The position numbers and the translations under genes are program-made. From a virus (taxonomy: Duplodnaviria; Caudoviricetes), in IMG/VR virus record IMGVR_UViG_3300031994_000035, positions 32,001 through 96,000 of that record: a DNA stretch of 64,000 bases. The stretch is one strand, 5' to 3'. The notes below the pieces were generated by a model. It saw nothing but the letters and a program-made list of their open reading frames with translations. It was not told the origin of the DNA and ran no database searches. This document shows positions 1 to 64,000 of the stretch, piece after piece. The number at the start of each line of letters is the position of its first letter. Positions within the stretch are counted from its first letter, which is position 1.

Positions 1-5700: not shown

Positions 5701-7374
5701 TTAATACACCTGAGGAGCTTTTTCAACATCCATTACATTATCAGCAAGTAAAAGCAGTTGTGAATCCTTTACTACATACTGTTCTATAAGCAACATCAAA
5801 TCTTCTACCTTAACCATTTTATTCCAAATCCTCAAATTGGTAAGCTGTCCGTTAAATTTCTGAATGCTTACTGTCGCATCCTTCATTTCATATTGTGAAA
5901 TATTGGCTGACTTAATTGACTTGAATACAAGAACATTATTCATAGCATTAAGTTTCTGTAGTTCATACAAACATACTTGCGACATCATGTTTCTCTGCAT
6001 ATATACCACAGCATACCAAGTATTTTCAGAAATATTTTGAAAACTGTTTGTTTTTCCATTTATTGAAGTCACTATTTTTGAATTGGATATTGACAGCTTA
6101 AATGTTTTTTCATTATTTGAAATTTTCAAAATATCTTTTGTATTCGTATCACTTACTTTGAACAGCAAAGAAATCATTCTGTCATTTTCAATGCTTGAAA
6201 AATCTATCAGGTCATTGTATACAACGGAATCTTGATTTTTAGAATCTGTCAGGTCATAATGATTTCTTGATATTATAGCCATCTTATCACGTAAGTCATA
6301 CTTTACAATCTTGACATATTTGTCAACCGATTTTCTTAAATCATCAAATGAATAAGGTGTTTGTACTGATACCTGTTCCTGTATCGTATGATTTGCTTTT
6401 TCCATTTCGATACCGGCACCGCCATCTTTTTCATATTCTTCTTCTATACCTGTAATTACATCCAATGTGTCTTCAAGCAGCGATTCTCCGTCATCAGTTT
6501 TGTCATACTGCCTTTCTGCACGTTTTTCAAATTGTTTTAATGATATAATCCAAAATGTCGATAGTTCTTCATGCTTCGTATCATCAATTACAGAATTTAT
6601 CTCATACATATTATGAAACATTGTATTGACATAAATGTAGTCGCCAACATCAGGATGGGACTTTGGTCCAAATATTTCCCTAAAATGTTTTTTAAGAATA
6701 TGTACAGTAAACATTGTAGGATAATCCATCATTAAAGGATTAAAACTTATATCTGTAGACGGCAATGTTTGATTTGGAAACATAATCTTTACACACTTTT
6801 CTGAAACAACATTTATAAGACTGTATTCATTAAGTATGTAATCTGATGATCTTTTATCAGGGCTTGTCTTGAAGTATTTTACATCGACACCCATTGAATT
6901 GTTGATTATGTCATTAAGCTCAGTAGTTATTTTAGATGCAGCTTTTACAGAATCATATGGTGAAAACGGTTTTGACTGAGAAGCATCATTTTCATTACCT
7001 TTTAATATGATTGAATTATCCTGACAAGCTCCGCTACAAACTCCAGTACTTGCAGCTCTTGCCTCTATTTTACTAAGTATGCAATTATCGTTACTGTCAT
7101 TTGATTCCTTCATTTGAACAGTCTGAATTTCTACATTGAACTCCGTCTGTTCTGATTCCTCACTTTCGCTCTGCTCGTCAATTGCAAGACGTAAATAAAG
7201 TTTTCTATTTTTAGGGTATGCGAATTTTACCAAATTTTTATGGCTGACAGCAAGCCATTCAGACCAAAGTATTTCATCTTCTGATATAGAAAAATAAACT
7301 GTATTACTGTAATCAGTAATTATTTTATAGATACCGGCAACAGATTCAAATGTTTGTTCAAAGACAATTTCCAT
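5701..7374 (-). CDS. Putative neck/head-closure protein (T4 gp14-like core) with extra domains
   Basis: F..IFG...PDVGDYIY...MYEINSV motif like gp14; C-terminal beta-sandwich-like region. Confidence 0.55.
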   Translation of the reverse strand: MEIVFEQTFESVAGIYKIITDYSNTVYFSISEDEILWSEWLAVSHKNLVKFAYPKNRKLYLRLAIDEQSESEESEQTEFNVEIQTVQMKESNDSNDNCILSKIEARAASTGVCSGACQDNSIILKGNENDASQSKPFSPYDSVKAASKITTELNDIINNSMGVDVKYFKTSPDKRSSDYILNEYSLINVVSEKCVKIMFPNQTLPSTDISFNPLMMDYPTMFTVHILKKHFREIFGPKSHPDVGDYIYVNTMFHNMYEINSVIDDTKHEELSTFWIISLKQFEKRAERQYDKTDDGESLLEDTLDVITGIEEEYEKDGGAGIEMEKANHTIQEQVSVQTPYSFDDLRKSVDKYVKIVKYDLRDKMAIISRNHYDLTDSKNQDSVVYNDLIDFSSIENDRMISLLFKVSDTNTKDILKISNNEKTFKLSISNSKIVTSINGKTNSFQNISENTWYAVVYMQRNMMSQVCLYELQKLNAMNNVLVFKSIKSANISQYEMKDATVSIQKFNGQLTNLRIWNKMVKVEDLMLLIEQYVVKDSQLLLLADNVMDVEKAPQVY

Positions 7375-7487
7375 TAAGTTGTAAATTTAAGTTTATAACC
7401 TTTATTATTTATCGTTTCTATCAAACACAAAAAAATCCCTGATGAAGGTTTCACATAAATATAATATATAAATTAAACTTATTTGTA

Positions 7488-8042
7488 ATGTGTTCAAAGT
7501 CAAAAATATTAGTATTAGGAAAGTCTTACAGTCGTAAGGACGAATTATTAAAGGCATTGCTTGACCTTAAATTTTATCAAAAAGGTCTTATCAAAGTTTA
7601 TACCGACAATCCTGACAAATGCAATGATATTTGTTATGAGGTATGTTCACCTGAATTATTTGACAAACTTCATAAAAAGGATAAAATTAAAAAGGTATAT
7701 TATGATGAAACAAATCACAGGTACGGTATTAAGGATTCTGAGATAAGGTATGCAAAAATAATATCATGTCCTATTGAAATATACAATGACTATTCGGAAG
7801 AATTCAAAGATTATAAAACGGTATATGTTGAATCTGATGAAGAACAACACCGTGAAAGAATAGCGATGATGGAAGACAATGACATCAAATCTTCTATAAT
7901 TGACAAAATGAACACTGAGTCAGAACAATATGACCAAATTGATTCATATTATGATATTGTTATAAAAAGCTCATCATTTTATATGAATCCTATACAGAAT
8001 ATTGTTTTTTATATACAGCGAATTTTAATGGAATATAATTAA
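7488..8042 (+). CDS. Guanylate kinase-like protein (degenerate P-loop)
   Basis: ILVLGKSYSRKD N-terminus, RYG motif. Confidence 0.45.
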   Translation: MCSKSKILVLGKSYSRKDELLKALLDLKFYQKGLIKVYTDNPDKCNDICYEVCSPELFDKLHKKDKIKKVYYDETNHRYGIKDSEIRYAKIISCPIEIYNDYSEEFKDYKTVYVESDEEQHRERIAMMEDNDIKSSIIDKMNTESEQYDQIDSYYDIVIKSSSFYMNPIQNIVFYIQRILMEYN

Positions 8043-9566
8043 ATGATTTTAAAACATTCAGAAAATCCTAATTTCTTAGAAATTGTTTCGTGTTCACAAG
8101 TAGAATATAAGTGTCTTACAACAAATTATACAAAATTTGTAAAAGGCTATCAGTACAGGCCTACTTATATTAAAAAGCATTGGGATGGGAAATTGACGTT
8201 CATGCGTTATAAATATATTCCATTCGGTAGCTGGTCATACTTAAATTACCTGTGTAGGGAATTTAATATGGAAAGTAATGTCCTTCAAGTAGTCGAACCG
8301 ACAATTAACAAGCTTGACTATTCAGAATTTGAAAGTTATTGTCTTGACTTGATGAAAGATTCTAAATATACTCCAAGAGATTATCAAATACAAGCTGCTT
8401 GGAAAATCATAAAATACAAAAAATGTATGGCCCAGCTTGCAACTTCAGCAGGCAAGACTTTAATTACATTTTTAGTATTTTCATATCTTGTAGACAGGTG
8501 CGGAGTTAAAAAAATCTTAATGGTTGTACCGACAGTACCACTTGTTAGACAAGCATGCAAAGATTTTGAAGACTATAAAGCTGGAAAATTTAGTGTTTGT
8601 GAAATATATGCAGGTCAAAAAGATGATTCTGATAAGTGTATAATTACTGTTGGTACATTTCAATCTCTTTGTAAAAAACCAAAAGAATATTTTGACAAAT
8701 ATGGTTGCTGTATGGTAGACGAATGTCATAGAATGTCAGCAATATCAGAATCAAAAATTATAGAACTTTGTGACTGCCAATATAAATGGGGATTATCAGG
8801 AACTGTTCCTACCAATTTCAAATATGCTGATGCACTACAAGCCGTATGCTTGTTAGGACCACTTGTGGTCAACATTAAAGCTTCAGACTTGCAAGATCTA
8901 GGCTTTATATCAAAATGCTTCATACATCGCATTATTTTGGATTATTCTCATATTAAGAATAAGAAGCAGATACAGTCAATGGCCGAAACAAGAAAACTTA
9001 TAAAAACTATAGAAGATACTGAAATGAAAGCACGTGCTTCATCAAAATTGTATGCTTCTGAAAAGAATTTTATAGTTGAACTTAATTCAAGGTTAGACTA
9101 TATAACTGATCTTGTTACATCATTAAAAGGAAATACATTGATACTTGTACATCATATCGCATACCTTGAAAAACTTGAAAAGAATTTGAAACTTGCAACG
9201 GATGCAAAGGTTTACACAATTTCAGGAACTACGTCATACGACAACCGGGATTTTGTAAAAGACGAAATCGAGAATAATCAGGATTGCATAATGCTTGCGA
9301 CATTTGGAACCTGCAGTACAGGTATAAACATTACCAATCTTAACAACCTTATACTTGCTGAAAGTTTTAAATCACAAGTTATTGTATTACAATCTATTGG
9401 AAGATTATTAAGAAAAAATGCTCAAAAGACTATTGCAATGATTTATGACATTTGCGACAACATCTACAGAGGTTGTGCAATTTATAAACATGCTTCTGAA
9501 CGTAAGAAACTGTATGATGAGCAAAAGTTTAAATATGATGAAATTACTAATAAATTAAAATATTAA
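8043..9566 (+). CDS. uvsW: UvsW-like SF2 DNA helicase
   Basis: PRDYQ, ATSAGKT, DECH, SGT, STGINI, QSIGRLLR. Confidence 0.9.
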   Translation: MILKHSENPNFLEIVSCSQVEYKCLTTNYTKFVKGYQYRPTYIKKHWDGKLTFMRYKYIPFGSWSYLNYLCREFNMESNVLQVVEPTINKLDYSEFESYCLDLMKDSKYTPRDYQIQAAWKIIKYKKCMAQLATSAGKTLITFLVFSYLVDRCGVKKILMVVPTVPLVRQACKDFEDYKAGKFSVCEIYAGQKDDSDKCIITVGTFQSLCKKPKEYFDKYGCCMVDECHRMSAISESKIIELCDCQYKWGLSGTVPTNFKYADALQAVCLLGPLVVNIKASDLQDLGFISKCFIHRIILDYSHIKNKKQIQSMAETRKLIKTIEDTEMKARASSKLYASEKNFIVELNSRLDYITDLVTSLKGNTLILVHHIAYLEKLEKNLKLATDAKVYTISGTTSYDNRDFVKDEIENNQDCIMLATFGTCSTGINITNLNNLILAESFKSQVIVLQSIGRLLRKNAQKTIAMIYDICDNIYRGCAIYKHASERKKLYDEQKFKYDEITNKLKY

Positions 9567-9569
9567 ATT

Positions 9570-10052
9570 ATGAAACAAGAAATTAATCTTACTAACGGTA
9601 AAATCTTAGAAATTAAAGATTTCTTTATAGCTGTTGAAAGTAAAAAACAAAATGATTTACTTTCTAAAATAATTTATGCCAAAAATTCAGAATCATTGAA
9701 AAATACAATCTACGAAGTATCTGAAAATTTTGAAAAAATACAAAATGACAATCAGAAAACGATAAATGATTATTCAAGATATAAGGCTGCTATAAATTAT
9801 TTAATGCAAACTTATAAAGACGACAAAGAAGCTTTACGTGATGAAATCGACAAGGTAAATTCTGAATATAATGACATCATTGAGGCATACCGTTATTTTG
9901 ATACTGAAATTATGAAGACATTTTTTGATAATGAAATCACAGTCAAAATTGAGCCTATAAAAATTTCTACGGTACAACTTGGTGAAATTTTATTCAAAGA
10001 AAATAACCTACCAATTGTAATTGTTGACAAATTTATCACATTTACCTGTTAG
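9570..10052 (+). CDS. Hypothetical coiled-coil protein
   Basis: 160-aa ORF in operon. Confidence 0.65.
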   Translation: MKQEINLTNGKILEIKDFFIAVESKKQNDLLSKIIYAKNSESLKNTIYEVSENFEKIQNDNQKTINDYSRYKAAINYLMQTYKDDKEALRDEIDKVNSEYNDIIEAYRYFDTEIMKTFFDNEITVKIEPIKISTVQLGEILFKENNLPIVIVDKFITFTC

Positions 10053-10091
10053 TTTATTGTTTATTATATTAAAATTTAAAATTTATTACAA

Positions 10092-11072
10092 ATGGATCAA
10101 AGTACTTCAGAATTGTTTACAGAAAAATATCGTCCTAAAATGGTAAAATATATTGTTTTACCAGAACGAATAAAGAAAGTCCTGCCCTTGGAAAAAGACA
10201 GTCAGATTTTCAATTATATATTCTATGGGCAACCTGGTTCAGGTAAGACTACTGCTGCAAAAGCAATCATTAAACAATCAAATTCAAGATACCTTTATAT
10301 AAATGGTTCTTCAGAAAACGGTATTGACATTATTCGTACAAAAGTTACAGATTTTGCAAGAGAACGCTCAATAGCCCTTGATGAAGATGCAAATTCTATA
10401 AAAATCGTATTCATAGATGAGGCCGATATGCTCACACTGAATGCCTTTACAGCTTTACGTTCTTTAATAGAACAATTTGCAGCAAATACACGTTTCATAT
10501 TCACTTGTAATTATTTCAATAAAATACCTGAAGCAATTACAAGTAGATGCAGATGTATTAACTTTGATGTTGATTCAAAGGAACGTGAAGAAATTTTTGG
10601 TAGTTATAAAAAACTTGTAAACCTTGTCTGCAATAAGGAACAGATTACAATATCGGATGAAAATACAGATTTGTTACTCAATACATTCTTACCGGATATG
10701 CGTAAAGTATATCAGTGTCTGAATATTGTAAAGGCAAACGGCGCAAATGAAATAACTGAAAATTTTATTCGCGAGTACCGTGACGGTATTGTAGATGATG
10801 ATTTTATCTATGACTTATGTACAAACCTTGACCTTTCAGATTCAGAAATTTATACAAAAATGATTGACAAGATTTCTGATATCGATTTTGTATTTAAGTA
10901 TTTGTCTACCAGATTCCTTGACAAAGTATTGAACACACACCCAGAATTATTATCATTATTAGTATTGGATATACAGACATATAGTTATCAGCTTTCATCA
11001 TCATTTGATAAGATGATAACACTTATTGCCTGCATTTTTAAAATTAGACAGAATTATAAAAAATTAAACTAA
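10092..11072 (+). CDS. Clamp loader AAA+ subunit (T4 gp44/RFC-like)
   Basis: EKYRP, GQPGSGKT, DEAD, SRC motifs. Confidence 0.92.
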   Translation: MDQSTSELFTEKYRPKMVKYIVLPERIKKVLPLEKDSQIFNYIFYGQPGSGKTTAAKAIIKQSNSRYLYINGSSENGIDIIRTKVTDFARERSIALDEDANSIKIVFIDEADMLTLNAFTALRSLIEQFAANTRFIFTCNYFNKIPEAITSRCRCINFDVDSKEREEIFGSYKKLVNLVCNKEQITISDENTDLLLNTFLPDMRKVYQCLNIVKANGANEITENFIREYRDGIVDDDFIYDLCTNLDLSDSEIYTKMIDKISDIDFVFKYLSTRFLDKVLNTHPELLSLLVLDIQTYSYQLSSSFDKMITLIACIFKIRQNYKKLN

Positions 11073-11079
11073 AATTATT

Positions 11080-11295
11080 ATGAAACATTTATCTTATGAA
11101 CATAGACAGAAGATTTCGGAAGCACACAAAAATAAACGTCGAAAGCCATTCTCTGAAGAATGGAAACGAAAGATGTCAGAAGCGCATAAAGGAAAGAAAT
11201 TCTCTGAAGAACACAAACAAAAAATCGCATTATCAGTCAAAAAGACATTACAAAGTAAGAAAGCCCTCATCAACTCGCAGAATCCTACGACTTAG
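11080..11295 (+). CDS. NUMOD3-motif DNA-binding protein without nuclease domain
   Basis: Three repeats of SxExRxKISEAHKGK. Confidence 0.7.
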   Translation: MKHLSYEHRQKISEAHKNKRRKPFSEEWKRKMSEAHKGKKFSEEHKQKIALSVKKTLQSKKALINSQNPTT

Positions 11296-11755
11296 GAGGT
11301 ATTCCAGGAAATTACTTTATACACTTTTTGCTCTTATTCTAACAATAGACATATCTCAATACCGTAATATAAAGATATATGAAGTTTCAGCTAATAAACA
11401 GAAAATGCCTATATCTAGAATATGTACGATTACAGTCTATAATCCTGATAAAAAGCAATGTAATGAAGATTTCCTGCATACAGCCGATATGAGTTTTATT
11501 GATACAAATAAATTAAAGGATTTCAGTATTAGGTGGTGTGCTGTTTCAAATAATCTGTTACAGGATTTTTGTAATTTCGGCGACACTTTGTATATCAAAA
11601 TAGGTGATGAATTAATAGATGGTAAATGGGTTGTTCATGACAGAATGAATAAAAGGTTTACCAATTATGTAGATTTATTGTCTGATAAAAAATTTAACAA
11701 AAGAATTAACAAAAGAAAATCAATAGAAATATATAATCTAAGCAGATATGAATAG
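11096..11755 (+). CDS. 3D-domain (MltA-like) cell-wall protein with membrane anchor; start uncertain
   Basis: TVYNP..QC...TAD, RWCAVS, FGD, V.DRMNKRF..VDLL; hydrophobic LLYTLFALILTI. Confidence 0.55.
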   Translation: MNIDRRFRKHTKINVESHSLKNGNERCQKRIKERNSLKNTNKKSHYQSKRHYKVRKPSSTRRILRLRRYSRKLLYTLFALILTIDISQYRNIKIYEVSANKQKMPISRICTITVYNPDKKQCNEDFLHTADMSFIDTNKLKDFSIRWCAVSNNLLQDFCNFGDTLYIKIGDELIDGKWVVHDRMNKRFTNYVDLLSDKKFNKRINKRKSIEIYNLSRYE

Positions 11756-13388
11756 TGAGTATGAGGTAGAGAAATTTTGTGACAGACTTCTTGAAAGCTA
11801 TATGTCAACCAATGACGACGTAAATAGTTTTATTTCAAGATGTTTGTCTGCATTATCTGATGGATTTTATCGAGATATGGTATGTATATTTGATATGTAT
11901 GCATCATCATATTATGTTAAAAGACAGTTAAATAACGTATTATCAAAAAAGAATAAAGAAGATGTTGAGTTTATCTATATCGACAGATTTATACAAGACG
12001 AAGAAGAACTTAAAAAATTTATTGAAAAGAAGGTAAAACCGACAAATGCTAATTTATATGTTGTTGATTTTTCAATATCTTTTACAAAGGTCAATGATGC
12101 AATCTATCATTATATAGACAATACAATACAAATGCTGAAAATTCTTTGCAAACAGATTTCCTCAAAAAGAAAGAAAAAGTGTGTATTTAATTTGTCAATT
12201 ATCAATGATGACTGCGAAGATCTTATTGACGAACTTACTTCAAGATTCTTTGTCAATATGAAAATTTACAATGATTCTTTGAAGATAAATGAAAAATATG
12301 CCAAGAAATATTATCAATTTATAGATAAAATAACAAAACCGCAAAATACTCTCAACAGCCTACTTAATGATGTAGATTTTGAGAAAACAAATAGCTTTGG
12401 TAAAATTACAAATATATCAAGAGTCTTTAAAGATTTATGTTATGACAGTGCTGTAATACTTTTCTATAACAATGAAAAAATACTTAATAACTTCAAACAA
12501 ACCTACAATTCAGTATTTCATTTCAAAAGCCTTAATACAGCCAATGTAAATGTCGATTCATTAAAAACATTTTGCTGTAAGAATATTATAGGCCAAGATG
12601 AATCTATTGAAAAAATTTGCCAGCGACTTGAATCAAGAATATTATTCGGTACATCTGAAAGAATACTGATGACAGCAATGCTTGCCGGCAGTACGGGTGT
12701 AGGTAAAACTGAAACTGTAAAAATTATTGCTGAATACCTTAAAAAATATGACTATGATTTTTACACTTATGATATGTCTACATATTCATCAGGTATGAAT
12801 GTCGCTTCATTATTTGGTGCTGCTCCTGGTTATGTAGGATATAGTGAAGGAGGAGCTCTTATAAATGATTTAGCAAATAACAACCGTGCTGTTATCTTAT
12901 TTGATGAAATTGAAAAAGCTGACACACTTGTACTCAACTCATTGTTAAAGATGCTTGATGAAGGTTTTATCAAAACACATACAGGAGACACAATCACACT
13001 TGACAAGTGCCTTATATTTATGACAACCAACAGCGGTTCGAAAGAATCAAAAATAAAATCAGTAGGTTTTAATAATAAAGGCACTGATAAAAGTAAAGTA
13101 TATAATAAAGCGATTTCAGGTGATTTCAGACCGGAATTTTTATCAAGACTTGATGAAGTGCTTATATTCAATGATTTGTCAGAATCTGATTATCGTAAAA
13201 TAATAAACCTTCAATTCAAGAGAATTAAAAAGAAAATAAAAGACAAGTATTCTATTAACATAAACTTAGATACCTATTATAAAGATAAAATCTTAAAACA
13301 AATTTCAGAAAATGGATCCAATGTTCGTTCTGTAAAAAGAATGTTGGAACAGGCTGTAATGACTAAACTAAAAAATTTACAAAAATGA
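11748..13388 (+). CDS. ClpA/ClpB-type AAA+ ATPase (NBD2 only) with divergent N-terminus
   Basis: IIGQD, GSTGVGKTE, GAAPGYVGYSEGG, LFDEIEKA, FRPEFLSRLD. Confidence 0.85.
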   Translation: MNSEYEVEKFCDRLLESYMSTNDDVNSFISRCLSALSDGFYRDMVCIFDMYASSYYVKRQLNNVLSKKNKEDVEFIYIDRFIQDEEELKKFIEKKVKPTNANLYVVDFSISFTKVNDAIYHYIDNTIQMLKILCKQISSKRKKKCVFNLSIINDDCEDLIDELTSRFFVNMKIYNDSLKINEKYAKKYYQFIDKITKPQNTLNSLLNDVDFEKTNSFGKITNISRVFKDLCYDSAVILFYNNEKILNNFKQTYNSVFHFKSLNTANVNVDSLKTFCCKNIIGQDESIEKICQRLESRILFGTSERILMTAMLAGSTGVGKTETVKIIAEYLKKYDYDFYTYDMSTYSSGMNVASLFGAAPGYVGYSEGGALINDLANNNRAVILFDEIEKADTLVLNSLLKMLDEGFIKTHTGDTITLDKCLIFMTTNSGSKESKIKSVGFNNKGTDKSKVYNKAISGDFRPEFLSRLDEVLIFNDLSESDYRKIINLQFKRIKKKIKDKYSININLDTYYKDKILKQISENGSNVRSVKRMLEQAVMTKLKNLQK

Positions 13389-13858
13389 TAGTATTAAAGC
13401 ATAAAGACAAACGCGTTGTCAGTGTAAGATATATCTATAATAGTGAAAATCAATTACTTGACGATGACGAAATTTTACTTGATTCTACAGATATATATAG
13501 AATATTAAATAAACATAATAAAAAAGAACAAGTAACATCTATAACAAAATCCTTTATTCGGGATATTATTTCAATAATAGAAACAGCTTTTGAAATTCGT
13601 CCAAATACATTAAATATCAATAAACGATATGAAAATTATGTAATTGCAAGATATACAGGTATGTATATCTTATATAAACATCATTATGGCTCACTTTCAA
13701 AGATAGCAAGTGTATTTAATAAGGATCATGCAACAGTCATACATGCAAATCAAGTTATTGAAAATATCCTTACAACACATGACAAACGAAATTATTCAAA
13801 AGTAAAGCAATGCATTGATAGCTGTGAAGAATATTTTTTAACCATGACAGAACAATAA
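13385..13858 (+). CDS. DnaA domain IV-like HTH protein
   Basis: ARY.GMY......SLSKIA.VFNKDHATVIHA signature. Confidence 0.8.
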   Translation: MIVLKHKDKRVVSVRYIYNSENQLLDDDEILLDSTDIYRILNKHNKKEQVTSITKSFIRDIISIIETAFEIRPNTLNINKRYENYVIARYTGMYILYKHHYGSLSKIASVFNKDHATVIHANQVIENILTTHDKRNYSKVKQCIDSCEEYFLTMTEQ

Positions 13859-13895
13859 CGGAATCCATATAAATAATAAAAATAGCTAATTTAAT

Positions 13896-14834
13896 ATGGA
13901 CAATATTTCATCATTGCATAATATATATTCATTTGACATTGTTGTCAGTGACGACGACAAAAAACTTAATACAAAAGAATTTATAGAAAAAATATCTCAA
14001 GAATATAAAGATGAATACTTTTCTGAAAATTCAAATCATGAAATAGTCATATCTAATATTGATATAGAATTTTTGAAATGTACATTATTAACTCTTGAAG
14101 ATATTATCAACCGTTCAAAAATAAAAAATTATACAGTATCTATAAATGCTCGTTGTACTACAACTACATTTGATACATTTAACACTCAAAAATTCTTTCA
14201 TGATTATGACGAAGATGAAATCTATAATTACCTTGGTAAAAACTTTGATAGGTTTAGAAAATTTTATAATTATCCAGTAACCTATCAAGAAGCAAAAGAA
14301 GGCTTTAAATCGAAAATATCAAATTTTGTAGTTGATTCAAAAGATTACTATATTGACTTGTTATCTACTCCGAATACTATAAAAATCAATTGTTTCAAAG
14401 GTGTTGATGACTTTAAGAAAATAGCTACTGTATCAAATTATATTGTAAGTATTGTAGATAGCTGTATCAATAACTTTGAAACATACTTGTTCAATGAATC
14501 TGAAAAGGTTTTTTCAGATATTGTTGAAACTTATGAAACAGGACATACATTCTGGAAATCTTTAAGTAAAAATCATGAATTACTTATAGACTTGAAAGAA
14601 TATGACAAAGATGAGTATTTTAACTTTGAATATTTTAGAGATGCACTTGTGTGTCTTGATAAAATTTTTCATAGTAAAGATAAAATGGCAATCAACCTAG
14701 ATACTGAAAACCTATGTCTTGAAATTAATACTGATAAACTTGAAAATTATTATCTTTGCAATAAGTCAAATATAAAAATATATCTGCTTGCAGATATAAA
14801 GGGATGCAGACTTATAAATATTGAAGTTAAATAA
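13896..14834 (+). CDS. Hypothetical protein
   Basis: 312-aa ORF after TATAAATA. Confidence 0.6.
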   Translation: MDNISSLHNIYSFDIVVSDDDKKLNTKEFIEKISQEYKDEYFSENSNHEIVISNIDIEFLKCTLLTLEDIINRSKIKNYTVSINARCTTTTFDTFNTQKFFHDYDEDEIYNYLGKNFDRFRKFYNYPVTYQEAKEGFKSKISNFVVDSKDYYIDLLSTPNTIKINCFKGVDDFKKIATVSNYIVSIVDSCINNFETYLFNESEKVFSDIVETYETGHTFWKSLSKNHELLIDLKEYDKDEYFNFEYFRDALVCLDKIFHSKDKMAINLDTENLCLEINTDKLENYYLCNKSNIKIYLLADIKGCRLINIEVK

Positions 14835-14845
14835 AACCTATAATT

Positions 14846-15292
14846 ATGAAAACTATAAAATCATTTAAACAATTCTTAAAAGAAAATAATATTATGAGAA
14901 GATCCATATATGAGCTACTTGCTGATCCAAGTACTCCTGCTTTTATCAGAAAAGCATTCGTGCCTGACATATCTGAATTTAGGTCAAATGTTCTTGGTCT
15001 TGCAGACGAACATGAAATAAATCTTAATAAAGACTATATAACTAAATTTATAGAACAGCATTCTGAAGCAACTGGTACTCCTAAAGAATTGTATGCTGCT
15101 TGTTTTGAAGCAATTATGTTTGAAAAAGCAAATGAAATGCTTGACAAACAAGCTTTGATTCCACAAGATTCTAAGTATGCTATGCAAAATCCTCCAGATG
15201 AAGTAGTTATTGATATTTTCAATGATTTAGGTCTTGCGACTTCTCAACTACAAACAGCTAATAGACTAATTGACATATTGGATAATGACTAA
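14846..15292 (+). CDS. Putative virion-internal protein (KSFKQFLKE N-terminus)
   Basis: N-terminal motif shared with several ORFs; TATAAATA upstream. Confidence 0.55.
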   Translation: MKTIKSFKQFLKENNIMRRSIYELLADPSTPAFIRKAFVPDISEFRSNVLGLADEHEINLNKDYITKFIEQHSEATGTPKELYAACFEAIMFEKANEMLDKQALIPQDSKYAMQNPPDEVVIDIFNDLGLATSQLQTANRLIDILDND

Positions 15293-15304
15293 ATTTGAAT
15301 AAAA

Positions 15305-15715
15305 ATGGAATTAAAGACATTTAATGAATTCATAAATTCGTCAAAAAAATATAAAGAGGTTCAAACAACATTTATAAATTTCCTAAGATATTTTATGCAT
15401 ACAGGCGTTAATGACAAAATTACACTTGACATGTGCAATAGTCTTTTGAAAACGAATCCTGAAATAATTTTTTCAAAGCTTTCAAATAAATTTATGAATG
15501 CTGATGAACTATTTAAGCAAACGTCGGTAAAAGATGTGTATAATATAAGATGTACTGAAGACAGACAGGCTTCGCTTATAACTTTATCAAAGGGTTCGAC
15601 AGTAAATTTTAAGACATATACGTCAGAATCTCCTGATTTATTTGAAAAATCTATAAAACAATATATGGTTGAAGAAGAATCAGAATCTTCTGAAGAATCA
15701 GAATCAAATCAGTAG
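15305..15715 (+). CDS. Putative virion-internal protein (LKTFNEFIN N-terminus)
   Basis: Shared N-terminal motif. Confidence 0.55.
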   Translation: MELKTFNEFINSSKKYKEVQTTFINFLRYFMHTGVNDKITLDMCNSLLKTNPEIIFSKLSNKFMNADELFKQTSVKDVYNIRCTEDRQASLITLSKGSTVNFKTYTSESPDLFEKSIKQYMVEEESESSEESESNQ

Positions 15716-15763
15716 TTGTAATAAATAGTTTATAGACGGTTGTAAACTAAATACATAAAGGTA

Positions 15764-17542
15764 ATGTCATCATTTTTTAATAAAGCGAGAATTTCAGCTG
15801 TACAAATAGTCCAGCAGGCTGTTGATAAAGTTTCTGAGCAATATTCTCAGGCAAAACAAGTATTTACAGCAGCCAGTCCGTTTGGTCAAATTCTACTTGT
15901 CATCTCAAATTTATTTGAGATGTTCATGACATACCTTTCTCATGCACTTGAAAACCTTAATATTAAAACTGTACATAGTGTCGAAGGTGTTTATGGACTT
16001 GCAAGCCTTGTAGGACATAACGCATTCAGAGGAGCGTCATCTAAATCAATCATCAACTTATCATTAAATAGTTCGGCTCCTGGAAATGTTAAAGGATCTT
16101 ATGTAAAGATTCCAAACAATGCGGTACTTACAACAAATAATAATTTGAAATTCTTCATACAAAGTCCGCAAGATTTCATAACACTTAAAATGAATTCTTC
16201 AGAAGGTGTGAATGTTACAATAGTTGAAGGTACTATAGAAGAACAAATATTTGTTTCTGATGGTTCAAAGCTACAGAGCTTCGACGTCATTACAAAAAAT
16301 ATGACAGATAATTTTGATGTAAGTGTATTTGTCAATGATGAAGAATGGACTAAAAAAGAATCACTCTATGATATGAATGAAAATGAAGAAGCATTCATAT
16401 TAAAAACAGGTTTATCAGCCGGACTTACTGTATTTTTCGGTAATGGCGACTTTGGTAAAATTCCAGACAGCGGTGCTTCAATTAAGGTAAGATACATATT
16501 GTCGTCAGGTGCTGCAGGAAATGTTGATTTAACTAATTTTGAATTAAAATTTTCAGAACCGGGAATTTCATCTACAGGTGAAGAAGTCGATCTTTCACAA
16601 AATGTTGATATTAAAGTTATTGAAAATGCAAGATTTGGTGCTGACTATGAAGATGTAAATTTTACAAGACTTATTGCACCTAAAACAAGTAAAAGTTTCG
16701 TTCTTGCGACTGCTGAAAACTACAAACAATTTTTGTCAAGATATAACCAATTTTCATTTATAGATGTTCAAGTATCTGATTCTGTATCATATCTTAATGA
16801 CAATAATATCATATATATTACATTACTAAAAGATGTAACTCCTTATTATTCAACAGGATACGACTACTTTACAATACCTGAAGAAAAATTCTTATTAACA
16901 GAATCTGACAAGAAAAACATTATAGACTTATTGAATTATTCTGGTTATGCACTTGTCAATACCAATATAGTAATCAATAACCTTACGATAGAGCATTACA
17001 TTATAAACATTATAATTTCAGCTTTTGAAGACGCTGATAAAAATACCATTCGTACGTCTATCTATGATATTCTAAACAAATATTTCTTAAATGTAAAAAG
17101 ACGAGACCTTGTAGCAAAATCAGACCTAATATCACTTATAGAATCTATCAAAGGTGTAGATACCTGTCAAGTATTCTTTACGTCTGAAAAGAATGAATTT
17201 GCTAAGAAAAACGGTTACTATACAGAAAAAGTATTCATATTCAATAAAGAAAAATCCATCTATGAAATATCAGAAAAAACAATCACTGTCGAACCTGACA
17301 AAATTCCTAATTTACGTTTAGGTTTTGATGACGTCGACAATCTTGTCATCGAGAAAAATACCTTGATGCTTCCAAGAGGTGGTTGGTCTGATTATAATTC
17401 AAATTTCTTTACAGAGACTTATACCCCAGACAAGCTTTCAAACCTAAATATATTCTTTACTGATGATACAAAATCGGATATGTATAATTCAGATATGAAT
17501 AACAAGCTTGAAAAATTATTAAAAACATCTTATAACAAATAA
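15764..17542 (+). CDS. Baseplate wedge protein (T4 gp6-like)
   Basis: LASLVGH, V.FGNG.FGKIP..G..I.V.Y..S.GAAGN, VLAT.ENY. Confidence 0.8.
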   Translation: MSSFFNKARISAVQIVQQAVDKVSEQYSQAKQVFTAASPFGQILLVISNLFEMFMTYLSHALENLNIKTVHSVEGVYGLASLVGHNAFRGASSKSIINLSLNSSAPGNVKGSYVKIPNNAVLTTNNNLKFFIQSPQDFITLKMNSSEGVNVTIVEGTIEEQIFVSDGSKLQSFDVITKNMTDNFDVSVFVNDEEWTKKESLYDMNENEEAFILKTGLSAGLTVFFGNGDFGKIPDSGASIKVRYILSSGAAGNVDLTNFELKFSEPGISSTGEEVDLSQNVDIKVIENARFGADYEDVNFTRLIAPKTSKSFVLATAENYKQFLSRYNQFSFIDVQVSDSVSYLNDNNIIYITLLKDVTPYYSTGYDYFTIPEEKFLLTESDKKNIIDLLNYSGYALVNTNIVINNLTIEHYIINIIISAFEDADKNTIRTSIYDILNKYFLNVKRRDLVAKSDLISLIESIKGVDTCQVFFTSEKNEFAKKNGYYTEKVFIFNKEKSIYEISEKTITVEPDKIPNLRLGFDDVDNLVIEKNTLMLPRGGWSDYNSNFFTETYTPDKLSNLNIFFTDDTKSDMYNSDMNNKLEKLLKTSYNK

Positions 17543-17550
17543 GATTTCAG

Positions 17551-20500
17551 ATGGACAACTATAATTCAAATATTTTTGTAGATAATACAAAATGTGGTAA
17601 TATTGATACAGGATATATAGGTAATCAATATAGAAATTATTCTAATAACCAAACTCTTACAGTTAGATCAGCAGAAGCAACTAGTGATGGTAAGGCAAAC
17701 TATATAAAAATTAATTTAAGTCTATATACACATATTCTTTTTACCTATTATAAACACAGACTTATTCCAGGTCATTTAACATTTAAACATGATTCTGCTA
17801 AAATTTCTGAAAATGAGCCTATACAAAAATTTACTTTTAATGAACTATACGGAAATGAAACATATTGTCCATCTGTAAATTTTCAACCGAGTTATACATC
17901 AGGACTTCATGAATTTGGTTATGATTCATCTAGAACTTATACGTATGTAAATGTAAATAGAGGTCCTTATTATCATAATAATCATTATGGATATTATGCT
18001 CCATTTCTTACATTATTTCATAATTCATTCTTTGATGAACAATTAATACAATCAGAAGATGAAGAAATACCTGTTATTGATACAAGTATTTCTCAAATCA
18101 GGACATTTTCACAAAATAGAAATGATGTAGAAAATAAAAATAATAATTCATATCAAAAAAATGAAATATTTTTATATACTCCACAGGATTTAAAAGATAA
18201 ACATAACTATACAAATATTACAAGATATCCTAGGAAAGATATTCTTGTCAATGGTACATATAAATCATTTTCATTTAATTTAAAAAAATTTACAGAAAAT
18301 ACAATATGGTATGATAATAATCTTTTTATAGAAAATACAAAATGTGATTATAATTCTGAGCGTGACATTTTAGAATATGATGTAACAGATGACATATCAT
18401 ATCTAAACTTATATTCTATATACACACCACACCAATTTATGTGGACGTCTAATAATGCAATGCTCATTGAATCTTCACAATTCTTAAATTTTGCATTTAA
18501 TGACTATGGACAAATATGGTTGCATGATAAGGGTGTAAATGGCCACTCAAAACAATTTGCGGATAATATCTATATAAAAGGCTACAGTAAAAGAGATTAT
18601 TTATGGAGAGAAAGCAGATGGAGTAAAAGCTTCTATAGAACTAAAATATTCGATTATTCAAATGGAAATATTGCTTTGAAAGGAACATCTGACAGAGATG
18701 ATAAATATAATCCATTATGTGTACTTGGATTAAATTTATCAAGAAAGGAATATTATAATAATTCGGGAGATACTGAAGCAGATAGAAGGAACAGATTTCT
18801 AGAATTACTTAAAGATGCATTCAGTAATTCAGCTATTCATGCAAAATATAATTATTCTGATCCATATGGTTGCTTAAATAATTATAGGTTTGCCAAATTA
18901 TTTTGTAATGAACAAGATGACCCTAGAAAAGATTTAGATAAGATAACTTTTTCATTTACACCGCATAATACTTTATATATAGACCCATTTATAAGTAAAA
19001 GATATTGTGAATCAAATTTCTGGACAGGCCGCTTGTCCGTACTCGGTAAAAAGGGATATAACCAATATCATAAAAAGACTTATCAAGCACTTAATATATC
19101 ATCAAAAATCCGTGATAACGAATATCAACCAAATAAATTACTGTATGTTGTAGGACAACGGTCATATGTCAATAATGTTATAAGAGGATATTATTATAAT
19201 GAAAAATTTTGGTACGACCAGGAACATACTCAAGAAATTACAGGAGATAGAAGTAACATATATGTTGATATTGCAAGTCATTTATCTTACCTGTATCTTG
19301 GAAAATTTATTTTAGATGATGGTTATTTTGATAATATCAATGTATACACACATCAAGATAATTTTGTAGAAGGTGGATATTTAAATCCTGTAGTTGCAGG
19401 TGAAGAACTTTTATGTATTAATAATTATAATATTGGATATGATCAAACTGGAAGTAAAGATCATTATAAAAACCTATTCGAAAATAAAATACAAATAGAT
19501 AGTATTATGACAGAAGATGAAGTAACAGGTATTGATGATATTCATCTTAGTTTAATTCCATCAAAAGAATTAAATAACATTGATGAATTTAGACCTTATT
19601 ACAGAATTCTTGTCAATGAATATACAAATCCTGATGACCATGGTTTGATTACTCAAGAATTATATGACTTATTATACAATAGTAATATCTATGATCAAAA
19701 ATGTTATGGAACAAATACATATAAGTATAGATTTACTGATTTTATACCTGATGATATTAAAAAAGACTTTGACATAAAAAGTAATAGAGATACATGGCTA
19801 AGACGAATTCTATCCCAAAATAATTTATATGATAAGTTCAATATAGCTGAAGATTTTATAAAAAGAGATATTCAGGCATTAAACATTTTTTATGACAGGT
19901 CATTTAGCCTATTCAGTAAATTCTTAAAAAAAGACGGAACCGTTGACATGAACAAGGTTATTTCTGATAAAGCCATTAGTACATTAATATCTTTTGATAA
20001 AGATACAAATTCAATTGTTTTTGATAAAAATCTTTCTGTAAAAGGATTTAATGAAACAACTAAAAAACCTGAAACTTATTTAAAAACTCCTGATGATTTT
20101 AAAACGCTTGATGAATGGACTAACTATCATACCAAATATTTTCATTTATTTTTTGCTTCAAATAACCATACAACTGATAGTTCCATTGACACAGTTTCAA
20201 AAACTTATACTCAAACCTCAGTTTTAGATATTCAAAATGTAAATGCAAATAGAGATATTAAAAAATATGACGGTGATACATTACTTGTAACAACTAATTT
20301 ATGGCAAGAAGAACCACATTCATTTCAATCAATGTACTTCTTTCCAGCAAGACTTGATTTTTCATTATACATTAAAACTTCCAAGCCAGTAGCATCTCTT
20401 GAAGATGATACTCCAAAATATCCATTCTATTTCACTAAATTAATATATAGTGATACTTCTGATAACTGGAAAGAGAATGGTTATGGTGGATTCGATATTA

Positions 20501-20838
20501 AAAAACCAGCTTCAAAGTGCGACTATGATGTATATGATTTACGTTATAAAGTACAAGTTAAAACAGATAATGGATATGAAACAATTGCTGAATACAGCAT
20601 TTCACCTTATAAAGAACATACACAACTTAATGGTGATCAATATATGTCAATAGTAGAATATGATAATAAAATTAAAATTACACCTAAACCTTTATTTGTA
20701 TCGAAATATTGTAAAAATGTTCCTATTGAAAATAAATCAGAATTCATTAGGATATTGTTAGTAACAGGGTTTATAGCAACATCTGGTTGTAAAACTGAAA
20801 TCTCTTCTAAGGTTGTTGATAATATCTCTTCTATATAA
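17551..20838 (+). CDS. Large N/Y-rich hypothetical protein, possibly virion/baseplate associated
   Basis: 1095-aa ORF following the baseplate gene. Confidence 0.55.
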   Translation: MDNYNSNIFVDNTKCGNIDTGYIGNQYRNYSNNQTLTVRSAEATSDGKANYIKINLSLYTHILFTYYKHRLIPGHLTFKHDSAKISENEPIQKFTFNELYGNETYCPSVNFQPSYTSGLHEFGYDSSRTYTYVNVNRGPYYHNNHYGYYAPFLTLFHNSFFDEQLIQSEDEEIPVIDTSISQIRTFSQNRNDVENKNNNSYQKNEIFLYTPQDLKDKHNYTNITRYPRKDILVNGTYKSFSFNLKKFTENTIWYDNNLFIENTKCDYNSERDILEYDVTDDISYLNLYSIYTPHQFMWTSNNAMLIESSQFLNFAFNDYGQIWLHDKGVNGHSKQFADNIYIKGYSKRDYLWRESRWSKSFYRTKIFDYSNGNIALKGTSDRDDKYNPLCVLGLNLSRKEYYNNSGDTEADRRNRFLELLKDAFSNSAIHAKYNYSDPYGCLNNYRFAKLFCNEQDDPRKDLDKITFSFTPHNTLYIDPFISKRYCESNFWTGRLSVLGKKGYNQYHKKTYQALNISSKIRDNEYQPNKLLYVVGQRSYVNNVIRGYYYNEKFWYDQEHTQEITGDRSNIYVDIASHLSYLYLGKFILDDGYFDNINVYTHQDNFVEGGYLNPVVAGEELLCINNYNIGYDQTGSKDHYKNLFENKIQIDSIMTEDEVTGIDDIHLSLIPSKELNNIDEFRPYYRILVNEYTNPDDHGLITQELYDLLYNSNIYDQKCYGTNTYKYRFTDFIPDDIKKDFDIKSNRDTWLRRILSQNNLYDKFNIAEDFIKRDIQALNIFYDRSFSLFSKFLKKDGTVDMNKVISDKAISTLISFDKDTNSIVFDKNLSVKGFNETTKKPETYLKTPDDFKTLDEWTNYHTKYFHLFFASNNHTTDSSIDTVSKTYTQTSVLDIQNVNANRDIKKYDGDTLLVTTNLWQEEPHSFQSMYFFPARLDFSLYIKTSKPVASLEDDTPKYPFYFTKLIYSDTSDNWKENGYGGFDIKKPASKCDYDVYDLRYKVQVKTDNGYETIAEYSISPYKEHTQLNGDQYMSIVEYDNKIKITPKPLFVSKYCKNVPIENKSEFIRILLVTGFIATSGCKTEISSKVVDNISSI

Positions 20839-20895
20839 CTATCTATTTAAGATTTTATTGTTTATTATTTTATTATAATTTAAAAGTTTAATGAT

Positions 20896-21756
20896 ATGAA
20901 TAAATTTATTGAATTAAAGTCAGTAAATGTAAAGAACCTGACTAAACTGTTTCAAAATTCCTCAATTTTTAAAAAGAATCAATTATCATTTTACATTGAT
21001 TCAACCCAAGAAAATGACATTTACAAGTCATTTGCTGTAAATGATTCAAAAACAATGATTAAGTACATTGAATCAGACCTTAAAGAATATTGTGAATCAA
21101 TTGAGAAAAACTTTGAAGGACGTTCAACATCTATTTTTTCTTCATCAGAAAAGATAATGAACATCCTGAAAAATCTTGGTACAGCAACTTGTGACATCAA
21201 GATTATATTTGCTGAATCAGAAAAGTATGGTAACCTTTCAAAGATGATTAAAATTTCTAATCAGTATTTTGAAGTTAACCTGCCTGCAATGTCTGAAATT
21301 GTTTGTGATACAGTATCTGATAATTTATATTACGATGATAAATTAAGAGACAGATTCAGTTCAGCAAAAATTGCATATTCATTCAAAATCAGCGACATCA
21401 AACAAATTCTGTCTTGTATGTCAATTGATGACGCAAATACTAAATTCTATATGTACAATAATGAAGGTACAGCATATTTTTCAGAATTACCTTCAGATTC
21501 AGAAGCAGTTGTTACAAATGTAGATGAGCTTACAGCTCTTGACAATATCTACAAATATACACTTTCACCTGTTGAAAATCAATCATTAGACAAGATCTTC
21601 AATGCAGTAAGTAAGGATTTATTCAAAAACGTAAATTCAAACATAACATACTCTGCGGATGTTATAGAAATTAATAAATCCGTTTACTCGCTTCGTCTAA
21701 TCTCTGATCCGGACATTTGTTCTGAAATGTATATTGTATCAACTCTAAAACTATAG
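20896..21756 (+). CDS. Probable sliding clamp (gp45-like)
   Basis: Size and position directly before the DNA polymerase; clamp loader in window; weak sequence support. Confidence 0.4.
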   Translation: MNKFIELKSVNVKNLTKLFQNSSIFKKNQLSFYIDSTQENDIYKSFAVNDSKTMIKYIESDLKEYCESIEKNFEGRSTSIFSSSEKIMNILKNLGTATCDIKIIFAESEKYGNLSKMIKISNQYFEVNLPAMSEIVCDTVSDNLYYDDKLRDRFSSAKIAYSFKISDIKQILSCMSIDDANTKFYMYNNEGTAYFSELPSDSEAVVTNVDELTALDNIYKYTLSPVENQSLDKIFNAVSKDLFKNVNSNITYSADVIEINKSVYSLRLISDPDICSEMYIVSTLKL

Positions 21757-21762
21757 TATTAT

Positions 21763-24627
21763 ATGCTCGTTGACATTGTTTATAATGAGACTCCAAATAA
21801 TCATTATTTGGAGGTCTCATATTGGAATAATAAAGGTTTTGTTGAAAAAATTCAAAAAAGAATTTCAGATGATGATATTTTTGATTGGGTTATTTCAGAA
21901 AAACCTACTAAAAAATTTAACTACTTAAACAAGTATGTAAAGCCAAAATATAAAAAGTATCTACGAGACCTTTCAAAATATAGAGTACAAGAACTTATTG
22001 AACAATATTTTGATAAAGAGCTTGACCTAATTTATTCAAGTCAGCAGCCACAATTCACATTTTTTGATATTGAAATAGAAGTACCTGATAATTCAATTTC
22101 ATTGGATGACATTATTGCTCAGGCTGACAATGCAATAACACTTATTTCATTTGTTACAAATAAAAAATTGTTTGTACTTGGATGGAAGAAAATGCCTGAC
22201 GAAGACATAGAATTTGTAAAAGAATCCATTGACAAACATCTTGAACTTTCTAAAATTCAGGATAGATATGAATTCAAATACAAATGCTTTGATTCTGAAG
22301 AAGATATGCTTACATTCTTTGTGAACAAAGTTGTAAAACGTACAGGTATTTTTTGTGGATGGAATTCAGAAGGATTTGACTGGCCTTACATATGCTATAG
22401 ATGTCGAAAACTTGGAATTACAGATATAGCAAAAGCATACTTTCCAAAATCAAGAACTTCTGAACGTCCAAAGGGTGTAAGACTTGATCACGTAATTCAT
22501 TTCGATTATCTTACTGCTTTCCAAACTTGGTCTAAGTATTTGACTGATAATATGAAACTTGATACAGTCGGTGAAGTTGTCGCAGGTGTGAGAAAAATCC
22601 AACATGAAGAAGATTTGCAGACAATGTACCTTGAACATTATAAAGAGTACGTTCTCTATAATGCTATAGATAGTGTAGTTGTACAGCAAATTCATAATGT
22701 GACAAAGGCTTTAAGTTCCGGACTTTTGACAACATCGCTTACTCACTCACGAGCATCCGATTGTGCTCATCGTTCAACACTTGTCGCAGACATTCTTAGA
22801 AAGGGATATTCTGAAGAAGGAAAGGTATTGAATGCTGATTATGTAAGTCCTAAAAAAGATAGGTCATATAGTGGAGCATTTTTCAAAAAACCTGTTGTTG
22901 GGAAACATTTTGACAATATGGCCTGTGACTTTGCCTCTCTGTACCCTTCAATTATGCGTGAATTCAATATTTCACCAGAAACACATTTAAGACAAGAAGC
23001 TCCAGGTTCATTCAAGGAAATTATACCTGGCGAAATACGTTGTGCCTCAGGTGCAGTATATTCTAAAAAAGAAGGTGTATTGCCTCGTATTCTTACAAAG
23101 CTTTACAATGACCGTAAGTCATTTAAAAAGATTATGATGAAGTATAAACAAGAATATGAGGACGGACGAGAACTTATGTTATCAAATGCGTCTTTATCTG
23201 AACTCTTGGATTATTATAACAGTCATAACGAGAATAAGAAGGAGTCTATAACAAAAGATGAATTTGAAGATTATTTAACAAGGACATACAGACTTCAGAA
23301 ATCAAATAATGAGCTTCAAAATGCAGCCAAAACAATTATTAACGCTTCATATGGTGCTTTTGGATTCGAGACTTTCAGATTTTTCAATCTTGATATTGCT
23401 GAATCAATTACTACACAAGGTAAGGACGCAATTCTATGGACTGAGAAAAATTTGAATGAGTTGTTTAAGAAACATTGGCTTGAACAAACTGACGCTCATA
23501 GAAAAATGAACATTGTTGCAAGACATAATGTTATGAATGATTCTTCAGTATATATCGCAACCGATAGTATCTATGCCTCAGTACGTGAAGTAATAGAATC
23601 AACTGACTGGAATGAACATAAAGTTTGGCGAATTATAACAGATGATAAGAAACATTATTTCTGTTCAGCAAATAATTTGGACACTGAAGAACAGGCTCTT
23701 GAATTTTTCAAAAATGTCCGTAATGTGGATATTAATAATGCAAAAATAGACCTGATAGATCCTGACGGATGCTCATTCGCTATGACGCTTTATGACGTTC
23801 TTTTGAAGCAGTTCTATGCAAACTTATTCGAAGACTATGCTAAGCGATACAATGGTAACGGTAATATTTTGAATTTCGAATTTGAATCATATTCAAAAAC
23901 TGGTATTTGGCTTGCAAAGAACAGATATGTTCAAGATATTCGTTGGTCTGATCCAAATATTTACTACAAGCCATTTACTAAAATCAAAGCAACTGGCCTT
24001 GAAGATATTAAGTCAACTTATACGAAATTCCTAAGAAAAATGATTGCTGATACTGAATTGTTTTTATTACAGAATGAAAAACTTTCAGAAGAAGAGGTTG
24101 CTGAATTCCTTAGAAAAATGAAAAATATCTTTATGACTGCAAAGATTGCAGATATTTGTTCACTTCAGACAATCCATACATATAAAAGATATTGCATACA
24201 GGACTTCGGTAAAGCCATCATTCGTTCAAAAGCCCCTATGACAGTAAAAGGTGCCGTTCTATGGAATTATATTGTCAATAGCAATCCAAAGCTAAAGAAA
24301 AAATATAATTTGATAGGTGACGGTTCAAAAGTACGATTGGCTCTTGTAACATCTCCAATTATCAACTTCACAGTTATTAAAAATACTGAAGATACTGATG
24401 ATGGTATAATGGATGATGATTTTACAGGAGACAATATGGAATCACAAGTCATTGCATTTAGCCAAGATGATGAAGTCAATGATAGACTGATTTCAGATAT
24501 GAAAATAAAAATAGATAAGGTACAAATGTTTGAAAAACTATACCTGCAACCTGTAAACAGGCTTTTGGAGGCTTGTAAAATTAGAACATTTGATGCTTCG
24601 CTTTCTTACTCAATTTCATTATTCTAA
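21763..24627 (+). CDS. Family B DNA polymerase (T4 gp43-like)
   Basis: ExoI DIE, ExoII GWNSEGFD, ExoIII YNAID, DFASLYPS, KTIINASYG, YIATDS. Confidence 0.95.
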   Translation: MLVDIVYNETPNNHYLEVSYWNNKGFVEKIQKRISDDDIFDWVISEKPTKKFNYLNKYVKPKYKKYLRDLSKYRVQELIEQYFDKELDLIYSSQQPQFTFFDIEIEVPDNSISLDDIIAQADNAITLISFVTNKKLFVLGWKKMPDEDIEFVKESIDKHLELSKIQDRYEFKYKCFDSEEDMLTFFVNKVVKRTGIFCGWNSEGFDWPYICYRCRKLGITDIAKAYFPKSRTSERPKGVRLDHVIHFDYLTAFQTWSKYLTDNMKLDTVGEVVAGVRKIQHEEDLQTMYLEHYKEYVLYNAIDSVVVQQIHNVTKALSSGLLTTSLTHSRASDCAHRSTLVADILRKGYSEEGKVLNADYVSPKKDRSYSGAFFKKPVVGKHFDNMACDFASLYPSIMREFNISPETHLRQEAPGSFKEIIPGEIRCASGAVYSKKEGVLPRILTKLYNDRKSFKKIMMKYKQEYEDGRELMLSNASLSELLDYYNSHNENKKESITKDEFEDYLTRTYRLQKSNNELQNAAKTIINASYGAFGFETFRFFNLDIAESITTQGKDAILWTEKNLNELFKKHWLEQTDAHRKMNIVARHNVMNDSSVYIATDSIYASVREVIESTDWNEHKVWRIITDDKKHYFCSANNLDTEEQALEFFKNVRNVDINNAKIDLIDPDGCSFAMTLYDVLLKQFYANLFEDYAKRYNGNGNILNFEFESYSKTGIWLAKNRYVQDIRWSDPNIYYKPFTKIKATGLEDIKSTYTKFLRKMIADTELFLLQNEKLSEEEVAEFLRKMKNIFMTAKIADICSLQTIHTYKRYCIQDFGKAIIRSKAPMTVKGAVLWNYIVNSNPKLKKKYNLIGDGSKVRLALVTSPIINFTVIKNTEDTDDGIMDDDFTGDNMESQVIAFSQDDEVNDRLISDMKIKIDKVQMFEKLYLQPVNRLLEACKIRTFDASLSYSISLF

Positions 24628-24629
24628 TC

Positions 24630-25430
24630 ATGAGAGCAGTTTGTTTTTGGTATATAAATGATAGGGTTACTGATGAGTTTTTTGAAATGGAAAACCTTCA
24701 TTTTGAAAAAATTAAACAGTATAACATCAAGCAATATTTTGATAAAATAGATGTACACATATCTATTAATCCTAAATTTCATTATGCCGAACATACTGAA
24801 TTCTTTGATAAGGCTGTAAGAAAACTGCAATCTTGTCTTGGAAAAAATATTAATATAGTGGCATCCGAAAACTCTCCAAAATATGGGGAGTTTTTATGCT
24901 ACTATGATATGGTATTTAAAACTCTGAAAGATGAAATTGAACCTATATTTTATTTTCATTTCAAAGGAGTTAAAAAGTTTGACCCTGTTTTTATACAATC
25001 AAGGACAAAATGGATTAATGTCCTCTATGACAAATGTTTTTCAGAAAATATTCTTAACCATATAGGTGAATACTCTATGTCAGGTGCTCATTTTGAACCA
25101 TGTTCTAGAAGCTGGTTTGAAAAATGGCTTTGGCTTGGAACATTTGAAAAATATAAAAAATCATATCCATTCTTAAAAAATCTTCAATCTACAAATTGCG
25201 GTTATCTCGACGGATCATTTCAATGGATAAATCCGATAAAGCTCAAAGAATATCTTTTTGAAAAGGGTGTTTCAATAGATGATTTGTTTTCAATTGAATT
25301 TTCAGACAATGCAAGAATAAGATACACTCATTTTTCAGAATATTTTCTATGTAGTATTTTAGATAAATCTGAAATCAATGCTGAAGAATTTGTAAGAACC
25401 TACTTACAAAATAAATTACTCAATAAATGA
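24630..25430 (+). CDS. Hypothetical protein, possible glycosyltransferase-like domain
   Basis: GE..FYFHFKG..G.F.W..H.SE pattern shared with the N-terminal part of 39979-42075. Confidence 0.45.
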   Translation: MRAVCFWYINDRVTDEFFEMENLHFEKIKQYNIKQYFDKIDVHISINPKFHYAEHTEFFDKAVRKLQSCLGKNINIVASENSPKYGEFLCYYDMVFKTLKDEIEPIFYFHFKGVKKFDPVFIQSRTKWINVLYDKCFSENILNHIGEYSMSGAHFEPCSRSWFEKWLWLGTFEKYKKSYPFLKNLQSTNCGYLDGSFQWINPIKLKEYLFEKGVSIDDLFSIEFSDNARIRYTHFSEYFLCSILDKSEINAEEFVRTYLQNKLLNK

Positions 25431-26176
25431 ACGGAATAAATCTATATAATACCGACTGTTTCAACATTTTATCACAGCTTGAAAATAACAATACAAAACT
25501 TGACTGTATAATTTGTGATTTACCATATTATAATGTAGTCGAAAGTGAATTTGACAATCAATGGAAATCAAATGATGAATATATAGAATGGCTTTGTACA
25601 TTCGTTGAAAAATGTTATTCTGTACTTAAAGAAGGTGGGAATATAATATTATTTTGTTCAAGACAAAATATGTGGAGAATTTCAGCTATGATGTATAATT
25701 CAGGCTTTACTGAAAACAGAACAATAATTTGGGCACGTAAAAGAGGTTTTAACAGTACAAGAGGTAAGTCATTAACAAGCGGATATGAACCAATTTTATT
25801 TTGGTCAAAGGGTAAATCATTGACATTCAATCAGATAAAATTAAAAATAAATTCAAAAAGAAAAGAATATACAAAGGGTTTTCTAAAAGACGGTGTAAAT
25901 CTTACTGATGTTTGGACAGATATTCCTGCACTACCTCATAATTCAAAGGAAAAAACAAATCATCCGACTCAGAAACCTTTGAAACTGATGGAACGAATAG
26001 TAAGCCTTTTTACAAACAAAGATGATTTAGTGGCTGACTTCTTTATGGGATCAGGTACGACAGGTGAAGCCTGCGTAAACTTGAAACGAAGATTTATAGG
26101 TGTTGAAATAAACAAAGAATTTTTTGAAACAGCTCAGGAAAGAATCCAGAAAAACTTGTTTGCATATGGTATCTAA
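25427..26176 (+). CDS. DNA N6-adenine/N4-cytosine methyltransferase (beta class)
   Basis: DLPY, HPTQKP, DFFMGSGTT. Confidence 0.92.
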   Translation: MNGINLYNTDCFNILSQLENNNTKLDCIICDLPYYNVVESEFDNQWKSNDEYIEWLCTFVEKCYSVLKEGGNIILFCSRQNMWRISAMMYNSGFTENRTIIWARKRGFNSTRGKSLTSGYEPILFWSKGKSLTFNQIKLKINSKRKEYTKGFLKDGVNLTDVWTDIPALPHNSKEKTNHPTQKPLKLMERIVSLFTNKDDLVADFFMGSGTTGEACVNLKRRFIGVEINKEFFETAQERIQKNLFAYGI

Positions 26177-26220
26177 ATCAAAATTTTTATAATTTTTTAT
26201 CTTATAGGTAAAAATAATTC

Positions 26221-26272
26221 AAAATTTTGATCCAACTTTCAAAATGTCATATTATATTTACATCAACAAATT
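26221..26272 (+). promoter_or_regulatory. Repeated early-type phage promoter
   Basis: Copy of 4292 motif. Confidence 0.7.
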
Positions 26273-26299
26273 AATATTAGCGTTTAAAATTAAATTATT

Positions 26300-26842
26300 A
26301 TGACACAAGAAGAAAAATTATTATTAATAGATTTGTCATCAAGAGTACAATATAACGTGTTGGTTGAACAAACATGGTTTCCTACATACCTTGCAGGTAA
26401 AGTACAATGCTTAAAGTCAATACAAAATAATAATACAGTTACGCTATGCTGGCGTTTTGACAATGAATTTGTTCCTATACATGAAATTAAGCCATACTTG
26501 CGTTCAATGTCAAGTATGGCTAATGAAGAGGTGAAAGATTTAATAAAAGTAAAAATTTTATCTAAATATGGTAAAGTAGGTGATTATTTTGGTTTTAATA
26601 ACATAAAGTCAATTAAGAATATTCACTTCAGTTCAAGATACAATGAGTGGTTTTGTGATGTTACGTTTAACACGATTGAGGATAAATTTACCACTTGTTT
26701 TTCAGTAGGCAGAGTTACTTGGGAAACCACAATTGCAGAAATTGATTGGCTCAACGCTCATCACTTTGATTATCGTGGACTTATTGAGAAAGGTCTTGCA
26801 TTGGAAGCAAAAGAAAAAATGTATAAACAATTAAATAATTAA
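26300..26842 (+). CDS. Paralog family A (MTQEEK...KPYLR...HFDYRGLIEKGLA)
   Basis: Conserved termini shared with 36690 and 37076. Confidence 0.8.
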   Translation: MTQEEKLLLIDLSSRVQYNVLVEQTWFPTYLAGKVQCLKSIQNNNTVTLCWRFDNEFVPIHEIKPYLRSMSSMANEEVKDLIKVKILSKYGKVGDYFGFNNIKSIKNIHFSSRYNEWFCDVTFNTIEDKFTTCFSVGRVTWETTIAEIDWLNAHHFDYRGLIEKGLALEAKEKMYKQLNN

Positions 26843-26846
26843 AACT

Positions 26847-28841
26847 ATGAATTACGAAAAGAAATATAAAGAAGCTCTTGAAAGAATGAAATCTTGGGTA
26901 AAAGGTGAGCATCCTGAATGCTTCTGTGAAGCTCAAAAGGCTGCCGAATTTGTTTTCCCTGAACTCAAAGAGAACGAGGACGAGAATATAAGAAAAGCCA
27001 TCAAGTATGGTCTTGACCATGTGTTTACTAACAACACTACCATCTTTGAAGTCACAAAGGAACAGTGTCTTTCTTGGCTTGAAGGGCAAGATGATCAGAA
27101 ACCTGTTTTGAATGAAGAGGATGAGAAGATGTTTAAATCAATTATTGAATGTATAGATGGAACCGGTTTACTTGATTCAGACCAAATAACTTGGTTTAAA
27201 TCTCTCAAAGACAGAGTTGGTTGTAAAGTGAATTACATGACTACAAAAGAATGGAGTGAAGAAGATGAATATCAAATCAATACAATTCTTCACGGACTTG
27301 ATTTAAAGAGAGCAATTTATAGAAAAGAAAAAAACAAAGTAGAAGAAGATAGATACAATACACAATATAATTGGCTCAAATCCTTCAAAGACAGAGTTGG
27401 TTGTGAAGTGAATTGTACAACCACAAAAGAGTGGAGTGAAGATGATGAATATCAAATCAATACAATTCTTCACATACTTAATTTAAAGAAAGAAATTTAT
27501 AAGAAGAGAGAAAATAAAGTAGAAGAAGATAGATACAATACACAATATAATTGGCTCAAATCTATCAAAGACAAATACAAAGATGCTGTAGAATATGATA
27601 AGGCACGACTTGAAAAACAAGACGAGCAAAAAGAAACACTTTGTGATAAATGCAGGAGAGAACAACCTTATCACTCTTGTCAAGACATTACAGAATTAGG
27701 AAGATGTGTATTAGAACATCAATGTGAACAGAAATCTAATAATGTTGAATCGAAGTTCAAAGTAGGAGACTGGATTATACAGAATGGCGTAGGAACATAC
27801 AAAATTGTAGAGGTTTGCGAGTCTTGGTATGAAGTAGTTGATGCTGAAGACAATCAGTATTCAATCTCTTTTGATAAAGAGTATATGTGCCATCTTTGGA
27901 CTATCCAAGACGCGAAGGATGGTGATGTGCTTACATTTGTCAAGAACGGAACAATTTTTATATTCAAAAACGTTTTGGATAATATGCCATATTCTTATTG
28001 TGGAATAGATTACTTTGCAAGATTTAGAAATTGTATCGAAGAAGGCGGAAAAGAGGGAAGAAATTGGACATCGTCCTTACAAGGTATTTGTCCTGCAACC
28101 AAAAAACAACGTGACATACTATTCCAAAAGATGAAAGAAGCTGAGTATGAATGGGATGCTGAAAATAAATTAATAAGAAGACTTTCTAAATTTCATGTAG
28201 GCGATAAGCTGATTAGTTCAAAGAACCCAAGACTTACTTATAATATTTTGGAAGTTGGACATATCAATGAACTCGGCAACACAGAATATAAAGTAGAAAT
28301 CTTTACTGATGGAAAAGCACAAAATCCTTGTAACATTCTTTATATGGAATGTTGTAAAGTAGATGAATGGGCTGAACTGATTAATCAAAAGTCCAATGAT
28401 AAAGTTGAACCAAAGTTTAAGGCTGGTGATTTGGCTGTTGATAACTGTGGTTATATCTGGAAAATAGAAGGAATCTTAAACCAGTTTTATCTCTTAGAAG
28501 GTGTAGAAGGTGGTGAATCTCGCCCTCCAATAGAATTGGTTAACAAGAACTTTCATCTTTGGACTATTCAAGATGCAAAAGATGGCGATGTACTTTCTTA
28601 TGTAACAGATAAAGGAAATTTGTGGATATTGATTTATAAGTCTTTTTATGAACCTTATGAAGGACATGTTCATTATCACGCACTTCTTGCTAATGATGAC
28701 TTTTCATGTGAAGGTACTTGTTGTATTTCTATTGACAACTTGAAACCATCATCTATAGAACAACGTAAACTTTTATTCCAAAAAATTGAAGAGGTTGGTT
28801 ATAAATGGGATTTAGAAAAGAAAGAACTAATAAATGAATAA
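26847..28841 (+). CDS. Modular paralog family B protein (WLEKQ, FKVGDW, HLWTIQDAKDGDVL, PATK.QR..LF modules)
   Basis: Two HLWTIQDAKDGD modules plus an internal 60-aa repeat. Confidence 0.8.
   Translation: MNYEKKYKEALERMKSWVKGEHPECFCEAQKAAEFVFPELKENEDENIRKAIKYGLDHVFTNNTTIFEVTKEQCLSWLEGQDDQKPVLNEEDEKMFKSIIECIDGTGLLDSDQITWFKSLKDRVGCKVNYMTTKEWSEEDEYQINTILHGLDLKRAIYRKEKNKVEEDRYNTQYNWLKSFKDRVGCEVNCTTTKEWSEDDEYQINTILHILNLKKEIYKKRENKVEEDRYNTQYNWLKSIKDKYKDAVEYDKARLEKQDEQKETLCDKCRREQPYHSCQDITELGRCVLEHQCEQKSNNVESKFKVGDWIIQNGVGTYKIVEVCESWYEVVDAEDNQYSISFDKEYMCHLWTIQDAKDGDVLTFVKNGTIFIFKNVLDNMPYSYCGIDYFARFRNCIEEGGKEGRNWTSSLQGICPATKKQRDILFQKMKEAEYEWDAENKLIRRLSKFHVGDKLISSKNPRLTYNILEVGHINELGNTEYKVEIFTDGKAQNPCNILYMECCKVDEWAELINQKSNDKVEPKFKAGDLAVDNCGYIWKIEGILNQFYLLEGVEGGESRPPIELVNKNFHLWTIQDAKDGDVLSYVTDKGNLWILIYKSFYEPYEGHVHYHALLANDDFSCEGTCCISIDNLKPSSIEQRKLLFQKIEEVGYKWDLEKKELINE
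27192..27571 (+). repeat. 180-bp in-frame tandem duplication
   Basis: TGGnTnAAATC..CAAAGACA recurs at 27192, 27372 and 27552. Confidence 0.85.
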
Positions 28842-28884
28842 ACTATAAGTTATTAAAAAATAACTTTTATAAAGAAAATTAAAA

Positions 28885-29796
28885 TTGATAAAGAATATGG
28901 AAAGAAAAGAGGCAATAGAAATTATAAGAAGCAATTTCCATAATGGAAGTGTTAAGTTAAGTGAGGCATTGAAAACACTCATTCCTGAACTTGAAGAAAA
29001 TGAAAACGATGACGATGGAATAAGAATGGACCTTATTGAGTTTGTTAGACAATATGGTGATAACTATTATGGTCAATTTTCAAAGGCATCCGTAATTTCT
29101 TGGCTTGAAAAGCAAGGTGAGCAAAACAAACAGCATCTATATGATATAATTATATCCCTATGGGGTTTATTGGATAAAATAGATACGTTTGTAGACTTGC
29201 AAATAAATGATACTAGTCAACATAATCCTTTTAGAAAAATAGAGGATATAACACAAGAAAGACATAAATTTGTGAAATCAGATGGATATAATTTGTTCAT
29301 TGATGACTTTATGATAACGAATGATAAAAATTTTGAAAAACAGGGTGAGAAAAAATCTGCAGATAATGTTGGCCCAAAGTTCAAAGCTGGTGATTGGATT
29401 ATCTGCGATGGACTTCATCCTGCACTTATATTAAATGTTGCCGATAATAAGTATGAAATCGAATTTACCGATAATGGTGCTGTAGGGCATCATGCTATTG
29501 ATTTCATAGAGAGACATTGGCATCTTTGGACCATCGAGGATGCAAAGGATGGTGATGTACTTGTAAGCGGTAGTGGCTGCCCGTTTATTTATAAAAATAT
29601 TAATGATAGATTGGCTCTATTTTATTGTTGTGTAAGTGCTGATAATGATTTCCTTATTGGTAATGATAGAAGTTATTGTGGTCTTAAAAAAACAGCCAAG
29701 CCTGCAACCAAGAAACAACACGACTACCTATTCCAAAGAATGAATGATGCGGAATATAAATGGGACGCGAACAAAAAAGAATTGCATGCAATATAA
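28885..29796 (+). CDS. Modular paralog family B protein
   Basis: MERKEAIEI..ALKTLIPEL, HLWTIEDAKDGDVL; probable start ATG 28897. Confidence 0.8.
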   Translation: MIKNMERKEAIEIIRSNFHNGSVKLSEALKTLIPELEENENDDDGIRMDLIEFVRQYGDNYYGQFSKASVISWLEKQGEQNKQHLYDIIISLWGLLDKIDTFVDLQINDTSQHNPFRKIEDITQERHKFVKSDGYNLFIDDFMITNDKNFEKQGEKKSADNVGPKFKAGDWIICDGLHPALILNVADNKYEIEFTDNGAVGHHAIDFIERHWHLWTIEDAKDGDVLVSGSGCPFIYKNINDRLALFYCCVSADNDFLIGNDRSYCGLKKTAKPATKKQHDYLFQRMNDAEYKWDANKKELHAI

Positions 29797-29832
29797 TACT
29801 ACATTAAATTTTTAATACATAAACTTTAAATT

Positions 29833-30846
29833 TTGGTTATGGAAAGAAAAAAAGCAATAGAAATTGTAAGAAAGAATTTTCCTGACAGTAGCTTCACTAT
29901 GTTGTGTGAGGCATTGAAAACCTTAATTCCAGAACTCATAGAGATTGAGGATGAGAAGATAAGGAAAGAAATCCTTGAGGATGAGAAGATAAGAAAAGAA
30001 ATCCTTGATTATTTCAAAGACCTTGATGAACACGGTTATCCGACCAAAGAATGGACTGCTTGGGTTGAAAAGCAAGGTAAACAAAAGTCTAAAGACAAAT
30101 ATACATTTAATTCAATACCTCGCTTGCTTGAAATGATTAAGCCAACAGATAGAGCAAAAAGATATTGCCAAAAGTTGATTGATTCTTTACAGCAAGAAGG
30201 ATATGTTACAGATGCTAAGATAATTAGTAAATGTCTAAAACGAATGAACGGTGAGAAAGTTTCCATAGTCACTATGGATGAAAAACAAGGAGAACCTGAA
30301 TCAAATAATAAAGTTGAGCAAAAGTTTGAGACAATGTTCAAGGTTGGGAATTGGATTGTTACCAATGACGGGATTACTACCAACAATGGTACAAACACGT
30401 TTTTAATAACGAATATTAATTGCGGATATGACTCATTAGGAGAGAATATGATTTATAGACATTACTGCTCATTAGAAGATACTGAAGGTGTTGTTCATTA
30501 TCCTTGTCTACTATCTGAAAATCTCTACCACCCATGGACCATCAACGATGCAAAGGATGGTGACGTAGTTGTCGATAAATCCAATGGAATTATTGGGATA
30601 TTTCAAAGCATAGGACACCACACCGATGGTGGTAGTTATAATGACCCTTCTTATTGTTTCCTACATTGTCGTTATGATGACGGATTCTTTTATGCAGATT
30701 TTGAAAATGGAAATATGATTGATTCTGATAATTTAATTCCGGCTACTAAAGAACAGCGAAATACTCTCTTTGTAAAAATGAAAGAGGCTGGTTATGAATG
30801 GAATGTAAACAAAAAAGAAATAGTTTCAATATCAAAAGATAAATAA
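29833..30846 (+). CDS. Modular paralog family B protein
   Basis: MERKKAIEI..ALKTLIPEL, HPWTINDAKDGD; 30-bp EDEKIRKEIL duplication. Confidence 0.8.
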   Translation: MVMERKKAIEIVRKNFPDSSFTMLCEALKTLIPELIEIEDEKIRKEILEDEKIRKEILDYFKDLDEHGYPTKEWTAWVEKQGKQKSKDKYTFNSIPRLLEMIKPTDRAKRYCQKLIDSLQQEGYVTDAKIISKCLKRMNGEKVSIVTMDEKQGEPESNNKVEQKFETMFKVGNWIVTNDGITTNNGTNTFLITNINCGYDSLGENMIYRHYCSLEDTEGVVHYPCLLSENLYHPWTINDAKDGDVVVDKSNGIIGIFQSIGHHTDGGSYNDPSYCFLHCRYDDGFFYADFENGNMIDSDNLIPATKEQRNTLFVKMKEAGYEWNVNKKEIVSISKDK

Positions 30847-30930
30847 AATATGTAGGTAGAAAGGTTGATTAGTCCAAGCATGTACAATAATATTGTCTAT
30901 AAAAATTGGCTTTTGTAAAAATTTTTCAAG

Positions 30931-30980
30931 ATTTTGATCCAACTTTCAAAAAGTCGTATTATATTTACCTCAACAAATTA
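30931..30980 (+). promoter_or_regulatory. Repeated early-type phage promoter
   Basis: Copy of 4292 motif. Confidence 0.7.
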
Positions 30981-31005
30981 ACATTAACATTAAAATTAAA
31001 CGGAT

Positions 31006-31359
31006 ATGAGTACTAAGAACATTTTAACAGATGAAACTGAAATTGCAATCAATTCATTCAAGAACAGATTGAAATCTTTAGGATTCAAAAAAATAATTGA
31101 CGGATGTGACTATACTACATACCGTTATGACGAACTATGTGAAGACACAAGCAAATCCCTAACATTGGAAATCCAAGAAAAATCAGGAGCAACTACGTAC
31201 AATTTATACACAACGGACTTTGACAATACTAAACCAAAAGGTCATCAGAAATTTATAAAACGTGTATACCGCACAATGGTGTCCTTTAAATATTCTGAAA
31301 AAGAATTTGACAAAATCATCAAGAAATACAAATTCTCGACTCTTAAAAAATCCAAATAA
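31006..31359 (+). CDS. Hypothetical protein
   Basis: ORF after the repeated promoter. Confidence 0.65.
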   Translation: MSTKNILTDETEIAINSFKNRLKSLGFKKIIDGCDYTTYRYDELCEDTSKSLTLEIQEKSGATTYNLYTTDFDNTKPKGHQKFIKRVYRTMVSFKYSEKEFDKIIKKYKFSTLKKSK

Positions 31360-31367
31360 TTACGGTT

Positions 31368-31877
31368 ATGACAAAATCAAAAGCATTAAAATTGCTTAAA
31401 CAGCAATTAGAGAAAGATGATACAGTTCTTATTAGCTTATATGATATATATAAGAAAGAGCTTCGATATAATCAAGAAATCGTAGAGACAAGAGGTAAGA
31501 GCGACTTTCGTCAAGACCTACAGGATTTTGTAATAGAACAGGTGAAGGTTTCAGACCTCATCAAAAACTTGAAAAAAGAAGAGGTCAAACTTCAAGATAT
31601 TGTGATAGACGAAAATAAAATAGCAGAAGAAAAATGCTATATGCCGGAGCTTCGTCCATCATTGACTTACCAAGTGCTTGTGATGGAGATTGAAAAAATC
31701 AAAAAGCCACTAATGATTCCAGCCTACATTGTAGAATCTGTTAATGAACTTAGTGACTTCATACATAATCCTGAAAATAAGAAGATTCTCGACACTCACG
31801 AATATGCTATGAAGAAAATACTTCATGGTTATATCGCAAATGCTTTTACATCAGTAAATAACTCAATGTTCAGGTAA
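31368..31877 (+). CDS. Hypothetical protein, paralog of 4779-5192
   Basis: MTKSKALK N-terminus. Confidence 0.7.
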   Translation: MTKSKALKLLKQQLEKDDTVLISLYDIYKKELRYNQEIVETRGKSDFRQDLQDFVIEQVKVSDLIKNLKKEEVKLQDIVIDENKIAEEKCYMPELRPSLTYQVLVMEIEKIKKPLMIPAYIVESVNELSDFIHNPENKKILDTHEYAMKKILHGYIANAFTSVNNSMFR

Positions 31878-31893
31878 TTAAAAATTTGGAATT

Positions 31894-32388
31894 ATGGAAA
31901 ATTTTAAGACATTCAAAGAATTCAACTTTGACAAAAATGGATACACGGACCTTACAGGTGACAAACAAGAAATAAAGGATTTTCTTATAAAAAACAAAGA
32001 CTCTCTTCCTGTAAAGGCTGAAATAATGGCAAATGCAACAGAATCAGATACAAAGCTTGCAATGCTCTATAACATCTACGGTCTTGTAGACGACTTCGAA
32101 ATTATAGGTGACGACTTGTATATCCTGTTCTATCCTGTATATTTCACATACTACAAATATCATTTTACAAGACCTCTGATACTGAAACATTCCGAGACCG
32201 GGAAAAATCTACGTTTCGACAAAATGTTTTCATTCATAGTACCATACCTGTCAGACCTGCTTACTGGTGCTTTGATGAACGAAGGCTTTTCAAAAGACAA
32301 GGCCATAGAGTGGATGAATAAATCTACCAACAAGGAATACTTTAAAAAAATGACTGGTAGACAAACAGTGAATCCATATGAAAAGTAA
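31894..32388 (+). CDS. Hypothetical protein with MENFKTFKEF N-terminus
   Basis: Shared N-terminal motif. Confidence 0.65.
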   Translation: MENFKTFKEFNFDKNGYTDLTGDKQEIKDFLIKNKDSLPVKAEIMANATESDTKLAMLYNIYGLVDDFEIIGDDLYILFYPVYFTYYKYHFTRPLILKHSETGKNLRFDKMFSFIVPYLSDLLTGALMNEGFSKDKAIEWMNKSTNKEYFKKMTGRQTVNPYEK

Positions 32389-32544
32389 AAAGAAAAATTT
32401 GAAAAGTTTCGTAATATAGTTATTAAATGTTGTTTATTTAATTAAACTATAAAGTCAATAACTTGAAAAGATTTGACAGGAGTTCGAGTTCAAACTATAC
32501 TCCAATAAGTACATTGAAATAATGATAATTTTATACAGCTTGAC

Positions 32545-33188
32545 GGTCTGAAACCTAAGTTTAAATAATTTACTGGAAGAACGCCTGCTTTGTAAAGATG
32601 TAGATTGCAATAATTCAATCGTCTGATAAGTAGGATATTACAGCATCAAGTTGTATTTTAGAAATAATTTTGTGTGCATAGGCGAGAAATCCCTATGTAG
32701 AATCTCCTAAATTCGGTGGAAATCCTTATCCTGATATAGAATCCTAAAACGGTTATGGATATTTTCTATAAAGAGTAGTCGGGAAGAAAGCACTAACTAA
32801 TAATGTGTAAGGACTATACCGAGCGAAAATGAGATAAATACGATGCCAATAGGAGCATAGAAGTAGTATTACTGTTACGCAATATACAGAATCTTATAAT
32901 CGTGTAGACTGAAAGGGAGATACATAAAGTTGGAATTGAGATTTAAGCACCTTTGATGGAGAGGGACGTGAAATGATACTCAGCCTATATGGAATAAGTC
33001 ACGTTGAAATAGCTAAAATATATCTCTACTTGCAAGAATTTCAATATGGTAATATCAGTCAAAACCACAACAAACAATAAGGTTGAAAATCCGAGATTGT
33101 GTAAATCGAAAATGTAATTACTTGTCATTAAGTCTTGTAATGAATTGTTTGTCTATGGTAACATAGTGTGGTAGGGTTTCACAGACCC
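32545..33188 (+). ncRNA. Free-standing group I ribozyme-like RNA
   Basis: P2 32675-32699; P3 ATCTCCT/GGGAGAT; P4 TTCGGT/ACCGAG; P5 TCCTTA/TAAGGA; P7 GACTG(32907)/CAGTC(33056); P9.0 ACCACA/TGTGGT; GTAA tetraloop hairpin 33153-33166; closing stem 32545-32556/33173-33187. Confidence 0.8.
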
Positions 33189-33257
33189 ATTTTAAAACAG
33201 TACATTAAAATTTTATGATTTATAAATTCTGAGATGTAGAAGTTAGAATAAACAGAC

Positions 33258-34154
33258 ATGAAAGTAAAAACAAGAAAATTTCCAGAATGTAATTACAATG
33301 CGACATGGATTGACGGTAAAACATTTCGAATGGGAGATGGTTTTGCTAAAGAATTACCAGCAGACAAATCTGAATTTTATGACATTGCCCTTGGCACAAT
33401 GTGTAACCTAAATTGTCCGTTTTGTTATGCAGAAGCATCAAACAACGGTAAATTCTATGATGATATTTGTCAAAAGGCCGAATTGTTTTTTGGTAACATG
33501 TCAGAAAACGACAAGCCGTTTCAGGTGGCAATAGGAAGTTTGGGTGAACCGACAATACATCCGGATTTTATCAATTTTCTAAAAACAATTGCAAAATTTG
33601 ATATTGTTCCTAATTACACAACAAACGGAATAACATTAACAACAGAAAACGATTTCCGTGACGAATTGTTAAGTGTTACAGATAAATTATGTGGCGGTGT
33701 TGCCATAAGTACAAACGAATGGAATACAAAGATTCAAGAAACGTGGAGAAAGGCAGTAGAAAACTTATCATACTTTACAAAGACAAAGATAAATTTACAC
33801 TATGTTGTTTCAGATGAGAACTCTGTTGTTAGGTTTAAAGAAATTTATGACGAATATAAAGATAGAATCTTTTATTTTGTATTACTGCCAATGATGGATT
33901 CCGGACGTTGTACACAACGGTATAGCGAGAGCGCTTTTAAAAAATTGGAAACTATGTGGAATGATTTCGATGTTTCAAAAATATCATTTGGTGCTCATTT
34001 TTATCCATTATTGAAAGAAAGCAAAATAATTAATTGTTCATTGTACGAACCTGAATCATTTAGTAAAAATTTGATTCTTGACAATCCAATAACGATTACA
34101 AGAAGTAGTTTTGATTTAACAGTTTTAAAAACAATAGAATATGAAAAGAAATAA
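33258..34154 (+). CDS. Radical SAM enzyme
   Basis: CNLNCPFCY (CxxxCxxC), GEPT.HP, NYTTNG. Confidence 0.92.
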   Translation: MKVKTRKFPECNYNATWIDGKTFRMGDGFAKELPADKSEFYDIALGTMCNLNCPFCYAEASNNGKFYDDICQKAELFFGNMSENDKPFQVAIGSLGEPTIHPDFINFLKTIAKFDIVPNYTTNGITLTTENDFRDELLSVTDKLCGGVAISTNEWNTKIQETWRKAVENLSYFTKTKINLHYVVSDENSVVRFKEIYDEYKDRIFYFVLLPMMDSGRCTQRYSESAFKKLETMWNDFDVSKISFGAHFYPLLKESKIINCSLYEPESFSKNLILDNPITITRSSFDLTVLKTIEYEKK

Positions 34155-34734
34155 AATTTTATTCACGTTTAAAATTCAGAGTTTTTCTGATGTTATTACA
34201 AACAGTTCAAGCGAATTGTTTGTATTTGACGACAAAGGAGATGTAGAAAAAGTAAAAGAAATCCTTGATGGTCTTTATCCTGATTGGAGAAGCGAATATG
34301 AAGAGCCTGTCTTATTGAAAGATGCGGATGATGCTTCTGTTGAGTTATATGCTGAATATCTATTGCCAAGGGGCTGGGATTACGACTATCGTGGAGAAAC
34401 AACAGAAGAATGCAGAAATCTTCTTCGTCAAGATATTAAACATTTCTTTAATGAAGACGCAAAAAGATTTTATCCAAATATTGATACTTGGGACCCGAAA
34501 TATAATTGGAGTAATGATAAAAAGTTTAAAAATAAATTATACGAAGATTTAACAAGAGAAGAAAGGAGTGAAATATGGAGTAAACACGAACTCGAGTGTG
34601 ATTATGATGAAGTTGTAAAATACTTAAAAGATAATAGACAAAATGAAGTATTATTATTTTCATTAGGTGATAATCCTGATTGGGATATGCAGAAAAAACT
34701 TCAAACAGTTGCTAACCGCTATCATTTAGGTTAA
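34141..34734 (+). CDS. TNSSS-motif protein 1
   Basis: IQSFSDVITNSSSELF near N-terminus; overlaps the radical SAM stop. Confidence 0.75.
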   Translation: MKRNKILFTFKIQSFSDVITNSSSELFVFDDKGDVEKVKEILDGLYPDWRSEYEEPVLLKDADDASVELYAEYLLPRGWDYDYRGETTEECRNLLRQDIKHFFNEDAKRFYPNIDTWDPKYNWSNDKKFKNKLYEDLTREERSEIWSKHELECDYDEVVKYLKDNRQNEVLLFSLGDNPDWDMQKKLQTVANRYHLG

Positions 34735-34750
34735 AATTTTAATATTAAAA

Positions 34751-35125
34751 ATGAAAAAGAGATTTATTATACAAATTCAGAGTTTTTCTGATGTTATTAC
34801 AAACAGTTCAAGTGAGTTGTTTGCTGTTGGAGATGTAAACAAAACAGCAAAAGAAATAAAAAAATTGCTTATACAAAAGTTTAAAGAATCAGGCGATACG
34901 TGTAGTGGCATGGAAGGATACATAGAAGTTACTCCATATGATGCACCTGATGATATTAATGATTTTGTAATTACAAGTGATAATCTTAAATATGCACGTT
35001 ATCTTAAAACTTGGAAGAAACTAAATATACCACAAAAAGGTTTTTTCATTGATATAGATAAGGGTTTATATAATACGATAGAGTTTATCAGAAATGAATT
35101 AAAAGGATATTTATTAGATTATTAA
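34751..35125 (+). CDS. TNSSS-motif protein 2
   Basis: Identical IQSFSDVITNSSSELF motif, unrelated remainder. Confidence 0.75.
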   Translation: MKKRFIIQIQSFSDVITNSSSELFAVGDVNKTAKEIKKLLIQKFKESGDTCSGMEGYIEVTPYDAPDDINDFVITSDNLKYARYLKTWKKLNIPQKGFFIDIDKGLYNTIEFIRNELKGYLLDY

Positions 35126-35206
35126 AAAGTATACTTGTAAAGTAAAAATGAAAAAGAGATTTATTTTACATCAACAAATTAATATTAACTTTAAAATTAA
35201 ATAATT

Positions 35207-36548
35207 ATGGAAATAGTTCCAAAATCCATAGAAATATGGAAATTGTTTATAATTTAACAATTACCGGGTGAACTACAACGCCCTCTATCCCATCAAAAAA
35301 GACTTTTGGGAATGCTTTTCTCATGATGTTATAGCTTCCGTTCACATCGGCATTTATTTTGTTTCCGTTTTCAGAAACAAACAAGCCTCGATGAACACGT
35401 TTTCCTTTATAAACATCATGCTTTCCAATTTCTTCCAAATCAAGGAAACTACATTTGGATGTGTAGCTTTCCTCGTTTGTAATTACTTTTATCCCCACCT
35501 TTTCGCATTTGTATGAAACCATCTCGACAAATCTACTGTGAGGTATTTGTATGAAGTTCTGGTTGTTTCTTGAACCGGCGTTGCAGTCTTGCTTCCATCC
35601 GTCGTTCTTTCCTATAACCAGAACAGATATGCTCTTGTCTTTTAAATCATTTACTATTCTCTTGCTTGCACGATGCAAGTAGTTGTCAACCTTATTATTC
35701 CTTTTGTTTGTAAGTCTTCTTGTCCTGTGTGAATGCTTTTTCTTATTGACTTTTTCTAATTTTGACTTATATTTTGCAAGTTCCTTGTTATAGAACTGGT
35801 TAATCGATTTCAACGGCTTTCCGTTTATAATTGTCGGCTGTTCTCCTGATGAATATGTTACTGTAGCAAGATTACTTACTCCTAAGTCTATTGCAGCTAT
35901 ATTCTTGTTGAATTTTACTTTTTCTACATCTTCAATGGTATATATTACTTCAATAACATACTGCTCCGTCTTAGGGACAATCCTTATGCAATTTATTGAT
36001 TTAAAGTTATTTATCTTCGTATAAAATTCTATATCTACTTTTGACAGTTTAATTTTATGTGACTTTTCAAAAACCTTCTTTGAAATCGTCTGGTTGTTGA
36101 ATGTTGCAACATACCTCCCATCTTCCTTATGTAAGAATTTCGGGAACTTGACGTTTTTGTTATCAATATTTTTTGAACGAAGCATTCCGAAAAAAGAATT
36201 GCAAGTTGCATGAACTGATCTTAAAGTCGCTTGCGCAACTTTTTGAGGAAGCTGTTTGAAGCATTCTTCATTTTTCATGAAGAAATATGAATCATTCAAA
36301 ATATCATATGTTTTACTTTCCTCGTATTCCTTACGTATCAGATACAATGTCCTGTTATATATGTTCTTTGAAGAAAAGCATAGTAAATCACATTCCTTAT
36401 ATAAGGGATGACTTCTTTTAATAATATGTCTTTCCACCAATTGCATTTCTGTATAATGATACGTTTACTATTTTATTTATATATTTTCAAAAATACTTGA
36501 TTTTTAATTTGTTAAATAAATAGAATTATTTCTATAAATTTTCTATAA
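35207..36548 (-). mobile_element. Non-autonomous TnpB-only element (IS607/IS1341-like); ends approximate
   Basis: tnpB without tnpA; ATRGAAAT repeats in inverted orientation at 35207-35243 and 36528-36548. Confidence 0.55.
35247..36446 (-). CDS. tnpB: TnpB RNA-guided endonuclease
   Basis: AAIDLGVSNL, EESYTSKCS, INADVNGSYNIMRK. Confidence 0.9.
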   Translation of the reverse strand: MQLVERHIIKRSHPLYKECDLLCFSSKNIYNRTLYLIRKEYEESKTYDILNDSYFFMKNEECFKQLPQKVAQATLRSVHATCNSFFGMLRSKNIDNKNVKFPKFLHKEDGRYVATFNNQTISKKVFEKSHKIKLSKVDIEFYTKINNFKSINCIRIVPKTEQYVIEVIYTIEDVEKVKFNKNIAAIDLGVSNLATVTYSSGEQPTIINGKPLKSINQFYNKELAKYKSKLEKVNKKKHSHRTRRLTNKRNNKVDNYLHRASKRIVNDLKDKSISVLVIGKNDGWKQDCNAGSRNNQNFIQIPHSRFVEMVSYKCEKVGIKVITNEESYTSKCSFLDLEEIGKHDVYKGKRVHRGLFVSENGNKINADVNGSYNIMRKAFPKVFFDGIEGVVVHPVIVKL

Positions 36549-36689
36549 TGTTATATAAAATATATGAAGTTTAACAATACAATTATTATATTGTTGTTTA
36601 TTATTTTAAGATTACAATTTAATATTACAGATATGGCCCTAAGAAAAATAACGGACAGAAGGAATGTACAATTTTTAAATAACTGAACT

Positions 36690-37064
36690 ATGACAAACGA
36701 AGAAAGACAAATATTGCTAAAAGACCTTTGTATGCGGTTACCATATAAGGTCAAGGTACTTGACGATATGGGAAGACTGTATGAATTACATATAGGTGAC
36801 TCATATATTATAGATTTATTCTATGGAAACGGAGGTTATATAGAGCCACCAGTAAAGCCATACCTCCGTCCCTTGTCGTCAATAACGCCTGAAGAGAGAA
36901 AAGAATATCATCGACTTTGTGATGTGGAAGAAGGCCCTTTTTATGAGAGATTCTTTCACGATACGATTGCCTCAATTGAATATCTTACTTCAAAGCATTT
37001 CGACTATCGAGGTCTGATAGAGAAAGGACTTGCTATTGAAGCATCCGACGATATGTATAACTAA
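36690..37064 (+). CDS. Paralog family A
   Basis: LLKDLC.RLPY, KPYLRP, HFDYRGLIEKGLA. Confidence 0.8.
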   Translation: MTNEERQILLKDLCMRLPYKVKVLDDMGRLYELHIGDSYIIDLFYGNGGYIEPPVKPYLRPLSSITPEERKEYHRLCDVEEGPFYERFFHDTIASIEYLTSKHFDYRGLIEKGLAIEASDDMYN

Positions 37065-37075
37065 AATTTATAACT

Positions 37076-37558
37076 ATGACACAAGAAGAAAAACAACTTT
37101 TACTTAAAGACCTTTGTGCAAGGTTGCCATATGGTGTAATAGTAAGGCACTCTGATTGTATAGTAGATGATGAAGGTAATGAAACTGGAAAATTCTATCA
37201 TACAAAGGGTTATTTATGTGATGTTTGTACAGAGGATGATATGACCACAACCATTATAGAAAGTGAAGGTGAGGATGAAGGATACAATCATATTTGTTCC
37301 TTAGAGTGGACTGTTCCATATCTCCGTCCAATGGATTCAATGACAGTTGAGGAAATATGTAAAATAGAGGCAATTATTGGAAATGGTTTTAAATATGGAG
37401 ACGGTGAATTGACGGTATGCGGCGAAGATGTTATTAAGCTGTCATTTCCAAAAATACACGAACTCATGGAGTTTTTATATCAACACCATATTGATGTTAA
37501 TTGTCTTATTGAAAAAGGTCTCGCTATTGAGGTGGAAAAAGGAATGTATAATTTTTAA
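37076..37558 (+). CDS. Paralog family A
   Basis: MTQEEKQLLLKDLCARLPYGV, PYLRP, LIEKGLAIE. Confidence 0.8.
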   Translation: MTQEEKQLLLKDLCARLPYGVIVRHSDCIVDDEGNETGKFYHTKGYLCDVCTEDDMTTTIIESEGEDEGYNHICSLEWTVPYLRPMDSMTVEEICKIEAIIGNGFKYGDGELTVCGEDVIKLSFPKIHELMEFLYQHHIDVNCLIEKGLAIEVEKGMYNF

Positions 37559-37569
37559 ATGACTGAATT

Positions 37570-37770
37570 ATGATAGCGTTAATTATAATTGGATATTTGA
37601 TAGGATTTGTCATCACATTGAAATTATTTAAAAGGGCATTTCCAAGCAATGACAATAATGATGATAAGATGTTTTTTACATTGGCTGGAATACTCTTTCC
37701 AATCACATTAGTTTTTGTTACGATGGTTTACATTTGGCGTTTATTAATTAAATTTTATGACTGGCTATGA
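37570..37770 (+). CDS. Small two-helix membrane protein
   Basis: Two hydrophobic segments. Confidence 0.65.
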   Translation: MIALIIIGYLIGFVITLKLFKRAFPSNDNNDDKMFFTLAGILFPITLVFVTMVYIWRLLIKFYDWL

Positions 37771-38102
37771 CAGACGAAAAAATATCAATATCATTCAAAG
37801 ACAGGGAAGTCATTATAGCGGCGGCATACAAGGTAAAGCCTGAATATGTATGCAATGACGGCGGCGTTTATAAGACAGGTACTCGGGAACGTGACGATAT
37901 TTACCGCTGCAGGATAGGCCGTCATCATGCCGAAATCCTGCATATTTTCGAGGACGAGGTTGACGAATTTTCAGACGGATTCTACACTTCTTATGGAAGA
38001 TGGGTTGGCAGGAAGGAGGCTGCTGAAATCGCCCTTGCGGCAGGCCAGTGCAAGAAGCCTCTGATTATGGGAGACATGCTGGACAGCAGCGACATATTTT
38101 AA
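37767..38102 (+). CDS. Phage hypothetical protein (GRHH..GF.TS.GR.V.R.EA..IA..AGQ)
   Basis: Recognisable small phage-protein motif pattern. Confidence 0.7.
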   Translation: MTDEKISISFKDREVIIAAAYKVKPEYVCNDGGVYKTGTRERDDIYRCRIGRHHAEILHIFEDEVDEFSDGFYTSYGRWVGRKEAAEIALAAGQCKKPLIMGDMLDSSDIF

Positions 38103-38250
38103 AATAGACAAAATGACAGGACATGAAAAACACGGATTTTATAAAGTTCATTATTTGCTGGCTTTTTAATTTAGGGCTGGTTTATTTAACGGCAATTTCT
38201 TTAGTAGAATACATATTTTAAATAATTATAATAGATAAGGAGATAGACAT

Positions 38251-38532
38251 ATGACACAGGAACAGGCACTAAATGTAATAAAAAAGTATGTAGGGGATCA
38301 ATGGAATGACGTTGATTACTTCACATCATATCCTATAAAGGCGACTTTTCCAGACGTACCTATAAGCGTGAGGGCTGATTACCAGTTCATCAATGGCGGA
38401 CAAATATGGGGTATTGTATTCTGCACATCCACATATAATAGGTGGGGTGAAAGTGATTCAAATGATATTTGCTTCTGCGATACAGAGAAAAAGGCAGATG
38501 TGGTATATGGAACAATAAAATATAGGGGATAG
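38251..38532 (+). CDS. Hypothetical protein
   Basis: 93-aa ORF with GGAG upstream. Confidence 0.6.
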   Translation: MTQEQALNVIKKYVGDQWNDVDYFTSYPIKATFPDVPISVRADYQFINGGQIWGIVFCTSTYNRWGESDSNDICFCDTEKKADVVYGTIKYRG

Positions 38533-38668
38533 CATGCAATTGAAAAATTCACAGGCTGGAAACTAGGAACAAGGCCTTTTCAATACGATTTGTTCATGGA
38601 AGTTTCTATCATATTGTTTATTATTTTAAGATTACAATTAAAATTTAAGTTTTTTAATTTTTACAGAT

Positions 38669-38953
38669 ATGCCCCTAAGAAAAATAACGGAAAAAGAATG
38701 TAAGGAACTTTTGTCGCTCGCTGATGACTATTTGGTAAAAAAGATTTCAGATGAAAACTATGACCAGTCTTTCGCTGCGTTCCTTAACAACAATTTCACA
38801 GCCACAGATTTCATATTCACACGCGATTCAGGAGAGAAACTTCTTGACATACTGTTGGAGACTGCCGAAAAATATTCAGATTCATTTATTGACGATCCTT
38901 CTGAAGAAATCAAATTTGTGACAAACGTCCTTAATGAGAATTACTTCATATAA
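38669..38953 (+). CDS. Hypothetical protein
   Basis: ORF after TTGTTTATTAT motif; its 5' region is duplicated at 36594-36670. Confidence 0.65.
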   Translation: MPLRKITEKECKELLSLADDYLVKKISDENYDQSFAAFLNNNFTATDFIFTRDSGEKLLDILLETAEKYSDSFIDDPSEEIKFVTNVLNENYFI

Positions 38954-38956
38954 TTT

Positions 38957-39429
38957 TTAATAGTGGAAAGTCGGCACCTGTTCCCAATATTCGTCCTTGC
39001 CTGATTCCCATCTTGAAATATATGTTTTTCCATTCCAGTCCACCCGTATAGGCAATAGTTTTTCAGAATTCCATTTTTTTGAAAACCAGTCGGTATACCA
39101 ATATGTTCCTCCCCAACGGCTGTATGCTATTCCTGATACTTCCGTTATATCGAAATTCTCGTTTCTGTGAACCTCAATTTCAACATTTATAAACGAGGCC
39201 CGCCGGCCGCATTGTCTGTCTATAGAATCATTGAAATTCCCGTGAAGACGAAGTCTGCATTTATGCCAGCCATCATTTAATTCATCCGCATACTCTTTAT
39301 AAAATTCATCAACTGTACCATATGTCACCTGTCCGTAGAACATATAAGGATGCTTTTGATTTGAATGGTATTTGAATCGGGATTGCCGTTTTCATTCAGA
39401 AATTCAAAATATGTTTTCAAGTTTTCCAT
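38957..39429 (-). pseudogene. Frameshifted gene with MENLKTYFEFLNE N-terminus
   Basis: ATG 39429 frame stops after 34 codons; one extra A at GAAAAC joins it to ORF 39343-38957. Confidence 0.6.
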
Positions 39430-39479
39430 AAACGAAATATAAAGTAAATAATTAAACTCATAATATTTATATAAAATTA

Positions 39480-39900
39480 ATACCTGTAATTACATAACGA
39501 AATATAAAATCCCTTTAATCCATTCCAACCTCCTGACAAGGAAATTCCAATATGTTATAATATCGCATATCCGTAGATTAAGACATTATGGCATTATAAA
39601 ATGACCCAAATATATTCAGGCCTATTTTACAATTTATATATAATACTTAAATAATATCCGTAATAATATACCTATAATAATATTACAATATCCCCATGCA
39701 CCCGACTATAATTATCATCAGCCTTTCACTATAATATTATCATAATATTATTACAATATACTGTATAATATCCTAAATGATTTCTTTACAATATTGTTAT
39801 ATTATTTCATATATTATCTATTATTATTCATATATGCATATATAACGGCTTATCATTAATATCGGATTTTCAATTAAAAATTCAAGAAAACTGATTAAAA
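39480..39900. repeat. AT-rich low-complexity intergenic region with reiterated TAATAT/CAATAT units (candidate origin)
   Basis: About 450 bp without ORF between divergent genes; many ATAATAT/ACAATAT copies. Confidence 0.4.
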
Positions 39901-39978
39901 ACTTTGAATTTTTCTATAAATATATAAAGAACAGTTTTAGACATTATATTAGTAATTCATAATTAAAATTATAGAGAC

Positions 39979-42075
39979 ATGCTTTACAGGTCGAAGATAG
40001 AGGTAAGAAAATTCTCATCTAAATACAAGATTGTAACACCTTCCAAGCCCTTGCAGGACAAAGGTCTAGAAAGAACTAAAATAATTACCAAGCCTTACAG
40101 GGCCGAAGTAATAAAGCCATTACGCATAGGAAACAGACCTATAGAAAAAAATGACGAAAATATTCCCGGAACTTTAAAAATGCATAATATAGGCGATTTA
40201 CGTCCATGGAAGGAACTGAAACCCCTGACAGCCCCTGACAGGTACACGGGATCGGAATACAGGAAAATACATGTCATACACTGGTGGTACACTGACAGAA
40301 CCTGCCAGGACCTGACAGAGATTGAGAAGTTCCATTTCGCGATGCTGAACCTTTCAGACTTCGACAACAAGTTTGACGAAATTTATTTTTCAGTGGCCGT
40401 CAGCCCGTCAGTCCTGAAAGGAATGAAAGATTCGAAAGACCCTGACAGCATGCAAGACCCTGACAGCCCCGTCAGTCCCTCCGGTTCTGAAAGGGATTTC
40501 ATAATTAAAAGCATAAAGGAGCTGACAGGGCATGGCAGGGCCGCGGTCTATGTGAAGTTCATAGAGAACTCATCTACTCTCGGCGAATACGAATCTTGGA
40601 AAAATATTTTCTCCCTGATAGACCCGTCAGACCCTGCAGGACCTGAAAGAGATTACCGGGATTCCAAATGCACAGTAATCAAAAAAATTCCCGTACATAA
40701 CAATACCGGACATGATATTATAGAATCTAATATTACTGAAAACCCGGAGGCCGAATTGGTTTCAATCCCTCCTCTCTTCGAGGGGTTTGAGGAGCTGAAG
40801 CCCATGACATGGATTCATAAAAACAGAAAGGACGGATTCAAGTGGGATGAATATAAAAACCGGAACGTGATTTCATTCTATTCGCACTTCAAAGGGGCGA
40901 AGTACCTTCAGGAGCCGGCAAGGGTGGAGGACGTGAAGTACTGGAGCTACATAATGTACAAGTCGCTCATATATTCCGAACCGGCGTGGAAGGAGTCACT
41001 GATGAACCTGAAAGAGAACAGGAGCCGCTGCGCAATCCTGCAGGGAGGAGTGGGACGCAGGTATGAAACACTGCTCAACTACTACCAGAAGACAATCTGT
41101 CCAGAGATGAAAATGACAGACCTGCATATGGCGGGAACCTTCTATTTCTATAATACCGGACTGATTAAAAAATACTATAATGATAATAAACTGTATCCGT
41201 CCCTGAAAGGACTGGAGGGGCAGCTGACCCATGTGTCCGAGTTCTGTTCATGCTTCCTGGCAGGAAATGACGTATCTGCCGCGGTGCCGGAGGCGAACGG
41301 ACTTGACAAGTACCATATGTTCACAAGGAAAAATCTTTTAGGATTTTATAACGAATACCTGACGGAGGCCGACAGGTGGGCAGACTCTAAAATGGATTCC
41401 GTCATCTATACTGTCGGGAAGTCGACCGACAGCTTCATATACATGAAGGATAATGATCCTTTGAGGGAGAAGTTCCTGATTGACGAAAGCCGTGAAGGCG
41501 ACAACATAGACGACAGGAACTCCGTGTACTGCGAACTGACGGGGCTCTACATGCTATGGAAGGACAGGAGGGAATGGAAGGGGCTCGACCACTACAGGAG
41601 GTGCATGATGAAGGACGGGCAGCCGGTATCCAACTTCGACATCATGCTTGCAAGGAACAAGGGATACAGGGCGCTGCTCGCGAGGTACGACATGCCCTTC
41701 GCGAACGGCAGGACGCTTGAGGAGGCGAACACGAGGCTGATGTTCCCTGATATCATAAGGGAGAGACTTGTTCCCATACTCGACAAAAGGAACGGATTCG
41801 GCTCGTGGTTCATGGAATGGATCAGTAGGAAGACCCTGAGGGAGGCGTGCTTCTGCAACATGATGGTCGCCGAAAGGGAAGTTGCAGACGAGTACTGTTC
41901 ATTGCTGTTCCCCTCGCTCGACGAGTTCTGGAAGGAATGCAGGGACGAAATCCCTCCAAGGCTTTTAGGCTACACGACGGAGACGATGTTCCAGGCATGG
42001 CTGGAATGGAAGGGGATTCCATATGACCCTTCATACACCATAGTGACCACAAAGTACGCCAAATACAGGAAATAA
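39979..42075 (+). CDS. Multidomain glycosyltransferase-like protein with C-terminal DUF4422-like (galactofuranosyl-transfer associated) domain
   Basis: GDNIDDRNSVYCELTGLY.LWK, GLDHYRR, CNM, RLLGY..E; N-terminal FYSHFKG domain. Confidence 0.7.
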   Translation: MLYRSKIEVRKFSSKYKIVTPSKPLQDKGLERTKIITKPYRAEVIKPLRIGNRPIEKNDENIPGTLKMHNIGDLRPWKELKPLTAPDRYTGSEYRKIHVIHWWYTDRTCQDLTEIEKFHFAMLNLSDFDNKFDEIYFSVAVSPSVLKGMKDSKDPDSMQDPDSPVSPSGSERDFIIKSIKELTGHGRAAVYVKFIENSSTLGEYESWKNIFSLIDPSDPAGPERDYRDSKCTVIKKIPVHNNTGHDIIESNITENPEAELVSIPPLFEGFEELKPMTWIHKNRKDGFKWDEYKNRNVISFYSHFKGAKYLQEPARVEDVKYWSYIMYKSLIYSEPAWKESLMNLKENRSRCAILQGGVGRRYETLLNYYQKTICPEMKMTDLHMAGTFYFYNTGLIKKYYNDNKLYPSLKGLEGQLTHVSEFCSCFLAGNDVSAAVPEANGLDKYHMFTRKNLLGFYNEYLTEADRWADSKMDSVIYTVGKSTDSFIYMKDNDPLREKFLIDESREGDNIDDRNSVYCELTGLYMLWKDRREWKGLDHYRRCMMKDGQPVSNFDIMLARNKGYRALLARYDMPFANGRTLEEANTRLMFPDIIRERLVPILDKRNGFGSWFMEWISRKTLREACFCNMMVAEREVADEYCSLLFPSLDEFWKECRDEIPPRLLGYTTETMFQAWLEWKGIPYDPSYTIVTTKYAKYRK

Positions 42076-42109
42076 TATATAATTGTGTGACATGTAAATT
42101 GAAAAGCAT

Positions 42110-42779
42110 CATGGCAGGAAATATGACGGACGAAGAAAAGAACAGCATAGACACCCTCGCGGACATAGCGGCGGACATGGCGAAGTCATCCCAGAACGAC
42201 GAGATGGTCTTCGAACGTCCTCAGATAATGGGGCAGATAGCGAAGAAGATGAAGGCCGAAGGGTCGCAGGCCGAGATAAAGGCGAAGAAGCTGATGGACT
42301 CCATGTACAAGCAGTACGCAAAGAGCGGCGTCATAGACAAGAACCAGTACCTGAAGATAAAGTCGCAGGTCTATTCGGCCAACCTTACGACGGTCATCAA
42401 GCAGATCTCGATAGCCGAGGAGCTGGTAAACACGATGATCGCGTCGCTCGAGATAGACCCGAACCCGAAAATCTTCGACAGCGTTTCGAACTCCCAGAAG
42501 ACGATAATAGAGCTCGTGAAGCTGGAGCAGCAGCTGATAGCGGACGCCGAGATAAAGATGAGGGACATGGCTGGCGACATCCCTGACGCAGTCGAGGAGG
42601 ACAAGCCCGACACCGCCCTTATGTCTTCAAGCAGGCAGCTTCTGGAGGTCATCAAGAATGTGGTGAAGAACAACGATCCTGAGGAGGACGATCAGGACCA
42701 CGACGAGGAGGAGCCCGAAAATGTCCCCGGATCCGACGACGTTGATGACGTGGAGGAATTCAAGGAGCCTGAGGTCTAG
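42110..42779 (+). CDS. Helical protein with acidic tail, possible terminase small subunit
   Basis: Coiled coil, NPKIFD..S..QK and SSRQLL motifs loosely like T4 gp16; weak support. Confidence 0.35.
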
Positions 42780-42852
42780 TGAAGGAATTTGCAGACATCA
42801 AACCGGAATTATATAAATATTAATGATTGTTTATTATTTAAAAAAATTATAT

Positions 42853-43560
42853 ATGGAAAACCTGAAGACATTTGACGAGTGCATGCGCGCCTACAATGAA
42901 GGGTTAGGATCAGCAAAGACTTTTGCAGACCTCAAAGAAGGCGACAGCCTGTACATCTGGTACATGGGTAAAATGAAGAATCCGATGAAGCTAAAGGTGT
43001 TGGATTCAAAAATCGGTGAATGGAAAATAAACATAACAGTAAATAAAAATATAGAGGACTTTAAATATGATAACAAAAATGTCGTCAGTTTTAATTCCGA
43101 CTATAAGTCATCAACGACATATTTCGATAATGACAACATACGGGGACTTGTTTTTATAAGTACGAATGAAAAAGATTTTTTAGATGAATTGAAGGCGCGT
43201 TTCATAAAAGCGCCTATAATAGAAGATGAGAGTGAAGAGAATCTGAATAAAGAACTCTTACCTTTCACCAAAGAAGAAGGAAAGAAACTGCATGCTGATT
43301 TTTTAGAGCTTGCAGACGCTTTGGAGGCGTCATGTAGTAAAAATCCTTCAGATCCCTGTAATGACGAAAAGAAGAAACTTGCTGACGAAATCTACAGCCA
43401 TACGAACAAGGATACTTTTCTGTTAATCCTTCCATACACTGAAATCATAGTAGGCCTGTATAAAAGAGGAAAGGAGATATGCAAGAAGTATAACATCAAA
43501 TTTCCGGATTTCAACAAAGATACGATAGTGAAAATTGTTCAAGAACTTCCACTTTTCTGA
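42853..43560 (+). CDS. Putative virion-internal protein (MENLKTFDE..NE)
   Basis: Shared N-terminal motif; C-terminal ~95 aa duplicated in next gene. Confidence 0.65.
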   Translation: MENLKTFDECMRAYNEGLGSAKTFADLKEGDSLYIWYMGKMKNPMKLKVLDSKIGEWKINITVNKNIEDFKYDNKNVVSFNSDYKSSTTYFDNDNIRGLVFISTNEKDFLDELKARFIKAPIIEDESEENLNKELLPFTKEEGKKLHADFLELADALEASCSKNPSDPCNDEKKKLADEIYSHTNKDTFLLILPYTEIIVGLYKRGKEICKKYNIKFPDFNKDTIVKIVQELPLF

Positions 43561-43604
43561 TACAGGATGCACCCGCGTAAATTAAATACTAAATTATAAA
43601 GATT

Positions 43605-44321
43605 ATGGAAAGCCTAAAGACATTCAATCAATATATTCGTGAAAGCGTGTTTCCTTTCAATAATTTCACTAAAGAAGAAGGAAAGAAACTGCATGCAGAC
43701 TTTTTAGAGCTTGCAGACGCTTTGGAGGCTTCATGCCGTAAAAATCCTTCAGATCCAGGTAATGCTGAAAAGAAGAAACTTGCTGACGAAATCTACGACC
43801 ATACAAATCGTGACACTTTCTTGTTAATCCTTCCATACACTGAAATCATAGCAGGCCTGTATGAAAGAGGAAAAGAGATGTGTAAGAAATATAATATCAA
43901 ATTCCCGGATTTCCGAGGGGACACGATAACGAAGATTGTTCAAGAACTTCCGCATAAGTCAGGCAAGCCCCGTGACAAATGGGTTGAAAAATTCCAAGAC
44001 ATAACTATGGTGCCGCTCCGCTATATGTCCAATAGATTCGACGCATCCGACACATGGGACACATATGGTTATTATGACAAACCTGCAAGCGAGAATCCTG
44101 CAAAACCTATGCTGATGTTCGAATTTTCGGATACAGGATATGTCCGTATCAGCAGAGGTGGAGACTATTTGGTAATTGATGAAAACGGATGGCGTTTGGA
44201 ATATCATAATGCTATGAATAACGACGACCTTCCTGAAATCCACATAGACAAGGATACCCTTAAAGGAATGCGTCCACGTAAATTGGTTGAAATATTCAAA
44301 ATAAAGTCAGTGTTCATTTAG
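43605..44321 (+). CDS. Putative virion-internal protein (MESLKTFNQYIRE)
   Basis: N-terminal motif; FTKEEGKKLHADFLELADALEASC domain shared with previous gene. Confidence 0.65.
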   Translation: MESLKTFNQYIRESVFPFNNFTKEEGKKLHADFLELADALEASCRKNPSDPGNAEKKKLADEIYDHTNRDTFLLILPYTEIIAGLYERGKEMCKKYNIKFPDFRGDTITKIVQELPHKSGKPRDKWVEKFQDITMVPLRYMSNRFDASDTWDTYGYYDKPASENPAKPMLMFEFSDTGYVRISRGGDYLVIDENGWRLEYHNAMNNDDLPEIHIDKDTLKGMRPRKLVEIFKIKSVFI

Positions 44322-44431
44322 GCTTTCCCGTCCAAATATTAAGGACGCCTACATATATCATAATTGTCGGAAGAGAGGGTTTTCGAATCCTCTTTTCTTT
44401 TATAAATATAATAAACAAATATATTAACATT

Positions 44432-44746
44432 ATGGAAACTGTAAAGAAATACATCCATTATCTGCTGCTGGCGCTTATGCTGGTGTTCATGACCAAATCA
44501 TGTACGAAGAACCATCAGATAAAATACCTAAAGACAATTGTCGAGGATACTGTCAGATTCGAAAAAACAATAATCGACAGCCTTGAAGGAGTAATCTCGG
44601 AAAGGGATACATATATCATAGGCCTTGAAAACCGGCATGCAATAGACTCGGTCAAGATAGACAACCTTGAAAAACAAAAACCGACGGTCATCAACAACTC
44701 ATATACCAGAATATATCAGTCAAAAGACACGACTGCAAAAAACTAA
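44432..44746 (+). CDS. Membrane-anchored coiled-coil protein (spanin-like?)
   Basis: N-terminal TM, KSC, coiled coil; TATAAATA upstream. Confidence 0.4.
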   Translation: METVKKYIHYLLLALMLVFMTKSCTKNHQIKYLKTIVEDTVRFEKTIIDSLEGVISERDTYIIGLENRHAIDSVKIDNLEKQKPTVINNSYTRIYQSKDTTAKN

Positions 44747-44752
44747 CAGGAA

Positions 44753-46306
44753 ATGGTCAACATAGAACAAATCGATTTAATAAAGAAAGCCAACGCGGCA
44801 TTTAAGGATTCGTTGTTTCATCCATTCGCTGGATTCACGGCGAACTCGACGTATGTAAGGAACGACGGCGCAGGCGCTCTTGCAAAGCGAAACAGACTGA
44901 ACAAGTTCGTCAATGACATACGTTACAGTGATCCGTTGTTGATGGGTTTTTCTTTAAAGATCGATTTCTATAATTCACCGTTGTTCAGGACGATGGGTGT
45001 GTTCGACAGAGGCGATATCGATTACAGTGACAAGGGTGCGTTCACAGCCGCCAAGATTCTTGTAGAGATTGAAGACTCGCTTAGTAAGTTCGACAAGCTT
45101 TCTGAGACTTCGTTTACATCAGTGGGACCGATATCAGGCGTTCATGAAAGAAGGGTGTTCGATGAAATGTACGGCGCTATAGAATATCTGTACCTGTCAG
45201 ACTCGTGGAAGCTTAAAAAAGACAAACCTCAGGCAGACAATAACACAGGCAATAAGAAAAACCAACAAAGCCTGGAGGATCTCATAGACAGGCTCCGTAC
45301 TGAAAAAACCGATAAGGAAAAGATAATTAATGCCGATAATGAAAAAATAGCCGACTATGGGCAACGTCTTGAAGAAGAGTATCAGAATGAGAAGAAGAAA
45401 GTCATTAAGAACCTTATGAACGCTATGAAAAATAAGCGGACAGGCGAACCTAGTCCTAAAAGTGACATGGTTATATACTATGAATCAGAACTTGACAGGC
45501 TATATGATGAGGTTGCCAGATATTCGTCAGACATCACTGTCCTTGAATCAGAGATCCTGCGTCTTGAAATAATGCGTGAGTCTGAAATACGTCAATATGA
45601 AAACACCAGACCTTCAATCAATGTAAATCCCTACCAGGAACCAATATATCCGGCTCCTACGTCATGTATGAACCTCATCAGGGCATATAAGATTCTTAAG
45701 ACCTATAACGACCAGAAGCAGTTCATGTTCAGAAAGGTGTCAGGTATGGAAAACGTGATAAAGGACTATTACGCCGTTGACAAGGCTGAAGCCATAGAAC
45801 GTACGTTCTCCATAGACATTATGGAAGACGTGAAAATGGATACAATACGTATGCTGACATCTTTGTCTGAGGCCATAACCGACACATACTACAAACGTGA
45901 GAGAATTCCTGTAAACCTGCAGAAATTCAACATGTCCGTGTATGTATATGATCTGAGATCATTCCGTAACGCGCTTACAATTACAGGCAGGAACCTGATA
46001 GAATTTACAAACAATGTCGAAAATAATTCAAGAAAGCCTGTTGTTCAAGAATCAGACAAGTCCCAGATTAACCAATACCTGTTGAAGCTCGCGTCAGAAC
46101 ACATATCGGTATTGGAGCTGTACTTCACAGGATGCCGCATGAAGGATTTCCAATTCGGCGGGATAAATGATATTAACTCTGAAACAGTACCTAACGCCTC
46201 ACCGAACCATACGGTAAATTTCGTATATGATACCGTCGATGTCAACCCTGTAATGTTTGAAGACCTTAACAGTCTTTTCAACATTATACATAGTGAAGTC
46301 CAATAA
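44753..46306 (+). CDS. Hypothetical protein, probably structural
   Basis: 517 aa, late-promoter operon, central coiled coil. Confidence 0.55.
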   Translation: MVNIEQIDLIKKANAAFKDSLFHPFAGFTANSTYVRNDGAGALAKRNRLNKFVNDIRYSDPLLMGFSLKIDFYNSPLFRTMGVFDRGDIDYSDKGAFTAAKILVEIEDSLSKFDKLSETSFTSVGPISGVHERRVFDEMYGAIEYLYLSDSWKLKKDKPQADNNTGNKKNQQSLEDLIDRLRTEKTDKEKIINADNEKIADYGQRLEEEYQNEKKKVIKNLMNAMKNKRTGEPSPKSDMVIYYESELDRLYDEVARYSSDITVLESEILRLEIMRESEIRQYENTRPSINVNPYQEPIYPAPTSCMNLIRAYKILKTYNDQKQFMFRKVSGMENVIKDYYAVDKAEAIERTFSIDIMEDVKMDTIRMLTSLSEAITDTYYKRERIPVNLQKFNMSVYVYDLRSFRNALTITGRNLIEFTNNVENNSRKPVVQESDKSQINQYLLKLASEHISVLELYFTGCRMKDFQFGGINDINSETVPNASPNHTVNFVYDTVDVNPVMFEDLNSLFNIIHSEVQ

Positions 46307-46354
46307 ATGTTGTTTAATATAGGTAAATATAATAACTTTAATATAATTTAGAAC

Positions 46355-48271
46355 ATGGATACAATACCTTCATTTAAAGAATTTATCAATGAGTCAAGAC
46401 AAGAGGATCTTGAACTCTATAACAAGGCTAAAGAAGCCTATTATAACGGAAACCCTATCATGGGTGACGCCGAATTTGACGAACTTGAAAGAAAGCTAGG
46501 ACTTGAAAACAAAGGATACATCGGTACACACCATTCATCCAACTATACTGTCAAACATCCTGTAAAGATGGGCAGTCTGTCAAAAATCCAAATCAAGGAA
46601 TCATCTGACGGATCGACCCACTTTGATGAATACCTTGGCACGCTTAACAAATACTTCTCAGGTGTTCCTGACGACGGGCTTATAGAAGTTACTCCTAAAT
46701 TCGACGGCTGTTCATTCGAGGTTATCTTTGACGAAACAGGCAAGGTTGAAGGAATCTCAACAAGGGGTGACGGTGAGTACGGACAGGATGTGTCGCACTG
46801 GATTATGCCTCAGGTTGAAAAGATCCCATATAAGGAATTCCTGCAGTCAGGTAAAAAGCTTGTAGTAAGAGGCGAAGCCCTTATCGGATTCGAGGACTTC
46901 AACAAGTCGTATAAGGATAAGTTCGCTAACACACGTGCATTCGTTGCAGGTATGTTCGGTCAAAAGTGGGAAGGCAATACAGAACAGACTACAGGCAGAA
47001 ACGATATTTCGATTGTAGTGTACGACTTTCGTCTAGTTGCTCCGTCAGGATCATACCAATGGGTTGACTATAATACGGTAAAGGATAATCCGGTTCTTGC
47101 ATACAATATCATGACATTCAAGAAATCTGAAATCTCTGAAATGAAGTTTGCACAGATATATGACGCAATGGAGAAAGTCCGTGCCGAAAGCAAGTTCCCT
47201 CTTGACGGATTCGTATTAAAACCAGAAGTCAAATACCGTAAGACTGAAAATGTCACAAGACCTACCGACTGTGTTGCAATCAAGTATAAGCCAAGCATCC
47301 TTGAAACAGAAATCATAGATATCGAATGGAATGTAGGTAAGACAGGAGAGCTATTCCCTAAAGCAATATTCAATACCGTGAAGATGGACGGCAAGAACAT
47401 CAACAAGGCTTCACTACACAACTACGGTTACGTAAAACAGAATAACGTAGGCATAGGCTCGGTTATAAAGATTTCGCTTGCAGGCGACATCATACCTTTC
47501 GTCTATGAGATTGTAAAGAACGGTGGCGACCCTAAAATACCGACAGAGAATGTTGAGGTAAGAGGAACACACTTGATGCTTGATATGTCGGCTGAAGAAA
47601 AACTGGCTGTCAAAGTCATAGCGGGCGCTGAGGCATTAAACCTTCGTTCATTCAAGGAGGCGACAATCAGAAAAATCCTACCAGAGTTCATTGCTGATCC
47701 TGAAATGGAAATCACGACAATCCTTGATTTCATGCGTGATTCGTCTATAGAGTTCATGAAGCAGAAGTTCGGTAACGGCACTTCAATAATGAATGTCGTC
47801 AATACGCTTATAGAGAGACGGAACACGCTGACATTGAATGAAATCATTTTGTCAATGCAGTACAGACTGTGCGGTAAGACAGCTTCCGACATGTGCGCAA
47901 AATATCTTAGAGGCGAGATTAACCAGACACAGCTCACAGGTGTTCCACAGGAGGTAAAGAGATGGCTGCTTGATGAAAACTCTGCAGAATACAAGCAGGT
48001 AATGGGATATGCGACGGAATTCAAAGTTAACATGGCTCCTGTGGTTTCGACAGGATCATCAGACGCAGTTCCTGTGATTATGACAGGAAGTCCGAAAGAA
48101 TTCGGATATGTGACGAAAGCAGAGTTCCTTAAAGCGCATCCAGAGTACATAGAGACATCTGACTGGAAACAATGCAAGATTTTGTTCACTGACGACCTTG
48201 CGTCTACGTCAAGCAAGATGAAAAAGGCTACGACTCTTGGAATTGAAATAAAAACATATGGTGACGCATAA
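46355..48271 (+). CDS. ligA: NAD-dependent DNA ligase
   Basis: YYNG.P.M.DAEFD, KFDG, TRGDG, VRGE, DG.V.K, AIKY, OB fold, BRCT-like C-terminus. Confidence 0.93.
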   Translation: MDTIPSFKEFINESRQEDLELYNKAKEAYYNGNPIMGDAEFDELERKLGLENKGYIGTHHSSNYTVKHPVKMGSLSKIQIKESSDGSTHFDEYLGTLNKYFSGVPDDGLIEVTPKFDGCSFEVIFDETGKVEGISTRGDGEYGQDVSHWIMPQVEKIPYKEFLQSGKKLVVRGEALIGFEDFNKSYKDKFANTRAFVAGMFGQKWEGNTEQTTGRNDISIVVYDFRLVAPSGSYQWVDYNTVKDNPVLAYNIMTFKKSEISEMKFAQIYDAMEKVRAESKFPLDGFVLKPEVKYRKTENVTRPTDCVAIKYKPSILETEIIDIEWNVGKTGELFPKAIFNTVKMDGKNINKASLHNYGYVKQNNVGIGSVIKISLAGDIIPFVYEIVKNGGDPKIPTENVEVRGTHLMLDMSAEEKLAVKVIAGAEALNLRSFKEATIRKILPEFIADPEMEITTILDFMRDSSIEFMKQKFGNGTSIMNVVNTLIERRNTLTLNEIILSMQYRLCGKTASDMCAKYLRGEINQTQLTGVPQEVKRWLLDENSAEYKQVMGYATEFKVNMAPVVSTGSSDAVPVIMTGSPKEFGYVTKAEFLKAHPEYIETSDWKQCKILFTDDLASTSSKMKKATTLGIEIKTYGDA

Positions 48272-48301
48272 ATATTATATGAAATCTAAAAAAATAGAAA
48301 A

Positions 48302-48817
48302 ATGGAAAGACTAAAAACATTTATGGAAGTGACAAGAGGCGTCAATGAAGGAGCAGGTGCAGGCTATACCATTGAAGGTATTATAAAGAACATCAAACTT
48401 GGTCAAAACACTCAGTTTAAAAAAATTTCTGAGGATGTATTTTTGATTGAAGGCGGCATTACTGGAAATATAGAAATTACGAATGCACATTCTTATGAAT
48501 ATTCAGGATCAGCTGAAGGATATGACGCAGAATGTAAAATATCTGAATTGAAAATCCAGGTCTATGATATGAGATATGGCTCAAAAGAAGAAATAAGCGA
48601 AGACCTTAGAAATTCAGAGTATAAGTTTTCATGTCTTTACGGAGTAGGATGGTCGCATGTCACGTTTGGCGGCGATATAAACCTTGATAACGTTGATGTA
48701 AACGACTATTCCAATATATTGATACTTGACGGGAAACTTCAGATAAATGACAATAAATTATGTACTTTCATCGATAATGCCGTAACAGGTGAAAGCCAAC
48801 ATTTTCAACTGACATAA
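48302..48817 (+). CDS. Putative virion-internal protein (MERLKTFME..NEGAGAGY)
   Basis: Shared N-terminal motif. Confidence 0.6.
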   Translation: MERLKTFMEVTRGVNEGAGAGYTIEGIIKNIKLGQNTQFKKISEDVFLIEGGITGNIEITNAHSYEYSGSAEGYDAECKISELKIQVYDMRYGSKEEISEDLRNSEYKFSCLYGVGWSHVTFGGDINLDNVDVNDYSNILILDGKLQINDNKLCTFIDNAVTGESQHFQLT

Positions 48818-48948
48818 ACGGTAATAAAAACCTTATTGATTCTGAAAGCCTATAAGTTTTAATAGAAACCGTCTATAGAAATGCTTAAGGATATCGTAAC
48901 TGCTACGGTATCCTTTTTATATAAAATATTGTTTATTATTAAAAAATT

Positions 48949-49248
48949 ATGCTTATGAACGAACTAAAGGAATTAATTCAGAAAAACAAATTTGTAGTGG
49001 TTGACTTCTATGCCAACTGGTGCGGACCATGCAAGGTCCTTTCGTCGACAATAGACGGCATCAAGGAAAAATATCAAGATGTGGTTTTCGTAAAGTCCGA
49101 TGTCGAAACAGATGAAGCCTCAACGGAATATGGTGTAAGAAACCTACCGACACTTATATTCTTTAAAGACGGTGAAGTCGTTAACAGACTTACAGGAGCT
49201 ATACCGGCTACCGAACTTGAAACTGCAGTTAATGACTTAATAAAATAA
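48949..49248 (+). CDS. trxA: Thioredoxin
   Basis: DFYANWCGPCK, LPT. Confidence 0.95.
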   Translation: MLMNELKELIQKNKFVVVDFYANWCGPCKVLSSTIDGIKEKYQDVVFVKSDVETDEASTEYGVRNLPTLIFFKDGEVVNRLTGAIPATELETAVNDLIK

Positions 49249-49249
49249 A

Positions 49250-50308
49250 TTGGCTATGGAAGAAGTTAAATTTGCACCTGCAAGCGTACTTGTAAATTAT
49301 AACAATAACCGCAAGCTTAGATTATGGTGTTCAGCTATCGGAACTGTCGAGTTCGATTCCGTAAATTCTGACAGACAGATTATCTGCTATACTGAAAGGA
49401 ACGGCAACAGGATGCCTATCGTATTTAATGAATATGGTGAACTGTATTCTGAATATGATGACGACCGTGAATGCTGTCTGTTTCCTAGTAGGAGATGTAA
49501 GGACTGGAGGCAATGGCGTCTTGTAATGATTCAGGAAGGAGACATCGTTGTAAATGTACAGACAGATAAGGTGTACATGGTGATGACAGCTAAAGTCTCA
49601 GAAGATCCGAATCTTACGACCTATAAGCTTGTTGACAGTGAAAGCAATGTTTTGGAAGAAGCTGAAGTAAATGCAATAATTCCATTACTGAGGTTCGCGA
49701 CAAAGCAGGAAATCCGTATGTACTATGAAGAAGTACGAATTTATACAATTGCTAAAAAAACTGACCGTACAATCATAGTGAACCTGTTTGCAGGACCAGG
49801 TGCCGGTAATAGTACAGGGGCAGCTTACATATTTTCAATGCTTAAGATGAACGGATTCCGTTGTGAGTATGTGTCTGAGTTCGCAAAAGATAAAGTCTGG
49901 GAAGAAAACAATACCGCCTTAAACTGCCAGTTCTATGTAGCAGGCAAGCAGATCTATAAAGTCAGCAGGGTTATAGGCAAGGTGAATATTGTCATTACAG
50001 ACTCACCTATACTGCTGAGCGCATATTACAGCAAGGACAACTCATTGAAAAACGCAATCCTCTATGAGCATAACAAGTATGAAAACCTTAACATATTCAT
50101 AGAGCGCGACAAGGCATATGATGAGGTTGGCAGGCTGCAGAACTATGATGAGGCATGCAAGATAGACAATGACCTTAAAGACATGCTTAACAGCTACAAC
50201 CAGGAGTATGTGTCAGTTAAAGGTAATAAAGACGGCTACGACAAGATAGTTGATATGATTACTAAAAAGTGGGACGACAAATATAAACCTACCAAAAATA
50301 AGATGTAG
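49250..50308 (+). CDS. Fusion of hypothetical N-terminal domain and P-loop nucleotide-kinase-like (AAA_28/NadR-like) domain
   Basis: NLFAGPGAGNST, E.V.EFAKD.VWE, ITDSP, GR.Q...EA..ID. Confidence 0.7.
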   Translation: MAMEEVKFAPASVLVNYNNNRKLRLWCSAIGTVEFDSVNSDRQIICYTERNGNRMPIVFNEYGELYSEYDDDRECCLFPSRRCKDWRQWRLVMIQEGDIVVNVQTDKVYMVMTAKVSEDPNLTTYKLVDSESNVLEEAEVNAIIPLLRFATKQEIRMYYEEVRIYTIAKKTDRTIIVNLFAGPGAGNSTGAAYIFSMLKMNGFRCEYVSEFAKDKVWEENNTALNCQFYVAGKQIYKVSRVIGKVNIVITDSPILLSAYYSKDNSLKNAILYEHNKYENLNIFIERDKAYDEVGRLQNYDEACKIDNDLKDMLNSYNQEYVSVKGNKDGYDKIVDMITKKWDDKYKPTKNKM

Positions 50309-50380
50309 GGCATTATTTTGTGAAAAACATAGAAAACTATTAAAAACTCTTAAAAACGTCTTAAATGCGAAATAAACGAT

Positions 50381-51541
50381 ATGATTCCAAAGCATGACTA
50401 TATGATCGTAGGTTCAGGATTGGCAGGTAGCGTCCTTACGAATCTTCTTACCAATAGAGGGAAGACCGTGCTCGTTGTCGAATCAAGAAAGCATGCAGGC
50501 GGAAACATCGTTGAAAAAATAATGGACGGAATACCTGTGCATCAATACGGACCCCATATATTCCATACAGACAATGAAATTATTTGGGACCTGGTGAACA
50601 AGTATACTGAGTTTGACACAACCTATATCCATTCACCTATAGCTATAAGTGACGGCATCCAGTACAACCTGCCTTTCAACATGAATACGTTTACAAAAAT
50701 ATTCAATGTCTACAAGGTAAGCGATGTCGCGAAGGCCATAATGAATGAAATAAACGCATGCAAGTTCGACTACAAAAATCCTAAGAACCTGGAAGAAAAG
50801 GCGATATCTATGATAGGTACGACAGTATACCAAAAACTCATAAGGGATTATACTGAGAAACAGTGGAACAAGAAATGTACTGACCTGCCACCAGATATTA
50901 TAGCTCGCATACCTTTCAGACTGACCTATAACAACAGGTATTTTAATGACAGGTTTCAAGGCATACCTGTATGCAAGAATGGAAAGGGAGGATATCAGAT
51001 ACTCATAGAGAACCTCCTATACCAAAACAAACATAGGGTGGACGTACTTACAAACTGGAGGATAGAGAATATCCAGCAGCTTAAGGCTGTCAAGGAAAGA
51101 TACAACTGCGACAAGATAATCTATACAGGCCGTATAGATACATTGTTCGGTGTAGACGCCCTAGAGTTCAGATCATGCGACTTTATTCATGAAAAGATTA
51201 AGATGTCCAACATGTACGGCAATTCAGTCATCAATATATGCGACAAGTCAAAGGACGCGACAAGAATCATAGAGCATAAGAACTTCTACCAAAGGAACTA
51301 TGAGATATTGTCAAAGCCTTACACCTATGTGACATATGAATATCCCTGCGAGCCTGACAGCGACTCAGAGCCATTGTATCCTATAAACGACAAACGGAAT
51401 CAGGAAATCTATGAAAAGTTCAAGGCAATGGCTGAAAGGGAAAACATCATATTGTGCGGACGTCTAGCAGAGTATAAATACTATGACATGGATGACGTAA
51501 TCCAGTCTGCTATGGACTGTTATGAAAAATTGCCATTATAA
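50381..51541 (+). CDS. glf: UDP-galactopyranose mutase
   Basis: IVGSGLAG, GGN, HQYGPHIFHT, YTEKQW, FQGIP, GRLAEYKYYDMD. Confidence 0.95.
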   Translation: MIPKHDYMIVGSGLAGSVLTNLLTNRGKTVLVVESRKHAGGNIVEKIMDGIPVHQYGPHIFHTDNEIIWDLVNKYTEFDTTYIHSPIAISDGIQYNLPFNMNTFTKIFNVYKVSDVAKAIMNEINACKFDYKNPKNLEEKAISMIGTTVYQKLIRDYTEKQWNKKCTDLPPDIIARIPFRLTYNNRYFNDRFQGIPVCKNGKGGYQILIENLLYQNKHRVDVLTNWRIENIQQLKAVKERYNCDKIIYTGRIDTLFGVDALEFRSCDFIHEKIKMSNMYGNSVINICDKSKDATRIIEHKNFYQRNYEILSKPYTYVTYEYPCEPDSDSEPLYPINDKRNQEIYEKFKAMAERENIILCGRLAEYKYYDMDDVIQSAMDCYEKLPL

Positions 51542-51657
51542 ATTGTTTATTATAGTTAAACATGTTCTGTTTTGTTGCCATAGACGAAAAGACATCCCTG
51601 CCTTGTCTCCTGCCGTGAGGCGGTTCTTGAGTCAGGGAATTTTTAAAAATTAGCATT

Positions 51658-53262
51658 ATGTATTTTAAGAAATTAAAGTTCAAGAATTTCAGAAGCTACG
51701 GTAATATTCCAACAGAAGTAGTCTTTGACAATCCTGGACATATATCATTGATAGTCGGATCAAACGGCAGTGGGAAGACCAGTATAGCGCAGGCAATCAT
51801 ATTCGCATTATATGGCGACGTACCTGGCCAGACTCTTGACACATTGGTTAATAAGGTGAACAAGAATGCCGAAGTAGAACTATGGTTCGATGCTGACGGA
51901 CATGAAATCTATGTAAAAAGAGGCATAGCTCCCAAAGCGTTTGAAGTGTCTATCGACGGTAAACAAGTTGAAGACGCGTTGGCATCATCAAAAGATGAAA
52001 TCCTTGAAAAGTACCTACATATAGGCAGGGATTTGTTCACGAACCTAATAGTTCTGAACATTTCCACATATAAGAGCATGATAACCCTGTCAGAGGCTGA
52101 CAAGCGGAATTTCATAAACAAAATATTCGACCTGACATTCTTGGAGACATTGCTTGCAGAAGTAAAGGTGAAGCAAAAAGACTGTACATCATCCATAACT
52201 CACAAGAATGATGAGATAGACCGGCTGAACAAGATTCTTCTATCTATGGAGGAAAAGAACAAACAGGAGTTCAAAAAGAAATGTGAAGAGGCTAAGAAGG
52301 AGATAGAGGACCTTACAACGATCAATGAGGATCTGTCCAAGACGGTAACTGAAAGCAATGCACGTTTATCGAAGGTCACTACTCGCAAAGATGAGGTCCA
52401 GAATGAAATCATAGAGAAGAAGTCTGAACTTAAAGAGCTGAACGCCAAATATGAATTGGGTAAGCATGATAAATGTCCTTACTGCCATCAGCCAATAAAA
52501 ATGGATGACGAGGAATTGAATAAGATTTCATCAAACATTAAGGCAGTATCAGACAGGATTACTGAACTGAACACACTGCTTACAAAATGTACTGCAAGGA
52601 TATCCGAAATAAAGACATTGGTATCGGATACGAACAGCAGCATCATATCAAACAAGTCAAAGATAAACGATTTGAAGAACCTTATAGATTCCGGAGGGAT
52701 ACAGATTGACTTGGATGAAATAAAGGCGAACATAAGCGACCTTAAAGACGGATTAAAGGATACTGAGTACAATGCACACATCTATGACATATGCGTAAAG
52801 ATCCTTTCAAGCAACAAATACTCATTAAAGAACTACATATATTCCGATTACATAGCAAACCTCAACAATATCCTGAGCGACCTATGCGAAAAGTATGCTC
52901 CGGAGTTCTTTATAAAGTACAATGCCGACTGTTCTGTCGATCTATACCATGACGGATCACCTCAGAAATATGCAGGATTGTCTACAGGTGAGAAGAGAAA
53001 GATAGACTTTCTTGTAACAGTCGCTTTCCTTAACTATGCGAAACTCATAATACCGGACTTGAACATCATATTCTGTGATGAAATATTTGCGTCTGTGTCG
53101 ACAGACATAATCTCGACAATATGCGACATGCTTGCAAACGTGAGCAAGGACCTTAAAATAGAGACATTCCTTGTGCACCATGCTGATGTCGACAGCTCAC
53201 ATATATCCAGAACATATATGATAGACAAACCTGACGGATTCTCAAAAATAACTTTGAAGTAA
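51658..53262 (+). CDS. SbcC/Rad50-like recombination ATPase (T4 gp46-like)
   Basis: FKNFRSYGN, GSNGSGKT, CPYC hook, LSTGEK, CDE, H-loop. Confidence 0.9.
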   Translation: MYFKKLKFKNFRSYGNIPTEVVFDNPGHISLIVGSNGSGKTSIAQAIIFALYGDVPGQTLDTLVNKVNKNAEVELWFDADGHEIYVKRGIAPKAFEVSIDGKQVEDALASSKDEILEKYLHIGRDLFTNLIVLNISTYKSMITLSEADKRNFINKIFDLTFLETLLAEVKVKQKDCTSSITHKNDEIDRLNKILLSMEEKNKQEFKKKCEEAKKEIEDLTTINEDLSKTVTESNARLSKVTTRKDEVQNEIIEKKSELKELNAKYELGKHDKCPYCHQPIKMDDEELNKISSNIKAVSDRITELNTLLTKCTARISEIKTLVSDTNSSIISNKSKINDLKNLIDSGGIQIDLDEIKANISDLKDGLKDTEYNAHIYDICVKILSSNKYSLKNYIYSDYIANLNNILSDLCEKYAPEFFIKYNADCSVDLYHDGSPQKYAGLSTGEKRKIDFLVTVAFLNYAKLIIPDLNIIFCDEIFASVSTDIISTICDMLANVSKDLKIETFLVHHADVDSSHISRTYMIDKPDGFSKITLK

Positions 53263-53621
53263 TGGGATTCAGCAAACTTATACGGAAGCATGTCTATGAC
53301 AAGTATGACGGACACTGCGCATACTGCGGATGTCCTCTTGAGATGAAGGACATGCAGATAGATCATATGATCTCACGGTTTAATTCAAAAATTCACGGTA
53401 ATGAAATAGACAACACAATTGACAACCTGAACCCTTCATGCAGGCAATGCAACTACTATAAGGGAGCAAGCAACATAGAGGGATTTAGGAATAAGATAAG
53501 AAGACAGCTGTCCCATACATGCATAGATTCATTCCAGGCACGGCTTGCAATAAAGTACGGTATTATCAACTACACTGAATGGGACAACTTATTTTACTTT
53601 GAAAAGATTAAAAACAAATAG
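53262..53621 (+). CDS. HNH endonuclease
   Basis: CAYCG, IDH, NL.PSCRQCN..KG. Confidence 0.88.
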   Translation: MGFSKLIRKHVYDKYDGHCAYCGCPLEMKDMQIDHMISRFNSKIHGNEIDNTIDNLNPSCRQCNYYKGASNIEGFRNKIRRQLSHTCIDSFQARLAIKYGIINYTEWDNLFYFEKIKNK

Positions 53622-53622
53622 C

Positions 53623-54075
53623 ATGGCATGTGATTATAAAATTCTAAAAGAAAAACAGGAGAACACTGATAAGAGGTATTTAAGGATGGCTCGTATCTGG
53701 GCTGAAAATTCTTACTGCATTCGTCGGCAGGTCGGATCACTCATAGTGAAAAACAATATGATTATATCTGACGGATACAATGGGACTCCGTCAGGATTTG
53801 AAAACATATGCGAGGATGAAGACGGAAAGTCAAAACCGTATGTATTGCACGCTGAAGCCAACGCAATCACTAAATGCGCTAAATCAGACAACAGCTGTGA
53901 AGGATCGACGATCTATGTGACATTGGCACCATGTATAGACTGTGCAAAAATGATTATACAAAGCGGCATAAAGCGTGTGGTATATTATGAACCCTATAAG
54001 ACTGACGGAATAGAATTGCTAGAAAAATCAGGCATAGAGGTAATCCGAATAGATATTTCTGAGAATAGGGACTGA
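53623..54075 (+). CDS. dCMP deaminase
   Basis: GYNGTP, HAEANAI, PCIDC. Confidence 0.93.
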   Translation: MACDYKILKEKQENTDKRYLRMARIWAENSYCIRRQVGSLIVKNNMIISDGYNGTPSGFENICEDEDGKSKPYVLHAEANAITKCAKSDNSCEGSTIYVTLAPCIDCAKMIIQSGIKRVVYYEPYKTDGIELLEKSGIEVIRIDISENRD

Positions 54076-54117
54076 TTTCATAATAAATGTTGTTTTATAT
54101 TCATAAACGTAAAAATA

Positions 54118-54375
54118 ATGGAAATGGACCCAAAATTTGAACTATTCAAACTCGTAATCAGTGATTACGGTATGGATGACGCAAAGAAGTATGAACTTTG
54201 CAAAGAAATCTTTTTGTCAAGCAGAACCACTGTTATGCCAATTTCAGTACCCCTTGACAATAATCCAAATGTACCAGAGTCTGTCAGACCTGTAGAAATA
54301 CCTACTAGACCTACCATTATGTATGCTTCAAATACAACTGAAGATAAACAAGGAGATTCTAAGATTAACAAATAA
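54118..54375 (+). CDS. Hypothetical protein
   Basis: 85-aa ORF. Confidence 0.6.
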   Translation: MEMDPKFELFKLVISDYGMDDAKKYELCKEIFLSSRTTVMPISVPLDNNPNVPESVRPVEIPTRPTIMYASNTTEDKQGDSKINK

Positions 54376-54386
54376 ATATTAGTGCT

Positions 54387-54602
54387 ATGAGACTGTCAGG
54401 AAAATCTAAAAGATATATTTTGGCAACATCAGTATTATTGATTATCGTGATACTGACGATAATTGAAATGGCACATCAATACGCTGTTGCCGACATACCT
54501 GTATTCCTTTCAGTTTTCATGCATGTATTTGTCATGACATTTATCATAGGTGTCATAGAAAGCGCCGTAAAATTGTATAAATCTATTAAAGAGGATAAAT
54601 GA
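54387..54602 (+). CDS. Small membrane protein
   Basis: Two TM segments. Confidence 0.6.
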   Translation: MRLSGKSKRYILATSVLLIIVILTIIEMAHQYAVADIPVFLSVFMHVFVMTFIIGVIESAVKLYKSIKEDK

Positions 54603-54769
54603 TAGCATTGCTTACCATATGTGTAATTGCTGCATGTGTCGGCCTGATAGCCATGATAATTACTGCATTTGCCCATATTTTCATGTTTATCTTTGAAATC
54701 TTCATTGAATTCGGATTATACATCCTAGCTATAGGTGCTATAATATTCTTATTAAGTAAATTATTCTGA
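54599..54769 (+). CDS. Small membrane protein (56 aa, not in ORF track)
   Basis: ATG overlaps previous stop; highly hydrophobic. Confidence 0.55.
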   Translation: MIALLTICVIAACVGLIAMIITAFAHIFMFIFEIFIEFGLYILAIGAIIFLLSKLF

Positions 54770-54770
54770 T

Positions 54771-55187
54771 ATGAGTACAGAAAATAATACGGACTTGAAG
54801 TCACTTGAAAAATCATACAGAGCAATCAAGAAGAAAATCTGGAAGAAAGCGTCAAGTATGAACAAGGATAACTGTGAGCGGGTCTCAAATGAACTTACTG
54901 TCCTGTGTAGGAAACAAACATTATTACGGGATCAGTTATATGCCTATCATATCGCACATCCCCTTCACCCATTGTCAATTAATATAAATGATATTAACAT
55001 GAAACCTATTTCAACAACATCAGTATTCAGTGTAAACGGCAGATTGGTAGTTGCAGACTCCATAGAAGAAGCTGTAGAAATTTATAAATCATATTATGAA
55101 TGCTCGAGTGTCAGTACGGTTGAACAAGTGCTCGGTGACAGAGTGTCATGCAATGATTCCGACTGCACTGCATTAATTAAAAAGTAA
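54771..55187 (+). CDS. Hypothetical protein
   Basis: 138-aa ORF, VVADSIEEA motif. Confidence 0.6.
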   Translation: MSTENNTDLKSLEKSYRAIKKKIWKKASSMNKDNCERVSNELTVLCRKQTLLRDQLYAYHIAHPLHPLSININDINMKPISTTSVFSVNGRLVVADSIEEAVEIYKSYYECSSVSTVEQVLGDRVSCNDSDCTALIKK

Positions 55188-55188
55188 C

Positions 55189-55350
55189 ATGGAGAAACTA
55201 TTTTATATATTATTGCTGTTCATAGTTATCTTTGCATTGGCGACAGCAGGAGTGCTCATAGCATTTTGGAATATTAAGGTATTCACAGCCATCTGTTCAG
55301 TCTATGTATTATTAATTATTTTCATAATCTATAAATCTATACAGAGATGA
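55189..55350 (+). CDS. Small membrane protein (53 aa, not in ORF track)
   Basis: MEKLFYILLLFIVIFALATAG..; stop overlaps next ATG. Confidence 0.55.
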   Translation: MEKLFYILLLFIVIFALATAGVLIAFWNIKVFTAICSVYVLLIIFIIYKSIQR

Positions 55351-55742
55351 AATCGCCGTTAGAAAACTACAGAGTGACAATTTCCAAAGAAGCACTGAAG
55401 CTTCTGCAAAAAGTATTTCAGGCATCTCCGATTCCTATGGAGATTGTGTCAAACCAGATGAAGAACATATCATTGGATGAGGTTATAGGATATTTCGTAG
55501 CTGAACATAACATGTGTCTGTCATTCATATATTCTGAAAACAGATGGGTCGGCACCATAGAGGGCATTAAGACACAGATCTGGGGATCAGTATCGGCATT
55601 AACATTTGAGGACTGCATTTCAAGCACAATCATAGAGGCATGCTATAAAGTCCTTAAAATAGATTCATCTAGTCAGGAACGAGATATTACGACAGACAAT
55701 GACACAGGCGACGATATGCTACGCGACAACCTGTATAATTAA
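55347..55742 (+). CDS. Hypothetical protein
   Basis: 131-aa ORF. Confidence 0.6.
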   Translation: MKSPLENYRVTISKEALKLLQKVFQASPIPMEIVSNQMKNISLDEVIGYFVAEHNMCLSFIYSENRWVGTIEGIKTQIWGSVSALTFEDCISSTIIEACYKVLKIDSSSQERDITTDNDTGDDMLRDNLYN

Positions 55743-55768
55743 TAAATAATTTATAAAGATAAAACATA

Positions 55769-55969
55769 ATGGCGTTCGAAATAGAAAGATGTACTAAATG
55801 TTCACAAAGCATTAAATTCACATTGGAAGAGCTGAAAGAAAATAAAGGATGGCTGGTTTGCCCTCACTGTAAAATGATTCAACCTATATGTTGGTTCTGT
55901 GAGCAGAATCAGTCCAAATGCAATGAGTGTTCTCCACAAAATTCAAAATTTATCAATTATTCAATCTAA
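55769..55969 (+). CDS. Small Cys-rich zinc-binding protein
   Basis: Four CxxC motifs. Confidence 0.65.
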   Translation: MAFEIERCTKCSQSIKFTLEELKENKGWLVCPHCKMIQPICWFCEQNQSKCNECSPQNSKFINYSI

Positions 55970-56024
55970 TCATTGTTTATTATAAATCCAATATTATTTC
56001 AAACTATTTAAAATTTTCAAAATT

Positions 56025-57035
56025 ATGGCAGATTTATTAAAAGTTACACAAGAGGATTTACAAAATGCAAATCAGTCTGAAAATGTAGAAAAGGATGTAT
56101 ACGTCCTAACATGTAGAGAAGACAAAAAGACTACTGGTCGAATCAAGTTTGTACCGTATTTCAATGCGGACGGAACTATCGGTAAGTCAGTTCACAGAAT
56201 TTTTGACGTATCGATATCGTCAGTTGACGGAAATGAGAAATCTTATTTCACGCTTACTGAAGACGACAATGCCACCCACCTTATTAAGTTTCTTTTCGGA
56301 ATTAAGAAAAAACTTAAAAACATGGGTTACGAAACAATGCAGATCAAATCAAAATATTACACAATCGCCGAAGTGTATGAAGATTCCAACAGACCGGATC
56401 TTACGAATAAGATTGTAGTGTTCCGCTACAACCAGACAATTAAAAAGGATGTGATTGAGGCATCCGTGAAAGACATCAGCGATTTGTACGGCGTTAAATC
56501 CCGTGTAATGGACATCCTTTTGAAGCTTGTAAGCAAAACAATTGGAAAATCCGTAGTCAATGTGCCAACCTATGGTTCATGTTCGATTTCAGACGAATCA
56601 TATGAAATCACCGATGAAAACGGCAATAACTTCACAGAGTTGTCTGAAAAGGCTCGTAAGGCTGTAGAACAAAGTATTTCTGATACATCTGAATATCTTG
56701 ACAAGATTAAAGAGCATAACTCTATCAAGAATATCAGTAAGAGCACTTTGAAAGAGTTCAAATTCATTCTTCAGACGCAATATGGCATCACATTTAATAT
56801 CTCTGATTTCTTTGACTCAGAAGATGAAGAGGAAGTGGATGCAACTGCTACACCTGCTGCAAAACCTCAGCAAGTAAAATTGGAGCCTGTTGCAAGAGCT
56901 GAAAAACCTGAAAAGCCTGCAGATGACGACGATGATCTTTTCAATGATCCGAAACCTGCCAAGCCTGCAAAACCTGGACAGGAATTTAAAGCACCTGCAA
57001 ATAAATATGGTGATGATGTAGAAGACATATTCTAG
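56025..57035 (+). CDS. Probable ssDNA-binding protein (T4 gp32-like)
   Basis: I.F.PY, V..D...P...KI.VFRY...I, P.Y..C; acidic tail ending EDIF. Confidence 0.65.
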   Translation: MADLLKVTQEDLQNANQSENVEKDVYVLTCREDKKTTGRIKFVPYFNADGTIGKSVHRIFDVSISSVDGNEKSYFTLTEDDNATHLIKFLFGIKKKLKNMGYETMQIKSKYYTIAEVYEDSNRPDLTNKIVVFRYNQTIKKDVIEASVKDISDLYGVKSRVMDILLKLVSKTIGKSVVNVPTYGSCSISDESYEITDENGNNFTELSEKARKAVEQSISDTSEYLDKIKEHNSIKNISKSTLKEFKFILQTQYGITFNISDFFDSEDEEEVDATATPAAKPQQVKLEPVARAEKPEKPADDDDDLFNDPKPAKPAKPGQEFKAPANKYGDDVEDIF

Positions 57036-57102
57036 TACTTCATAATATTTTATTAACTACTTGTGTTGGATACCGTCCTTGAATTTTTTGAGGACGGTAT
57101 TT

Positions 57103-57765
57103 TTATTTATTGAATTTAGCTAGGTATGAGCAAACCAATGCATATGAATCTATAATATCGTCTATCGGTTTTTTGACCGAGTTATCTTTCTCAACATACA
57201 AGGTTGAAAGATTTTTGGATACATAGTCCTTTAAACCTGGTTCACATACATGCTCTTTTTCAAGGAACGCTGAAAGCATTAAGGATTTATCTGCATTCCC
57301 TTTGCCTGAAAATAGTTTTTTATTATCAGAAGGTGATATTACATATATGTTCTCAGGAGATGTTTCAATTACCAATGCATGACGGAACATAGAATTGAAT
57401 GCTATCAGATCTATGAACGAATTGCCCTTGCTGCCGAAAGAGAATCCTTCAAACACGAAGATGTCATCAGGTTGAGGTTTTATCGTCTCTATGATTTTAT
57501 TGGATAGGTTATAGGCGTTCTTTATCTTCGTCTGTTCTGTTTCACAGTAATCGTCAGATGTCTTTTCTATTTTTTCATATGGAACCACATCTATGTAATC
57601 GAATAAGTTAATATCCATATGCACGGAATATGGCTTGAGGATCTGCCATTTTTCCATCTTTTTAGATCCTACTGACGGAAATGAATAAAACTTTACAACA
57701 GATCCATCCGAAAATCTGGTTATTGCTGTTGAATTGACTGAAAAGTCTATACCGTAAATGTTCAT
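57103..57765 (-). CDS. RuvC-like Holliday junction resolvase
   Basis: GIDFS.NSTA, VFEGFSFG, K...GKGNA.K..M, DIIDS. Confidence 0.8.
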   Translation of the reverse strand: MNIYGIDFSVNSTAITRFSDGSVVKFYSFPSVGSKKMEKWQILKPYSVHMDINLFDYIDVVPYEKIEKTSDDYCETEQTKIKNAYNLSNKIIETIKPQPDDIFVFEGFSFGSKGNSFIDLIAFNSMFRHALVIETSPENIYVISPSDNKKLFSGKGNADKSLMLSAFLEKEHVCEPGLKDYVSKNLSTLYVEKDNSVKKPIDDIIDSYALVCSYLAKFNK

Positions 57766-57775
57766 AAAACTAACA

Positions 57776-59593
57776 TTAAATTAATACCTTATATTCACCG
57801 GCTTCAGTGTCTATGCATTTAACTGTAAAATGATCCTTGCCGTCAAGCATCGCTGAAACCATTGTTCCTCCTATCTGTATATTAACTGTAGCTTCAATCT
57901 TTCTAGAGAATATAACAACTATGTTCTTACCTGTCTGTACAGGGTACTCATCACTGTTAAATTTAAATGCAAGGTAATCACCGTCATCTGTTAGGACATT
58001 ACATGAGACAGTATCCGTACCATATCCTAAATTTACAGTATAGCCGTAATCTTCAGAAATCTCTTCTTCAGAACTGATAAGCGCAACATCAAGTACTGTA
58101 ACATTATCATATGAATCCGTTGATGAAATCTGGTACTTATTGTCAACAACAGATATATCTATGCCTGAACCTGCAGTATACCCTACAATCTGTCTGCTAA
58201 TTGATTCCAATTCATTCTTCAGTTGCTGGTTTTCATTAGTAAGCGCCAGTATGATGTTCTCATACTGTCTGAACCTGCCGCTTATTTCATTATACTGCTT
58301 CTCAAGAGTCATAAACAATGACGAAGCCTTCTGCAATTCACGCATTGCATCCGAAAACATGTTAAGGCCTGTAAGAGTCGACTCGTCTGAAATAGAATAT
58401 GAGTCGCCGGTACCAGCATTGATATCTATCTTAAGGTCAAGTTTTATACCGAATGAGTTGCCATTGTATTTGTCAACAACGCTCGTCTTATATTTAGGAT
58501 ATCTTTGGATGTAGCCTACTACGCCTTCTTCATTCTGCCATTGGACGTTATCCAGAAATAATATGCCATACAGGTTTGTGACAGTTTCATTCCTTGACTT
58601 ATCATATAGATCATAATATATGAGAATCGCATTGAATTCAAAAGCATGGCTGTCTGCTGACAGGTTGTAGTCATTAATGGAGTTTATTTTTGCATTTGAC
58701 GTAATATCATAATAATCTGACGCATTAAAATCTATGCCTATGAATTTATCCATTTCATATGTACCGTCATATTCCGCAGTCGTATCCTCGCTGTCATAGA
58801 AGGCGGTATTGCTTCCGATTACCGAGGATGATGAAGATCTTGAACCTATGATATATCCTGGATCTGTTGTAGAACTGTCTGTTTTAACATTGTATATGCC
58901 TTCATCTTTTCTCTTACTATGTGTAAGGTCATCCTTAAAAATTATTTTAGGAGTGCACCCTGCTTCTGAAGGAATATGCATGTACAATTGTGTATAGCTG
59001 TCACCAGCCTTGTCATTTTTGTTAATGATATCTATCGTCCCTAGATACTTAACGAATGTGTCGTCATTTGGCATTTCTTCAGTGCTTTCGCTCGTATGAC
59101 GTATTTCTTTGTAGTAAGTATCTTCATTCAAATCCAAAAGGCCGTTTGAGACATACTTATCGTCATCCGTAATCGCTCCAAACTCTATAGCGTTTACTTT
59201 CTCAAGCCAGTTGAATAATATCGCTTCAGATGTCGATTTTTCAAAGACATCTGTTGAATCAATGTTCAACATGTATGACTCAAAATTAAGTATGTAGTTC
59301 TGGATGTTGCGTGCAAGCATGTCATTTAATCCATCCTGTGTTGAAGTGTCATATGGCACTGTGGAGTATCTGTCTCTTTTAGGATACTTGATGACGAATG
59401 TATAGTTCTTTTCACGTCTGTCGTCGCTGTCCACGTCAGCGTATAGATCAGGCAGGTTGACGCATGCGAATTTCGAAAATGAAAATTCGACATTTGAATT
59501 AGTCATCATTGACATTAAGTCATTATTGGCAGATGAAAACGTATATAATGTCCCACCTGACGTTTTTAATTTCTGAATATGAGGAGTTCTCAT
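57776..59593 (-). CDS. Putative virion structural protein
   Basis: GGTLYTFSSA, FSKFA, FEFNAILIYYD, NLYGILFLD; coiled coil and YTAGSGIDI fibre-like motif. Confidence 0.5.
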   Translation of the reverse strand: MRTPHIQKLKTSGGTLYTFSSANNDLMSMMTNSNVEFSFSKFACVNLPDLYADVDSDDRREKNYTFVIKYPKRDRYSTVPYDTSTQDGLNDMLARNIQNYILNFESYMLNIDSTDVFEKSTSEAILFNWLEKVNAIEFGAITDDDKYVSNGLLDLNEDTYYKEIRHTSESTEEMPNDDTFVKYLGTIDIINKNDKAGDSYTQLYMHIPSEAGCTPKIIFKDDLTHSKRKDEGIYNVKTDSSTTDPGYIIGSRSSSSSVIGSNTAFYDSEDTTAEYDGTYEMDKFIGIDFNASDYYDITSNAKINSINDYNLSADSHAFEFNAILIYYDLYDKSRNETVTNLYGILFLDNVQWQNEEGVVGYIQRYPKYKTSVVDKYNGNSFGIKLDLKIDINAGTGDSYSISDESTLTGLNMFSDAMRELQKASSLFMTLEKQYNEISGRFRQYENIILALTNENQQLKNELESISRQIVGYTAGSGIDISVVDNKYQISSTDSYDNVTVLDVALISSEEEISEDYGYTVNLGYGTDTVSCNVLTDDGDYLAFKFNSDEYPVQTGKNIVVIFSRKIEATVNIQIGGTMVSAMLDGKDHFTVKCIDTEAGEYKVLI

Positions 59594-59636
59594 GCTTTTG
59601 TTGTTTAATAATAAATAATATAAATTATTTATAAAA

Positions 59637-59999
59637 ATGGATGGACCTATAGAAATTGAAATATTTTACGGCAAGAAAAGTCCGTCCAAACCATTATCAT
59701 CAAAAGAAGAACAGCTGGTAGACTGTAAACTGGTTGCATACCATAAAAAACGGTCAAAATATCTATATACCATATATCAGGTTGTAGAGGCCAACAAATA
59801 TAATGACAGCAATGTAGAAATATTCCTTTCAGAGGCGAAAGCTGAAAAGCCATTAAAGGATGCAGAATGTATGTCAAGTACGAAGTTAATGAAGCTATGT
59901 ACATTTGGCATTATCAAGGATACCGGATTTATTAAGTTCAGTACACGTAATAATCCCGTACTCCCTGACTTCTTTGAATTGGATGTAAAACCAGAGTAA
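59637..59999 (+). CDS. Hypothetical protein
   Basis: 120-aa ORF. Confidence 0.6.
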   Translation: MDGPIEIEIFYGKKSPSKPLSSKEEQLVDCKLVAYHKKRSKYLYTIYQVVEANKYNDSNVEIFLSEAKAEKPLKDAECMSSTKLMKLCTFGIIKDTGFIKFSTRNNPVLPDFFELDVKPE

Positions 60000-60000
60000 C

Positions 60001-60315
60001 ATGGAAATGAAGCAAAATGAAGCAATCGAAATATTAAAAACTGCGTACAATAACATTCAAGATGAAAAATTAAAGGCAGCACTTGATATTGCGATTAAAA
60101 AATTGGATACAGAAAAAGCCTATCATGACTATTTGGACATGAACAAACGTCATGACACTTTTTGGGAATACATTTCACATGTACCAAAAGATAAGTGGAA
60201 CAAACCTGCAAAGGTTCTGATAGATGACGGTATGGGATATTGCGCAAACGAACCTGCTGATGTAATAGATATGTACTATGACCATGACAGCGATACCATA
60301 AGAATCTGGATGTGA
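60001..60315 (+). CDS. Hypothetical protein; stop codon supplied by IS right end
   Basis: TGA 60313-60315 lies within GTGAAC, the reverse complement of the IS end GTTCAC. Confidence 0.6.
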   Translation: MEMKQNEAIEILKTAYNNIQDEKLKAALDIAIKKLDTEKAYHDYLDMNKRHDTFWEYISHVPKDKWNKPAKVLIDDGMGYCANEPADVIDMYYDHDSDTIRIWM

Positions 60316-61615
60316 ACTACCTACAAACTAAAGATTTGTAGGCTTCGGGTTTCACAGACGATTGCTTGCAAGCAAGTCTTACATCATCTCCGCCCGTGTA
60401 ATCGACAGTCCCTGCCGATAGAGTTTTTAATCCTTCTCTAAGGATATTGATTGAAGCATTCAAGTCCCTGTTGTGATGTTTACCACATTTAGGACAAGTC
60501 CATTCCCGTACATTTAAGTCTTTAGTATTTTGATTGATATATCCGCACTCACTACAAGTCTGTGAACTTGGAAAATATCTGTTGATTTTCACCAAAGTCT
60601 TATCTTCCTGACTGCATTTGTATTCAAGAAAATTTACGAATGTTCCCCAACTTACATCTGCAATATGCTTTGCAAGTCTGTGGTTCTTAATCATTCCTTT
60701 TACATTAAGGTTCTCACAACAGATTATATCATAATTCCTTACAAGTTCCGTTGAAACCTTATGCAACATATCATTTCTTGAATTTGCAATCTTCTTGTGA
60801 ATCTTGACAACTTTCCTTCTTTGGTTTTCGTAAGAATTACTGTCTTTGCATTTACGAGAAAGATGCTTTTGTGATTTACTTAATTGTCTTTCATATTTTT
60901 TTGTGTATCTATGGTTCTTATAGACTTTTCCGTCAGATGTGATTACAAAATCCTTCAATCCCAAATCTATTCCAACTGATTTGTTTGTCTTTTCTATAGG
61001 CTCATATTGTTGTTCAGTCAGAATTGCAACATAGTATTTTTCATCGCAGTCTTTTGATATTGTCATTGAATGCACATTACCATTAACTTCGCAATGCTTC
61101 TTGATTTTTATGTTTGATTTAAACTTAGGCAATGATATTGAATTTCCGTTAATGGAACAGAACTGTGGAACAACAAACGAATTTCTGTCTTTCTTTGACT
61201 TGAACCTTGGAAACTTCGCATTACCTCTAAAGAAATTTAGATACGCTGATTCAAGATGCCTCAAACTATGTTGGAGTGTCTGACTATTGATTTCCTTCAG
61301 CCAAGAATACTCTTCTTTCTTTTTAAGAAGCGTCAGTTTCTTTGCCTGCTCATAATAGTTGTCGGACTTCTGTGTTTCTCTATATTGTTCCTTTCGTTCA
61401 TTGAGAAAATGATTATACACAAAACGAACACATCCAAAATACTTGCTCAACAATTCTTGTTGTTCGGTATTCGGATACATTCTAAACTTATATGTCTTGT
61501 ATATCGTCTTCACTATATAATCAATTTCTATAGTTATTTATTTGCAAATTTACAAAAAACTTTTATATTTGTAAATAAATAATTCAAAGACTAAAGACCT
61601 TTGAATTTTCTCACT
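60312..61615 (-). mobile_element. IS200/IS605-family TnpB-only element
   Basis: Subterminal hairpins CCTACAAA-CTAAAGA-TTTGTAGG (60320) and TTCAAAG-ACTAAAGAC-CTTTGAA (61584); right end ..GTAGTTCAC. Confidence 0.8.
60317..61513 (-). CDS. tnpB: TnpB (IS605 OrfB) RNA-guided endonuclease
   Basis: YKFRMYP, FGCVRFVYN, GIDLG, ENLNV, PSSQTCSECG..CPKCG, RDLNASINI. Confidence 0.95.
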   Translation of the reverse strand: MKTIYKTYKFRMYPNTEQQELLSKYFGCVRFVYNHFLNERKEQYRETQKSDNYYEQAKKLTLLKKKEEYSWLKEINSQTLQHSLRHLESAYLNFFRGNAKFPRFKSKKDRNSFVVPQFCSINGNSISLPKFKSNIKIKKHCEVNGNVHSMTISKDCDEKYYVAILTEQQYEPIEKTNKSVGIDLGLKDFVITSDGKVYKNHRYTKKYERQLSKSQKHLSRKCKDSNSYENQRRKVVKIHKKIANSRNDMLHKVSTELVRNYDIICCENLNVKGMIKNHRLAKHIADVSWGTFVNFLEYKCSQEDKTLVKINRYFPSSQTCSECGYINQNTKDLNVREWTCPKCGKHHNRDLNASINILREGLKTLSAGTVDYTGGDDVRLACKQSSVKPEAYKSLVCR

Positions 61616-61647
61616 AAGCAAATTATAAAAATTAAATATTTAATAAT

Positions 61648-62493
61648 ATGCTTAACGTAGTAATACTTTCAAAACCAAGGTTTATAGAAGACCTTGAAGA
61701 CATCATCAGATACTATAACACGGTATTTGACGCACGTGTAATAGCCTTCTGCAACTTTGAAAATACTTTCAAGTCAACTGACAACATCATCATACGTACA
61801 GTCGCTCCCTATAAAGGATTCCATAGACAGGCATTGCTCTATGAGGATTTCATGAATAATAACAATATCATAAATGACGGAGACTATGTACTGTTCGTTG
61901 ATGACGATGAATACCTATTCAGTCCGTCAGACATTAAACTTGAGGACATGTTCAAAATCTATGACAGGGATATGTATGTATTCACAGAAGTCATGATGTC
62001 TTCTAGGAAACTGTTAGATACTAGGAACACTACTCAAAGACTATATGATATCTTAACCTATAGGCAGACTAGAAAGGACAGTCAGTTAAAGTCTGCAATA
62101 AGATATCACAAAGACTACATCTATGATTTCCATACTAAATTAAAAGAAGATCACCTGCCTTTGCACACACCTTTAATCAATAATGAGTTTAAGGCCTCCA
62201 TGCTGTACTTCGACGTTGACGGAAGGTTGAACTGCTATGACGGATTAACCTCATCATATGCTATGATACCAACCGACAATCTGAGTCCTAAGATTTACCA
62301 CTATCATATTAAATCTAGGGAAGATTGGGAATTTAAGATAATGAGGGGAAGCGCTGCAAGCAGAACTCCATGGTATGATTCAGACATTACAAAGAACATG
62401 TTCTATGGAAACTATGATAAAGAAGATTTATCATTCAGACAGTTTATGCAGGAACAATTCTCCAACCGTTTCCAAGGTCCTCAATGTCATTAA
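61648..62493 (+). CDS. GT-A fold glycosyltransferase (GT2/GT92-like)
   Basis: Q..LY, FVDDDEYL (DxD), KSAI, YHYHIKSRE. Confidence 0.75.
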   Translation: MLNVVILSKPRFIEDLEDIIRYYNTVFDARVIAFCNFENTFKSTDNIIIRTVAPYKGFHRQALLYEDFMNNNNIINDGDYVLFVDDDEYLFSPSDIKLEDMFKIYDRDMYVFTEVMMSSRKLLDTRNTTQRLYDILTYRQTRKDSQLKSAIRYHKDYIYDFHTKLKEDHLPLHTPLINNEFKASMLYFDVDGRLNCYDGLTSSYAMIPTDNLSPKIYHYHIKSREDWEFKIMRGSAASRTPWYDSDITKNMFYGNYDKEDLSFRQFMQEQFSNRFQGPQCH

Positions 62494-64000
62494 GGTATAA
62501 CCGTACTTCAGTTGTCTGGGTATTGTCAATGTCTTTATCGTTTTTATTTGGTACAGGAGGATTGCCATTATTGTTATTATTTTTATCATTAATGGCTTTA
62601 ACCACCTTGTCGGTAGATTCCTTGGTCGAATTTTTTGTTTCAACAATATTGCCTTTCATCTGTTCGACAATAATCTGACAGATTTGTTCCACCCGTTTTG
62701 AAAGCTTTTCAAACGGCGTGTCACCAAGCTTTGCTACATCGCTGAATGTTTTAAATGCTCCTGAAAGCGCCGTAGCCTTGTCAGTATCCAAAATGTTTAT
62801 TGCCTTTACAGACCTTTCAAGGCCTTCTGCAATATTTCCAAAGTTTTTATCAGCTACATTACCGAGTGTAGATATATTTTTTGTTATGGAATCAAGTGCT
62901 TCAAGGTCGCCGTCTTCCAATGAATCAAGTTCGTCAAGCGCTTTTATTGTAGACTCTCCACAAATACTTTCAATGAATGAAGATATATTTTTACCCTTTT
63001 CAGAAAATTGCGATGTATCAATTTGCGTTACTGACTGCGACGCCGTAACAAGATCAACTATTGATTTTGAGTAATTTGAAAGATTTTCTGAAAGGTCTGC
63101 GGCATCAGCCAGTTTTTGACTGTATTTTGATATATCAAAGCTTTCTAAAAATTTTGTAATAGTTGTAGAAATATTTTCAGCAATCTTTGTAGGATTCAGC
63201 TTACCTACAGATTCCTTACCTTTACTTGTAGGAAGTGTCGTCTGATTACCTTCGGAATCCGTATGAGGTACTTGTTCTATGTCATATACTGTAAGGTTCT
63301 CAAGATCGGCCCATCCTGCAAGTGCTTTAGCGAATACCATAAATGATCCTGACAATGCAGTAAGGTCTACAGCGATTGCAAGGTATTTAGCAAGTTTTCC
63401 ACCTAGTAAACCTGTCTTAACTTTATCAAGTCCGTCAAAAATTGCATTAACCGCTCCCGAAATATTTTCAGCGACAGTTTTAGGTGTAAGTTTAATAGTA
63501 TCACCTGAACCCTTGAACCCTATAAGTACTTTTTCTTTTTTTCCATCAGATAAAGTTCTTTCTTCATATACTGGATCACCAGTCATCTTCATGCTGTCCA
63601 TGTTAGCCCATACTGCAAGGGCTCCTGCAAATACCGTGAAACTTAATGAAAGTAATGTAAGGTCTGCTGCAAGTACAAGTGATTTGGCAAGCTTGAATAT
63701 ATTAGGCACCTCTAATCCATTAAACAATGCATTGACTGTTTCTGAAATATTTTTGGCGCATTCTACAGTATTAAGCTTGACCTTACCTGTTTTCTTATAA
63801 CCTGTTATAACTTGATTGCCCTTTGAATCCGTACCATATATAGGTTCACTAATATCCATATCTTGAAGGTTCGCCCATACTGCAAGGGCACCTGCAAATG
63901 CCATGAAACTTATAGACAGCAATGTAAGGTCGACAGCAAGCGCTCCGAATGTTGCAAGTTTGAAAGGATTAGGAAATTCAATATTATCAAATAGCGTATT
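62444..64000 (-). CDS. C-terminal part of a tape-measure-like repeat protein (continues beyond window)
   Basis: Repeated DLTLLS.SF..FAGALAVWA..A.NIS units; frame open to window edge. Confidence 0.55.
   Translation of the reverse strand, partial: NTLFDNIEFPNPFKLATFGALAVDLTLLSISFMAFAGALAVWANLQDMDISEPIYGTDSKGNQVITGYKKTGKVKLNTVECAKNISETVNALFNGLEVPNIFKLAKSLVLAADLTLLSLSFTVFAGALAVWANMDSMKMTGDPVYEERTLSDGKKEKVLIGFKGSGDTIKLTPKTVAENISGAVNAIFDGLDKVKTGLLGGKLAKYLAIAVDLTALSGSFMVFAKALAGWADLENLTVYDIEQVPHTDSEGNQTTLPTSKGKESVGKLNPTKIAENISTTITKFLESFDISKYSQKLADAADLSENLSNYSKSIVDLVTASQSVTQIDTSQFSEKGKNISSFIESICGESTIKALDELDSLEDGDLEALDSITKNISTLGNVADKNFGNIAEGLERSVKAINILDTDKATALSGAFKTFSDVAKLGDTPFEKLSKRVEQICQIIVEQMKGNIVETKNSTKESTDKVVKAINDKNNNNNGNPPVPNKNDKDIDNTQTTEVRLYLNDIEDLGNGWRIVPA

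Follow-up and report, generated by a model that had tools for sequence, protein, structure and literature searches.

The element described here, at 32665-33175 on the plus strand of the window (the whole 64,000-nucleotide stretch of viral DNA that was analysed), carries an Azoarcus/Anabaena-like group I core and, judging by its sequence, is securely identified as a tRNA-type group I intron that lost its gene; the RNA, about 510-530 nt long and without exons, is a descendant of such an intron that probably no longer splices and persists in its own right, retained for another purpose. The window comprises bases 32001-96000 of a viral contig in IMG/VR that measures 123.8 kb and has a completeness rating of 49%, and since a contig of this length is rated as about half complete, the source is a large phage; the stretch is present at nearly full length in DNA runs from sheep gut. 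The family profile matches the window copy with nhmmer E values of 4e-100 to 1e-99, this being the single copy in the contig, and its homologues detected by nhmmer in related rumen phage contigs are introns splitting tRNA genes.

The element occupies a gap of 869 nt (32389-33257) with the following neighbours:

31894-32388, plus strand: upstream open reading frame (ORF) of 164 aa with no Pfam match
33258-34154, plus strand: downstream radical SAM gene

There is no plus-strand ORF of 50 aa or longer in this gap under code 11, under code 4 or with TAG or TAA read as glutamine, and a recoded gene was ruled out, as frames with TGA as tryptophan and TAG or TAA as glutamine yield none. ARAGORN, run with introns allowed and disallowed, detects no tRNA halves around the element, and no tRNA, rRNA or ORF around the window copy is seen to be interrupted; the sequence-only reading of this DNA had proposed precisely such an uninterrupted position, which is borne out by ARAGORN and by ORF calls under four codes. 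The inner 500 nt of the gap have a G+C content of 0.33-0.36, as in the surrounding genes and compared with 0.19-0.27 in ordinary spacers of this region, and the plus strand of the gap folds better than its shuffles (z -3.6), which the minus strand does not (z -0.75). On the 3′ side the element is followed by a hairpin, a U run and then the start of the next gene. As to the neighbours, the upstream 164-aa ORF has no relatives in the viral contigs searched, and the radical SAM gene has its closest ortholog in L003 (91% identical), where no such RNA element occurs; three contigs with a radical SAM ortholog were considered as carriers of the element and rejected, containing only chance 14-20-mers inside coding DNA.

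Helices P2, P3, P4, P5, P6, P7, P8, P9.0, P9a and P9b were drawn by hand on the window copy by analogy with the Azoarcus intron, and pair counts were taken on an alignment (A2) of 22 sequences and 66 pairs. The drawn P2-P9 structure is paired in 96.0% of the cells, compared with 33-43% when the partners are slid, compensatory changes on both sides are found in 20 of the 66 pairs, and for each of five measures none of 500 shuffles reaches the observed value. This covariation across 22 homologs corroborates the helix list given earlier from the letters of the sequence, P2 to P9 with the GNRA-capped P9 included. The parts of the element, from the former guide to the omega position, are arranged as follows:

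32669-32676, plus strand: former internal guide UUUGUGUG, adjoining P2 on its 5′ side; the guides of tRNA-borne relatives align with it
32677-32697, plus strand: P2 hairpin with GAAA tetraloop; 8 pairs, 5 of them with compensatory changes
32702-32727, plus strand: P3 5′ strand, J3/4, P4 5′ strand, J4/5 and P5 5′ strand, by A2 pairing
32915-32921, 32818-32823 and 32809-32813, plus strand: partner strands of P3, P4 and P5, respectively, by A2 pairing
32728-32808, plus strand: P5 extension, variable sequence followed by conserved CACUAACUAAUAAUGUGU (32791-32808)
32809-32902, plus strand: 3′ strands of P5 and P4, followed by P6, whose pairs covary and whose extension is variable
32903-32914, plus strand: J6/7 (UGUA), remodelled P7 5′ strand GACUGA and J7/3, by alignment to relatives
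32915-32921, plus strand: P3 3′ strand, by A2 pairing
32923-33049, plus strand: P8 with a long private insert, by alignment
33029-33036, plus strand: palindrome CUUGCAAG in P8
33050-33060, plus strand: J8/7 (short form UAAUA) and P7 3′ strand UCAGUC, by alignment and pairing
33065-33171, plus strand: 3′ domain with P9.0 CCACA/UGUGG, P9a ACAAACA/UGUUUGU with a variable insert, and P9b CUAUG-GUAA-CAUAG
33172-33175, plus strand: UAGG with the omega position G33175, aligned with CAGG and UAGG at the ends of tRNA-borne introns

The distal part of the P5 extension cannot be aligned between copies while its last 18 nt are nearly invariant, and in P6 the covarying pairs include AUGAG/CUUAU, AUGGC/GCCAU, AUAUA/UAUAU and others. 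A receptor-like hairpin, UCCUAAAACGGUUAUGGA, can be seen by eye within the P5 extension at 32742-32759. The omega G, which the former reading had put at position 33174, lies by homology one nucleotide further on, at 33175, directly after which the 3′ exons of the aligned tRNA-borne introns begin.

The relatives were retrieved by patterns derived from conserved blocks. Hundreds of contigs from four runs (ruminant and sediment) match only four blocks of the element, 32670-32729, 32790-32835, 33027-33077 and 33145-33175, with unrelated sequence between them; searches with block-derived patterns covered IMG/VR, JGI metagenomes and species genomes, with one MAG contig among 185,579 of the latter. 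The intron family is essentially phage-borne, and its members in the IMG/VR, JGI and species-genome collections come mostly from rumen samples. Seven relatives (L018, L020, L021, L025, L027, L030 and L092) lie inside tRNA genes and carry canonical GAGACUG, and most matches of an unbiased scan with a P9b pattern are also tRNA-borne with the canonical motif. Upstream of them lie the D-arm and the 5′ part of the anticodon stem-loop; downstream the anticodon stem resumes with its 3′ part, and a T-arm of the GGTTCGA type comes next. Two of the loci (L027 and L019) split tRNA-Leu(UAA) at CUU|AA, the 34/35 site, and one (L020) splits tRNA(CAU) directly after CAU. The guides vary together with the exon (GUG-CAU, GAGU-ACUU and GGA-UCU), the 5′ exon CAU being matched by GUG in L020 and L018, and ACUU by GAGU in L027 and L021; P8 of the relatives contains the CCUAAG/UAUGG receptor. 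The sequence-only reading had regarded canonical GAGACU homologs inside ordinary genes as a sign that the window copy is a decayed or misassembled intron, and half of this picture is found: many homologs are indeed canonical and inside ordinary tRNA genes, but the variant form of the window copy is shared by others. Since canonical homologs sit inside tRNA genes, the window RNA descends from tRNA introns and is no separate invention.

Standard models pass this family by. Rfam reports nothing on the gap at gathering score or at E up to 10, group I (RF00028), ROOL and GOLLD included; ten related loci, scored at the gathering threshold, yield nothing but tRNAs, and L027, although a genuine tRNA-Leu intron, gives no group I match either. 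Since this true relative is missed as well, the null result for the gap is not evidence against a group I assignment, and it is probably the long peripheral arms that defeat the Rfam group I model. With blastn, no match to the gap turned up among 50,697 phage records. Several patterns were discarded as family finders or retained in part: ATCCTAAAACGGTTATGGAT hits two unrelated coding stretches (L015 and L016), the 17 matches of a block-B 17-mer include chance ones in L017, L022, L023, L026, L031 and L033, and among 41 matches of the 14-mer TCGTGTAGACTGAA the real ones are only those in L024, L028, L029, L037 and L055.

The feature that sets the window copy apart from the introns in tRNA genes is the guanosine site. 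Its P7 strand is shortened to GUAGACUGA versus canonical GUAGAGACUGA; the segments GUGUAGACUG (32903-32912) and AUAUCAGUC (33053-33061) had been read correctly from the sequence, and so had the shortening of J6/7-P7 by 2 nt, the relatives reading GUGUAGAGACUG. J6/7-P7 of relatives inside tRNA genes is GUAGAGACUGAAC, with the G-A that is absent from the window copy and 14 others, and their J8/7-P7′ is GAGACAGUCC (UGUCAGUCC in L025), while the variant form in the window is GUGUAGACUGAAA. Compared with the canonical arrangement, the G-A before GACUG is gone and its former partner C is now A (33061); J8/7 is of the short type, having 2 nt less, and the inner end of P7 gains an A-U pair. P7 also covaries elsewhere in the family, GACUG/CAGUC versus GGCCA/UGGUC. 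The deleted nucleotides correspond to the outer P7 pair and to the bulged A above the G-binding pair, which we take to be the residues that stack on the bound guanosine and carry a metal-binding phosphate in the Azoarcus and Tetrahymena structures; crystal structures of 2004 are said to have assigned stacking and metal-binding roles to the nucleotides neighbouring the G-binding pair. The G-C pair that binds guanosine is itself retained (G32907-C33060), as in the Azoarcus intron, where according to a figure legend exogenous G forms a triple with the P7 G-C pair (PMC13168695, Fig. 1 legend).

The variant string GUAGACUGAAA is carried by 15 distinct copies, the window included; the other 14 are L037, L024a, L028, L055, L073, L074, L076, L077, L079, L080, L084, L086, L088 and L089. 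The suggestion made from the window alone, that the remodelled site is selected and is not the outcome of decay, agrees with its being common to 15 distinct copies and hence maintained, not a private lesion. Another exon-less copy (L024b) keeps GAGACUG and has the partner C already changed to A, and it looks like an intermediate between canonical and variant copies. Orphans with canonical P7 thus also exist (L105, L097 and L024b), so that the orphan state can occur without the P7 deletion.

None of the 15 variant copies lies within a tRNA, a figure that is not an unbiased rate, as the copies were fished with a variant-specific pattern and may share ancestry; they are found in three or four flank contexts. 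Copies of the alpha class lie between complete tRNA genes and end with UAAA, without the terminal G; those of the beta class end with UAAG followed by a hairpin with a CUCAU loop. One copy (L076) sits between two tRNAs, 10 nt from the first and 4 nt from the second, likewise without the terminal G, and so tight a position leaves no room for P1. The window copy and L037 end with UAGG followed by GGGUUUCACA(G/A)ACCC and a U run.

How such copies persist is the point at which two readings diverge. Over 190 strongly conserved core columns the variants differ from the consensus at 3-10 positions, the tRNA-borne introns at 4-12 and the window copy at 5; within the variant set alone compensatory changes keep helices P2, P6, P8 and P9a, and the arms of P5, P6, P8 and P9 differ too much from copy to copy to be aligned. 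A conserved core in combination with unalignable arms argues for selection on the core. The opposite reading is that of a stranded intron in slow decay, which lost its tRNA, is under no selection and is still intact since it is recent or refreshed by recombination; we consider it unlikely, yet to be taken seriously. It agrees with the nature of the lost parts, which are those needed for splicing only (exons, P1, the upper layer of the G pocket and, in some copies, the terminal G), and with the tolerance of spacers in phage tRNA arrays. The P8 half of the tetraloop receptor in the window copy fits it too, reading CAUAAAG (32923-32929), a degenerate form of the normal CCUAAG (C32924A plus an extra A) that is kept in 10 of 15 orphan variant copies and 7 of 7 other copies; of the contact elements of IC3 type, the window copy has the GAAA in L2 and the GUAA-capped hairpin, and the damage to its P8 receptor could be early decay. 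Moreover, peripheral arms are shared mosaically, L027 with L024b in P6 and L076 with L024b in P8 and P9, and such mosaics across tRNA-borne and orphan copies imply recombination within the family, which could keep orphan cores similar to those of working introns with no selection on the orphans themselves. A FastTree phylogeny of the core columns does not unite the variant copies in one clade, the tree being unreliable owing to a mixture of poorly aligned columns and mosaic arms. Against decay, however, the 15 copies keep 180-187 of 190 core positions and compensatory helix changes in spite of their unalignable peripheries, the same 2-nt deletion is met in at least three flank contexts although canonical copies are available for conversion, a dead RNA of 500-700 nt would be expected to be deleted from a compact phage genome, and copy-specific sequence is found in RNA libraries.

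The libraries in question are two RNA runs from cattle rumen (X11 and X12), the contigs of which match the window over 32927-33044 with 1-2 differences (98-99% identity), giving neither ends nor strand and possibly deriving from a near-identical relative. This segment is private to the window copy, and the flanking coding DNA has depth 0 in the same runs. For relatives, RNA-only joints were found that connect omega to the intron 5′ end (33175>32674, with 7-16 nt between, at an X11 depth of up to 248); they fit intron circles, which contigs cannot prove and which are not assignable to variant copies, and they suggest that the family is probably active in vivo. Among the joints listed for the RNA-run contigs none spans 32647-33175.

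The surroundings of the core contain elements compatible with independent transcription:

32473-32501, plus strand: sigma-70-like promoter TTGACA-17-TATACT with 11 of 12 consensus matches, the best of the region and not conserved in relatives
32508-32520, plus strand: stable-RNA head motif AGTACATTGAAAT, with 3 perfect matches across the 124-kb contig, each on the plus strand
32521-32664, plus strand: private 5′ leader with no homolog in any related locus fetched
33174-33193, plus strand: tail hairpin GGGUUU-CAC-AGACCC, then AUUUU, by folding
33199-33211, plus strand: second motif copy AGTACATT(A)AAAT, 12 of 13 positions, ahead of the radical SAM gene

The head motif may serve as a promoter or as a processing site. 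Its other two exact copies in the contig lie beside tRNA-Ala and upstream of tmRNA, and in L105 three copies are placed ahead of RNA genes, one of them 13 nt before another orphan group I core. The 13-nt direct repeat at 32508 and 33199 was considered as a target-site duplication, and a recurring stable-RNA motif fits it better. Homology to relatives begins near 32662, and the leader (32521-32664) has zero cover in the two RNA runs, which is not proof of a 5′ end. The extent of 640 nt from 32545 proposed earlier is therefore not upheld, homology starting at about 32662 and the leader being devoid of homologs. Neither does the closing helix postulated between 32545-56 and 33173-87 find support: its energy of -16 kcal/mol is matched by 6% of shuffles and 7% of other genome windows, the closest relative (L037) is devoid of the 5′ partner, and in the fold of the full transcript the tail forms a local hairpin instead. 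A boxA-like motif, also suggested just upstream, is absent from the gap at up to 3 mismatches of 13.

The same applies to the 5′ splice site. No conserved upstream partner with a U.G pair that could form P1 was found in the comparison of the window with L037; the CAU at 32644-32646, where a site near U32646 had been predicted, can pair with GUG(C), a match that chance alone would produce and that L037 does not share. The complementarity of the guide to CAU|AAA, also proposed earlier, is arithmetically right, CAUAAA being present in the anticodon loop of tRNA(CAU) at 2195-2200; an ancestry among introns of tRNA(CAU) genes, L020 being an example, accounts for the match.

The guide has a further possible partner within the RNA. 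UUUGUG (32669-32674) can pair with CACAGA of the tail (33180-33185), as an alternative to the tail hairpin. The equivalent duplex in L037, whose tail is GGGUUUCACAAACCC followed by U8 and is scored as a terminator, is UUUGUG with CACAAA; in the alpha class CAUUG may pair with CAAUG, and AAAUU with AAUUU, and in the beta class UAUGAG with CUCAUA. The register is constant in the three flank classes, directly 5′ of P2 on one side and a few nucleotides past omega on the other, and a U.G pair at the place of the splice site is absent from the guide-tail duplexes of all copies examined. In energetic terms the local tail hairpins (-6.3 and -6.8 kcal/mol) do not outperform shuffles, and neither does the window guide-tail duplex (-6.2 kcal/mol, z -0.5); guide-tail energies beat shuffles only for some alpha copies, and not for the window, L037 or the beta class. 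Hence the guide-tail pairing, resting on the shared register and changing sequences, may serve as a lead.

Taken together, these data are best accommodated by the exon-less descendant retained for its own use, a reading that follows from the conservation pattern and the RNA-library signal. Transcription of such an RNA would start at or after the motif at 32508 and end at the hairpin and U run of 33174-33193. The product would fold like the parent intron and no longer splice, because exons and P1 are missing and the pocket is rebuilt. The tail sequence CACAGA would engage the old guide UUUGUG in ordinary pairs, lacking the wobble that marks a site of cleavage, and selection would act on a property of the folded RNA, be it scaffold, decoy or binding partner in the tRNA and stable-RNA system of the phage, instead of guanosine-dependent splicing. 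Given that the G-C pair, J8/7 and G33175 are retained, the window copy might still be left with some residual chemistry (3′ hydrolysis, circle formation).

It is decidedly improbable, in our estimation, that the RNA still works as a ribozyme with changed behaviour, attacking in trans via a free guide (for example, CAU-anticodon tRNAs) or processing itself with a rebuilt guanosine site. Retention of G32907-C33060, J8/7, J4/5, the GUG of the guide and, in the window copy, the terminal G speaks for such activity, as do the complementarity of UUUGUG to CAUAAA in the anticodon loop at 2195-2200 and the omega-to-5′-end joints of relatives. Yet the loss of the pair and the bulged A, with the roles that we presume for them, should cripple both steps, and the terminal G is dispensable in sister orphans (alpha class and L076). 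The guide can also be matched to the RNA's own tail, with no wobble pair in the duplex; CAUAAA is a hexamer of frequent occurrence, and ancestry in tRNA(CAU) introns such as L020 explains its match to the guide; the circle-like joints, for their part, are not attributable to the variant copies. A related and rather unlikely proposal is that of a new stable RNA in which the guide and the guanosine pair are kept and the pocket is rebuilt, and which might be a trans-acting ribozyme on anticodon loops, or else a decoy or scaffold in the contest between phage and host over tRNA, possibly dimerizing via the palindrome in P8.

Returning to the retained exon-less descendant, its nearest kin among described RNAs are the IC3 tRNA introns, namely those of Azoarcus tRNA-Ile(CAU) and cyanobacterial and plastid tRNA-Leu(UAA). 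The order from P2 to P9 is the same, J3/4-P4 reads AAAUUCGG, GAAA on P2 would face the P8 receptor (CCUAAG/UAUGG in relatives), P9 is GNRA-capped, the GUG guide stands beside P2, and direct phage relatives are inserted into tRNA-Leu(UAA) at 34/35 (L027 and L019) and after CAU (L020). Unlike these introns, the window RNA is devoid of exons, P1, the 5′ splice site, the outer P7 pair and the bulged A; its J8/7 is 2 nt shorter and its P8 receptor is damaged; its length is about 510 nt versus 205-250 nt, owing to the long P5, P6, P8 and P9 arms; and it has a start motif and a terminator-like tail of its own.

Few cases of group I fold reuse are known to us, namely GIR1 and the c-di-GMP-controlled ribozyme. 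GIR1 of Didymium and Naegleria is a group I-derived, non-splicing RNA without a conventional P1, in which the sequence after the terminal G is paired to the 5′ part, and the likeness to the window RNA is one of functional analogy: a non-splicing group I fold, no P1 and tail-to-5′ pairing. However, GIR1 is situated inside a twin-ribozyme intron ahead of a homing endonuclease mRNA, has a P15 pseudoknot core and forms a 3-nt lariat, and no endonuclease gene was found near the window RNA. The group I ribozyme of the Clostridioides difficile c-di-GMP-II riboswitch also interrupts no conserved gene and is used beyond its own removal; in distinction from the window RNA it has a full catalytic core, splices and controls a downstream ribosome binding site, whereas the radical SAM ortholog of L003 comes without the element and sister copies lie between tRNAs. 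ROOL and GOLLD, which occur in phages and prophages, are ornate RNAs as large as 500-800 nt and often located by tRNA genes, the former first seen in rumen data; the window RNA gives no Rfam match to them even at E 10, and its fold is that of a group I intron. In the part of the literature covered, no publication was found to describe phage group I RNAs of tRNA type that lack exons.

Group I introns are textbook selfish ribozymes, and the exon-less set from rumen phages keeps their fold while shedding exactly the parts required for splicing. The copies form a natural series, from tRNA intron to orphan with intact pocket and further to orphan with rebuilt pocket, which, with tRNA-borne relatives at hand for comparison, allows one to ask how a ribozyme gets disarmed or repurposed. 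Were the window RNA only a fossil, it would still reveal that a sizeable family of introns residing in phage tRNA genes escapes standard models; if, as seems probable, the RNA is kept for its own use, it may represent a third large structured RNA, besides ROOL and GOLLD, among the phage RNAs near tRNA genes.

The group I-derived RNA of the window, which has no exons, carries on the 3′ side of its P8 helix a self-complementary 8-mer, and the peripheral arms of several orphan relatives hold T-arm-like hairpins.

Elements within the RNA and its relatives
window 33029-33036, + strand: self-complementary 8-mer, 3′ side of P8
L024 1716-1820 and arms of the exon-less copies L076, L080, L089, L088 and L024a: T-arm-like hairpins, GGTTCGAnTCC

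The P8 position is occupied likewise in 35 family members (for example L020, L019, L095, L109, L097 and L098), tRNA-borne introns and orphans both being represented, and the sequence changes between copies while self-complementarity is kept: CUUGCAAG is found in 30 copies and CUCGCGAG in 2, further forms being CUUCGAAG, GUUAAC, CUGCGCAG and CUUUGAAG, the last self-pairing via G.U. Because the 8-mer is without a pairing partner inside its own RNA, it may represent a contact between two RNA molecules. The T-arm-like hairpins, with a 5-bp stem, lie in P6 or P9 extensions of several orphan copies, and one of them gives a weak tRNA score in Rfam (25 bits). Several members of the family are unusual in other respects: in L107 (about 1-250) an ORF ending in ...GYIWKYKNV, putatively homing endonuclease-like, precedes the P9 part; the tRNA-borne L019 (2386-3004) has a 620-nt insert 3′ of P7; and L103, with a canonical core, is seemingly located in or before a protein gene and not in a tRNA.

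Features of the locus and of the stable-RNA region
window 32392-32467: AT-rich spacer element of ~75 nt, directly after the upstream gene
contig 101722-101800, 74811-74876 and other spacers: further copies of this element, 72-77% identity
window 60-72 and 32508-32520, and contig base 31743, + strand: exact copies of AGTACATTGAAAT
window 33199-33211, + strand: 12-of-13 copy of AGTACATTGAAAT, ahead of the radical SAM gene
window 269-615: phage-encoded tmRNA, 89.7 bits
window 992-4242: array of 17 phage-encoded tRNAs

In the closest contig, L003 (3208-4897, compared with window 31894-34154), the radical SAM protein is 91% identical, and a different gene abuts it upstream, with a 64-nt spacer between the two; by this sequence comparison the orphan RNA and its preceding ORF thus sit at a synteny break. 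The AT-rich element is also present in spacers between genes elsewhere on the contig. The tRNA array includes an 82-nt tRNA(CAU) and an odd tRNA with a four-base anticodon call, gaaa (window 992-1066).

The contig has just three exact copies of the 13-nt motif AGTACATTGAAAT, always on the + strand, against ~0.004 expected from length alone; two lie in the tRNA-Ala/tmRNA region and one heads the orphan RNA. Three copies likewise precede RNA genes in L105, which bears an exon-less copy with canonical P7. The motif may be a start or processing signal of the phage stable RNAs.

Follow-up and report, generated by a model that had tools for sequence, protein, structure and literature searches.

The window, i.e., the whole stretch of 64,000 nucleotides that we analysed, carries a cassette of three co-directional genes on its plus strand. 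The first gene (positions 33258–34154) encodes a radical SAM (rSAM) enzyme of 298 residues, with one [4Fe-4S] motif and no SPASM or twitch cysteines. Its product matches the Pfam profile Radical_SAM (PF04055; 35.5 bits for a cut-off of 29.5), the only domain that the Pfam search gave for this protein, and the CX3CX2C cluster-binding motif can be read directly in the translation as CNLNCPFC, residues 49 to 56 (C49, C53 and C56; positions 33402–33425, plus strand). The second gene, ORF2 (34141–34734), encodes an acidic protein of 197 residues (pI 4.8). Its ATG is located inside the rSAM gene and the two genes share 14 nt (ATGAAAAGAAATAA), the overlap that a sequence-only reading of this DNA had pointed out. 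The third gene, ORF3 (34751–35125), encodes a protein of 124 residues.

That reading had also noticed that ORF2 and ORF3 carry one and the same peptide, encoded by nearly identical DNA, and this is what we find. Residues 12–27 of ORF2 (34174–34221) and residues 9–24 of ORF3 (34775–34822) both read IQSFSDVITNSSSELF, with 16 of 16 residues and 46 of 48 nucleotides in common; both nucleotide differences are synonymous, and 14 of the 16 codons are the same. We refer to this segment as the tag and to the proteins that bear it as clients. A six-frame scan of the window and of the 123.8-kb contig gave no other copy of the IQSFSDVITNSSSELF motif. The cassette sits among replication genes, namely DNA polymerase, helicase and ligase in the window, and DnaB-like helicase, Toprim primase and PD-(D/E)XK nuclease in its relatives; in the window as in the relatives, it lies outside the structural-gene modules. 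Early or middle expression is suggested, since the cassette is translationally coupled and stands among replication genes.

Downstream of ORF3, a third, truncated start had been proposed. The sequence AAAAATGAAAAAGAGATTTATT at 35144–35165 (plus strand) is an exact 22-nt copy of positions 34747–34768, which comprise the ribosome-binding region of ORF3 and its first codons. The frame opened by this copy (35148–35204) ends after 18 codons, and from position 35161 it passes into the 3′ half of a promoter/5′UTR element (35161–35218, plus strand), which the 123.8-kb contig contains at least 10 times, always immediately ahead of an ATG. The next gene, on the minus strand and outside the module (35247–36446), encodes a TnpB of 399 residues (IS200/IS605-type OrfB), recognized in Pfam by OrfB_IS605 (E 3.1e-22) and Cas12f1-like TNB (E 2.5e-12), both past their cut-offs, and in PHROGs by the transposase family phrog_506 (E 4e-45). 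We considered a third paralogue interrupted by TnpB and rejected it: no rest of such a gene lies on the right-hand side of the element, it is the repeated promoter that is joined there, and the nearest relative of the module, locus L001 (rSAM 91% and ORF2 85% identical), has only two tagged genes, followed by an unrelated gene. The supposed third start is therefore a recombination remnant beside the TnpB gene, a short scar fused to a repeated promoter element, and not a third member of the family.

Linkage of the tag to the rSAM gene

By scanning IMG/VR with the ORF2 family, we collected 79 viral loci, most of them on contigs of 90–190 kb and the largest on a contig of 508 kb. In 77 of these tag-found loci, tblastn detects a homologue of this rSAM, 35–91% identical, within 6 kb. 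The loci devoid of an rSAM match are L016, a locus of 2 kb, and L079. In L028, the match is located at the edge of the locus and the gene is partial; in L018, the rSAM is reduced to its last ~60 residues, and the apparent fusion of enzyme and client found there is the result of a deletion. No natural fusion of an rSAM with a client was found, the search for longer homologues being empty. Every tag-found locus contains one to six tandem, co-directional genes that start with the tag. The converse scan, starting from the rSAM, gave 80 loci, all 80 of which contain at least one tag, with one to six tagged genes each. Hence, the co-occurrence of motif and enzyme, which the sequence-only reading had put forward as a check, holds in both directions.

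The linkage is also visible at the scale of whole genomes. In five phage genomes (97–100% complete, 170–508 kb), all the matches to a profile of the tag at E < 1e-10 fall into one cluster beside the rSAM gene, and only one further match, a marginal one (E 0.009), was obtained in these five genomes. Indeed, when unrelated neighbourhoods are compared (the window and loci L001, L022, L024, L066 and L074), the rSAM and the tagged family are the only genes that they have in common.

This linkage, near-absolute both ways and maintained across unrelated neighbourhoods, argues against a role of the tag in sorting or processing (T4-style capsid targeting, degron or export), in which case its association with the rSAM would be incidental. 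A conserved N-terminal peptide carried by variable small proteins in tandem arrays could be such a signal, and the internal-protein loci of T4 resemble such arrays. However, the cassette does not belong to a structural-gene module, and the tag contains no hydrophobic signal helix. Moreover, the capsid-targeting signals of T4 end with (L/I)-x-E, are cleaved by the prohead protease and are found on virion proteins, whereas the tag ends with S-S-E and so offers no (L/I)-x-E protease site at its Glu. We regard a sorting signal as very improbable.

Tblastn searches with ORF2 and with the rSAM against 50,697 cultured-phage records gave no real homologue, the rSAM yielding two weak partial matches only. 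In 185,579 prokaryote species genomes, the tag family is limited to five short MAG contigs. A search of the ESM Atlas returned unnamed or generic viral clusters only, and Pfam, NCBIfam and PHROGs gave nothing for ORF2, for ORF3 and for ten representatives of the other tail classes. In the literature searched, the motif TNSSSE is found in no paper, and broader searches gave nothing relevant. We are dealing with a module without published function, which neither the cultured phages nor Pfam or PHROGs contain and which is essentially phage-only.

Selection on the tag peptide

In 206 non-redundant proteins from the 79 viral loci, the tag follows the consensus h-x-h-[KPN]-[IV]-[QH]-S-h-[ST]-D-h-I-T-N-S-S-[ST]-E-h-[FY]. 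All 206 proteins have the T, N, S and S; the D is conserved in 203 of them and the E in 185. The search pattern partly fixed this consensus and allowed an S at the T position and a T at the serines; these permitted alternatives are unused at the first two positions. Among protein clusters made at 50% identity, the representatives that a tag profile of 42 positions matches number 3171 at E ≤ 0.001 and 425 at E ≤ 1e-10. Because the same tag heads the 206 proteins and the 3171 profile matches, chance can be excluded as the origin of the match between ORF2 and ORF3. The location of the tag is also constrained: its Asp lies at residue 6–23 of the protein, and among the best 150 of the 3171 matches, 149 start within the first 20 residues. 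The sole non-N-terminal case among these 150, P0169, corresponds to two clients joined in frame.

The tag serines are encoded by both AGY and TCN codons, and the synonymous-codon identity of the tag is 0.48 between paralogues of the same locus vs. 0.44 between loci. It is thus the peptide, rather than the DNA or RNA, that is under selection. A DNA- or RNA-level element was rejected as the cause of the conservation since codons diverge within loci as much as they do from one locus to another; an Rfam search of positions 32500–37000 gave no match. A codon identity of at least 0.8 is reached in only 5 of 340 within-locus pairs, and the pair of the window, with its 14 codons of 16, is an outlier. 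This suggests that the codon identity between the ORF2 and ORF3 tags reflects a recent conversion or duplication in this lineage.

The tags of a given phage also vary together. Position −4 of the tag is a Q in most phages and an H, a D or a K in others. It agrees in 93.8% of 226 pairs of paralogues of different classes taken from the same phage, vs. 67.3 ± 3.2% when the residues are shuffled within classes among loci, and the observed value was reached in none of the 500 shuffles. Positions −1 and +9 show the same concerted pattern. As the codons are not homogenised, this concerted variation fits a co-adaptation of the tags to one common partner, shared ancestry being not fully controlled for in this comparison; at position −4, patchy gene conversion or shared ancestry could also be the cause. 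The columns of the rSAM alignment that track position −4 cluster at residues 27–30, 47 and 50, a phylogeny-confounded pattern to which we give no weight.

Both the linkage and the concerted variation fit binding as well as modification. In the main rival explanation, the tag would be a docking element and the clients exchangeable specificity or adaptor subunits, the true substrate of the enzyme being a nucleotide, DNA, RNA or a small molecule, for example in a modification of nucleic acids at the time of replication. The location of the cassette amid replication genes, in the window and in its relatives, is consistent with such a role, and so is the existence of a single constant partner class per locus, never present twice (see below). 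On the other hand, a 100% invariance of T-N-S-S over thousands of divergent proteins would be unusual for a mere docking peptide. Moreover, the loci have no nucleotide-metabolism gene in common, and the rSAM has no match to phage thymidine-hypermodification enzymes or to QueE (50,697 phage records; 17.7 bits for the NCBIfam QueE model, whose cut-off is 260). We consider docking subunits to be unlikely, and they stand ahead of two lesser rivals, the sorting signal discussed above and a ligand-binding loop.

The tagged proteins

Outside the tag region, ORF2 and ORF3 do not resemble each other. BLASTP aligns only residues 8–41 of ORF2 with residues 5–36 of ORF3 and, once the tag is removed, hhalign gives a probability of 0.9% for the comparison of the ORF2 class with the ORF3 class. 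The earlier statement that the rest of the two proteins is unrelated is thereby confirmed at the sequence level. The ORF3 class is related to tail class 4 (hhalign probability 97%), which is present in 21 loci, and P0033 is a close homologue of ORF3. At least 12 classes of tails can be distinguished once the tags are taken away, mostly devoid of profile-profile similarity. The clients are 44–332 residues long, with a median of about 150, and they are acidic, with a median pI of 4.5 vs. 6.1 for the other ORFs of the same loci.

ORF2 belongs to a class characterized by the C-terminus ...R-Y-H-L-G. The ORF2 family comprises 33 full-length matches (30–86% identity), to which no Pfam domain and no name is attached. 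The class is present in exactly one copy in 83 of 101 distinct loci, never in two, and it is the only tagged protein of the minimal loci. For these two reasons, we consider it as the core partner and the other classes, including that of ORF3, as accessories. The sequence-only reading had described a motif grafted onto diverse cargo proteins. The part on diversity is right, as the tails are unrelated in sequence, but the picture of freely varying cargo does not apply to the ...R-Y-H-L-G class, which is constant.

The AF2 model of ORF2, built from an alignment of 47 sequences (pLDDT 89, pTM 0.78), has a ferredoxin-like core (beta-alpha-beta-beta-alpha-beta) with a large helical insert. The pLDDT is 52 and 49 in the first two blocks of 10 residues and mostly above 90 in the body of the protein. 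Secondary structure is absent before residue 25, and ELFVF (residues 25–29) forms the first beta strand. According to this model, the invariant segment would be an exposed arm on strand 1 rather than a segment buried in some domain common to the clients. The tag runs into this strand and is not a fully separable leader; a strand-turn-helix pattern follows it in most paralogues.

The continuity of the tag with strand 1 of a ferredoxin-like fold, together with the strand-turn-helix pattern, could also be expected if the tag were a catalytic or ligand-binding loop of fast-evolving small enzymes or binders, acting before or after the rSAM and not modified by it. Metals and phosphates are typically bound by residues such as those of the tag (D, T, N, S, S, S and E), and the ...R-Y-H-L-G class has additional invariant residues (S174, N178 and H195). 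However, most tails are unrelated to one another in HH comparisons, and the same active-site loop would thus have to function on different scaffolds. Moreover, the ORF2 model leaves the tag unpacked, and the tag is always found at a fixed short distance from a free N-terminus. We judge such a loop to be quite unlikely.

The rSAM enzyme, known systems and a proposed mechanism

In an alignment of 39 homologues of the rSAM, C49, C53 and C56 are invariant, the CX3CX2C motif being replaced by CX4CX2C in a few relatives. These 39 sequences contain no other conserved cysteine and no SPASM or twitch motif. Ahead of the cluster loop, the invariant residues include Y13, T22 and R24, R6 and N12 are near-invariant, and E39 and D42 are invariant or nearly so. 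Further conserved positions are G93-x-x-G96-E97, P118-N-Y-T-T-N-G124, G147-V-A, H181 and P211...G216-R217.

The AF2 model of the enzyme (pLDDT 94.8) adopts a partial TIM-barrel fold that gives 166 PDB matches at E ≤ 0.001, and all those among the matches listed are rSAM enzymes. The top Foldseek match is SuiB (E 6.6e-10), and two RiPP maturases, SkfB and SuiB, are the two best structural matches. Among the top matches, they are also the only ones that cover the 40 N-terminal residues of the phage enzyme. The model contains a three-stranded sheet at residues 3–25, as well as extra strands at 269–293; this sheet lies within the ranges aligned to the N-terminal regions of SuiB and SkfB, and the RRE helices are missing. 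The modelled structure would favour a peptide-directed enzyme. It is largely this N-terminal region that puts SkfB and SuiB ahead of the other matches, and we consider the support as moderate and not decisive. Viperin-like nucleotide enzymes are just 2–4 Z units below SkfB and SuiB in the same comparison.

Family profiles do not place the enzyme more precisely. The curated NCBIfam models all score far under their cut-offs (e.g., 34 bits vs. 650 for WgkB, and 18.1 vs. 131 for TIGR02495 NrdG2). The SPASM models of NCBIfam align with the N-terminal core only, also far under their cut-offs, and the enzyme stays below the cut-offs of the Viperin, QueE and MoaA family profiles too. At JGI, the homologues are labelled “MoaA/NifB/PqqE/SkfB family”.

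The RiPP rSAM maturases provide the closest likeness in gene organization. Indeed, in the systems of SuiB and SuiA (streptide; PDB 5V1S/5V1T) and of SkfB (PDB 6EFN), as in the phage module, the enzyme is found beside several genes with a common N-terminal segment. The differences are numerous. SuiB, SkfB, anSME, PqqE and CteB possess a C-terminal Cys-rich domain with one or two auxiliary clusters, whereas the phage rSAM lacks SPASM and twitch cysteines, and no PqqD-type RRE was detected in it. RiPP precursors are short, with a conserved leader and a variable released core, while the clients are folded acidic proteins, typically of 100–250 residues, and the presumed target is itself the invariant part. 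Unlike RiPP systems, the module is essentially restricted to phages.

Formylglycine formation on sulfatases had been proposed as an analogy, and it has to be abandoned. anSME/AtsB depends on a SPASM domain that holds two auxiliary clusters, and on a (C/S)-x-P-x-R motif in the client; the phage module has neither, and the tag consensus contains no Pro or Arg at the corresponding positions. The glycyl-radical activases (PflA and NrdG, with the spare part GrcA/YfiD) need a client Gly in a loop of the RVxG type; the tag is devoid of glycine, and the ...HLG C-terminus is found in one tagged class only. Formylglycine, glycyl-radical, viperin and QueE identities were all rejected, as each of them fails a defining feature.

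In the literature searched, the nearest paper describes VMAP/FtsH ternary conflict systems (Kaur, Burroughs, Iyer and Aravind 2020, PMC7159879), in which an rSAM is predicted, by comparative genomics only, to modify a short motif common to the neighbouring proteins. There, it is a C-terminal piece that is conserved (FxSxx or another type), with an enzyme fused to SPASM or related to Memo-AMMECR1 and a context of bacterial vWA-MoxR/STAND systems. The phage module shares none of these traits, and the system of this paper is not the one described here. What distinguishes our module from known pairs of rSAM maturases and clients is a minimal single-cluster enzyme, folded clients, one core client with variable accessory ones and an essentially phage-confined distribution.

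Of the proposal of the sequence-only reading, the part on an rSAM with tagged client proteins in phages is well supported by the two-way linkage, by the sequence-unrelated tails and by structural neighbours that are peptide maturases. The explanation that we favour goes one step further: the rSAM would be a protein-directed maturase of N-terminally tagged clients, and the tag would be what it modifies. We judge its probability to be evenly balanced, taking into account that the enzyme has neither the auxiliary clusters nor the complete RRE domain that its structural neighbours possess.

For such a maturase, we infer the following course. The tag would act as a flexible N-terminal arm ahead of the folded body of the client. 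The rSAM would bind this arm, which would probably pair as a strand with the conserved three-stranded sheet at the N-terminus of the enzyme, and the h-x-h-x-IQS strand that precedes the invariant segment would contribute to the recognition. The invariant T-N-S-S would then be positioned by the enzyme beside SAM and the [4Fe-4S] cluster, TNSS(S/T)E being the presumed site of chemistry. After SAM cleavage, the rSAM would abstract a hydrogen atom from a residue of the tag, and this would leave a covalent change on it, which may be an epimerisation, a cross-link, an oxidation or a cleavage. The ...R-Y-H-L-G client (here, ORF2) would be the constant partner of the enzyme, and the further acidic clients, such as ORF3, would differ from one phage to the other. 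More tentatively, and with a confidence that stays somewhat short of even, the T-N-S-S(S/T)-E arm may be the site of a novel radical-mediated modification, on the scale of the formylglycine and glycyl-radical systems, by which a single-cluster rSAM matures exchangeable acidic early proteins of phages, possibly effectors of host takeover or anti-defence. Such a system of maturase and clients would be phage-wide, with thousands of protein clusters as its representatives.

If the tag is modified, a minimal single-cluster rSAM would perform a post-translational chemistry that is new for Ser/Thr/Asn-rich peptides, and a first access to function would be gained for thousands of acidic proteins labelled “hypothetical” in large uncultured phages from the gut, the rumen and the environment. 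The clients of this rSAM can be recognized through the tag by a simple sequence rule, and the tag could serve as a portable modification tag. As for the enzyme, some of its homologues carry GIY-YIG endonuclease inserts and one of them hosts an intein at C56, which indicates that the rSAM is conserved and important.

Interruption of the radical SAM gene in related phages

In seven related phages, the radical SAM gene, which in the window (33258-34154, plus strand) encodes a protein of 298 aa, is interrupted, and the break lies after a conserved QIAIG motif (residue 93). These split genes were found in the IMG/VR viral loci L004 (7227-10060), L013 (7835-9051), L017 (7838-10132), L029 (8576-11053), L033 (1951-4126), L052 (7189-9339), and L061 (7006-9466), with inserts of about 260 nt to 1.9 kb, most of which carry an ORF for a GIY-YIG-type homing endonuclease. 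We searched five of the seven loci for group I or group II introns and obtained no Rfam match at gathering thresholds. In L004, the radical SAM protein contains an additional intein-like insert, ending in ...VHN, immediately N-terminal to the third cluster cysteine (C56).

Decay and rearrangement of the module

The module formed by the radical SAM gene and the genes of its tagged proteins (i.e., those sharing the N-terminal TNSS-type tag) is subject to decay and rearrangement. Indeed, at locus L018 (6231-6695), a deletion has fused a tagged gene to the final ~60 codons of the radical SAM gene, and in one complete genome a tagged gene has become a pseudogene, interrupted in frame by a TGA (G001:C1:138381-138473). 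Moreover, in protein P0169 two tagged proteins are naturally fused in frame, which makes the second tag internal.

Flanks of the module in the window

The ~870 nt immediately upstream of the radical SAM gene (32389-33257) are ORF-poor, and an Rfam E-value search of positions 32500-37000 returned no match. Downstream, the recombination scar (35144-35165), a 22-nt copy of the start of the second tagged gene, is adjoined by a TnpB-only gene of IS200/IS605 type (35247-36446, minus strand); the 123.8-kb contig contains no second copy of this insertion element.

The same contig carries at least 10 copies of a ~90-nt repeat, each immediately 5' of an ATG, with the consensus TTTTTCAAnATTTTGATCCAACTTTCAAAAAGTnGTATTATATTTACCTCAACAAATTAATATTAACATTAAAATTAAA. 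One copy, lacking its upstream half, lies at 35161-35218; others are near 4323, 26252, and 30959, and the remainder elsewhere in the contig. This element looks like a phage promoter followed by a conserved 5'UTR.

Other features of the window

At 269-4242, a tmRNA-like gene precedes a 17-gene tRNA array, an arrangement usual in large phages. Two neighbouring paralogues (36690-37064 and 37076-37558) share the start MT(N/Q)EE(R/K)Q(I/L)LLKDLC, and a repeated upstream element occurs near 37072 and 38614, as well as elsewhere in the contig; in the window, these features fall within 36594-37558 and about 38590-38700.
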